A stretch of 32,000 nt of DNA. Origin: Candidatus Jordarchaeales archaeon (lineage in GTDB: Archaea > Asgardarchaeota > Jordiarchaeia > Jordiarchaeales > Freyrarchaeaceae). A program made the translations under genes and the position numbers. The number at the start of each line of letters is the position of its first letter. The stretch's first letter is position 1. Where the stretch lies: positions 344,499 to 376,498 of the forward strand of contig JAWAHN010000001.1 in NCBI GenBank assembly GCA_038889235.1, in the 5' to 3' direction. The notes under the pieces were generated by a model, which worked only from the letters and a program-made list of their open reading frames with translations, had not been told where the DNA came from and made no database searches. Positions 1 through 32,000 of the stretch are shown one piece after another.

Positions 1-2929
1 GGCTGACACCCTGCAGGCTGAGCTGGCCAGACAAGCTAGCGCCGGACAGCTGCAGTGAGCCGTCGAGCGTTATGCTGCCCGACGGCAGGCTGACAACAGT
101 CCTGCCATCCATGCTCAGGCTGCCGGTCATGTTGAGCGAGCCGCTCAGAGAGGCTAGGTTAATGTTGCTGTTGGGGCCTATTGTTATTGTTGTGTTTTGT
201 GTTGTGGTTTGTAGGTTGAGGTTGTTGATGTTTGTTGTGGCTTGGAGGTTTGTTTGTGTGAGTTGGAGGGTTCCGGTTAGGGTTATTGTGGTGGATGGGA
301 GTTGTATGATTGTTTTTCCTCCGCTTATTTCTAGGTTTCCTGTGAGTGTGATGGTGCTGTTTATGTTGAGTGTTGTGCTTCCTTCGCTTAGTGTGATTGT
401 TGTCTTGTCTGTTGTTATGTTTGCGTTTGCGGTTATGTCGAGGGTGCCGTTTAGTGTTCCGTTGAGGGATAGTTGTCCGTTGAGTGTGATTTTTCCGTTG
501 TCTGGCATGTTTATTTCGGTGTTTCCGGTTAGTTGTATGTTTCCCTGCATGTTTATGCCGCCTTTAAGGGTGGCATTTAGTGTTCCTGTTCCTGTTGTTA
601 GTGCTATGTTTCCGTTGCTGATTGTTATGTTGGTTGAGTCTGGGGATGTTGTGTTGATGGATATTGTTGAGTTTGTGATGTTTAGTTGTGTGTTGGTTGC
701 GTTTATTGTTATGCTTGGTGTTTGGAGGAGGAGGTTGTTGAGGCCTGTTAGTGTGGCGTTGTCTGTTGTGAGGTTTAGGCTTATTGCTGTGTTTGTGAGG
801 GTTGCGTTGAGCTGGTTGATGCTTATGGCTGCTTTGCTGGGTGTGACGTCGAGAAGCGCGTTTATGTTGTGTATGGTTCCTCCGCCGCTGGAGGTTATGT
901 TGGCTTTGAGCTGTGTGTTGGTTGCGTTGAGTTTTAGTGTTCCGTCTGTGAGTTCGACGTTTGGATTAGCCATTTCGAGTGATATTGCCGTGTTGGGGTT
1001 TATTGTGGCGCTCCCTTGTATTCCGAGTGTGAGTGGATTGTCCTGCGTCGAGGAAACGGATATTTCTGTGCTAGTGATGTTTAGTGTGCTGTTGTCTGTG
1101 GACATTGTGAGGTTGAGGGTTCCTGTTAGGGATAGGGCGCCTGAGGCGTTAAGCTTCGTGCTTGGTGATGTAAGAGTCAGGTTGAGGTTCTGGAGGCTCG
1201 TTGTACCTGAGGTGGTGAGGGTCAGGCTGCCGGAGGTTATGTTTCCGCTCATTGGCGGGTTAAGGGAGACACGCATGGGGTTTGCCACGATGACGGACAT
1301 GTTCATGCTTAGCGTGCCTGTGGTGGTGAGGGAGAGGTTGGCTGAGCCCGACGTGAACAACGACGTGGAGCCAGCAGTCACGTTAACGTTACCCGTCATG
1401 TTGAGGGCAAGCGTAGCCGCCGTCATGGATGCAGTACCAGTCATCGTTATATTGTCTGGCGAAATGTAGGAGTATCCTCCGGGCATCGAGACGTAGCCGC
1501 TAAGCGTCAAGCCGAGTGTGTTGGTGGTGTCGTAGCTGCGCTGCAGGTCGAGTGTGCCGTTAAGCGTTAACCCGCCCTGTATAGTGACGTTAGTTGATGC
1601 GGGGAACCACTGGGAGCCACTCAAGTCAAAGCGCAGTCCGCTGGTAAGTGTCTGGCTGTATGAGGTAAGACGGACATTTGTTTGAGTTAGGTTCTGTAGA
1701 CCAACCATGAAGACTGAGCCGCCGGTAGTCCAGCCCCAAGAACTGAAGCTAAATGCTTCAAGGTGCACGCGGAGACTGTTTGCAGGATACGTCGGGGACG
1801 GAACAACCCTGATAGCACTAGAAGTCGTCGAATTAAGGGTAAAGGTCATGTAAGCAGAATCCCAAGTCAACATCTGCATACGCGTATCGGTTACACGTAT
1901 GAGCCCGTCATTAATGAGCATAGGGTTAATAGGTGTAGGCTGAGGATTCTGAGGGCTAGAAACACTCCAAGACTCAAAATCAGTATTCGCCCCCCACCTA
2001 ATGTAATACAGAGAACTGTAGCAATTCTCATACGTTTCCATGTTTATTATTTCATCATTCATGTCAACAGCATACAAACCTAAATACAGTGATAGTGTTG
2101 GGAGGACGCCGTCGTGCGCCATTTGGCTTAGGTTAACGTATGGGTATGTTGGGTAATACTGGTAGGCTTCCCTGTCAGAACTAGTACCCAAGATGGTATG
2201 TCTAACATATAGGTAGAATTCTATGTGTGTGGTGTTGATTGTTATGAAAAGGTGGCAGTATGCAGTACCGAGCGCCACGCTTCGTATTAGGTATGTGTAT
2301 GTTTGTATGTATCCGCTGTTTACTTTTATTGGTGCTCTTACGTCTATTTTTGTTGTGTTTGAGGCGTTTGCGTAGTCTCCTATGTATCCTGCTCCTCCTG
2401 GTCCTGTGGTGAATCGTACGTAGTATTGTTTGAGTTGTTGGTTTAGGCAGTCTTCTGTCACTGCTCCTGTGGCGTCTGTTACTGCTCCTATGGTTATGTT
2501 TCCTTGGGCTGTGAAGTTTGCTGGGGTTGTTGTGGTGCCGTTTATTGTGATTTGTCCGCCTGAGCCTAGTGGGTATCCTTGGTGGAATTCTGTGGTGATT
2601 GTGTCCATTGTGAATGGGTTGTTGGTTGTGTTTGTCATTGTGAGTGTTGGTGATATGGTTAGGTTGGCGTTGCTGCTTGTATTTGTTATTTGGAGGTTTC
2701 CCGTTATGGTGCTTAGTCCTGTTACTGTTATTGGGCTCCATGCTGTGAGGTTTCCTGTCAGGCTTGCTTGTCCTGTTATTGCTTGGAGTGGTTGGGGTTG
2801 CTGTTGCTGGGGTGTTATCGCGGCTAGTATGATTGGGGTTGGGGTTATTGAGAGGAATATGAGGAGTATTATTGCAAGTGTGCTTATTGTTAGTAGCGTG
2901 ATTTTTTTGTGATTGCCTCTTCTATCCAA
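1..2929 (-). CDS. Giant secreted/surface glycoprotein, Thr/Asn/Ser/Leu-rich beta-repeat protein (3' end outside window, at least 976 aa)
   Basis: Hand translation of the minus strand gives an open frame from TTG at 2929 (purine-rich AGGAAGGAGAG just upstream) to the window edge. It begins MDRRGNHKKITLLTISTLAIILLIFLSITPTPIILA (signal peptide) and has more than 30 N-x-S/T sequons. The ORF track lacks it because there is no stop in the window. Confidence 0.9.
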   Translation of the reverse strand, partial: MDRRGNHKKITLLTISTLAIILLIFLSITPTPIILAAITPQQQQPQPLQAITGQASLTGNLTAWSPITVTGLSTITGNLQITNTSSNANLTISPTLTMTNTTNNPFTMDTITTEFHQGYPLGSGGQITINGTTTTPANFTAQGNITIGAVTDATGAVTEDCLNQQLKQYYVRFTTGPGGAGYIGDYANASNTTKIDVRAPIKVNSGYIQTYTYLIRSVALGTAYCHLFITINTTHIEFYLYVRHTILGTSSDREAYQYYPTYPYVNLSQMAHDGVLPTLSLYLGLYAVDMNDEIINMETYENCYSSLYYIRWGANTDFESWSVSSPQNPQPTPINPMLINDGLIRVTDTRMQMLTWDSAYMTFTLNSTTSSAIRVVPSPTYPANSLRVHLEAFSFSSWGWTTGGSVFMVGLQNLTQTNVRLTSYSQTLTSGLRFDLSGSQWFPASTNVTIQGGLTLNGTLDLQRSYDTTNTLGLTLSGYVSMPGGYSYISPDNITMTGTASMTAATLALNMTGNVNVTAGSTSLFTSGSANLSLTTTGTLSMNMSVIVANPMRVSLNPPMSGNITSGSLTLTTSGTTSLQNLNLTLTSPSTKLNASGALSLTGTLNLTMSTDNSTLNITSTEISVSSTQDNPLTLGIQGSATINPNTAISLEMANPNVELTDGTLKLNATNTQLKANITSSGGGTIHNINALLDVTPSKAAISINQLNATLTNTAISLNLTTDNATLTGLNNLLLQTPSITINATNTQLNITNSTISINTTSPDSTNITISNGNIALTTGTGTLNATLKGGINMQGNIQLTGNTEINMPDNGKITLNGQLSLNGTLNGTLDITANANITTDKTTITLSEGSTTLNINSTITLTGNLEISGGKTIIQLPSTTITLTGTLQLTQTNLQATTNINNLNLQTTTQNTTITIGPNSNINLASLSGSLNMTGSLSMDGRTVVSLPSGSITLDGSLQLSGASLSGQLSLQGVS

Positions 2930-3502
2930 TTTTCTCTCCTTCCTTAGGTTTTCTAATATCTCTCTATGTTTTTTTTTGTATTTTTTAAATATTTTGTTTG
3001 CGATTTTCGCTTTCTATTTTGTTGATTTTTGTTTTTTCCGCTATTTTTACTGCTTTCATCTTTTTGTTTTTGTTTATAGTTTATTTTTTCTTTGGTTTTG
3101 TATATATGTTTCAGTATGCACACCTGTTGTGTGTTGTGTTTTCGGCAATTTTTTCGTTTGTTTTACCGTTTTTGGTTTGTTTTAAAGGGGGGGTTGAATA
3201 TTTCGCAAATAAAGTTTTGGTAATTTTTGGAGGGTGGAGGTTGAGTGTTTTTGGTGTTGATGGTTTTCGGGTTACTGTTTTTCTGTTGGGTTCCCGGGTG
3301 GTGTCGTGGATGGTTTTCATGAAAAGGGGATTACGTGACTGTGTGTTGTTTGTTGATTTTGGGTTGGAGTTTGCCGGGTGGAAGGGGGGTTGTGGTGAAG
3401 TTGTTTTGTTGCGGTTGCTGTAGGGTTTAGTGGTAGCTGTTTTTGTTTTTAAGTGGAAGAGTATTTTGAAAAGTTTTATATGTATATGGTGAAAATTAGT
3501 GG

Positions 3503-4102
3503 ATGGTTGTCTTTGGGGGTGTTTGTTTGGTTGAGTTTTCTGAGGTGTTGGAGGCTGCCCTGCAGAGGATTCTTGGCGAGGTCGAAGTTGACGAGGATGG
3601 TAGGGTTTTCTATAGGGGTGTGCGGTATATTTTCTTGGAGCAGGATCTCTTAATGTGTGTTTTTGAGGAGTTGATGAATGTTATTGGGGCTTCTATGAAG
3701 GCTTTGATATTTCCTTTCGTTGAGATTTCAGGTTACACTGTGGCTAGGCAGTTGATGGATAGTGGGGTTCCGCCTGAGAGGGTTATTGAGGCTTACGCGG
3801 AGTACAATAATCCGAGAGGTTGGGGGTTGACTGAGGCTGTTAGGGTTGACTTGGATAAGCCTGAGGTTGTCGTCAGAATGTATAATCAGTATGTTTCTTC
3901 TTGGCTTAGGGAGAACGTGAAGGATTTGGATAAGCGTTTTCCGTTTTACGAGTGTGCTTGGGGGTTTAGCTGGGTTGGAGCCGTCAGGGCTGTCCTTGAG
4001 AGGCTTGGACGTGGATCCGTGAGGCTTGTGTTTGAGGAGACGGAGTGCCTCGCTAAGGGAGGAAAGTACTGTGAGTTCGTTGTAAGGGGTGAGGAAAGGT
4101 GA
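3503..4102 (+). CDS. V4R (vinyl-4-reductase) domain protein
   Basis: RGWG motif, YEC, and C-terminal EETECLAKGGKYCEF V4R signature. The true start may be TTG 3527. Confidence 0.85.
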   Translation: MVVFGGVCLVEFSEVLEAALQRILGEVEVDEDGRVFYRGVRYIFLEQDLLMCVFEELMNVIGASMKALIFPFVEISGYTVARQLMDSGVPPERVIEAYAEYNNPRGWGLTEAVRVDLDKPEVVVRMYNQYVSSWLRENVKDLDKRFPFYECAWGFSWVGAVRAVLERLGRGSVRLVFEETECLAKGGKYCEFVVRGEER

Positions 4103-4644
4103 GCGGTGAAGCAACTAGGCTTGTTAGGGAGTTTATGAAGCGACTTAAGGTGACGGTTGATGGGAGCCTCGTGGCTGACTCTAAGAGGTTTGTTTTTACG
4201 CCCGGCTTGCTTGTTAGCGTGGCGATTTTCGCCGTACCGGTGGAACGTTTTGGTGGCAGTGTGAAACCGCTCTTTAGGAGAGCTTTCATAAAATATGGTA
4301 CGAGGAGGGCGATGAAGGACGAAGGGCTTGGTGCTAGGGGGGCGCTGGAGAAGTACTTGGCCGACAACACTTCTACTGGTTTTGGTAGGGGTGAGCTTGT
4401 CGAGTTTAACGAGCAACGGGTTGTTTTCAGGGTTTACGGCTCACTTTACGGTGAAGAGGCGGGAAACTATTTCAAGATGAAGGGGATGGAGACTGAGCCC
4501 TTATGCACGCAAGGCTTCGTGGCTGAGGGGATACTCAACTACTTCGCGGAAAAAGAGGGGAAGCCGCTTTTCTCGTCGCAGGAGGTTAAGTGTAGGGCTG
4601 TGGGGGACGAGTACTGCGAGTTCGTGCTAGAAAGGAAAACTTAA
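4099..4644 (+). CDS. V4R domain protein (second of tandem pair)
   Basis: TGFGRG, PLC and QEVKCRAVGDEYCEF signature; GTGA overlap with the upstream stop. Confidence 0.85.
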   Translation: MSGEATRLVREFMKRLKVTVDGSLVADSKRFVFTPGLLVSVAIFAVPVERFGGSVKPLFRRAFIKYGTRRAMKDEGLGARGALEKYLADNTSTGFGRGELVEFNEQRVVFRVYGSLYGEEAGNYFKMKGMETEPLCTQGFVAEGILNYFAEKEGKPLFSSQEVKCRAVGDEYCEFVLERKT

Positions 4645-4671
4645 ACAATTCCGGTTTCTTGCGTGGTGTCT

Positions 4672-5241
4672 TCATAGTTGTTTTTTCCAACAGAATATTT
4701 TTTGTATGAGTGTTCTTGCTGTTTTTGGGTCTGGGGTTTCGTCTTGTTTTCCTGTAAGCCTGTGTAGGGTTTCGGCCATTTGGAGTGTTACTGGGTGGAA
4801 GCCGAAGGCTAGGATTATTCTTTCTCTCGCGTCTGCTAGTAGCTGGTAGACTTGGCGCATCGGGGTTTGCCTAGAGAGAAGGAGTGAGACTGCTCTGTCA
4901 AGCTCCCAGAGTATTGTTGCAAGTTGATCCCACTGGTTTTGCGTTTGCCTGGATTTCTCGACGACTTCTTGTGCCTTGAGCCTGGCCTGCTGGGGGTCCT
5001 CGGCCCACACGTTGACTGTTATACTTGAGCCCGAAAGCTTCAATTCGTATAACGCCTTTCTCCCCGAGTCGAGTGACATCAGTCTGATTTCGCCTGCCGC
5101 CGTGATGAAGCTCTCCGTTAAAAGAATGCATGCGGAGCGCTGCGATATGGCACAGTAGATGGACTGGAGAAGTGAGGGACTGTCTACGTTCAGCGTTATG
5201 GAAGCATCTGGAGACTTGTGAAACTTCGGAGGAAAGGTCAA
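4672..5241 (-). CDS. Hypothetical protein (alpha/beta N-terminal half, helical C-terminal half)
   Basis: 189-aa ORF; TTG start preceded by a strong SD (GGAGGTG); no recognised family. Confidence 0.7.
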   Translation of the reverse strand: MTFPPKFHKSPDASITLNVDSPSLLQSIYCAISQRSACILLTESFITAAGEIRLMSLDSGRKALYELKLSGSSITVNVWAEDPQQARLKAQEVVEKSRQTQNQWDQLATILWELDRAVSLLLSRQTPMRQVYQLLADARERIILAFGFHPVTLQMAETLHRLTGKQDETPDPKTARTLIQKIFCWKKQL

Positions 5242-5412
5242 CGAGAGGCACCTCCCGGGGCAAGACGCGCCTACAAAATCAGGAAGAGAAGATTACTGAT
5301 AGATAAAACCTTCCCTGTTCTCCTGCGCTATTCTAAACTGCACACCTTGATTTGGCACCATCCCTTTCCTGGGCCTCTCGTTGGAGGAGACTTCTTTTGG
5401 GAGACCGGGTTC

Positions 5413-5844
5413 TTAGTCTGTTGACGGGTAGGTTAGTATTATGTTCCCTGAGTCGTTTATTGTGAAGTCGTAGTCGTATGTTTTATGCTCGCTGCATATG
5501 ACAAGTTTGTACTTGTGCCCCTTCTGGAGCTTGCTTTTAGGCTGTAGGGTTACCTCCCTAGTTTCCTCTATAGGTGGTTCGGGTACCCTGTGGGAGGCTA
5601 ACATTACTAGGCGCTTGGTTGTTGTTACTAGTCCGAAAAAGTGCTTCTGCTTTTCCGGCTCATCTAAAAGTTCGACGAGACGAATGCTTAAGAAGCCGTG
5701 GCACTCATATCCCAGGTTTTTTATAGTAAGGGTTACTGTGCCGTCGTTCACGCAGATGGATTTCACTTCTAACTTAGAGCGCCTCTTCTCTAACTCTTCA
5801 AGTTCCTGTGGCCCGCTTAACCGTCTGAAACCGTAACACCACAT
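5413..5844 (-). CDS. Hypothetical beta-rich protein
   Basis: 143-aa ORF with alternating hydrophobic strands (VTLTIKNLG, YKLVIC, YDFTI); start uncertain. Confidence 0.6.
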   Translation of the reverse strand: MWCYGFRRLSGPQELEELEKRRSKLEVKSICVNDGTVTLTIKNLGYECHGFLSIRLVELLDEPEKQKHFFGLVTTTKRLVMLASHRVPEPPIEETREVTLQPKSKLQKGHKYKLVICSEHKTYDYDFTINDSGNIILTYPSTD

Positions 5845-5914
5845 TTTTTCTCGAATGAGAATCTAAACAAATCAGGTTTTAAACTTTTTGGATGATTTAC
5901 ACAGCGCATTTGTG

Positions 5915-5975
5915 TCTCCCTCTCGGGCTGGTTCCTGCACCTGAATGGCTCCCTGTTAGCCCGAGAGACGTGAGA
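5915..5975 (+). other. GC-rich stem-loop upstream of selB
   Basis: Perfect 10-bp inverted repeat CTCTCGGGCT (5920-5929) / AGCCCGAGAG (5958-5967), extendable by TCTC/GAGA. Strand assignment is tentative. Confidence 0.5.
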
Positions 5976-6087
5976 GTTTTGGGGGCAGAGGGGAAGAGGG
6001 AGCTGCTTGTTGTAGTGCTTTGTAGGTTCTTGGTTGAGAAAAAGGGTTTTTATTTCTCTGTTCGCCTGTTGGGTTTGGTGGAATGTT

Positions 6088-7479
6088 TTGATCCCTGTTC
6101 ACGTGGGACTTCTGGGACATGTAGATCATGGGAAGACGTCTCTGGCGCGAGCTCTCAGCGAGTACGTTTCCACTGCTGGTCTTGACAAGCACCCCCAGGC
6201 TAGGGAGAGGGAGATGACGATAGACTTAGGTTTCACTTTCTTTAGGCTTGACGGTTTTCTGGTGACGTTGGTGGATGCTCCGGGGCATGCTGACCTCGTG
6301 AGGAACGTTGTGGCGGGCGTTAACATCATCGACGCAGCGATACTCGTCGTTGCAGCAGATGAGGGTCCTAAGGTTCAGACTGGTGAGCACATATTGATAC
6401 TTCACACTTTCGGAATTTCGAGGGTTGTCGTGGCTATTAACAAGGTGGACTTGGTTGGTGAGGAGCGAGTTGCAGAGGTTGAAGAGCAGGTTAGGAGGAT
6501 TCTTAAGGGAACTGTGCTCGAGGGGGCTCCCATAGTGAGGATTTCAGCCGCCACCGGAGAAGGTTTAGAGGAGCTCAAGAGGAGACTTCTCAGCGTTTTG
6601 GATGTCCCGAAGAGGAATTTTGATGGACCGTTCATGATGCCAATAGACCACGCATTCCACGTTAAAGGGGCGGGGACTGTCGTTACTGGGACGGTTCACC
6701 GGGGAGTTGTGAGGGTTGGTGACACCGTTGACCTAATGCCGCTTGGGTTAAGTGTGAAGGTGAGGTCCATTCAGTCCGTCGGGGAGGACAGAGAGGAAGC
6801 TAGGGCGGGGGACAGGGTTGGCGTGGCAGTTTCCGGGGTGGAGCCTGAGAAGATATACAGGGGGTGCTACCTCGGCGCTCCCGGCACTTTAAAGGCTACG
6901 ACGAGGATAATTGCAAGAGTGAAGTTCAACAGGATCTTCAAGTACGCGTTGAAAAGCGGCTCAGACGTGCATTTGACCGTGGGTATGCCGACCGTTCCAG
7001 CCAAAATATACCCGCTGAGAGAGGTTGGGGACGGGGTTTACATCTCCGTGAGGGAGGTTAGGGGTGGCGAGGAGGCGAACTGCTACTTCGTCCTTGGCAG
7101 GGCTGTTGTGGCTGAGGAGGGGATGCCCGTCTTAGTCTCTAAACTCGACCTACCTCCGACGGTTCTTAGGATAGCTGGAGGCGGCAGAGTTGTCGACGCC
7201 AGTCCGGGAAGCGTTAGGCTAGCTTCGGAGAAGGTTAAGAGGGGGGTTGTTAGGATGAGGAAAGGTGAAAGGTGGGTTGTGAGTGGGCTTGCGTCCAGCC
7301 GCATAGGGGCGGAGAAGCTTGTCGGCGAGTGCGTTGAGGCTGCTGGAGGGGCTAAGGGAAGAATTGTTGAGGCGTTCGGCGGCAGGGGGGATGTGGTGGT
7401 CGAGTTCACGGGAAGCGTTACAGAGGGTGAAGAGGTACACTTAAAGATTCTGAAGTTTAAGGAGGGGGCGCTGCCTTGA
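6088..7479 (+). CDS. selB: Selenocysteine-specific translation elongation factor SelB (archaeal/eukaryotic type)
   Basis: GHVDHGKT, TIDLGF, DAPGHADL, EGPKVQTGEH, NKVD, PIDHAF..KGAGTVVTGT, VRSIQ, and a domain IV GLASS..GAEKLVG segment as in Methanococcus SelB. TTG 6088 preferred over the ORF-track start 6034. Confidence 0.93.
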   Translation: MIPVHVGLLGHVDHGKTSLARALSEYVSTAGLDKHPQAREREMTIDLGFTFFRLDGFLVTLVDAPGHADLVRNVVAGVNIIDAAILVVAADEGPKVQTGEHILILHTFGISRVVVAINKVDLVGEERVAEVEEQVRRILKGTVLEGAPIVRISAATGEGLEELKRRLLSVLDVPKRNFDGPFMMPIDHAFHVKGAGTVVTGTVHRGVVRVGDTVDLMPLGLSVKVRSIQSVGEDREEARAGDRVGVAVSGVEPEKIYRGCYLGAPGTLKATTRIIARVKFNRIFKYALKSGSDVHLTVGMPTVPAKIYPLREVGDGVYISVREVRGGEEANCYFVLGRAVVAEEGMPVLVSKLDLPPTVLRIAGGGRVVDASPGSVRLASEKVKRGVVRMRKGERWVVSGLASSRIGAEKLVGECVEAAGGAKGRIVEAFGGRGDVVVEFTGSVTEGEEVHLKILKFKEGALP

Positions 7480-8795
7480 TGGAACTGGAAAAATATGTCT
7501 CCGACGTCCTTCCGAGGAGTATGGCGTCGCACGGGTTGACGATTTACAAGGCTGTCCTTAAGCCTCTCAAGGTGTTGCTGGAGCAGAGGAGGATTCCGGA
7601 GGAGGGATGGAGGGACGAGGATGTCAGGCTGCTCTTAAAGCTCTTCTCGATGATGGACACGGACAAGGACCCTGAGGCGGCTAGGGTTGGGGAGAGGGAG
7701 GGGAGGGTTGCGTCGCAGCTTGTCGCTGAGCTTGCCGCGGGGTTCTGCCACGGCGTTGGGAGAAGTGGGGATGTGGCTGCTCCTCAGCCGAAGGCTCCCG
7801 GTAGCTCTGCGATGTACGCGCTGGCCAACGCTTTGGCGTCTGATGCTATGAGGAGGTTTGGTGCTCCAAACTTGCGTCACGCTGTCGTTTTGCCGTTGTC
7901 GACTGGGATGAGCATAGCCCTTGCACTGGCAGCCTTGAAGAGAGGGGAGGGAAGGTACGTTGTGTATCCTAGGGTTGACCACAAGTCGCCTATGAAGGCT
8001 GTGGAGCTTGTCGGGCTCAAGTTGAGGGTTGTGGAGGGGGTTGTTGAGGGGGACGCTGTGAGGGTTCCAGTTGAAGACGTCGCCGAAGCAGTCGACGACG
8101 ACACTGCGGCTATAGTTTCGACGACCACGTTCTTCCCGCCTAGGGAGCCAGACAACATTAAGGAGATAGCTAAGGTTGCAAGGGATCTCGGTGTGCCTCA
8201 CATAGTGAACAACGCTTACGGTGTTCAGAGCAGGGAGATAATGAGGATGGTTAGGGGGGCCGTTGACGCGGGGAGAGTTGACGCGGTAATCCAGAGCACT
8301 GATAAAAACTTCCTCACACCGGTGGGCGGCTCTGTAGTCGCCGCCAAGGAGGAAGGGGTGATCGAGAGGATCAGCGGGATGTACGCTGGGAGGGCGACAG
8401 CCGCCCCCGTAGTGCAGTTCCTTGCAGCCATACTCTGCCTCGGAGTTAAAGGATACGAGAGACTTAGGGACGAGCAGGAGGAGAACAGAAGGCTACTCGA
8501 GAAGCTTTTAGGGGAGGTTGCGGAGAGGCATGGTGAGAGGCTGCTGAACGTGTTCAACCCTATAGCGTGCGCCATGACCCTGACCGGGAAGGAGCCGGTG
8601 AAAATTGGCGCCGCTCTCTACAACTTGAGGGTTAATGGTCCTCGCGCCCTGGGGCCAGAGGACTGGGGGGTGTGCTGTAAGAGGTATAAGACAGCCTACT
8701 TAACCATGAACGCCGCTATAGGGGCTAGTAGGAGGGATGTTGAGGTAGCTGTTGAAAGGCTTGAAGTGGCGCTCAGACAAGTGTGTGAAGGATGA
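7479..8795 (+). CDS. spcS: O-phosphoseryl-tRNA(Sec) selenium transferase (SepSecS)
   Basis: VGEREGRV, HGVGRSGDV..PQPKAPGSS, VNNAYG and QSTDKNF (PLP lysine). ATG overlaps the selB stop (TGATG). Confidence 0.95.
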   Translation: MELEKYVSDVLPRSMASHGLTIYKAVLKPLKVLLEQRRIPEEGWRDEDVRLLLKLFSMMDTDKDPEAARVGEREGRVASQLVAELAAGFCHGVGRSGDVAAPQPKAPGSSAMYALANALASDAMRRFGAPNLRHAVVLPLSTGMSIALALAALKRGEGRYVVYPRVDHKSPMKAVELVGLKLRVVEGVVEGDAVRVPVEDVAEAVDDDTAAIVSTTTFFPPREPDNIKEIAKVARDLGVPHIVNNAYGVQSREIMRMVRGAVDAGRVDAVIQSTDKNFLTPVGGSVVAAKEEGVIERISGMYAGRATAAPVVQFLAAILCLGVKGYERLRDEQEENRRLLEKLLGEVAERHGERLLNVFNPIACAMTLTGKEPVKIGAALYNLRVNGPRALGPEDWGVCCKRYKTAYLTMNAAIGASRRDVEVAVERLEVALRQVCEG

Positions 8796-8797
8796 CA

Positions 8798-10159
8798 TTA
8801 GCACCGCTCGATGTTCCTTTTCACTGTTTCCATCGCGAGGTTTAGCAGGTTTCTGAGCCTACTTTCCGTCCTCGCCTCAACCGTTATTCTTATGAGTGGC
8901 TGCGTGTTGGAAGGCCTTATTATGAACCAGCCGTCGTCTAGGTCAACTCGGACGCCGTCTATAGTGTTTATCTCGTAGCCTTCGCGCTCGAGTTCCTCCT
9001 TGACGCGGTCGACTACTTTGAACTTCTTCTCGTCGGGGCATTCAATGTTCCTTTCGGTTATCGGGTAGCTTGGCAGCTCGTCCACTAAGGTGGAGAGGGG
9101 GCGCCTCTCCTTTGACAGTATTTCGGCCATCAGTAGGCTGGCATATATTCCGTCGTCGAACGGCATTAGGAAGGACGGGTAGTAGTGTCCTGAAGCCTCT
9201 ATGCCGAAGACCGCGCCGTGCTTCTTTATCGCCTCGGTTATGAACACGTCGCCCACGCGCTCCCACACAACTTCTCCACCGAGCTCCTCGACTTTTTCCT
9301 TCACGACCATCGAGCAGGAGATGTTCGCCACCACCCTGCCTTTCCTGCGCGAGAACGCTTCTTCGACCAGTATGACGCCTGCAGTTTCAGGCCTTAAAAC
9401 GCGCCCCTTATCATCGACGAAGACAGCCCTGTCAGCGTCTCCGTCGTATGCGACTCCCATATCTGCTCCTACGGCGACAGTTAGTTGCCGGAGCTCGTTC
9501 ACTGTATCCTCTTTCGGGTGCGGGTCCCTGCCTGGAAACGTGCCGTCAGGTTGAGCGTTAAGCGTGTAAACCTTCATTCCAGCACGTCTGAAAAGTTCTG
9601 GGGCAACCGTGGAGGCTGCCCCACAACCGGGGTCTAACACCACTTTCAGCGGTCTTTCTATGCTGATGTTTTCAAGGAGGAATTCCTGGTATGATGCGGC
9701 CACAACTTCTGTGTTTAAGCTCTGGAACGAGCCGAGCTCGTTCCACCTTTTCTTGACGAATTCCCCCTTCATGTAGACTTCCTTTATGTCTTGGTTTTCC
9801 CTAGAGAACCCTGTCCCGTCCGGGCGCCTGAAACGTATTCCAGTGTAGTGGGGTGGATTGTGGGAGGCTGTCACTATTGCGCCCGCCTTGTAGCTGCCGC
9901 TGCGCCAAAGGTGGAAGTTGAAAGTTGGAATTGGAAGCATTCCTACGGAGACCACGTTGCACCCGGCGGAGCAGAGACCCGCTATGAGCGCTTGCTCAAC
10001 TATTCTGGAGCTCTCGCGCACGTCTCTCCCGGTTGCTACCGTCCCCTTTCCTCCAAGATATGTGGCTAGTGCTAAGCCGACCTTAACGCTGAAGGCGGCG
10101 TCGAGGTCCTGGTTGAATACGCCTCTAATATCATAGGCTCTAAAAACGTGTTCTCCCAA
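8798..10159 (-). CDS. Phosphomannomutase/phosphoglucomutase (alpha-D-phosphohexomutase)
   Basis: FRAYDIRG, TASHNPP (catalytic Ser), DGDADR (metal loop), GIEASGH, IRPSNTQP. Confidence 0.95.
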   Translation of the reverse strand: MGEHVFRAYDIRGVFNQDLDAAFSVKVGLALATYLGGKGTVATGRDVRESSRIVEQALIAGLCSAGCNVVSVGMLPIPTFNFHLWRSGSYKAGAIVTASHNPPHYTGIRFRRPDGTGFSRENQDIKEVYMKGEFVKKRWNELGSFQSLNTEVVAASYQEFLLENISIERPLKVVLDPGCGAASTVAPELFRRAGMKVYTLNAQPDGTFPGRDPHPKEDTVNELRQLTVAVGADMGVAYDGDADRAVFVDDKGRVLRPETAGVILVEEAFSRRKGRVVANISCSMVVKEKVEELGGEVVWERVGDVFITEAIKKHGAVFGIEASGHYYPSFLMPFDDGIYASLLMAEILSKERRPLSTLVDELPSYPITERNIECPDEKKFKVVDRVKEELEREGYEINTIDGVRVDLDDGWFIIRPSNTQPLIRITVEARTESRLRNLLNLAMETVKRNIERC

Positions 10160-10301
10160 AGGCTGAACCCCCCGGAGGGAAGCTGCTCTCCCTTTGTTTT
10201 CAACACTTGAATGGTTTCACGGAAGAGTTTAATACTGGTCGAGTTCTTAAAAGTCTCGTGTTCTAGCGCCCGCTGTATGGCGGGGTCGGTGAGGGGCCTG
10301 T

Positions 10302-10970
10302 ATGGATGAGGCGGAGAGAGTGCTGACCACTATCGAGGACAATATAGGTGTGGAGGCAGCTGCTATACTCAACAGTGAGGGGGGAATAGTTGCCTCACAC
10401 ATTCCCGAAGAGGAGCAAGACGTGATTCAATCATTGCTGTTCTCTCTCGGTGGAACCGCCATCTCAAGCTTCATCGCAGAGGTTGGGGGGAAGGTTGTAG
10501 GCTTGAAGAAGGCTGAGAAGTTCATGTTGGCCATCATGGACAGAGGGGATATTAGAGAGGTGCATGCGAAGCTTGAAAGGGGAATGGTACTCCTGAAGGA
10601 GTTGATTAAGGAGGGAGTGAAGGAGGGGTTGCTTGAGGTCACCGAACGGGCTCCTGTGCATTTGACTCCCGCGGCTAGGAAGGTTGCTATGGAGATGAGG
10701 ATTCCAGCGGAGTATGTGGCTTTCTCTGTTCCGACGAGGAAAATCTTCACCCTTGAGTTTATGGAGAGCAGGGTTTCAAGAGAGCTGGTCGAGAAGTACG
10801 GGGGCTGGGTGATGGACCTCTTCATGATGATTGATGGGGAGAAAAGCGTTGGGGCACTGGCGGAAGTGCTTGGGAGGGATCTAAACGAGGTTGTGGTGGT
10901 CGTGGGCGAGCTTCTTAGGGCGAAGGCCGTTACAATTAAGAGGATAGACATACCACCGCTACGCTCCTAG
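10302..10970 (+). CDS. Roadblock/longin-like domain fused to a C-terminal winged helix
   Basis: N-terminal IGVEAAAILNSEGGIVAS pattern; C-terminal IDGEKSVGALAEVLGRDLNEVVVVVGELL wHTH pattern; SD GGTGAGG. Confidence 0.7.
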   Translation: MDEAERVLTTIEDNIGVEAAAILNSEGGIVASHIPEEEQDVIQSLLFSLGGTAISSFIAEVGGKVVGLKKAEKFMLAIMDRGDIREVHAKLERGMVLLKELIKEGVKEGLLEVTERAPVHLTPAARKVAMEMRIPAEYVAFSVPTRKIFTLEFMESRVSRELVEKYGGWVMDLFMMIDGEKSVGALAEVLGRDLNEVVVVVGELLRAKAVTIKRIDIPPLRS

Positions 10971-11051
10971 TTGGCTGCCGCTTAGACTAAGCAGGCACCT
11001 CGCCGGCTCTCGACAGTATGAGTGGTTCTTGTTTTGGGAAAGAGCTTATGT

Positions 11052-11071
11052 GCAGGATTCCTGCTAAATAT
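11052..11071 (+). promoter_or_regulatory. Palindrome GCAGGA-T-TCCTGC abutting a TATA-like TAAATAT
   Basis: Perfect 13-bp palindrome directly upstream of a TATA-like box, about 30 nt before the coiled-coil gene start. Confidence 0.35.
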
Positions 11072-11099
11072 CGTGTATGAAGAGTGTGATAGGAGTGTG

Positions 11100-11519
11100 A
11101 TGTGCTTGGGAGAGAAGGTGGATAACATACTCTACCAGTTTAAGAGCTTGTCGTTGAAGCTGGATGAGTCGCTTAAGGTTATGGAGAGAAACTTCGAGCT
11201 TCTCTCCGCGTTAATGGAGCGAGTGGAGCAGAGCATTAGGGGGCTTAACGCCACCTTTGAGAACCTTGCGAGAACCATAAAGGAGCAGGAGGAACTTTTC
11301 GCGGAGCAAGTAGAAACTCTCCTCAACACTTTCAACTTCGAGATTAGGGGTTTCAGGGAAGCGGTCAAGCTTGAGACGTTTAATGAGACGAAGGAGATGC
11401 TTGACAGCATCCTTCAAACTATTCGAAGCGAAATAGACCCGCATAGGATTAAGCCCATGATGAGCGAGCTTGTTCAGGCATCTCTTAAGATACTCTCCAG
11501 GGCTGGTGGAGGAAAGTAG
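11100..11519 (+). CDS. Coiled-coil protein, paralog 1
   Basis: All-helical heptad pattern; SD AGGAG at 11091-11095 favours ATG 11100 or TTG 11106 over 11022. Confidence 0.8.
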   Translation: MCLGEKVDNILYQFKSLSLKLDESLKVMERNFELLSALMERVEQSIRGLNATFENLARTIKEQEELFAEQVETLLNTFNFEIRGFREAVKLETFNETKEMLDSILQTIRSEIDPHRIKPMMSELVQASLKILSRAGGGK

Positions 11520-11540
11520 GAGGTTTAGGGGGTCGATGCC

Positions 11541-11978
11541 ATGTCTATTCCCGAGTCTATGATTCCGCTGATAACCCAAGCCTTGAACGACATATATAGT
11601 AAGGTTGATCAGCTGAGTGGACAGGTCGAGAAGTACACCGGGAAAATAGAGAAGTTCACCGAGTTTTTCACCAAGAACATTTCAACGCTCATGAAGGGAG
11701 TGGAGGAGCTGGCGAATATTATCAGGGAGGAAAGGGTGAAAACAATACGGCACTTAAGTGAGTCGACAGTTAACGTGGTTGAGGAAATAAAGAGGCTTCA
11801 ATCAGTTAACATGGAGACCATGCGGAGGGAGACCATCGAACTCCACAGAAAGACTTTAGAAAGCGTGAGGGAGGCCATTTGGGTTCTTCAGACGATGATA
11901 CTGATAAACAGATTTCTTCTAGCCATAGGGGAACTTCAGAAGAAAATGGGGGAAGCGGGGAGCTCACCCGGCCAGTGA
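11541..11978 (+). CDS. Coiled-coil protein, paralog 2
   Basis: Heptad pattern; gapless similarity to paralog 1 (ELANIIREE...EEIK vs ENLARTIKEQ...FEIR). Confidence 0.8.
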   Translation: MSIPESMIPLITQALNDIYSKVDQLSGQVEKYTGKIEKFTEFFTKNISTLMKGVEELANIIREERVKTIRHLSESTVNVVEEIKRLQSVNMETMRRETIELHRKTLESVREAIWVLQTMILINRFLLAIGELQKKMGEAGSSPGQ

Positions 11979-12009
11979 TGGCTGAATGAAAAATGGCGGA
12001 AGTGAGAGG

Positions 12010-12702
12010 CTAGTAGCCCCTCCTGAACAAGTCTGATGGCTTTATCAGGCGTTCTTCCTCCGCGGGTTTCGGTTCCTCGTAAACTGGAGCCGGCATCCTG
12101 GCTGGTTTAGCTGGGCCTGGCTCCTTCCTTCTAACCGTTGGTGGAGGCACCTCTTTCTTTTCCTCCTTTGGAGCCTCTTTTTCTGGCTTCACAACCTTTC
12201 CTTCCCTTATCTGGAGGGCGAGGTTTTCCACTTTCTCGACAAGGTCCTTTATAGCCATTATCTCCATCCCTTTCTGGAGGTTGCTCACGGTCTTCTCTAG
12301 GGCTTCTTCGAGCCTCGAAACCCCCTTCAGCTCGACGCTTTCAACGCGGCTGACCAAGTCTTCTCTGATTTCCTCCATTCTCTTCTCTAGTAGGGAGAAC
12401 CTTTCGTTTAGGAGGCGCTCGACTCTTAGCACGGTCTTCGCCACGTCCTCCATTAAGCTGACTATCATCCGGAGAAGTGCTAGGTCTTCTCTGGTTTCAG
12501 TTTCTTTGACGGGTTTCTCGACGGCAGGCTTTTTTGCGACGACCTCTTCGCTTTTAGCCGCTTCGATCTTAACCATGCTAACGATGTCAGCGCTTTTAGC
12601 AGCGTCCGAAGGTTTGACAGCTACAACAGATGGTTGTTGCCCCTCTGGATTTTCCGGCTTTTCGGGAACCTTCACGGTGGGAGACCCGCTCTTCTCAGAC
12701 AA
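12010..12702 (-). CDS. Coiled-coil protein with Pro/Glu/Lys-rich disordered flanks, paralog 3
   Basis: Central helical region (EDVAKTV..VERLLNE...EEIR) similar to paralog 1; low-complexity termini; ends IKPSDLFRRGY. Confidence 0.8.
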   Translation of the reverse strand: MSEKSGSPTVKVPEKPENPEGQQPSVVAVKPSDAAKSADIVSMVKIEAAKSEEVVAKKPAVEKPVKETETREDLALLRMIVSLMEDVAKTVLRVERLLNERFSLLEKRMEEIREDLVSRVESVELKGVSRLEEALEKTVSNLQKGMEIMAIKDLVEKVENLALQIREGKVVKPEKEAPKEEKKEVPPPTVRRKEPGPAKPARMPAPVYEEPKPAEEERLIKPSDLFRRGY

Positions 12703-12764
12703 AGCTCACCACACTCCACATCCCACTACCCGAATGGGTCACCATATTTTCTATAACTGGGTTC

Positions 12765-12952
12765 AAGGAAGGGCTTCCAAGCTTCTCCTTAAAGGGAGCC
12801 ATAGTTTACGCCACCAGCTGGAAACATCGTTGAACTTCCACTCCTCCCCTTTCGGCAGACTTAGATTTTCCGTGGAGTAACGGCGTCGGCAGCTACACTA
12901 CTAGTGACGCCGGGGGCAAGTGAGTACCAAGACCAGCTTGGAAGCCCTCTTT
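12765..12952 (+). ncRNA. Candidate structured non-coding RNA, unassigned family
   Basis: 14-bp perfect closing helix AGGGCTTCCAAGCT (12770-12783) / AGCTTGGAAGCCCT (12935-12948) enclosing three further hairpins. G-U pairs favour the + strand. Confidence 0.5.
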
Positions 12953-13028
12953 CTCTTTGGGGACCTCAATTAATAAGTTCTCAGTGGATTTATAAAAAAG
13001 TGTTGATTAGCCGGTGTACAAGATTTCG

Positions 13029-13511
13029 CTAGAGGGACCAGTACTCGTCTCCGACCCAGTGAAGGTTCTTCACGGCTTTCCCTTTTCCCCCCGCTTTGAT
13101 GGCTTCCGCGTCTAGGAGGGCTTCCCCCACCGCTATGGGTTTCTGGTGTTTTTCGTCGACCACCACTACTAAGGAGCCGGCTTTTACAGACTCGTCGACG
13201 GCTCTTATTCCGGGAAGCATAACGTCTGCACCGTTAGTTATGTGAGGAACTGCACCCATGTCTACGACAATCTTCGGGAGAGTGAATAGGCCGCCGAGAA
13301 GTGATCTGAGCGATGGAAGTAGTCTACCCCCTTTCCTCAGCAGTAGGAGTTGCCCATGGTGGAAGTACACCTCGTCGTCGTTCTCCGTGAACGCCACTTC
13401 TACGTCTTCTAAGGAGATCACTGCTCCTAGAGATTGGTGGAGTTCTTCAGTGAGCCTTTTAACCTCCGATTTTTTGAGAAAGTGCCTCCTCTTCAGCTTC
13501 AAATCACACAC
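13029..13511 (-). CDS. PUA-domain RNA-binding protein (Tma20/MCTS1-like)
   Basis: VVDMGAVPHITNGADVMLPGI, KPIAVG and KGKAVKNLHWVGD motifs. Confidence 0.9.
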   Translation of the reverse strand: MCDLKLKRRHFLKKSEVKRLTEELHQSLGAVISLEDVEVAFTENDDEVYFHHGQLLLLRKGGRLLPSLRSLLGGLFTLPKIVVDMGAVPHITNGADVMLPGIRAVDESVKAGSLVVVVDEKHQKPIAVGEALLDAEAIKAGGKGKAVKNLHWVGDEYWSL

Positions 13512-13517
13512 CGTTCC

Positions 13518-14258
13518 TCAGGGGGGTGAAAGGTTAACTTGTTGGGAGAACTGCCTGAGAAGCTTTATGAGCTCTTCGACCGTTACTTCCTTGGTGACGG
13601 CTAAGGGAATTTTCTCGTTTTCAACCAGGCTCAAGGTTGCAGGGTCGAGTTTTGAGACTCCGTGGAGGATTAATAGGCCGGGCTTATGTTTATTTCCTTT
13701 AATGGTTACAGTGAGGGATCGACCAGTGCTCGCGTTGACCAATATGAGACTTCTCCCGACGGACGCCTGGTAGAGTTTCGCGTAGCCTTCGCTTGAAAGG
13801 TCTTTAAGCATTGCTTTGCTTTCAACGACAATGTACCCTGAAAGTTCTTTGTCGAGCAGCTCACTTGGGGTGAGGGGCTCAGCTCCTATGGCGTGGCAGA
13901 GCCTTTTAGCGCTGACGGGGGAGATAAACTCCCTGGCATCCAGGATTATCGAGGAGGGGATCTCGACGTCCATTAAGCGTCCTAGAGCTGATGTTACAGG
14001 GTTCCCTCTCCTTCCGTCTATGTCTAGCAAGGCTTCGACAAAGCGTTTTATGGTCTTGGTTCCAGGGGACTTCCTCCTGTTAGCCTCGTAATCGCTTATG
14101 ACTGACGGGGATACTTCTAGGTACTCGGCTAGGGTTATCTGGCTTACGTGAAACAGCTCCCTCCACCTTCGCATCACTTTTCCGGGGTCCTCGGCTAGGA
14201 CTATTTCACCGGCTATACGACGGGCAAGCCTCTCCCGGACGTCGACCAGAATGTTCAA
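13518..14258 (-). CDS. XRE-type HTH transcriptional regulator (COG1709-like)
   Basis: RIAGEIVL..DPG..MRRWRELF.VSQ..LA.YL.VSPSVISDYE..RRKSPG. TTG 14258 with SD GGAGG preferred over 14318. Confidence 0.85.
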   Translation of the reverse strand: MNILVDVRERLARRIAGEIVLAEDPGKVMRRWRELFHVSQITLAEYLEVSPSVISDYEANRRKSPGTKTIKRFVEALLDIDGRRGNPVTSALGRLMDVEIPSSIILDAREFISPVSAKRLCHAIGAEPLTPSELLDKELSGYIVVESKAMLKDLSSEGYAKLYQASVGRSLILVNASTGRSLTVTIKGNKHKPGLLILHGVSKLDPATLSLVENEKIPLAVTKEVTVEELIKLLRQFSQQVNLSPP

Positions 14259-14348
14259 AGAGACCCCTCCACGAAGCACTCCCCTTACATATATATTGCA
14301 CGTGTAATAAAAATTCACTGTCGCCTCGAAGGCCTTGGAGGTGTCTTT

Positions 14349-14942
14349 TTGAGCAAAAAAAAGGGAGAAGTGGAACTTGCAAGGTATGTTTTGCTAATAG
14401 TGTTAATCGTGATTGTGGTTTTCGGCGGCTTTCAGCTATTGAAAGCGTACCTGGGGACACCTGCACCTTTCAGGGTAGTTTCAACTTCACCTTCAAGCAT
14501 GGAGCCAACCCTCTACTACGGGGACCTCGTGGTGATAAAGAAAGCTCCGTTCTACGAGATAGGAGTAGGAGACGTCATAGTGTTCGACGCTTACAACTGG
14601 TATTTTGAAGCGGGCGAACTTCCGCCGAACATACCAGTGATCCACAGGGTTTACTGGGTGTCATTTGAGAACGGGCAACTCTACTACTACACTTGGGGAG
14701 ATAACAGACTTACCAATCCTTCCCCCGACCCCGCCCCGACACCTTACTGGCTAGTACACGGGAAGGTCGTCTTCACAATACCGAAACTTGGCTTAGTCAT
14801 ATTATTCATTCAAAGCGGCGGATTCATAGTACTAATAGTGATATTGATAATATTACTGATGATCACAATAACAGCCAAGGATGTGGAGGAAGAAAGCAAA
14901 AGAGATGGGAAGAGACACGACGAGGGCTCGAAAATTATATAA
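14349..14942 (+). CDS. Signal peptidase I, SEC11/S26B type
   Basis: N-terminal TM, SMEPTL..GD (Ser), IHRV (His), GDN, C-terminal TM. Confidence 0.9.
   Translation: MSKKKGEVELARYVLLIVLIVIVVFGGFQLLKAYLGTPAPFRVVSTSPSSMEPTLYYGDLVVIKKAPFYEIGVGDVIVFDAYNWYFEAGELPPNIPVIHRVYWVSFENGQLYYYTWGDNRLTNPSPDPAPTPYWLVHGKVVFTIPKLGLVILFIQSGGFIVLIVILIILLMITITAKDVEEESKRDGKRHDEGSKII
14935..14942 (+). promoter_or_regulatory. TATA box of tRNA-Gln
   Basis: TTATATAA ending 27 nt upstream of tRNA position 1; overlaps the signal peptidase stop codon. Confidence 0.7.
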
Positions 14943-14968
14943 AAAACCCGGGAAAACCTAGAATTGGA

Positions 14969-15076
14969 AGCCCGGTGGTGTAGAGCCTTTAGGGGGCGCG
15001 GAGCGGCCAAGCATCCGGGGCTTTGGACCCCGGGACCCCAGACACGGGAGGAATTCGAATCTGGGCCGGGCTACCA
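14969..15076 (+). tRNA. tRNA-Gln(UUG) with two non-canonical introns (14984-15003 at about 15/16; 15042-15053 at 53/54)
   Basis: Removing 20 + 12 nt yields a 76-nt cloverleaf: AGCCCGG/CCGGGCT acceptor, GTGT/GCAT D stem, CGGGG-CTTTGGA-CCCCG anticodon arm, CCCAG-TTCGAAT-CTGGG T arm, encoded ACCA. Confidence 0.92.
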
Positions 15077-15104
15077 ACACCCTACTTTTCCCCCAAAACA
15101 AGTG

Positions 15105-15151
15105 AAGAAAAAGGGCGGCGAATATGTTCGGCGGTGAACGTCGTTTTTCTT
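15105..15151. terminator. Imperfect inverted repeat between convergent tRNA and ribophorin genes
   Basis: AAGAAAAA..CGGCG / CGTCG..TTTTTCTT gives a T tract on each strand. Confidence 0.3.
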
Positions 15152-15171
15152 AGCCCACCCTTCAGACATTG

Positions 15172-16911
15172 TTAGAGCATTCTACGCCTGAGTTCCTGTA
15201 TTTTCTTCTCCACTCTGGAGACGAACTTGTCCTTCTTTTTCTCCTGCTCTTCCACTAGTTTTTCGTAAACCTCCTTCGATATTCTCCCAGCGGCGAACCT
15301 CTTCCTAATGAACTCTATGGTTGCCCTTGCCTGCTCGGCTTGCGCTATAGACATTTCAAGTTCCTCGAAGTCTGCAGCGTACTGCTTGTTTAGGGAGAGA
15401 AGCTTTTCCTTCTCTTCTTTTATCCGCCTGTCTATGGATGAAAGCTGCTTTTCTATGTCCTCCAAGCGCTTCGCATACTCGAACTTTTTCACTTTTCGTA
15501 GGGCGCGCTTTTCTTCCAGCTCGTCGCGCTCGAGCAGAAGGAGGTGTTTTTCTTCGTAGAGGTCGCAAAGCCTGCCTAGGAGAGCATACTCCTCTCTGAC
15601 TTCAACCATGACGGGCTTAACCGGGGCCCGCGCCCTGAACGTGAACAGAGCTAAAGTGAAAATGAGAAGGATTGCCGCGACGAAGAATATGGGCTCAGAG
15701 TAGAGTGAAATAGGTGAGGAGGTGTAGTACACGTACACTGGGAACGAGTGGTTTGGAAGTATGTCGTCGAACTTGTAAAGGAACAATGACGCTCTGCCTA
15801 ACAGGAGTCCCGTGAATATGGGGGGCGATGGCGGATACAATGCTTGAGGCGATAGGCTACCGCTCAAAGCTATTACTGATAGCGACGCGGGAATTATTGC
15901 GTCGTAACTCGGAGTCGCCGGGAACGCGAAAACATAGTGGTCATATATTTTGATGTGGTAGAACGGCATTGGTATCCGGTACTTGACATAGTAGATGTAG
16001 TGGTCGTTCTGCTCTAAGGGGATGCGGGGAAATACGGCTATGTGGTCTCCTTCAACCCAGGCGCCTATAACGTCGATGCCGTCATACGCCAAAAGTTGCA
16101 CGACGAACGGAGGTACTTTACATTCAAGTTTCAAGGCGGTCTGCGGTCCTTCATTTCTAACCATGTAGAGGTCTATGACCTCTATTCCCCTCCAAGGATC
16201 AACTTGAACGTACCTGAGACTCCACTCGAACTTGATCAAGGTCCCGTAGTATTTCACAGTCATGGGGGTTGCATTGAACGCGCCTATGTTTGCATCGGTT
16301 ATTCTGAGCGACCCATTCACGAGTACGGCGCCGCTAGGGTAGGGGTATTGGGGTATGGCGCCTTCATGGAAAGATATGATGATGGAACAGTTCAAGATCG
16401 GGTGGGGGATCACAGGGTATCTGTAAAGGGTTGCATAGAGAGAGGAGGAATTTGGGGTAACCAGGTTAGCGAATGTCTGGGTTACGGTGAAGTTGTAGCT
16501 CCACCCCGGCGGGACATTGTGGTCAAAAAACACGCGCTTAGCGTAGTGAAAAGCAAAAGAACTGTCTATCACATCTTTAACTTCTAAGGGGACCCCACTG
16601 TTATCAACTGCTGAAAAAGATATCATGCCCTGATGGAGCTCCGGAGGGTAAAAGATGTCTATGAAGGACGCTGCTTCAATGCCAGTATTCACTACGCTGA
16701 AAGAGTCGGTAACACATACGAGTCCGTAAGAGTTTATCTTAATGCTTCTGTTAAGCACTTGAATGCTAAGCGACGGAAAAGGCTGCGCATCCGTGGAGCA
16801 GGATGTTAACTCCTTACCGGCATGTTGATGTTGGAGGGTGTAGGGGGAGAGAACGCAACCAGTAACGGGTGTAAGTGCATATAGTACAAAGATGAGGGAG
16901 ATTAAAAGCAT
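15172..16911 (-). CDS. Ribophorin I (OST1/RPN1)-like oligosaccharyltransferase subunit
   Basis: Signal peptide; two luminal beta domains with RYVQVDPWRGIEVID and PRIPLEQNDHYIYYVKY (cf. RPN1 R.IEVSHWG and PRFPLFGGWKT.Y..GY); one TM; C-terminal cytosolic helical/coiled-coil domain. Confidence 0.75.
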   Translation of the reverse strand: MLLISLIFVLYALTPVTGCVLSPYTLQHQHAGKELTSCSTDAQPFPSLSIQVLNRSIKINSYGLVCVTDSFSVVNTGIEAASFIDIFYPPELHQGMISFSAVDNSGVPLEVKDVIDSSFAFHYAKRVFFDHNVPPGWSYNFTVTQTFANLVTPNSSSLYATLYRYPVIPHPILNCSIIISFHEGAIPQYPYPSGAVLVNGSLRITDANIGAFNATPMTVKYYGTLIKFEWSLRYVQVDPWRGIEVIDLYMVRNEGPQTALKLECKVPPFVVQLLAYDGIDVIGAWVEGDHIAVFPRIPLEQNDHYIYYVKYRIPMPFYHIKIYDHYVFAFPATPSYDAIIPASLSVIALSGSLSPQALYPPSPPIFTGLLLGRASLFLYKFDDILPNHSFPVYVYYTSSPISLYSEPIFFVAAILLIFTLALFTFRARAPVKPVMVEVREEYALLGRLCDLYEEKHLLLLERDELEEKRALRKVKKFEYAKRLEDIEKQLSSIDRRIKEEKEKLLSLNKQYAADFEELEMSIAQAEQARATIEFIRKRFAAGRISKEVYEKLVEEQEKKKDKFVSRVEKKIQELRRRML

Positions 16912-17117
16912 TAAAAGTGCGCTTTTGCGATTCAGCGTAGGCTCCCTCCTATCTAGCCGTAAGCGTAAAGGTAACTTTTCATCTCCCAGCGTCCGACGTG
17001 AATTGGGAGTTCTTTCCCTTTCGAAAGGGATTAATTATTTTACGCGTTTTGACGGCTTTAGCTTTTTATTTATCTTTTTAGTTAATTACTTTTGCGGTTA
17101 AAAGGTGGTGAGGGGCC

Positions 17118-17564
17118 TTGGCTGACCTGACTAGAGTTTACCCTGAAAGGCCTCTTGTCGGCGTTGGGGGTGTCGTATTTAGAGAAAAAGAGGTGCTTAT
17201 CGTTAGGAGGGGAAGTGAGCCTTCTTATGGAAAGTGGTCTATTCCAGGTGGGCTCGTCAACCTGGGGGAGACCGTTGCTGAAGCTTGCGCTAGAGAGGTT
17301 GAGGAGGAGACGGGGATCATAGTTGAGGTTGGCGAGGTTGTTGATGTATGTGACTACATAGAAAGGGATGCCGACGGAAGGGTTAGATTCCACTACGTCA
17401 TAATCGACTTCCTAGCCGTCCCTATTGGCGGGGCTCTCAGAGCTGGAAGCGACGTCCTAGACGCTAAGTTCGTCAAGATTGATGAGCTGAACGATTATGA
17501 TTTAACGAGGACTGCGCGTAGGGTGTTCGAGAAGCTTGGGTGGCTGAGCGGTGGGGTTGGCTAG
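17118..17564 (+). CDS. Nudix hydrolase (ADP-ribose pyrophosphatase-like)
   Basis: Nudix box PGGLVNLGETVAEACAREVEEETG; RPLVGVG; FHYVIIDF. Confidence 0.93.
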   Translation: MADLTRVYPERPLVGVGGVVFREKEVLIVRRGSEPSYGKWSIPGGLVNLGETVAEACAREVEEETGIIVEVGEVVDVCDYIERDADGRVRFHYVIIDFLAVPIGGALRAGSDVLDAKFVKIDELNDYDLTRTARRVFEKLGWLSGGVG

Positions 17565-17944
17565 TCTTTTTTCAAGGCGTCAGACAGGTCTACAGGAGCA
17601 CGCTCCCCCCGTCTTTTAATCATTATCTTTGGTTCTACTCCTTCTATTTTCCGCTCCATTTTCATGATGTCTACCTCGGTCAGTCTCCTGTTTATGAGGC
17701 CGTTAGCGAAGATGTAGACTATGGCGTTCTCTATTTTCTCGGCTACGGCAGGCTTTGCCGCCTTTATCTTGGCGAGATAGCGCCTCGCCTCTTCTGTAAG
17801 AGCCACGCTGAAGAGGCGCTCCTTGGATTTTTCAATATTTTCTTTTTCACTTTTCTGTTGTTCGACAGTTATCTTCTTCGCAGTCTCCTTCATCATTTGC
17901 AGAAGCTTGCGGCTTTTAATTAGCTCCAGCTCGTCGTCCGACAT
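17561..17944 (-). CDS. PDCD5-like double-stranded DNA-binding protein
   Basis: DDELELIK.RKL..M, LTEEARRYLA.IK..KP.VA..IE, and EPKI.IKRRG motifs. Confidence 0.75.
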   Translation of the reverse strand: MSDDELELIKSRKLLQMMKETAKKITVEQQKSEKENIEKSKERLFSVALTEEARRYLAKIKAAKPAVAEKIENAIVYIFANGLINRRLTEVDIMKMERKIEGVEPKIMIKRRGERAPVDLSDALKKD

Positions 17945-18098
17945 TTTGAACTCCCAATGCTACAAAGCAGGCGACTCAAATAACTTTTTTGATCCCCTTG
18001 GGTTCCCTTGGTTAGGGGGCACGCCGCAGCCAGGTATGTCAACATAAAAGGGCATAAAAAATGAATGCAAATTGTTTTTCTGGGAAAGCGGGCTTCTA

Positions 18099-18908
18099 AT
18101 GCTTGGAGGACTTGGGGTTTTGGAAGAAGAGAGAAGAGTGGTTGTTAGAAGCAGGGAAGAGCTCGAAAAAGTGGTGCACACCATAGAGCTGCTATACGTC
18201 GAAGGCGTTAGATCCTTAAGGATAGAGTTGGAGGAGCCTTTGACCGGCGTCGACTTAGAGAAAATCAACAGTGTGCTCCGCAGGTTGCCGGGTTTCGAAA
18301 TCTCGCTTTGCACTCCGAGGAACATAGTTCTCCAAGACGTGATGGAATCTTCCCCCGACGAGGTTTTCAAGATAATATACGAGGCGACCAAAAAACTCTT
18401 CGACGACATACTGGAGGCTGTTGAAAAAGAGGACGCTGAGATTGCTGAGGCCATTGAGAACGCACATGACATCGTTCATAGGTACGCTCAGCGCTTCAGA
18501 AGGCATATTTCGCAGAGTCCTAGAAAGGCCAGGGAGCTCTTTGAGAAGGCCGGGCACGTGACGTTCCTAGAAAAGGTGGCAGACTACTTGGCTCACACAG
18601 CGCACGCCGTAGCTAGAAGGGGGATTTTTGGGGGTATGAAGCAAGAGGTGATCAGAGTCATGAGAATGACGAAGGACCTACTCGAGGCGTCTTTCGAAGC
18701 GTATAAGAAAGGAGAGAGAGGGAAAGCGGACGCTATAATCAGGGCGGAAGAGTTTCTCCAGAAGGAGATTAGCAGGTTGATGGAGAAAGCCGTGGGGTTA
18801 CCTGACAGGTTTTACAGGCTCCCAGTGGAAGCAGTGCTCATACACATGAACGAGATAATAAAGGGGATACACCAGGTGGCTTTAGACCTCCTGAAAAGCG
18901 AAAAGTGA
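18099..18908 (+). CDS. PhoU-like phosphate uptake regulator lacking the N-terminal AbrB domain
   Basis: Two PhoU helical repeats (D.EIAE.I...HD.VHR; LEKVADY..H.A; D..KAD.II..EE); start uncertain (18072, 18099 or 18120). Confidence 0.7.
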   Translation: MLGGLGVLEEERRVVVRSREELEKVVHTIELLYVEGVRSLRIELEEPLTGVDLEKINSVLRRLPGFEISLCTPRNIVLQDVMESSPDEVFKIIYEATKKLFDDILEAVEKEDAEIAEAIENAHDIVHRYAQRFRRHISQSPRKARELFEKAGHVTFLEKVADYLAHTAHAVARRGIFGGMKQEVIRVMRMTKDLLEASFEAYKKGERGKADAIIRAEEFLQKEISRLMEKAVGLPDRFYRLPVEAVLIHMNEIIKGIHQVALDLLKSEK

Positions 18909-18996
18909 GAGTGTCATGTTTTGTTGGTAAGATTGGAGGAACATTAACGCATATAACCTTGAAATTTGGGAGGCTTTCTTCGGAGGTTGCCTAAGA

Positions 18997-19563
18997 ATGG
19001 GAATAGCTGGGTTCTTGAAGAAAATTGGTGGGCGCACAAGAGAGAAGGAGAAAGCCCTGACAGCCGCGCAATGCCTAGATGACGACCTCAACGAGTTCAA
19101 CCTCTGCCCCCCGGAGGAGATATACATAAAGTCGCTGCCGCTAATAACGCTTTCAGACGTGCAAAAAGTGGTAACGGAGCTCAAAGCGGGAAACATAGTG
19201 ATACTTCACATAAAACCCATGCTACAGAGGGATAAGACGAGGAACGAGTTGAAGCGTGCAGTCGACCAGCTGAGAGGGGTATGTCGCCAAATAGAGGGAG
19301 ACATAGCCCAACTTGGAGGAGAGTACATAATAATCACGCCTGGGCCATTCGTTAGAATATACAAGCCTGAGCCGAGAAAAGTAGAGGAGAAAGAGGAGAG
19401 CGAGGCGAAGGAGGAGGCGAAGGAGGAGGCGAGCAGTAGTCCGATAGTTTCAGGTAGGAGGCCTTACAGTTTCGAGCACGCGAAGCTGGGGGCGGGCCGT
19501 GAAACACAGCCCGACCAGGCGGTTCTAGCCACCGCGCGTTCTTCGACCTTCGGCAATTTCTAG
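18997..19563 (+). CDS. sepF: Cell division protein SepF with C-terminal extension
   Basis: IYIKSL.L..LSDV..V..ELK.GNIVIL, ELKRAVDQL...C..I.GDIA.LG..YIIITP..VRI. Confidence 0.9.
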   Translation: MGIAGFLKKIGGRTREKEKALTAAQCLDDDLNEFNLCPPEEIYIKSLPLITLSDVQKVVTELKAGNIVILHIKPMLQRDKTRNELKRAVDQLRGVCRQIEGDIAQLGGEYIIITPGPFVRIYKPEPRKVEEKEESEAKEEAKEEASSSPIVSGRRPYSFEHAKLGAGRETQPDQAVLATARSSTFGNF

Positions 19564-19570
19564 TACGAAG
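19441..19570. other. Structured RNA-like element overlapping the sepF 3' end
   Basis: Three-way junction: ACGCG/CGCGT, CTGG..CGGGC-GTG-AAA-CAC-GCCCG..CCAG and GCGGT/ACCGC, closed by GGAGG/CCTTC. Confidence 0.45.
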
Positions 19571-19706
19571 AAAGTTGTTTTGGCTTCCCCTCATTTTAAA
19601 AATTCGCGGCTTGTTTTTGGAAAAGGATAAGTGGTCTCAGCAACTTGTTTTTTATTGTTGAGCTGGTCCCATTAGGCCGGAAGGCTGGAGAAGGTGGGAA
19701 GGGAGT

Positions 19707-20882
19707 TTGGGAGAGGTTGGCCGCGTGGCTGTTATTGGTGCGGGAACTATGGGGTCTGATGTTTCTTTCCTCTTCGCGCTTTCTGGATGTGAAGTCGTTG
19801 TGAACGACGTGTCGGAGCGGGCGCTGAACAAGTTGAGGGCGAAGTTCGAAAAGAACATTGAGGAGTTGCAGCGTGAGGACGTGGTCAAGGAGGACGTTGA
19901 GACTGTTTGGGAGCGGGTAACCACGACGACAAATCTGGACGACGTGAAGGATGTGGACTTTGTTTTCGAGGCGGTGAATGAGGATCTAGAGTTAAAGAGG
20001 AAAGTTTTCAGGAGGCTCGACGAGCTACCGAGGAGCGTGGTACTTGCAACCAATACTTCAAGCTTGACTGTCACAGAGATAGCGGAGGGGCTGAGGGGGG
20101 CGGAGAGAGTTGGCGGAATGCACTTCTCTAATCCCCCCATAATAATGCCGCTGGTGGAAGTCGTTAAGGGGAGGGAGACAAGCGAGGAGACTCTTGAGGT
20201 CATATCCCGCGTAGCGGAGAGGCTAGGTAAGACCCCTGTCATAGTTAGGATAGATATGAGGGGGTTCATTCTCAACAGGATTCTTTTATCCGCCGGAGCA
20301 GAGGGCTTGTGGGCGATCAGTAGAGGGGAGGCGGCTGCCGAGGAGCTTGACGGCTCCATTAAAGCTATGGGGTTCCCAATAGGGCTCGCTGAGGCGGTCG
20401 ACATCATAGGTGTAGACATAGTGATGGCTGTTAGTAGAAATCTCCGCGAAGCCTACGGGGACAGATTCATGCTCCCTATGAGTATGCTTGAAGAAATGGC
20501 TAGAAAAGGTAGACTGGGGAAAAAGGCTGGAGCGGGGTTCTACGACTGGAGCGAGGGCAAGCCGCGGATAAGCGAGGGCATACAGGGAGCTTACGACGTC
20601 ACTAGGATTGTTGCGGTAGCAGCAAATGAGGCATTCTGGATAATGAGTGACGGTGTTGCTGAGCCGGAAACAATCGACAGGGTAGTCAAACTGGGGATGT
20701 TATCCCCTGTTGGAATATGCGAGCTAGCAGACGCCCTGGGACTAGACACCCTCGCGAAAACCTTGCACGAAGTTTACAAGAAGTATGGCCTAGAACTATA
20801 CAGGCTCTGCCCGCTGTTCGAGGACTACGTTAAGCATGGACGAAAGGGGAGAAGTGTCGGTAAAGGGTTTTACGAGTACTAG
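19707..20882 (+). CDS. 3-hydroxyacyl-CoA dehydrogenase with duplicated C-terminal domain
   Basis: VAVIGAGTMG, VFEAVNEDLELKR.VF, LATNTSSL, GMHFSNP, GFILNR, G.LGKKAG.GFY. Confidence 0.93.
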   Translation: MGEVGRVAVIGAGTMGSDVSFLFALSGCEVVVNDVSERALNKLRAKFEKNIEELQREDVVKEDVETVWERVTTTTNLDDVKDVDFVFEAVNEDLELKRKVFRRLDELPRSVVLATNTSSLTVTEIAEGLRGAERVGGMHFSNPPIIMPLVEVVKGRETSEETLEVISRVAERLGKTPVIVRIDMRGFILNRILLSAGAEGLWAISRGEAAAEELDGSIKAMGFPIGLAEAVDIIGVDIVMAVSRNLREAYGDRFMLPMSMLEEMARKGRLGKKAGAGFYDWSEGKPRISEGIQGAYDVTRIVAVAANEAFWIMSDGVAEPETIDRVVKLGMLSPVGICELADALGLDTLAKTLHEVYKKYGLELYRLCPLFEDYVKHGRKGRSVGKGFYEY

Positions 20883-20893
20883 GAGGATTACCT

Positions 20894-22372
20894 GTGAGGC
20901 TGCCGGTACTCCACGGCGACAAGGTGGTTGTCGAGGAGTTCCCCGAAGAAACTGTTGTTCTAACTTCTCCTCCTACGCTGCAACCTCTCGAAAACCCCAC
21001 TGCAGCTGTACGTGAAGCCATAGAGAATCCTTTAAACGAGCAACGGTTTAGCGAGCTGTTAGGTGAGTGCAGGAACATCGTTCTGGCGTTCGACGATCCC
21101 GTCCTCCCCATACCGATCCCCAGAGAGGATCCCAGGAAAATCGTCGTGAAAGAGGTGATGGCCGCCGCAGAGGAAGCGGGAGTCAGAGTTAAGCTTCTGT
21201 GCGCTAATGGCACGCATAGAAAGTGGTCTGAGAGGGAGCTGGCGGCTATCGTAGGAGACTTTGCCAAGCGTACGTTGTGCCACGATGCTGAGGACGAGAA
21301 GAACCTCGCCGATCTAGGGTCAGCGGACGGAGCGCCAGTTGTAATAAACAAGGAGGCCGCTGAAAGTGACCTACTCGTATACGTCAATGTTACTTTTACT
21401 CCGATGAATGGAGGCTGGAAGTCGGTTAACGTTGGGCTCGGATCGTACGAGTCTATAAGTTACCACCATAACCCGGACTCCTTTGGGCGGGGCCTTATGG
21501 AGCCCGAGGTATCAGAAATGCACAAGACACTGTGGAAGATGGGTAGGGTTGTTGAGGAGAACGTCAAGGTCTTCCAAATAGAGACAATTGTGACAAATAA
21601 TCTGCAGCCAAGCCTGTCACTGGTCGGCGGGGAGGGGCTGCGAGCCCCGTTAACTCTGAAAGCCTTCTCTCTGCTCCCAAGAAGAGTGAGGGACAAGCTT
21701 AGGGGTTTTGTCAGGGCGGCTTACAGGATGGCTTACGTCAAAGCTGGAAAAGTTGTAGATGTGCACGCTGAAACTCTGAGAGTCTTGAGAAAACAGCTCG
21801 AGTTAATGGTTGAGAAACAGTTCGACATAGTGGTTGCAGGCATCCCTAACATGAGCCCCTACGCCACGTTCTCCGTCCAGAACCCCATACTTTCCGCTAA
21901 CCTAGCTTTAGGGTACGCTTTCAGCTTCCTTAGCGTCGGAAAACCGCTCCTTAGAAAGGGCGGCGTATTTGTCTTTTTCAGCCCAATGGACGAAGTCTTC
22001 CACGAAGGGCACCACCCCTCATATGTGGAGTTCTACAAAATCCTAAGCGAAACACGCGACCCATGGGAGCTGCGCGAGAAGTACGAAAAGAAGTTTGCCA
22101 AGAACGAAAAGTACGTCAGGTTGTACAGGTATGGCTATGCGTACCATGGAGCACACCCGTTCTTCGTCTGGTATGCCATTAGGCCAGCGCTAGAACAGGC
22201 GTCTGCCGTGATAAACGTCGCCCCGTCAAACTCCAAGGTCCCCGAAAAAATGGGCTTCGAGTGGGCTAGAAACTTGCGCGAAGCGCTTGGTAAAGCTTAC
22301 AGCTACGTGGGGAAAGATGCGAGCATAGTATATCCCGCCATGCCGCCAATTTTCTGCACACGAGTGGGTTAA
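20894..22372 (+). CDS. LarA/DUF2088-family protein (divergent subfamily)
   Basis: A.ENPL, LAFDD, CANGTHR, HDAED, GGWKSV motifs. Confidence 0.8.
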   Translation: MRLPVLHGDKVVVEEFPEETVVLTSPPTLQPLENPTAAVREAIENPLNEQRFSELLGECRNIVLAFDDPVLPIPIPREDPRKIVVKEVMAAAEEAGVRVKLLCANGTHRKWSERELAAIVGDFAKRTLCHDAEDEKNLADLGSADGAPVVINKEAAESDLLVYVNVTFTPMNGGWKSVNVGLGSYESISYHHNPDSFGRGLMEPEVSEMHKTLWKMGRVVEENVKVFQIETIVTNNLQPSLSLVGGEGLRAPLTLKAFSLLPRRVRDKLRGFVRAAYRMAYVKAGKVVDVHAETLRVLRKQLELMVEKQFDIVVAGIPNMSPYATFSVQNPILSANLALGYAFSFLSVGKPLLRKGGVFVFFSPMDEVFHEGHHPSYVEFYKILSETRDPWELREKYEKKFAKNEKYVRLYRYGYAYHGAHPFFVWYAIRPALEQASAVINVAPSNSKVPEKMGFEWARNLREALGKAYSYVGKDASIVYPAMPPIFCTRVG

Positions 22373-22433
22373 CCATTTCGCAAGAATTTGCTCGGTACCC
22401 CGGCTGCTTAAAACTTCTAGTTACTCTGGGCGT

Positions 22434-22532
22434 GCCACCAACTGAGGACCTTGTGGCGAAGTAGGGGCTGCTCGTTTAGCATGAAGTCGGCGGTTCCCAG
22501 GTTCTGTGTAAAGTAGCTTTGGGTTGGTGTGC
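22434..22532 (+). ncRNA. Candidate structured small RNA between the larA-like gene and the rib operon
   Basis: Three nested helices with five G-U pairs on the + strand; TTAAAA at about 22408-22413 is correctly spaced for a start near 22434. Confidence 0.4.
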
Positions 22533-22539
22533 CGAAAAT

Positions 22540-22573
22540 GTTACTCAAAAATGAGTAGCAACAAATATATTAT
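22540..22573 (+). promoter_or_regulatory. Palindromic operator (TACTCA-AAAA-TGAGTA) plus TATA (AATATATTAT) of the riboflavin operon
   Basis: Perfect 6-4-6 inverted repeat at 22542-22557, just upstream of TATA 22564-22573; ribB ATG at 22604. Confidence 0.6.
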
Positions 22574-22603
22574 GGAGGTGTGTTTCGTAAGTCAGGTGCT
22601 AAC

Positions 22604-23771
<1,168 letters not shown>

Positions 23772-23795
23772 AGTGGTGTTCGTGTGGTGATTGTG

Positions 23796-24227
23796 ATGGC
23801 GAATGAGGATGTAAGGCTTGGTATTGTCGTCTCCGAGTTTAACTACGACATAACATACCTAATGCTGCAAAGGGCACTGGACCACGCCGAGTTCCTCGGC
23901 GTAAAGGTTGTTAAAGTTGTTAAGGTTCCCGGCGTCTTCGACATGCCCCTAGCGGTCAAAAAGCTCTTGGAGAGGAACGACGTTGACGCAGTAGTTACAA
24001 TAGGGGCTGTCATGAAAGGTGACACAGACCACGACCAGGTTGTGGCACAGCACGCGGCGAGAAAGATTGTTGACTTGTCCGTGGAGTATAATAAGCCTGT
24101 GGCGCTGGGCGTCTCCGGTCCTGGGATGACTAGAATGGAGGCCATGGAGAGGATAGAGGAGTACCCGAGGAGAGCGGTTGAGGCCGCCGTGAAAATGGTT
24201 AGGCGCTTAAGGGAGATCTCAAAGTAG
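23796..24227 (+). CDS. ribH: 6,7-dimethyl-8-ribityllumazine synthase
   Basis: [49 protein letters not shown]; ATG 23796 with SD GGTGA. Confidence 0.95.
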
Positions 24228-24238
24228 GGGGGCCGCGC

Positions 24239-25003
24239 TTGATAAAGATAACATTGGTCCAGCTGGACAACTATGGTCCGTGGACTGAGGAGCTTGGAAA
24301 TGACAGGGAGGCGGACATTCAGGTTCTTCAGTCGGAGCTCTACGCCGACCTTCAGAGGATGTTTTCAGCCAGAGGTGGGCTACTCTTTTTCTCTCGTTTT
24401 GATAACATGCTGGCTGTCTCGAACGGTGTAAGCATCAGGGAGCACGAGATGATACTTAGAAGTGTGGCTAGAAGGTACCCTGTCACTGTGAGCATGGGCA
24501 TCGGATTGGGGGAGACGGCTTACGAGGCACAACGCGCTGCGACGCGAGCCCTACAGAGTAAGGGGAGCGCTCAGTCCTCTGAGAGGAGGGCTGTCTTAGC
24601 TTACAACGGTAATGGTGCGACGAAGGAGGGTTACGTCCAGATGGCACACATAGATGTCAACAATTTTACTGGAAACGTGACTGACAAAGAGGACGCTTAC
24701 AAGGCAATGTACCTCGTATCAAGTCTGACGACTATCCTGATGAAGCTTTCAATGGATAAGGGTGCGCTCACCTTCTTCAATGGCGGGGACAACTTCATAT
24801 CTGTGTGCAATGGGCTAACTGAGTGCGACTTTAGAGAGATTTTCGATAAACTTGAGACGAGCACAGGCTTAAAGTTCAAGGCTGGCGTCGGCTTTGGGAG
24901 GAACGCTTGCGAGGCGCTTGCGAGAGCGAACGAGGCGCTCTCCAGGATAAGAAGGGGGCTGACGAGAGAGCAAATACTGTTCCTAGGAGGACCGCCCGGG
25001 TGA
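24239..25003 (+). CDS. gch3: GTP cyclohydrolase III (IIa)
   Basis: QLDNYGPWT, READIQ.LQ, FFSRFDNM, HIDVNN.T, FNGGDN, LK.GVG.G. Confidence 0.93.
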   Translation: MIKITLVQLDNYGPWTEELGNDREADIQVLQSELYADLQRMFSARGGLLFFSRFDNMLAVSNGVSIREHEMILRSVARRYPVTVSMGIGLGETAYEAQRAATRALQSKGSAQSSERRAVLAYNGNGATKEGYVQMAHIDVNNFTGNVTDKEDAYKAMYLVSSLTTILMKLSMDKGALTFFNGGDNFISVCNGLTECDFREIFDKLETSTGLKFKAGVGFGRNACEALARANEALSRIRRGLTREQILFLGGPPG

Positions 25004-26139
25004 AGACGATATACTGCGAGTTCGGACTCATTGGAAAAGAGCTCGCCTTCGAAGAGAATGTCTATATTTCGTTTTCGAAAAACGGGTTCATAAAGGATGT
25101 TTCCCACACTCCGCCCGGAGGAGTGAATGAAGAGTATGTGTCTTGCCTTGTAATGCCGGGTCTGGTGAACGCGCACACCCACGTTGGAGACTCGTTCTTC
25201 AAGGAGGTAGGGTATAACTATAGCATAGATGAGCTGGTAGCACCTCCGCACGGACTTAAGCACAACTTGCTGGACTCCGTGCCGGAGAGGGAGATCAAGG
25301 AAGGAATAAAATGGGCTGCAGTTGAGATGCTGTCGTCTGGAACAACCACCTTCGCAGACTTCAGGGAGGGGGGTGTCAGGGGGGCGCTTATACTAAGGAG
25401 GGCGTTGGAGGACGTCCCAATTAAATGCCTCATTCTGGGTAGGGATCACACCAATATAGGCGACCTCTTGAAGGTGTGCGACGGGGTGGGGCTTCCTTCA
25501 ACTGTCCCCTACAGTGATGAGGAGCTTAGAATGGTGTATGAAGAGTGCAAGCTAAGGGAGGCGATAATTTCAGTCCACGCTTCTGAGACCGTGGATGAGA
25601 GGGAGAGGTCTCTCAGAATGCATGGCGTGACAGACGTGGTTAGAGCGGTGAACATCCTAAACGCAGATCTCTTAGTTCACTTGACTCACGTGAGCGATGA
25701 GGAGCTTTCCCTAGTCTCCGGGAGGGGGGTTGCGTGTTGCCCTCGGGCTAACGCCTACCTGGGCGTCGGTATTCCGCCCGTCGAAAAAATGGTGGAAGCG
25801 GGCGTTAAGGTTTGCCTTGGAACAGACAACGTGATGATAAACTCCCCAGACCTGTTTAGGGAAATGGACTTTTTGGGTAAGGTTGTTAGGGCTAGATCCG
25901 GTGTGAGGGCGCTGAGCGCGAAAAGCATACTGAAGATGGTCACGGTAAACCCGGCTGAAGTCTTAAAGCTGAACTCCGGGTGGATTGAGCGGGGGAGAGC
26001 GGCCGACATAGTGATAATAGACTTAGAGGCGCCCAACGTTAAACCGGTACACCACCCTTACCAGGCTCTTGTGCACAGGGTTAAGTCTGAAAACGTGGTC
26101 TCGGTTTACGTTAACGGGGTGAAAGTTCATGAGAAATAG
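25000..26139 (+). CDS. Metal-dependent amidohydrolase/deaminase within the riboflavin operon
   Basis: PGLVNAHTH.GD, HASE, LVHLTH, CPRAN, LGTDN; GTG 25000 overlaps the gch3 stop. Confidence 0.88.
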   Translation: MKTIYCEFGLIGKELAFEENVYISFSKNGFIKDVSHTPPGGVNEEYVSCLVMPGLVNAHTHVGDSFFKEVGYNYSIDELVAPPHGLKHNLLDSVPEREIKEGIKWAAVEMLSSGTTTFADFREGGVRGALILRRALEDVPIKCLILGRDHTNIGDLLKVCDGVGLPSTVPYSDEELRMVYEECKLREAIISVHASETVDERERSLRMHGVTDVVRAVNILNADLLVHLTHVSDEELSLVSGRGVACCPRANAYLGVGIPPVEKMVEAGVKVCLGTDNVMINSPDLFREMDFLGKVVRARSGVRALSAKSILKMVTVNPAEVLKLNSGWIERGRAADIVIIDLEAPNVKPVHHPYQALVHRVKSENVVSVYVNGVKVHEK

Positions 26140-26812
26140 GCCGTACGTGATACTTAACGCCGCCATGAGCCTGGATGGAAAGATAGCCACAGTCTCCGGA
26201 GACTCCGCGTTCTCCGACGAAAAAGACTGGGAGAGAGTGCACAGGTTGAGGAGCGAGGTTGACGCCATAATGGTCGGAGTGAACACGGTGCTTGTAGACG
26301 ATCCTAAGCTGACATCTAAGGTTGGGAAGAGCCCGCTGAGGGTTGTCGTGGACAGTAAGGCGAGGACTCCTCCAACCGCTAGGGTGATCACCTTCATGAA
26401 GGGGGAAGTCCCGACCGTTGTGGCGGTTACAAGTAAGGCTCCGGCTGAAAGAGTTGAGAGGTTGAAGCAGGCAGGGGCTAAAGTTATAGTCTGCGGGAAC
26501 GGAGACAAAGTCGACTTGGAGATGCTTATGGAGAAGCTGTCCGAGATGGGTGTGAGGACTCTAATGCTCGAGGGGGGAGGGAACCTCAACTGGGGGATGC
26601 TCGAAAAAGGGCTCGTCGACGAAATAAGGGTTGCAATAGCCCCAGTGGTGGTTGGCGGAAGCAAGGCGGTGACTCTCGTTGAGGGGGAAGGCTTTGAAAA
26701 AGTGAGCCAAGCCGTGAAGCTGGAGTTCGTTAAAGTTGAAACTGTGGGAAGCTGCTTACTTGTAACGTGCAAGGTTAAGGGTAGGGGGCAAACTTCCGAA
26801 GGGAATGTTTAA
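26129..26812 (+). CDS. arfC: 2,5-diamino-6-(ribosylamino)-4(3H)-pyrimidinone 5'-phosphate reductase (stand-alone RibD C-terminal domain)
   Basis: PYVILNAAMSLDGKIA, RSEVDAIMVGVNTVL.DDP.LT, RVVVDSKARTP, LMLEGGG.LN. Confidence 0.92.
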   Translation: MRNRPYVILNAAMSLDGKIATVSGDSAFSDEKDWERVHRLRSEVDAIMVGVNTVLVDDPKLTSKVGKSPLRVVVDSKARTPPTARVITFMKGEVPTVVAVTSKAPAERVERLKQAGAKVIVCGNGDKVDLEMLMEKLSEMGVRTLMLEGGGNLNWGMLEKGLVDEIRVAIAPVVVGGSKAVTLVEGEGFEKVSQAVKLEFVKVETVGSCLLVTCKVKGRGQTSEGNV

Positions 26813-26943
26813 GCTTTTGTGGGTTCCGCGCTAGGACCGGGGGATTTTCACTTACGGAGGACCCCTTTATAGCAGGGGGTTGAAAGAAGCTTAAAAAACA
26901 TTGTCCATATAGGTTATTAAGTGGCACTCTGGGTGGGGATTGG

Positions 26944-28200
26944 ATGAAGGTTTGCTTGCCTCAGATGCCGTGGTTTGGAGACACCGTTTTAGAGTTGGAG
27001 TTCCCAGACGGGTGGGATGTCCACTTCTGCAGCATGGCTGGCGACGGGAAGCCTCCTTTGAGCAGGGAGCAAGTGTTGTCGGCTTTAAGGAACCCTGTGG
27101 GAACAAAGCCTCTGAGTAAGCTGGCTGAGGGTAGAGAGGAGGCAGTCATAATCTTCGATGACATGACTAGGCCGACTAGGGTCTACGAAATAGCCCCACT
27201 GGTGCTTGAGGAGCTGAGGAGAGGAGGAATTGGGGAAGACCACGTGAGGTTCATCTGTGCTAACGGCGCCCATGGAACCTTTGACAGGGAGGACTTCGCA
27301 AAGAAGCTTGGAGAGGATATAGTTGAAGGGTACCCTGTTTTCAACCACAACCCCTACAGCAACTTGGATTACCTGGGTCACACTAGGTATGGAACCCCCG
27401 TCGAGGTTAACTCTGAGGTGATGAGCTGCGACCTTAAGATTTGCATAGGCTCGATAGTGCCGCACCCGCAGTTCGGCTTCGGCGGAGGGGCTAAGATGAT
27501 CTTGCCGGGGGTGTCAAGCGTGAGGTCGATATCATTCAATCACGGCGACCTGGGTGGGTGGTCTGCTGCTTCAGATTACAGGGATTTGCACCCAAGTTGC
27601 CAGCTGGCCTATGGAAGGGTTAACGATGAGAACATAATGAGGAAGGACGCCGAGGAAGCTGCGAGAATGGTTGGAGTGGACATGGTGGTGAACGTCCTAG
27701 TAGACTTGAAGAGGAATTCTACGAACATATTTGCAGGGGACGTCGTGGAGGCGCAGAGGGAGGGGGTCAAGGAGGCGATGACCCATTATAGGGCACAGCT
27801 CGTCCAGAGCCCGGACATAGTTGTTTCAAACGCCTACTCGAAGGCTAGTGAGGCGACCATAGCGGCATGGCCCGCCGTCCTGCTTAAAGAGGGAGGAACC
27901 CTTGTGATAGTTTGTAACACGCCCACCGGGCAGGTTTCGCACTACGTGCACGGGCGATGGGGGGTTAAGAGGGTTGGAGGAAACCTTTGGCTTCCCCCGA
28001 CGAGGATACTTGACAGGGCCGGGAGGATAATAATCCTGTCGAGGTACCCGGAGAAACAGTACTGGCTCGAGATAGCACCCAAAGAGAAGACTCTCAAAGT
28101 GAAGACATGGGAGGAAGCGCTCGAGGAGCTTAGGAACGCGCATGGGGACAAGCCGAGGGTCGCAGTGTTCCCCGACGCGACGATACAGAAACCCTTCTAA
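26944..28200 (+). CDS. LarA-family nickel-pincer racemase/epimerase
   Basis: IIFDDMTRP, CANGAHG (His), VPHPQFGFGGGAKMILPGV (His, Lys). Confidence 0.87.
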   Translation: MKVCLPQMPWFGDTVLELEFPDGWDVHFCSMAGDGKPPLSREQVLSALRNPVGTKPLSKLAEGREEAVIIFDDMTRPTRVYEIAPLVLEELRRGGIGEDHVRFICANGAHGTFDREDFAKKLGEDIVEGYPVFNHNPYSNLDYLGHTRYGTPVEVNSEVMSCDLKICIGSIVPHPQFGFGGGAKMILPGVSSVRSISFNHGDLGGWSAASDYRDLHPSCQLAYGRVNDENIMRKDAEEAARMVGVDMVVNVLVDLKRNSTNIFAGDVVEAQREGVKEAMTHYRAQLVQSPDIVVSNAYSKASEATIAAWPAVLLKEGGTLVIVCNTPTGQVSHYVHGRWGVKRVGGNLWLPPTRILDRAGRIIILSRYPEKQYWLEIAPKEKTLKVKTWEEALEELRNAHGDKPRVAVFPDATIQKPF

Positions 28201-28216
28201 CGACCCTCTATTTTTC

Positions 28217-29281
28217 CTAGATCGGTTTTACTGGTTTTAGAACTTGGTCGTAATATTTTTCTCCGGGTATGTAGGAAAGGGTGACTTGGTGGAAGCTCTT
28301 CTTAGGCGCTTGGACCTCCTCCAACATTCCTTCAACGACTATGCGGTCTCCCTCCTTCGCCACCATCTTAAACTCCTCGACGTAAGAAACCGCCCGCATT
28401 ATGTCGTCTACCTTAACACCACTTATCACTTTGACGTCTTCGAGGAGGTAAACTGCAGGGGTGAAGTACGAGTCCTCGTCACCCGCCACGGTTGCCTCAA
28501 TTCTAATCCAACCCTTGCTCTTTACCCTAGTTTCAGGATTGTACTCGTTCCTTATTTCGCTCCAATCCTTTACGGGCTCAAACTCTACCTTCACAGTTCG
28601 CCCAAGTTCGGGTGAGTCGTACACGGCGTATATCATCTTCTGCTTCTCGTAAAACAGGTATTCTTGAAGCGAATAGTTTTTGAATCGCCAGTTCTTGTTG
28701 AGGAGGGCTGCGGGTTGTGAGAACTCGTTGCGCAGCGGCCCACCTTCTTCGTATATACACTTTAGCGCTTCAACTAGTTCTAGGAGCTTTTTCCGCCCGT
28801 AGACGATGAGGTCTATGTCGCTGAAGTACGCGTTGTAGAAGTCGTGTAGAAGGGAGCCGAAAACCCCGAAGTCTGTGTACTTTAAGCTCGAAACCTCCAT
28901 TACGGTTTCTACGACGTTTATAGCCGCGTCCACCATTAGGTCTGGTTCCTCGCTGAAAAACAGCTGAAACCTGTGGTCTGGTCTTCTGACCTCGGAAAGC
29001 TGGCCCTCTTTAACCCCCACCACTCTGCGCTGGAGGGGTTCATGGAAGAAAGTGTACTGCGGGTATTTCTCCATGACGAACCTTAGGCCCTCGTCGCCGT
29101 AAAACTTATAGTAGGTTATGGGGAGCCCGTCCCTAATTGCCCTAGGATTCTGGCTTCTGTATATTGTTTCAGGAGCGTACTCGACGTCGCACACGCAGCA
29201 GGTGGGCGGGTGGTCGTAGCCGTAAACTCTGAATATTATTCCTTCCTGGGTGACGGGGGCATCCCTATCTCTGAGCCTCAA
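28217..29281 (-). CDS. Pol-beta superfamily nucleotidyltransferase with C-terminal OB-like domain (COG1665-like), paralog A
   Basis: RDRD..VT.EG.IF.V.GY.HP; GVFGSLL...SDIDLIVYG; TTG 29281 preferred by comparison with paralog B. Confidence 0.82.
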   Translation of the reverse strand: MRLRDRDAPVTQEGIIFRVYGYDHPPTCCVCDVEYAPETIYRSQNPRAIRDGLPITYYKFYGDEGLRFVMEKYPQYTFFHEPLQRRVVGVKEGQLSEVRRPDHRFQLFFSEEPDLMVDAAINVVETVMEVSSLKYTDFGVFGSLLHDFYNAYFSDIDLIVYGRKKLLELVEALKCIYEEGGPLRNEFSQPAALLNKNWRFKNYSLQEYLFYEKQKMIYAVYDSPELGRTVKVEFEPVKDWSEIRNEYNPETRVKSKGWIRIEATVAGDEDSYFTPAVYLLEDVKVISGVKVDDIMRAVSYVEEFKMVAKEGDRIVVEGMLEEVQAPKKSFHQVTLSYIPGEKYYDQVLKPVKPI

Positions 29282-29292
29282 AACCAAACGGC

Positions 29293-30279
29293 TTAACCCT
29301 CCGTTACAGGCCATATGTATTCCTCGTCTCCTACACCGGAGCCGACGACTACGCGGAGCCAGCTGCCTTTGGGCCCCTCGACGCGTTCAAGCATCCCTTT
29401 AACCTTAACGCGCTCACCCTTGCGCGCCACGTCCCTAAACTGTCCTATCATGCTCACAACCTGCTTTACCTCCGGGTTTTCGCACTCCACCCAGTAGACG
29501 GCTGGCCTGAAAACGGCTTCCCAGTCGTCGGTCACCGTGCACTCGACTTCAACCGGATTGATCGCCCGATACGTGTACTCTCCGTACCTCTCCCTGATCT
29601 CCTCCAGTCGTCTCGTGGCGTTCACCACGACGCGCACTCCTTCAAAGATAACCCTGTTCCTCCTGAGCTCATCGAACCGATCGGCCAAGAGGGGCTCAGC
29701 AGCGCCTTCCTCGACTAGAGCTGTTAAAGCCTCTTTTACCCTTCTGAAGTTCTCTGACCCATAGACTGTTATGTCTATGTCGCTTTCCGAGCTGTGCATT
29801 TGGAGGGATATGGACCCGTGTATGCCGAACTCGCTTAATGGAACCCTTGATCTATCTGAAAGGAGGAGTATGACTTTGACGGCGAGTCTCTCGAGTGGGT
29901 CGGGGTTCTTCTTTGAGAGTAAAGATTTTAGGCACTCGCCTGGGACGTAGACCCTTTTTATTCTCTCCCTTGGTACTGTGACCACCTCTTTCCCGTCGTG
30001 TGGAGAGTAGTAGACGTAGTCTTCGGATAGTTTTCTCAGCGCTGAGAGCACGTTCCGGTATATTTTCGGGGAGTATAGCTTGACCGGTCTAACCAGGGTG
30101 ACTCCTTCCAACCGCCATGTGTAAGGCAGCCATGGGACGTCAAAGAGGTGCTTTAATTTTAGGGGTATGTACTTCAAGTAGGCGACCACTCTGTCCTCCG
30201 GATGGGCGTAGCCCATAGTGTAGAAGACTAGGTCTTCAACGGTCACTATTATGTCCCCGTCCCTTGGAGTCCAGTTCAT
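29293..30279 (-). CDS. Pol-beta superfamily nucleotidyltransferase with C-terminal OB-like domain (COG1665-like), paralog B
   Basis: RDGD.IVT.E..VFY..GY.HP; GIHGSIS...SDIDITVYG; the start overlaps the pstK 3' end. Confidence 0.82.
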   Translation of the reverse strand: MNWTPRDGDIIVTVEDLVFYTMGYAHPEDRVVAYLKYIPLKLKHLFDVPWLPYTWRLEGVTLVRPVKLYSPKIYRNVLSALRKLSEDYVYYSPHDGKEVVTVPRERIKRVYVPGECLKSLLSKKNPDPLERLAVKVILLLSDRSRVPLSEFGIHGSISLQMHSSESDIDITVYGSENFRRVKEALTALVEEGAAEPLLADRFDELRRNRVIFEGVRVVVNATRRLEEIRERYGEYTYRAINPVEVECTVTDDWEAVFRPAVYWVECENPEVKQVVSMIGQFRDVARKGERVKVKGMLERVEGPKGSWLRVVVGSGVGDEEYIWPVTEG

Positions 30280-31096
30280 TTAGGACCTCCTCGACGCGTT
30301 CCCTAAACGCCTTCTCCGCTTCAACTGTTGACAGACCCGCTTTTAATGCTTCCCTAACAAAGGACTTGCGCAACCCGCTGAGGACTTTAGCGGCAGCCGG
30401 GGCGCGCTTGACAACTTCGGACACCACTCTCCTCGTTGCCTTGTCGATTTCCTCTGCAGCACTACCCTTCACAGAAATTTTATCTCTCCCTTCCTGTTTC
30501 AGGGAGAGGAGGAGTTTTAGGATCTCCCTAGCACACTCTTCGGCCTTAGTTTTGGAGAGATCTACGCTGACCAGGCTTCTGTCCCACTTATACTTGGATC
30601 CGGGTTTTTCGAACTTCTCGCTTATGGAGGTTATGACTTCCTGTGGGATTGGAAGACCCCTCTCTTCATTCCACTTGAGGGCGACTTCGAGTGGGGTTTC
30701 CACTGCAATTATCGCGTAAGCGGCGCCCGTTTGCCTGGCCAGCTCCACGAGCTTGTGGCGCACTGAAGAGTAATAGTTTGTGTCGTCGCTTATCACGCTC
30801 ACGCCGGTTTTCAGAAGGAGGCGAATTGTTTGAAGCGTTAATTCTCTCACTACAGGCTCCCTTTCTGGAGGGAAGCGCTCCCGGTATATGGGCATCATTC
30901 TTCGAAAGTCGTCGGATCCCACTACCGCAACTGGTATTCCGCTGTGCTCCATAGCTAGGGCAAGGTGTGTGGCGAGGGTGGTCTTGCCGCTGCTCGGGAG
31001 CCCGCAGAGAACTACGAGAAACTTTCTGGGCGACGCGAGCTGTATTCTTATTCCCTCCGCACGATCTCTTGGGAGATTGAACGGTTTAGGAAACAC
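30236..31096 (-). CDS. pstK: O-phosphoseryl-tRNA(Sec) kinase (PSTK)
   Basis: GLPSSGKT, GSDDFR, DDTNYYSSVR, KFEKPGSKYKWD, and C-terminal IDKATRRVVSE...LRKSF as in M. jannaschii PSTK. Confidence 0.9.
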   Translation of the reverse strand: MFPKPFNLPRDRAEGIRIQLASPRKFLVVLCGLPSSGKTTLATHLALAMEHSGIPVAVVGSDDFRRMMPIYRERFPPEREPVVRELTLQTIRLLLKTGVSVISDDTNYYSSVRHKLVELARQTGAAYAIIAVETPLEVALKWNEERGLPIPQEVITSISEKFEKPGSKYKWDRSLVSVDLSKTKAEECAREILKLLLSLKQEGRDKISVKGSAAEEIDKATRRVVSEVVKRAPAAAKVLSGLRKSFVREALKAGLSTVEAEKAFRERVEEVLNELDSKGRGHNSDR

Positions 31097-31143
31097 TTTA
31101 AATTGTTGCTTCGTTTTTAAGTATTGAGGAGAGAGGGGTGGCT

Positions 31144-32000
31144 ATGATTCCCGTGGCTCTCACCATAGCTGGCTCTGACCCCCTCGGTGGAGCCGGCGTC
31201 CAGATGGATCTGAAGACTTTTGCGGCTCTCGGGGTCCACGGGGTGTGTGCTATAACTGCTGTCACCGCTCAGAACACTGTGCACGTTAGGGACATTTACG
31301 TGATTCCACCTGAGATAATAATGGCCCAAGTCGACGTGTTGATGGAGGATGTAGAAGTTAATGCCGCTAAGACGGGCATGTTGAGGGATAAGGAGACAGT
31401 TGAGGTTGTTTGCGCCATAGAGGACGAGTACGGTTTCCCGCTTGTAGTTGACCCCATAATTTGGGCTGGCTCCGGCGAGAGACTGGCTTCACCTTCAGCC
31501 GAGAGAGCGATAATAGACCAGCTTGTCCCAAGGGCGACTGTGGTTACACCCAACATTGCGGAGGCCTCTCTAATAGCGGACATGCAGATTAAGAGTGTTA
31601 GAGACATGGAAGAGGCTGCGAAAGCCATAGCTTCGAGGGGGGTTGAGTGCGTGGTGGTTAAAGGAGGACACTTGGATGAACAGAGCAACGTTGTCGTCGA
31701 CGTCATGTACTCTAAAGGGGATGTGAAGGTTTTCGAGAAGCCTCGTTTTAAGGAGGGGGCAAGCCACGGGAGGGGGTGCTGCTTCTCCGCCGCCATCACA
31801 GCGTTCATCGCGATGGGTGAGCCACCGACCACCGCCGTGGAGAAGGCTGAAAACTACGTTGAAAAAGTTTTCTGCCATCCTGTTGATGTTGGAAGAGGGA
31901 GGAAGCCTGCGAATCCGCTGGTAATAGTTCATCACGAGGCTGAGAGGTGGCGTGTTATTAACGACATCGATAAGGCTTTAGAGTTGCTTGAAGCGGAGAA
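31144..32000 (+). CDS. thiD: Hydroxymethylpyrimidine/phosphomethylpyrimidine kinase, probably a ThiD-ThiN fusion (3' end outside window)
   Basis: Hand translation: [59 protein letters not shown]. The frame continues past the ThiD domain to the window edge. Confidence 0.92.

Follow-up and report, generated by a model that had tools for sequence, protein, structure and literature searches.

Genes at the locus

The stretch of DNA analyzed here (the window, 32,000 nucleotides from a Candidatus Jordarchaeales archaeon) contains four neighboring open reading frames that had been picked out in an earlier reading of the letters alone (the sequence-only reading). All four were recovered at the same coordinates, and three of them encode helical proteins, denoted P1, P2, and P3 (together, the trio). 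The P1 gene lies at 11100..11519 on the forward strand and encodes an all-helical protein of about 139 amino acids; its longest open reading frame begins with a GTG at 11022, and orthologs align from the ATG at 11100 in a 30-member alignment. The P2 gene (11541..11978, forward strand, 145 amino acids) starts 22 nt downstream of P1, and the P3 gene (12010..12702, reverse strand, 230 amino acids), which is placed by the open reading frame list and by alignments, is convergent to P2 with 31 nt between the two stop codons. A TAAATAT box, read by eye at 11065..11071 on the forward strand, 29-35 nt before the P1 ATG, is a candidate archaeal TATA box and may provide P1 and P2 with a promoter of their own.

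The fourth gene (10302..10970, forward strand) encodes a protein of 222 amino acids and ends 130 nt upstream of P1. The name roadblock-WH refers to a putative roadblock/LC7-like domain at its N-terminus and a winged helix at its C-terminus, and sequence support for this label is weak: Robl_LC7 (PF03259) scores 12.6 bits at E 0.12, below the gathering cut-off of 23; the match to a winged-helix family has E 0.045; and a profile of 10 orthologs, searched against the PDB, aligns through residues 5-60 with the Robl_LC7-domain protein 7f8m at E 0.062.

As the sequence-only reading had noted, P1, P2, and P3 possess no transmembrane segment and belong to no recognized family, there being no significant Pfam or NCBIfam match. 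Sequence and profile searches of the PDB with all three families returned generic helical noise only, and the ESM Atlas look-alikes of the helical proteins are exclusively Asgard hypothetical clusters. Their unlikeness to CdvA, ESCRT-III, and SMC, also remarked upon earlier, is upheld by Pfam and NCBIfam searches in which no Snf7, CdvA, or SMC match appeared at E values up to 1. The analogy with BLOC-1/BORC or SNARE bundles fared worse. BLOC1_2 (PF10046) reached at best E 0.041, in 14 of the 27 P3-family members and amid coiled-coil noise, and no BLOC-1/BORC family in Pfam matched P1 or P2. No SNARE family in Pfam was matched either; only syntaxin/Sso1 N-terminal regions appeared, at E 0.02-0.04. 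Those systems resemble the trio in consisting of small, wholly helical proteins, the known ones working as heteromeric bundles, but the trio has no transmembrane anchor, no heptad period, and no conserved link to a roadblock protein.

P1 and P2 as paralogues

P2 orthologs share the N-terminal motif I-P-[LF]-[IV]-T-Q-A-x-x-D-[IL]-[YF], and a hydrophobic stretch at their C-terminus is conserved as well. A single-sequence search found P2 relatives in 53 of 301 Asgard genomes, and only 47 matches were obtained among 1.84 billion representative proteins. The P1-family HMM matches relatives in Odinarchaeia and Helarchaeota contigs, and when an HMM built from P2 alone was run against all genome open reading frames, its next-best matches were the P1 orthologs.

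The sequence-only reading had aligned a shared motif of P1 and P2 without gaps. Comparison of the two ortholog alignments with hhalign gave the same gapless register, pairing residues 36-138 of P1 with 11-113 of P2 (Prob 89.5-90.8%, E 1.2e-6 to 2e-6, 103-120 columns), and the flanking IRGL/ISTL and LETF/METM matches fall into place at the same offset of 25. The pairwise BLASTP comparison is insignificant (E 0.23), so that the signal needs profiles to be seen. The similarity also withstood a comparison with shuffled coiled-coil controls: the hhalign score of 42.8 exceeds those of all heptad-block shuffles (mean 15.8, sd 3.1, maximum 25.1; 0 of 150 reach 42.8), and reversed-profile controls gave at most 30.8. 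On this profile comparison, therefore, P1 and P2 are paralogues within one protein family. An unrestricted jackhmmer search put P1, P2, and part of the P3-like proteins into one set and also drew in a 767-amino-acid Ser/Glu-rich helical repeat protein; the result was treated as drift and left unused.

Judged by their sequences, the trio genes are real and under purifying selection: in a comparison with metatranscriptome-library contigs of about 96% identity, the nucleotide differences are 25 synonymous versus 5 non-synonymous. The origin of these contigs in an RNA library is a weak sign of expression, and three hot-spring metatranscriptome runs contained 0 reads of the trio locus, a count that is no test of expression.

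P3, a separate family

It had been proposed that P3 is a third paralogue. This is not borne out, as a relationship is demonstrated for the P1/P2 pair alone. The hhalign probabilities are 7% for P1/P3 and 41% for P2/P3. The corresponding scores of 22.8 and 31.0 barely pass the block-shuffle maxima (22.4 and 30.1, respectively) and fall inside the range of reversed-profile controls, which reach 34, with one self-reverse comparison at 43. The motif register proposed earlier for P3 is likewise not reproduced, as hhalign pairs residues 32-58 of P2 with the P3 motif, 25 residues off. BLASTP of P3 against P1 and P2 gave E 0.27 and 0.018, respectively, over short and differently placed segments.

P3 is instead a family of its own with a fixed layout: a long helix is followed by a flexible linker and then by a C-terminal peptide that is invariant. 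Its helical core (residues 66-166; 12205..12507, reverse strand) is modeled by AF2 with pLDDT 93-98 and contains conserved columns, including the motif L-Q-K-G-[MV]-[EQ]-[IV]. The linker that follows (residues 167-215; 12058..12204, reverse strand) is rich in Pro, Lys, and Glu, is predicted to be disordered (pLDDT 45-54), and is present in all lineages without sequence conservation, its alignment columns being variable and rich in gaps. The N-terminal arm (residues 1-65; 12508..12702, reverse strand; pLDDT 45-51) is also predicted to be disordered, but is specific to Jord/Freyarchaeia and is absent or unalignable in the Hermodarchaeia, Odinarchaeia, and Helarchaeota orthologs. The earlier description of P3 as a convergent gene with disordered arms thus agrees with the AF2 model, in which pLDDT falls below 50 in residues 1-65 and 167-215.

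The putative tethered peptide (residues 216-230; 12013..12057, reverse strand) consists of an acidic run followed by L-I-K-P-S-D-L-F-R-R-G-Y and is recognized by its invariant alignment columns. Two P3 family alignments give the consensus L-x-[KR]-P-S-x-[LF]-F, in which L219, P222, S223, and F226 are invariant, and the AF2 pLDDT rises here, with a short helix at 222-225. Of the two KPSD motifs noticed earlier near the ends of P3, the C-terminal one lies within this invariant motif, whereas the N-terminal one is absent from orthologs. Readings of the tail as a PIP-box, MIM1, clathrin-box, or FtsZ C-terminal peptide were considered, and its spacing fits none of them convincingly. Database relatives of P3 form 52 clusters, all of them Asgard hypothetical proteins, and the P3 profile was found in 89 of 301 Asgard genomes.

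Helical structure

AF2 predicts P2 to be one continuous helix spanning residues 7-140 (134 residues, mean pLDDT 92.5) and the P3 core to be a single helix of 101 residues (66-166). Taken as lone long helices, P2 and P3 make sense only inside an oligomer. The earlier designation of the three as coiled-coil proteins needs to be qualified. The hydrophobic spectral peaks lie at 3.60 residues for P1 and P2 and at 3.70 for P3, read from 100-134 residues that give a resolution of about one spectral unit, and the amphipathic periodicity is significant for P2 and P3 and borderline for P1. At 3.5 residues the spectral power of P2 and P3 is far weaker, and none of the three proteins has its peak at the heptad (3.5-residue) hydrophobic period of a classical left-handed coiled coil. 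A complex prediction for P1, P2, and P3 (residues 66-230), in which every chain was supplied with its alignment, returned a score of 0.00, a value obtained without controls that weighs neither way on binding.

Conservation and gene order

The order P1->P2-><-P3 was found in every locus with enough flanking sequence in Jord/Freyarchaeia, Hermodarchaeia, Odinarchaeia, and a further lineage, f20. The full trio is present in 9 of 9 Jord/Freyarchaeia loci and in 17 of 19 Hermodarchaeia loci, the remaining two being cut by contig ends. Each Helarchaeota-type contig has two trios; in one of the two, the genes follow the order P3->P1->P2 and are co-directional, with intergenic gaps of 1-22 nt. Synteny is kept in about 40 loci altogether, and the cluster is thus conserved, with two gene orders, in several classes of Asgard archaea. 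Every relative of the three proteins in the databases is an Asgard hypothetical protein. By this distribution, the trio is an Asgard-restricted, conserved three-gene module that is kept together and duplicated as a set. We found no published description of it in the literature and regard the module as previously undescribed.

The clustering is not universal, since in lineage f9 and an MK-D1-like genome the P3-like genes stand alone and a tandem P2-like pair lies elsewhere. Among genomes of the type of the cultured Prometheoarchaeum, one that consists of a single contig of 4.4 Mb carries a P3-like gene. The stand-alone P3-like genes of other Asgard families end in the same tail motif.

The neighborhood upstream of P1 differs between lineages. 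In Hermodarchaeia (19 loci), P1 is preceded at a distance of about 14 nt by one or two actin-related genes, which appear to be co-transcribed with the trio. These genes match Pfam Actin at E 9.7e-35, and among solved structures they score best against actin, Arp1, and Arp2. The adjacency is confined to one family with two genera. No trio-adjacent actin gene is found in the window or in the Odinarchaeia, f20, and Helarchaeota loci, and Jord/Freyarchaeia with the trio have a single, canonical actin gene located far away.

Discussion

Of the hetero-oligomeric rod of three paralogues coupled to roadblock signaling that was first proposed for this locus, the single conserved three-gene unit and the long helices, as modeled for P2 and P3, stand, whereas the threefold paralogy and the roadblock link do not. 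The reading that we tentatively favor, with somewhat less than even confidence, is that P1, P2, and P3 form an elongated heteromeric helical rod, with the P3 tail as docking site for a partner that may belong to the actin family. Each protein would be essentially one long amphipathic helix of about 100-134 residues, or 15-20 nm. As such long helices cannot be stable alone, P1, P2, and P3 would associate laterally in a heteromeric, elongated bundle, and the period of 3.6-3.7 residues suggests that the bundle is nearly straight rather than a heptad supercoil. The P3 tail would then act as a tethered docking peptide that joins the rod to its partner. On this reading, roadblock-WH stands outside the core of the module; it was added in the window's own lineage and may regulate the module there.

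The most speculative step is the proposal, made by analogy, that the partner may be an actin-family protein, because the Hermodarchaeia trio lies beside actin-related genes and the layout of P3 is like that of arcadin-2. Encoded beside an actin homologue in the crenarchaeal arcade cluster, arcadin-2 is a crenactin regulator with a conserved C-terminal element that is set off from its core by a non-conserved, unstructured linker; its last 17 residues dock into a hydrophobic groove of crenactin (PMC5173319). According to the AF2 model and the alignments, P3 likewise combines a core, an unstructured linker, and a conserved C-terminal peptide, and in Hermodarchaeia it is similarly clustered with actin-related genes. 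However, there is no detectable sequence similarity between the two, P3 belongs to Asgard archaea and not to Crenarchaeota, it comes with two further helical partners, and the window's own lineage has no nearby actin gene. Moreover, the actin adjacency is a single lineage-level event, so the link is guilt by association drawn from what is effectively a sample of one. The Hermodarchaeia P3 tail, W-R-E-R-M-R-E-K-Y-G-L-K-K-K, is unlike the window's L-x-K-P-S-D-L-F, and different lineages may therefore use different partners. A search of 27 P3-family members for WH2 gave no match at E values up to 10, with filters that drop weak short matches, and no other actin-binding family was detected in the same set. 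A WH2-like reading of the Hermodarchaeia tail was set aside, as it had no HMM support.

In the WAVE/WASH nucleation-promoting complexes and the dynactin shoulder (p150/p50/p24), small helical subunits, some of them paralogous, are arranged in an elongated bundle, and one subunit runs into a Pro-rich disordered region with a terminal actin- or Arp-binding motif. The likeness of the trio to these complexes is one of analogy; no homology to any of their subunits and no WH2 match were detected. A bolder proposal by analogy would make the trio an Asgard-wide cytoskeletal adaptor, whose rod docks via the P3 tail onto the operon-encoded actin-related proteins in Hermodarchaeia and onto canonical Asgard actin elsewhere, and thus a prokaryotic counterpart of arcadin-2 and of regulators of the WAVE/WASH or dynactin-shoulder type. 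We consider this quite unlikely.

Independent of the partner, two uncharacterized families are now defined, one comprising P1 and P2, the other P3 with the invariant peptide at its C-terminus; both are confined to Asgard archaea and inherited as a set. They provide a testable candidate for a new complex associated with actin or actin-related proteins. Should the actin link fail, they would still make up a new conserved structural module and rank among the better-conserved sets of uncharacterized Asgard-specific genes.

The amphipathic helices might instead coat a membrane or lipid surface in the manner of apolipoproteins, phasins, or perilipins, with basic and aromatic tails as anchors and with the genes clustered because their products share a surface and not a rod. 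Proteins of these types share with the trio long amphipathic helices that run without interruption at a period near 3.6-3.67, and the 3.6-3.7 observed here is indeed closer to an 11-residue repeat than to 3.5. The sub-threshold matches lean toward ApoLp-III, apolipoprotein A, phasin, and ClyA-type helical families, the iterated search drifted to the Ser/Glu-rich repeat protein of 767 residues, and several tails are rich in Lys and aromatic residues. However, not one of these matches is significant: they score far under the cut-offs of their families and are the noise typical of helical proteins. One Helarchaeota-type contig has Band_7 and NfeD genes between its two trios, but membrane-related neighbors are not recurrent. 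The apolipoprotein, phasin, and perilipin families have neither the trio organization nor an invariant docking-type tail, and the invariant Pro-Ser core that follows the acidic run in P3 is more typical of protein docking than of membrane targeting. The strict co-inheritance of three distinct families also fits a stoichiometric complex better, and we regard lipid-surface coating as rather unlikely.

Less credence still is given to the original model, in which a scaffold of three paralogues is coupled to roadblock/GTPase signaling as in BORC or Ragulator, or, in a weaker form, roadblock-WH is a dedicated transcriptional regulator of P1-P2 in Jord/Freyarchaeia; either form is improbable. The gene does lie directly upstream of P1 on the same strand, at a distance of 110-160 nt, in 9 of 9 Jord/Freyarchaeia loci, its product has a C-terminal winged-helix-like region, and the RNA-library contigs span it as well as P1 and P2. 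However, among 301 Asgard genomes its full-length relatives are confined to families f1 and f2 of the window's own order, and the trio occurs without it in Hermodarchaeia, Odinarchaeia, f20, and Helarchaeota, where its slot is taken by actin-related genes (Hermodarchaeia) or unrelated ones. The 110-160 nt gap with its TATA-like box before P1, the lack of a small GTPase gene adjacent in the window, the unsupported paralogy of P3, and the sub-threshold roadblock assignment itself also count against the model.

A role in cell division, with the P3 tail mimicking the FtsZ C-terminal peptide and competing for or recruiting SepF, is suggested by FtsZ1 of this genome, which ends in an acidic run and L-G-I-P-R-L and thus loosely recalls the acidic run and L-I-K-P-S-D-L-F of P3. 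The likeness covers only about six residues with different spacing, which is too short to be scored statistically, and no locus examined shows conserved adjacency to ftsZ or sepF, leaving this role highly improbable. Finally, the insignificant pairwise BLASTP similarities and the readiness of helical proteins to draw spurious matches might be taken to mean a chance adjacency of fast-evolving, low-complexity helical open reading frames without any functional system, a reading that has next to no chance of being right and is already contradicted by the conservation of three families with invariant motifs across Asgard classes, by about 40 syntenic loci, and by differences from a close relative that are mostly synonymous.

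Gene layout and relatedness of the trio

Four genes occupy positions 10302-12702 of the window: a 222-aa gene (10302-10970, + strand), the helical-protein genes P1 (longest ORF 11022-11519, +) and P2 (11541-11978, +), and a third helical-protein gene, P3 (12010-12702, −), convergent with P2. The start of P1 is placed at the ATG at 11100, giving 139 aa, because its orthologs show it. P1 and P2 are spaced by 22 nt, the stop codons of P2 and P3 lie 31 nt apart, and the 130-nt gap between the 222-aa gene and P1 contains a TAAATAT box. Searches of Pfam and NCBIfam gave nothing above noise for P1, P2 or P3, and the signals in the 222-aa protein (roadblock-WH) stayed below threshold, both for a roadblock/LC7 domain at the N-terminus and for a winged helix at the C-terminus. 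Just upstream, at 6034-8795, a gene for a SelB-like elongation factor runs into a putative, overlapping gene for SepSecS, a selenocysteine-tRNA synthesis enzyme, both assigned by eye. The PUA-domain protein (PUA E 2.9e-20; DUF1947 also matches) and the HTH_3-type regulator encoded at 13029-14318 (−), downstream of the P3 promoter region, are ordinary neighbours, not conserved with the trio.

The sequence-only reading took P1, P2 and P3 for three paralogous coiled-coil proteins. Pairwise BLASTP within the trio is uninformative (E 0.23, 0.27 and 0.018), and the comparison was made with family alignments (A2 for P1, A1 for P2, A3 for P3) built from positional orthologs in relatives. With hhalign, P1 and P2 match over 103-120 collinear columns (Prob 89.5-90.8%, E 1.2e-6 to 2e-6), P1 residue n pairing with P2 residue n-25; this is exactly the register in which the motif had been drawn by eye, flanking matches included. 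The score of 42.8 exceeds all controls, namely 150 versions of the P2 alignment permuted in 7-column blocks, which keep composition and local periodicity (mean 15.8, sd 3.1, maximum 25.1), and reversed profiles (maximum 30.8). When a P2-only HMM was run against all genome ORFs plus the loci, the next matches were P1 orthologs, a level that none of the remaining genome ORFs reached. On this profile evidence, P1 and P2 are paralogues. The same paralogy is not shown for P3: its scores against P1 (22.8, Prob 7%) and P2 (31.0, Prob 41%) are barely above the block shuffles (22.4 and 30.1) and within the reversed-profile range, and the alignment picked by hhalign lies 25 residues off the register first proposed.

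The P2 family is marked by a motif at the N-terminus and a conserved hydrophobic stretch at the C-terminus, and AF2 (46 sequences) predicts P2 as a single helix over residues 7-140 (mean pLDDT 92.5, pTM 0.42). When 1.84 billion representatives were scanned in full with HMMER, only 47 proteins matched with E of 1e-3 or lower, of which the short ones belong to the P2 family and the long ones are repeat proteins; all named family members are Asgard. In the family alignments, the hydrophobicity spectrum peaks at 3.60 for P1 and P2 and at 3.70 for P3, not at 3.5; the peak reaches significance in P2 and P3, whereas that of P1 is borderline. Judged from these alignments, each of the three is a long amphipathic helix, of straight-bundle or hendecad type and not a classical heptad coiled coil. 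An Odin-type P2 ortholog (L013:5844-6257, −) has no ATG, GTG or TTG 5' of the conserved N-terminal motif in the open frame. An iterated P2 search also brought in a 767-aa Ser/Glu/Lys-rich, wholly helical repeat protein encoded outside the window (G000 contig C1:207916-210219, −), which resembles perilipin, LEA or apolipoprotein and was treated as profile drift.

The P3 family

P3 has a constant architecture across lineages: its core is helical, the linker that follows is rich in Pro/Ala/Lys/Glu and not conserved, and a short peptide at the C-terminus is conserved. AF2 (54 sequences) predicts residues 66-166 as one helix (pLDDT 93-98) and the arms as disordered, with a slight rise in confidence and a one-turn helix at the tail. 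In Jord/Freyarchaeia and Helarchaeota/Lokiarchaeia-type proteins, this tail consists of an acidic run and then L-[ILV]-[KR]-P-S-[DS]-[LF]-F-G, with L219, P222, S223 and F226 invariant in 54 sequences; Hermodarchaeia and Odinarchaeia have different, basic/aromatic tails. The KPSD motif noted earlier near both ends of P3 falls inside the conserved tail at the C-terminus, and its N-terminal copy in the window protein is unconserved.

The P3 profile matched 52 clusters in a 5.8-billion-protein collection, all unnamed or 'hypothetical', the informative names being Freyarchaeota, Helarchaeota, Lokiarchaeota and Promethearchaeota. A few records (68-73% identity) are labelled Nitrososphaerota, Thermoproteota or Bathyarchaeota; these are probably mis-assignments, because a Thermoproteota-labelled contig falls in the window's own family. 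With the profiles used here, 89 of the 301 Asgard genomes sampled yielded relatives; these queries found none in the largest sampled family (0/76) or in several others, which is not proof of absence. P3-like genes of four genomes of one genus carry an in-frame TGA (G017:C2:58771-59382; G054:C2:92206-92799; G155:C5:19763-20359; G224:C217:4122-4721), one of them also a TAA; the TGA could reflect selenocysteine or other recoding, sequencing error, or decay.

Candidate partners and model

In Hermodarchaeia, the gene or genes ~14 nt upstream of P1 on the same strand encode actin-family proteins (Pfam Actin E 9.7e-35), which score ~120 bits whereas canonical Asgard actins score ~460 bits; among solved structures, they match actin, Arp1 of dynactin and Arp2 best. 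Because of this operon, an actin-family protein is the leading, as yet unproven, candidate for the trio's partner, a step that rests on a single lineage-level association. Several of these loci (L056:1367-3522; also L057-L064, L068 and L069) have two tandem divergent actin-related protein (ARP) genes of ~340 aa (roughly 115-120 bits) directly 5' of the trio. Hermodarchaeia encode their canonical actin elsewhere; in one genome, its gene seems to be split over two contigs. In the window genome, the one canonical actin gene lies ~650 kb away, and no Hermodarchaeia-like ARP was found.

On the most economical model, three long helices would bundle into an elongated heteromer, P3 also supplying a flexible arm with a docking peptide. 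Among known systems, arcadin-2 comes closest to P3 in working principle: a conserved C-terminal element, which an unstructured linker separates from its core, binds crenactin in the hydrophobic groove (PMC5173319). The main rival is a role of the trio at a lipid surface, suggested by the hydrophobic period of 3.6-3.7 and by the flavour of the weak family matches.

Coupling to roadblock signalling, as first proposed, is not borne out: the full-length roadblock-WH protein was found only in the window's own order, and by this distribution the link is lineage-specific. One sediment metatranscriptome library has contigs ~96% identical to the window, covering parts of roadblock-WH, P1 and P2 and not P3. 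As 25 of the 30 differences are synonymous, the comparison shows purifying selection; for transcription it is only weak evidence, since libraries of this kind may include DNA.

Conservation of the cluster

Of the proposed roadblock-coupled scaffold of three paralogues, it is the module that stands, the cluster being conserved in several Asgard lineages (loci counted in related genomes, not independent samples). All nine Jord/Frey loci have roadblock-WH, P1 and P2 in this order and then P3, convergent in eight. The 19 Hermodarchaeia loci have one or two ARP genes, P1, P2 and convergent P3 wherever the contig permits, and a closed Odin-type genome and lineage f20 keep P1, P2 and convergent P3 among unrelated neighbours. 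On each of two Helarchaeota-type contigs (L037:4079-8364; L038:1143-6663), the complete trio is present twice, on either side of a radical-SAM gene; one copy is convergent and the other re-ordered as P3, P1, P2 with 1-22 nt spacers. Gene order thus gives strong evidence for one functional unit, since the same three families stay together even where they are re-ordered and duplicated. The gene between the trios, of the B12-binding/radical-SAM type, encodes ~495 aa; Band_7 and NfeD genes adjoin the trios in L038. Some P2-like proteins of these contigs are 213-221 aa long and carry a Pro-rich linker of their own, with a basic tail (…R-L-E-E-M-R-R-K-K-K-L-F-G-K-Y).

The genes are not clustered everywhere: P3-like genes occur on their own in family f9 and in an f23 genome (4.4 Mb, single contig), and a tandem P2-like pair lies at a separate locus beside a 277-305-aa helical-repeat protein. 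This protein (L039:5989-6822; L074:5755-6672) follows the pair in two distant lineages and has a faint COG4_N match; its last residues form a similar …K-I-D-K-K-[FY]-K motif, and it may take the place of P3 at these loci. The f9 pair lies about 2 kb from a gene (L074:9494-10870) whose product closely resembles the putative SepSecS of the window, which may be residual synteny.

Follow-up and report, generated by a model that had tools for sequence, protein, structure and literature searches.

A conserved terminal helix in a probable structured 5' leader of a coiled-coil gene in a Candidatus Jordarchaeales archaeon

Riboswitch and attenuator leaders are characterized by mutually exclusive P1 and anti-P1 helices. 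The element described here lies in a 32,000-nt stretch of a Candidatus Jordarchaeales genome, referred to as the window. It resembles such leaders in its predicted layout: a long leader precedes the ribosome-binding site, the 5' strand has two conserved partners, and an early helix closes a multibranch domain of ~116 nt beside an invariant unpaired purine run. Unlike them, it has no Rfam match, no ligand suggested by its gene, and a very narrow distribution, and its models show no terminator or ribosome-binding-site switch. Bacterial mRNA is protected by 5'-terminal stems, and aCPSF2 degrades RNA in the 5'-to-3' direction (PMC3792030). The helix of the present element, like those stems, starts at the predicted +1 and leaves no single-stranded 5' end; unlike them, it joins strands 165 nt apart, with a large domain enclosed between them, and in an Asgard archaeon such protection is a prediction. 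A long terminal helix whose first base is the predicted start, and the same promoter spacing, are features that the element shares with archaeal SRP RNA (RF01857) and RNase P RNA (RF00373); it carries none of their motifs and is conserved in two species only. Planctomycete REP/REPIN doublets contain the same 12-bp palindromic core in inverted orientation and at similar spacing; however, they form multi-copy arrays with a longer conserved unit, while the element is a single copy with no shared flanks and no RAYT. A literature search found nothing on regulatory leaders in Asgard archaea.

The genome carrying the window is 2.14 Mb in size and 95% complete, and the runs in which matching DNA is present are hot-spring metagenomes. 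Proteins closely homologous to those of the window bear Jordarchaeales or Freyarchaeota (Asgard archaea) annotations. The 326-bp gap that holds the element is bounded by the stop codon of a PUA-domain gene (arCOG00985) and by the TTG start codon of the gene for coiled-coil protein 3 (CC3; 230 aa, 12010–12702), the predicted ORF downstream of the leader, and both genes are on the minus strand. The upstream PUA operon ends in a T6 tract (12994–12999, minus strand), read directly from the sequence and kept in the sister species. A Shine-Dalgarno-like sequence, GGAGUGUGGUG, precedes the TTG start (12707–12717, minus strand) and is complementary to the 16S 3' end, GAUCACCUCCU. CC3 is present in 10 of the 11 genomes of the order, and the arrangement of PUA gene, gap, and CC3 holds throughout the family. 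The protein is a single 100-residue helix; its ends are disordered, and its C-terminal peptide is invariant. It gives no clue to a ligand, since comparison with Pfam assigned no family, comparison with the PDB gave no fold match, with fold searches uninformative, and one long helix is all that is seen. Positions 10302–12702 of the window hold a Roadblock-like gene and three coiled-coil genes. CC3 is convergent in this window, whereas in the genome G005 (L164) it follows CC2 in the same direction; therefore, CC3 was rearranged together with its promoter.

Searches for the element recovered genuine homologs solely within a small clade, consisting of a close strain (L176, ~95% identical, known from an RNA-library contig) and a sister species (L169 and L177), whose CC3 is 89% identical. 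BLAST against 61 related genomes returned chance matches only, and looking for shorter PUA fragments yielded no additional close homologs. Conservation and covariation are comparisons of two species and four sequences, with the identity of fourfold-degenerate sites in the sister species comparison (0.645) as the neutral baseline. The sequence-only reading had called for syntenic homologs and a covariation check; the homologs exist, while covariation is not significant in these four sequences.

The core of the element is P1, the perfect 14-bp helix of the sequence-only reading, which is formed by 12770–12783 and 12935–12948. Perfect inverted repeats of at least 14 bp occur in 2 of 361 intergenic gaps of 200–600 nt, this one included, and in none of 1805 shuffled gaps; the other gap (G000:C3:371174-371435) has a 15-bp repeat with a spacer of ~60 nt. 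On the minus strand, the 5' arm (strand 1, 12935–12948) contains the transcription start predicted by a TATA+30 rule, its first G at 12947, and is identical to the sister species at 12/12 positions. The 3' arm (strand 3, 12770–12783) matches at 12/12 positions in both the sister species and the close strain. Together, 24/24 arm positions are identical in the sister species against the neutral 0.645 (p ~3e-5), and the pairing probability of P1 is 0.99–1.0 in every complete sequence at both 37 and 65 °C. A strain variant, G12771A, seen in one low-depth contig, would give G-U on the minus strand and A-C on the plus strand. No compensatory change in P1 was found between homologs. Each arm is also a near-palindrome (in the stretches 12760–12790 and 12930–12952) that could fold locally into a hairpin closed by a 4-nt loop. 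The second invariant part is a 19-nt purine block (12834–12852, minus strand), identical at 19/19 positions in the four sequences (p ~2.4e-4 under neutral change). Similarity to the sister species is likewise seen in the promoter region (29/36) and around the ribosome-binding site (18/21), and the rest of the interior is at neutral-rate identity, 0.62–0.64 or lower. Selection thus acts on the P1 arms and the purine block and not on most of the interior sequence. The sequence evidence marks the element as a selected, folded, single-copy RNA structure of a narrow lineage. Earlier proposals of selection at the RNA level, of a non-repetitive nature, and of no known Rfam family are borne out; the genome holds one copy. 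Folding of the whole element is modest in this genome (z −2.34 on the minus strand, −1.93 on the plus strand) and stronger in the sister species (−3.95 and −3.19).

BRE-like purines and a TATA box, CTTATTAA (12977–12970; together 12969–12982, minus strand), predicted to drive the leader/CC3 transcript, are identical in L169 and L177. The TATA box lies 30 nt ahead of the first G of P1 (12947), the spacing also seen at the SRP and RNase P genes of this genome, and a TATA sequence, CTTAAGTA, occupies the same position in five other members of the genus. It is assigned to CC3 because the equivalent TATA of the other family directly precedes CC3, with a leader of ~20 nt to the start. A TATA-like site near 12750, put forward earlier as the CC3 promoter, carries a mutation in the close strain and is missing from the sister species. 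A comparison across the clade found no conserved plus-strand promoter, second promoter, or U-tract; a sigma-70 promoter scan is unsuited to archaea. In all clade members, the minus-strand stretch from the start site to the ribosome-binding site lacks runs of four or more U. In Methanococcus, aCPSF1 binding requires at least two U4 tracts, and a Lokiarchaeota ortholog is similar (PMC8716108); hence, read-through into CC3 would be expected.

An RNA-library contig of the ~95% identical strain (L176) extends from ~12923 through the whole CC3 ORF at a depth of 20.8. A PUA-side contig has a depth of 4.5 and stops at 13066; the uncovered stretch 12925–13065 proves nothing by itself. Such contigs give neither strand nor ends, and the RNA library may include DNA; the L176 contig is thus a weak hint that CC3 is co-transcribed with the element. 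An apparent contig end exactly at the helix end was discarded, as its first 26 letters are Illumina adapter and the true start is ~24 nt inside. Alignment folding also separates the strands: the RNAalifold covariation term is −1.56 on the minus strand and +2.04, a penalty, on the plus strand, and the longest helices paired in all sequences besides P1 measure 9, 7, and 7 bp on the minus strand versus 6 bp on the plus strand, at equal G-U potential. The sequence-only reading had proposed a plus-strand RNA antisense to both flanking genes. The conservation and spacing of the promoter, together with the fold of the alignment and the L176 contig, indicate instead that the RNA is probably on the minus strand, sense to CC3 and co-transcribed with it, and that the plus-strand proposal is probably wrong.

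The inner motifs described earlier are present, namely CTCCT-TAAA-GGGAG (12785–12798), TTCCAC (12836–12841) with GTGGAG (12872–12877), and CGGCGTCG (12881–12888) with TGACGCCG (12905–12912). The multibranch interior drawn from them is not conserved, and the terminal helix alone is robust: TTCCAC/GTGGAG and the small hairpin roughly survive in homologs, while CGGCGTCG/TGACGCCG is broken in the sister species. On the minus strand, two interior features are tentatively recognized, in addition to a short hairpin. Pa has its 5' strand at 12887–12893, pairs with 12816–12810, and is paired in 4/4 sequences with four G-U changes on the minus strand; its ensemble probability is ~0 in this genome versus 0.97 in L169. 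The hairpin Pb/Pc (12846–12877) joins CUCC (12877–12874) to GGGG (12849–12846) and CGG (12872–12870) to CCG (12855–12853); it is also paired in 4/4 sequences, with one compensatory change from G-C to A-U and two G-U changes, and has an ensemble probability of 0.15–0.3 here. The short hairpin ahead of the P1 3' arm (12785–12798) varies in loop length, with 6 and 11 additional nucleotides in homologs. In the Pa/Pb/Pc consensus, 100% of cells are paired, which is not significant over shuffles (77/500). The alignment consensus in this genome lies 14 kcal/mol above the optimum, where the CGGCGUC helix of the sequence-only reading dominates; in the sister species, this helix is disrupted. The two species differ in their interior fold.

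An unbiased scan revealed an alternative partner for the 5' end. Leader nt 108–116, UGGAAGUYY (strand 2, 12832–12840, minus strand), form the 3' end of the invariant purine block and can pair over 9 bp with nt 1–9; every sequence keeps this pairing, G-U pairs on the minus strand included. Folding of a growing transcript, computed for the window, L169, and L177, gives this helix a probability of 0.7–1.0 at lengths of 116–123 nt. It fades by 132–143 nt, before strand 3 is made, and is ~0 at full length, where P1 is computed to be more stable than the early helix by 10–15 kcal/mol. A match to nt 1–9 arises by chance in 0.24% of trials with a shuffled block and in 3% with a shuffled interior, in a post hoc test. 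Two mutually exclusive conserved helices are therefore predicted in the window, L169, and L177, a computed and post hoc result from two species, and these models hint at a two-state, switch-like layout. The three-way pairing constraint, in which one strand must match either of two conserved partners, would account for a P1 that is frozen and not covarying. In the models, accessibility of the ribosome-binding site is 0.20–0.36 in both states, with no switch, and the pyrimidine tract after P1 does not change consistently between them; no conserved output, either a terminator or the ribosome-binding site, was found, and there is no U4 tract.

Taken together, we propose that the element is probably the first 177 nt of a structured 245-nt 5' leader of the CC3 mRNA, transcribed from the minus strand with a predicted start at 12947. 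During transcription, nt 1–9 would first pair with nt 108–116 and close a 116-nt domain; as nt 166–177 emerge, the early helix would be displaced and P1 would form, leaving the very 5' end paired. P1 may then shield the mRNA 5' end from 5'-to-3' beta-CASP exonucleases, which would be the most likely control of mRNA fate. The genome encodes RNase J-like and aCPSF-like beta-CASP proteins, which score below NCBIfam cut-offs. Speculatively, the early fold could be held in place by a small molecule or protein that binds at the purine block, altering stability or translation.

Known RNA classes do not account for the element. As the sequence-only reading had held for tRNA, SRP, RNase P, C/D box, and riboswitch RNAs, searches with Rfam, ARAGORN, and motifs were negative; Rfam gave no match on the element at E<=10 and none on the homolog leaders at E<=5. 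A tRNA, including multi-intron or permuted forms, was rejected on the ARAGORN result, the neutral identity of the interior, and the absence of a conserved bulge-helix-bulge. SRP RNA, RNase P RNA, 5S rRNA, and tRNA-Sec genes are located elsewhere in the genome. ARAGORN reports only 14 tRNAs in this 95% complete genome, most of them intron-containing, and other searches add several further multi-intron tRNAs. A SepSecS gene (window 7476–8795, plus strand) and a tRNA-Sec-like gene with an intron (G000:C1:336000-336136, minus strand, ~8.4 kb before the window) represent selenocysteine machinery. In the other family (L035-L040), the PUA gene is preceded by an Sm/Lsm-like gene and followed by a tRNA-Glu-like gene, recognized by eye, with three introns. 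The sole 5S rRNA gene, which lies outside the window (G000:C1:1105650-1105835, L154), has a circularly permuted order within a 14-bp stem that carries a bulge-helix-bulge; once cut and rejoined, it gives back the normal sequence, and the same order aligns in 14 relatives. Circular permutation was tested on the element because of this gene: no bulge-helix-bulge motif for an excised or permuted RNA is common to the window and its homologs on either strand, and one site of that shape in L169 is not kept in the window. A C/D or H/ACA guide was rejected, as neither UGAUGA nor CUGA occurs on either strand. The longest rRNA complement is 9 nt on the minus strand, and a 12-nt match on the plus strand is broken by an extra base in the homologs. 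Control by an upstream ORF was also rejected, as the short ORFs are not the same from one species to the other. Resemblances seen by eye to motifs of U5, T-box, glycine, SAM-I, and c-di-GMP RNAs have no Rfam support.

Of the remaining explanations, a stable stand-alone non-coding RNA of ~177 nt, on the minus strand, closed by P1, and cut from or terminated within the transcript that carries CC3, is unlikely. The predicted start at the first base of a 12–14 bp terminal helix, with a layout and spacing as at the SRP and RNase P genes, fits such an RNA, as do the lack of a U-tract right after the helix at those two genes and the pyrimidine tract that follows P1 in 4/4 sequences. However, a covariance model of the clade (clade A, R1) found nothing in 100 related genomes, three of the same genus included, the interior evolves at the neutral rate (0.62–0.64 versus 0.645), unlike a housekeeping RNA, and the RNA contig runs on into the ORF.

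Quite improbable is the extension of the leader reading to a ligand- or protein-responsive Asgard RNA switch, in which a 116-nt sensor closed by the early helix would be displaced by a P1 that hides the 5' end. If true, it would be a new RNA switch class acting via mRNA stability and not via a terminator or the ribosome-binding site.

It is very unlikely that the element is a MITE- or REP-like insertion with terminal inverted repeats of 12–14 bp, which landed at the start site in the clade ancestor and was later kept. Its position in place of the short leader of the other family and the sister genus, its 14-bp terminal inverted repeats, and its near-palindromic arms, whose 12-mers recur in Pirellulaceae REP arrays (L204-L212), are consistent with such an origin. 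Against this, the element is single-copy, neither arm recurs exactly elsewhere in the genome, and, in agreement with the sequence-only reading, no target-site duplication is visible by direct reading of the flanks; a search covering the Y1 transposase family found no Y1/RAYT transposase. The Pirellulaceae matches share the palindrome only, apparently by convergence, and no match was found in viral contigs. Furthermore, a relic would not hold 24/24 positions with neutral sites at 0.645, and an active element is largely refuted.

Alternatively, a repressor might bind the arms as a palindromic DNA operator, GCTT-NN-AAGC, that is present twice, at +3 and ~+166, with the RNA helix as a by-product. 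Strict conservation without covariation, the overlap of one site with the start site, and an HTH regulator gene 570 bp away are compatible with this proposal. It is nonetheless highly improbable: the mirror symmetry of the copies extends to their centre and flanks (14/14), beyond the needs of an operator, the motif is not enriched between genes (13/123 hits in a genome that is 13% intergenic) and is absent from the position in most congeners, and the purine block is left unexplained.

The antisense plus-strand RNA, also highly improbable, keeps G-U pairs in TTCCAC/GTGGAG and in a long helix at 12804–12815 and has a T-rich tract after the helix, so that the earlier G-U argument, although selective, is not empty; it is outweighed, since homolog changes create G-U pairs on the minus strand in no fewer helices, the plus strand carries the covariation penalty and the shorter conserved helices, and no TATA-like box lies upstream of the helix on the plus strand of the sister species.

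Beyond the clade, the CC3 leader changes quickly. Five other congeners share the promoter, but their leaders of 194–210 nt are unalignable and fold unremarkably (z ~0 to −1); the structure is thus dispensable at genus level. Leaders are short in the sister genus and the other family (~20 nt in the latter). Neither R1 nor a covariance model of the other congeners (R2) detects the other group, nothing convincing was found by either in the order or phylum, and R2 gave weak hits to L185 and L186. A terminal helix in the other congeners, plausible by eye, was dropped, as it is not significant (p 0.09–0.8). These congeners (L170-L174) share one conserved helix, YUUUGC/GYAARG, with many G-U pairs on the sense strand; on the minus strand, 49/50 of its cells are paired, and the plus strand has no such helix. 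It encloses an exact box C (AUGAUGA) in L172 and L173 and a box D (CUGA) in L173, which are degenerate in the others, and may represent a K-turn or a C/D RNA in decay.

The leader reading carries limited weight, given its narrow range and the negative search for an output. The 245-nt leader, with its frozen terminal helix and conserved alternative pairing, is a concrete and cheap-to-test candidate before a coiled-coil gene that is found order-wide. Furthermore, one promoter is followed by two unalignable leaders of 200–250 nt within one genus and by a 20-nt leader in the sister family, which suggests that leader RNA turns over fast in these archaea.

Follow-up and report, generated by a model that had tools for sequence, protein, structure and literature searches.

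Organization of the riboflavin operon

The window, that is, the whole 32,000-nucleotide stretch of Jordarchaeales DNA analyzed here, contains six tightly packed genes on its plus strand in the order ribB-ribC-ribH-arfA-amidohydrolase-arfC. The positions of these genes and the matches that identify them are collected in Table 1, together with the related gene set of a closed Freyarchaeial chromosome. The ribC frame overlaps that of ribB by 11 nt. The amidohydrolase gene overlaps both of its neighbors, in agreement with the original prediction. At its 5' end, the stop codon of arfA (TGA, 25001-25003) and the start codon GTG at position 25000 merge into the sequence GTGA, a 4-nt overlap, and at its 3' end the stop codon TAG (26137-26139) lies downstream of the ATG of arfC at 26129, an overlap of 11 nt. 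An AGGAGG motif resembling a ribosome-binding site is located within the 3' end of arfA, 9 nt upstream of the GTG codon. The start at GTG-25000 yields a protein of 379 residues and fits the homologues, which comprise 378-379 residues and align from residue 1. A longer frame that would begin at TTG-24907 is unsupported, since the homologues favor GTG-25000.

Two further statements of the original prediction, that the operon has no arfB and that its reductase is devoid of a deaminase domain, are borne out by the domain searches. A Pfam search of the operon proteins revealed no creatininase (arfB) gene in the rib operon. ArfC contains the RibD_C domain only, and its match to the bacterial RibD model TIGR00326 is confined to positions 139-340, the C-terminal half of the model.

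Table 1. Genes and sequence features of the riboflavin operon in the window, and the related genes of a closed Freyarchaeial chromosome.
Feature	Position	Strand	Basis
ribB	22580..23311	+	PF00926 9.8e-54; TIGR00506 222 bits (over cut-off)
ribC, archaeal riboflavin synthase	23301..23771	+	TIGR01506 230.7 bits vs cut-off 100.6
ribH, 6,7-dimethyl-8-ribityllumazine synthase	23784..24227	+	TIGR00114 153 bits vs cut-off 84.6
arfA, GTP cyclohydrolase III (GCH III)	24239..25003	+	PF05165 2e-88
AGGAGG ribosome-binding-like motif	24985..24990	+	read from sequence
amidohydrolase, 379 aa, cog0402-type, predicted deaminase (MJ0699/'PyrD' family)	25000..26139	+	NF005552, invariant residues, AF2 model, Foldseek
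arfC, stand-alone pyrimidine nucleotide reductase, 227 aa	26129..26812	+	TIGR01508 238.9 bits vs cut-off 186
Freyarchaeia closed chromosome, arfA	848260-848994
Freyarchaeia closed chromosome, amidohydrolase	849040-850146
Freyarchaeia closed chromosome, arfC	850191-850820
Freyarchaeia closed chromosome, creatininase	850863-851501

Family membership, active site and predicted fold

The amidohydrolase matches the Pfam family Amidohydro_1 (7.7e-50) and otherwise only Amidohydro_3. The same searches found in it neither homology to the creatininases (PF02633, NF033501) nor a match to the CDA-fold zinc deaminase domain of the CMP/dCMP type (PF00383). Among the NCBIfam models, NF005552 (PRK07213, 'chlorohydrolase') fits best, with 322.7 bits (cut-off 294) over model positions 10-378 of 382. 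All named deaminase equivalogs, those for MTA/SAH/5'-deoxyadenosine, guanine and 8-oxoguanine among them, are missed by a wide margin, including NF012037 (70.7 vs 779 bits), NF005557 (102.8 vs 522 bits), TIGR02967 (77.4 vs 375 bits) and NF006055 (96.7 vs 532 bits). The relatives closest to the protein carry the labels Jordarchaeales and Freyarchaeota. A search of proteins of 665-2000 residues for chains that join the amidohydrolase to RibD_C or to a further rib domain yielded none at E<=1e-30, a weak kind of evidence.

An alignment of 15 diverse orthologues, which are 38-71% identical to the amidohydrolase of the window, reveals a metal and catalytic set consisting of H59, H61, H193, E196, H227 and D276 that is invariant throughout. 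The full HxH/H/H/D metal set described in the original prediction (H59/H61, H193, H227 and D276) is thereby recovered, with the addition of E196 from an HxxE motif. The HxH, HxxE, H and D elements, which follow strands 1, 5, 6 and 8, respectively, align with the same motifs in the solved chains and, judged from these alignments, are the catalytic set of the mononuclear cog0402 deaminases. The same catalytic residues are common to five nucleoside-deaminase-type paralogues encoded in other Asgard genomes. A second group of residues is invariant in the family and differs from these five paralogues, namely G63-D64-S65, G85, K87, R122-E123, R148, N277 and R360. A divergent copy from the Thermoproteota, encoded about 2.6 kb from arfC, retains D64, K87, E123, N277 and R360.

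An AF2 model built on the 15-orthologue alignment (pLDDT 93.6, pTM 0.93) displays the predicted fold, a (beta/alpha)8 barrel accompanied by a small beta-sandwich that is formed from both termini. A Foldseek search with this model returned MTA/SAH, isocytosine and guanine deaminases as well as AtzA/TrzN, with E values of 1e-30 to 1e-19 and TMq values of 0.74-0.89. The nearest solved folds are thus all ring deaminases or dechlorinases that act on aromatic N-heterocycles. Sequence identity to the nearest solved structures is at most 27%, with the MTA/SAH/adenosine deaminases at 21-27%, and no solved structure of an NF005552 member was present among the structural matches.

Conservation of gene order and phyletic distribution

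The rib proteins of the window were compared with 80 loci from several Asgard classes, Bathyarchaeia and Nitrososphaeria. The arfA gene is directly upstream of the amidohydrolase gene in 69 of these loci, and a reductase gene is directly downstream in 73. The other seven comprise three loci without a reductase in the flank, three that are cut at the contig end and one with the reductase 1.7 kb away. In all but one of the 80 loci the encoded protein is 35-54% identical to the amidohydrolase of the window. The arfA-X-arfC order is kept in the Jord-, Frey-, Hel-, Hod- and Wukongarchaeia, in Bathyarchaeia and in Nitrososphaeria. In one Helarchaeote, the amidohydrolase-arfC pair is divergent from an adjoining cofH/cofG-like radical-SAM pair. 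The cofH/cofG enzymes use up the deaminated pyrimidine in forming the F420 chromophore.

The phyletic pattern was determined in 121 Asgard genomes of at least 80% completeness, with a score of at least 200 bits on NF005552 required for an orthologue call. The scores are bimodal: 47 genomes contain an orthologue, and in the rest the matches are paralogues that score under 120 bits, apart from a few of intermediate score. A stand-alone ArfC is present in all 47 and is encoded adjacent to the orthologue in 44, counts that describe a pattern and do not amount to a statistical test, because related genomes are not independent observations. The 51 ArfC-bearing Asgard genomes include these 47 and two more with fragments of the orthologue. 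A bifunctional RibD of the bacterial type over the cut-off was found in none of the 121 genomes. The first enzyme of the pathway varies among the 47 genomes: 16 have ArfA, 11 have RibA (GCH II) without ArfA, and 20 have neither. The pairing of the orthologue with ArfC is independent of the GTP cyclohydrolase used.

A sample of 81 Thermoproteota genomes contains 15 with an orthologue, all of which also have ArfC. Sixteen further ArfC-bearing genomes of this sample contain no match at E<=1e-45 and just weak or divergent look-alikes; the family may thus not be universal, or may be too divergent in these genomes to be called. All four archaeal control genomes match NF005552 at E<=1e-50, and the bacterial control genomes yielded no match at E<=1e-20. 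A bacterial look-alike from a marine Actinomycetota (254 bits) is encoded in a catabolic cluster without rib genes, which indicates that such similarity alone does not fix function. Bacterial look-alikes were accordingly rejected as independent support.

The source genome itself is 95% complete and encodes cofH/cofG and an archaeal riboflavin kinase, and hence needs the deaminated product. A genome-wide search found no CDA-type deaminase domain (PF00383), and the operon amidohydrolase is the only cog0402-type gene, which leaves no other visible route to that product.

Proposed function of the amidohydrolase

The product of the gene is probably the archaeal-type pyrimidine deaminase that serves riboflavin and FO synthesis and acts on the product of ArfC. 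The original prediction had left a choice between a pyrimidine deaminase and a replacement of ArfB. The deaminase is the best supported of these, by the conserved operon, the co-occurrence with ArfC, the absence of a CDA-fold deaminase from the genome and the HxxE site; the ArfB replacement is disfavored by the co-occurrence data and by creatininase-type neighbors, as detailed below.

The enzyme would be a mononuclear-metal (beta/alpha)8 amidohydrolase whose substrate is 2,5-diamino-6-ribitylamino-4(3H)-pyrimidinone 5'-phosphate, the ArfC product. Hydrolytic exchange of the 2-amino group for oxygen would yield 5-amino-6-ribitylamino-2,4(1H,3H)-pyrimidinedione 5'-phosphate and ammonia. The chemistry is expected to resemble that of guanine deaminase, with a metal-activated water and with H227 and the HxxE glutamate E196 as presumed proton shuttles, and the basic, family-specific residues K87, R122, R148 and R360 may hold the 5'-phosphate. 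The protein would fill the role that an unrelated deaminase of the CDA fold has in bacterial RibD and fungal Rib2, and the overlapping reading frames could keep its synthesis in a constant ratio to that of ArfA and ArfC. The supporting evidence is contextual throughout, and the literature to late 2026 yielded neither an enzyme assay nor a knockout for any member of the family.

The assumed order of steps is taken from the biochemistry of Methanocaldococcus jannaschii (Graupner et al. 2002, as cited in PMC5397151 and PMC8256712). Gene context cannot order two adjacent steps, and the amidohydrolase gene precedes arfC in nearly all loci, as would also suit an enzyme of the same class and pathway that acts on another form of the substrate, either the ribosyl intermediate before ArfC, as in bacteria, or the ribityl compound after loss of its phosphate. 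This is unlikely, as M. jannaschii extracts and MJ0671 are described in the same sources as reducing the diamino-ribosyl compound first.

A nucleoside or base deaminase (for MTA/SAH/5'-deoxyadenosine, guanine, isocytosine or the like) that merely rides or moonlights in the operon would be in keeping with the MTA/SAH/adenosine deaminases being the closest solved structures, and, as the protein is the sole one of the cog0402 type in the source genome, a second role as a nucleoside deaminase is conceivable. Nevertheless, it falls far below the cut-offs for nucleoside, guanine and 8-oxoguanine deaminases, and Asgard genomes with separate paralogues of 437-508 residues still keep the amidohydrolase beside arfC. 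Moreover, the family-invariant D64, S65, K87, R122, E123, R148, N277 and R360 differ in the nucleoside-deaminase-type paralogues, and different phyla have kept the arfA-X-arfC order. We therefore regard a mere passenger or moonlighting role as quite improbable, and a pyrimidine deaminase as the better description of the operon gene.

The formamide hydrolysis step

The source genome contains two creatininase-family (PF02633) genes, both located outside the rib operon. The products miss the cut-off of the ArfB equivalog, with a best score of 38 bits against 180. This model is narrow, however, with a pass in just 1 of 14 control genomes, and BrbF, a distant creatininase, has been shown to deformylate AFRPP, the GCH III product (PMC9478397). 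The narrowness of the model and the BrbF precedent make the two paralogues credible ArfBs. Their identity to the Freyarchaeial gene located in the operon is 36-39%; with this level of identity and a score under the narrow model, they were not accepted as proven ArfBs. On the basis of these sequence comparisons, the ArfB step of the source genome is plausibly covered by the creatininase paralogues.

Freyarchaeial operons that contain the amidohydrolase gene continue after arfC with a creatininase-type gene (Table 1). The same arrangement was found in five further genomes and in loci L005-L007, L013, L023 and L024, and in other Asgard genomes arfA adjoins a creatininase gene. One may speculate that the rib operon of the Jordarchaeial lineage has lost the creatininase-type gene that its sister order Freyarchaeia kept after arfC, and that the amidohydrolase is either bifunctional, deformylating the GCH III product in addition to its deaminating activity, or forms a stable complex with ArfC, as a non-covalent and non-homologous counterpart of RibD; we consider this scenario very doubtful.

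An amidohydrolase that serves as a non-orthologous replacement of ArfB, hydrolyzing the formamide of AFRPP to the diaminopyrimidine, would account for an operon without a creatininase gene and for the low ArfB scores of the two paralogues, and amide cleavage by amidohydrolases is possible in principle, yet we consider it highly improbable: at least 11 Asgard genomes combine the amidohydrolase with ArfC and GCH II but without ArfA, and thus have no formamide to remove; the amidohydrolase and a creatininase-type gene lie side by side in operons of Freyarchaeia, of Jordarchaeia QZM_A3 and of some TACK members; and HxxE is a motif characteristic of ring deaminases.

Relation to earlier predictions

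To our knowledge, archaeal synthesis of riboflavin and the F420 chromophore still lacks experimentally assigned enzymes for the deaminase step, for ArfB outside the methanococci and for the phosphatase. According to Rodionova et al. (2017, PMC5397151), Archaea lack the deaminase domain of RibD, and an archaeal-specific candidate for the pyrimidine deaminase, 'PyrD', is credited to Osterman, Overbeek and Rodionov (2010), who derived it from chromosomal clustering and co-occurrence; the prediction is described there as still awaiting a test. HVO_2483, 34% identical to MJ0699, was later listed as that candidate, in need of experimental confirmation (Pfeiffer and Dyall-Smith 2021, PMC8305020). The suspicion in the original prediction that the linkage might already be known thus proves correct, 'PyrD' being the name that it carries in these studies. 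The corresponding SEED role in use is 'Pyrimidine deaminase archaeal predicted (EC 3.5.4.26)'.

The published main texts leave the family unnamed, and several converging lines identify NF005552 with the 'PyrD' family of MJ0699 and HVO_2483. These are elimination, since no other gene of the rib operons, thaumarchaeal ones included, is left without an assignment; the control genomes; and the SEED annotation, in which the NF005552 family is presumably the one that bears the archaeal pyrimidine deaminase role. The member from Methanotorris igneus scores 582.6 bits on NF005552, which places the center of the model on Methanococcales proteins. It is therefore well supported that the gene of the window is an Asgard member of the published candidate family, and that the role proposed here is a rediscovery.

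The phyletic data make the published prediction more precise and speak against the ArfB alternative, because the gene is tied to ArfC whatever the cyclohydrolase and coexists with creatininase-type genes in one operon; the state of knowledge is otherwise unchanged. New in this work are the conservation of gene order in about 70 of 80 loci, the co-occurrence with ArfC in 47 of 47 genomes and the absence of a bacterial-type RibD from 121 Asgard genomes. Public labels of the family include 'chlorohydrolase', 'amidohydrolase family protein' and 'cytosine deaminase', and such labels are carried into metabolic reconstructions. A member from the Thaumarchaeota, for instance, has been read as an enzyme of creatinine degradation (PMC7848895).

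Comparison with known enzymes

The closest counterpart is 'PyrD' (MJ0699/HVO_2483), which, like the gene of the window, clusters and co-occurs with riboflavin genes (PMC5397151). The window protein passes the NF005552 cut-off, as do those of M. jannaschii and M. acetivorans; for H. volcanii and S. acidocaldarius, the search with this model gave matches at E<=1e-50. It differs from the 'PyrD' of the 2017 study in that it comes from an Asgard lineage outside the coverage of that study.

The fold, with TM-scores of 0.81-0.89 over the query, and the catalytic set are common to the cog0402 deaminases, among them the MTA/SAH deaminases TM0936 and PA3170, the isocytosine deaminase Vcz, the guanine deaminases and AtzA/TrzN. 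In comparison with these enzymes, the amidohydrolase is about 50-80 residues shorter, shares at most 27% identity with them and scores below all of their cut-offs. Further residue differences are found in the positions that follow the HxH motif, in the DFREGG segment and in GTDN.

ArfB (MJ0116) and BrbF belong to the archaeal riboflavin pathway as well and carry out a metal-dependent C-N hydrolysis such as that proposed for the amidohydrolase. The creatininase family to which they belong has no relation to it in sequence or fold, and the two are encoded by separate, coexisting genes.

The proposed reaction is identical to that of Rib2, the deamination of the reduced ribityl intermediate (PMC8256712). 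By contrast, RibD/RibG and Rib2 have the CDA fold (PF00383), to which the fold and the metal site of the amidohydrolase are unrelated. Whereas bacterial RibD is a fusion protein, the amidohydrolase is encoded by a separate, translationally coupled gene and is partnered with a reductase of the RibD_C type.

Pyrimidine Branch of the Pathway

Among the 47 Asgard genomes that encode the amidohydrolase–ArfC pair, 20 (G008, G048, G055, G088, G010 and 15 others) have no recognisable match to GTP cyclohydrolase III (PF05165) or II (PF00925). Some of the 20 are 99% complete, and in some of them the matches are absent even at E ≤ 10. A control genome, Methanosarcina acetivorans, displays the same pattern. 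In these lineages the two models do not identify the enzyme that opens the pyrimidine branch.

The riboflavin operon of the window lacks a creatininase-type gene, unlike that of the sister order, represented by a Freyarchaeota chromosome (L007), in which an ArfB/BrbF-like gene directly follows arfC. Such a gene also follows arfC in loci L005, L006, L013, L023 and L024, and the encoded proteins comprise 216–238 residues. Two creatininase-type paralogues, candidates for ArfB, are found elsewhere in the Jordarchaeales genome, with 39% and 36% identity to the operon gene of the sister order. In two related genomes the arfC frame is interrupted by in-frame stops, which may reflect an assembly error or gene decay.

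Locations of the features discussed (C1 and C2, contigs of the Jordarchaeales genome)
Feature	Position	Remark
CTP-dependent riboflavin kinase domain	C1:933463-933828	121 model positions
Stretch upstream of ribB	window 22373-22579
arfC, 2 in-frame stops	L005:3883-4518	Jordarchaeia QZM_A3
arfC, 1 TGA and 1 TAG in frame	G054:C109:44423-45043
Creatininase-type gene, ArfB/BrbF-like	L007:7836-8549	Freyarchaeota chromosome
Creatininase-type paralogue	C2:325450-326133	outside riboflavin operon
Creatininase-type paralogue	C1:231886-232629	outside riboflavin operon
Riboflavin-operon COG0402 gene	G121:C8:232035-233195 (L019)	Nitrosopumilus-type example
LarA-like gene (Lar_N)	window 20894-22372	upstream of operon
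LarA-like gene (Lar_N)	window 26944-28200	downstream of operon

The operon is bracketed by two LarA-like genes of the nickel-pincer-cofactor racemase/isomerase family, both of which score under the cut-offs of every named LarA-homologue equivalog in the profile search; locus L004 carries the downstream gene as well. The riboflavin kinase domain is located in a 230-residue frame that extends approximately 100 residues beyond it, and this extension could be a winged-helix domain such as that found in kinase/regulators of the RbkR type.

Relatives of the Amidohydrolase

A 421-residue bacterial look-alike from Actinomycetota (P0285), encoded on marine metagenome contigs (L085–L087), scores 254 bits on NF005552, the family model of the amidohydrolase. 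Its neighbours encode luciferase-like monooxygenases, HpaB, a CoA-transferase, a CN-hydrolase and further amidohydrolases. Because this cluster is catabolic and contains no riboflavin genes, the substrate of P0285 probably differs from that of the archaeal enzyme.

In ammonia-oxidising archaea (Nitrosopumilus-type genomes), the sole strong COG0402 gene is the riboflavin-operon amidohydrolase. COG0402 in these organisms has been interpreted as a cytosine deaminase for creatinine degradation (PMC7848895), which is probably a misassignment.
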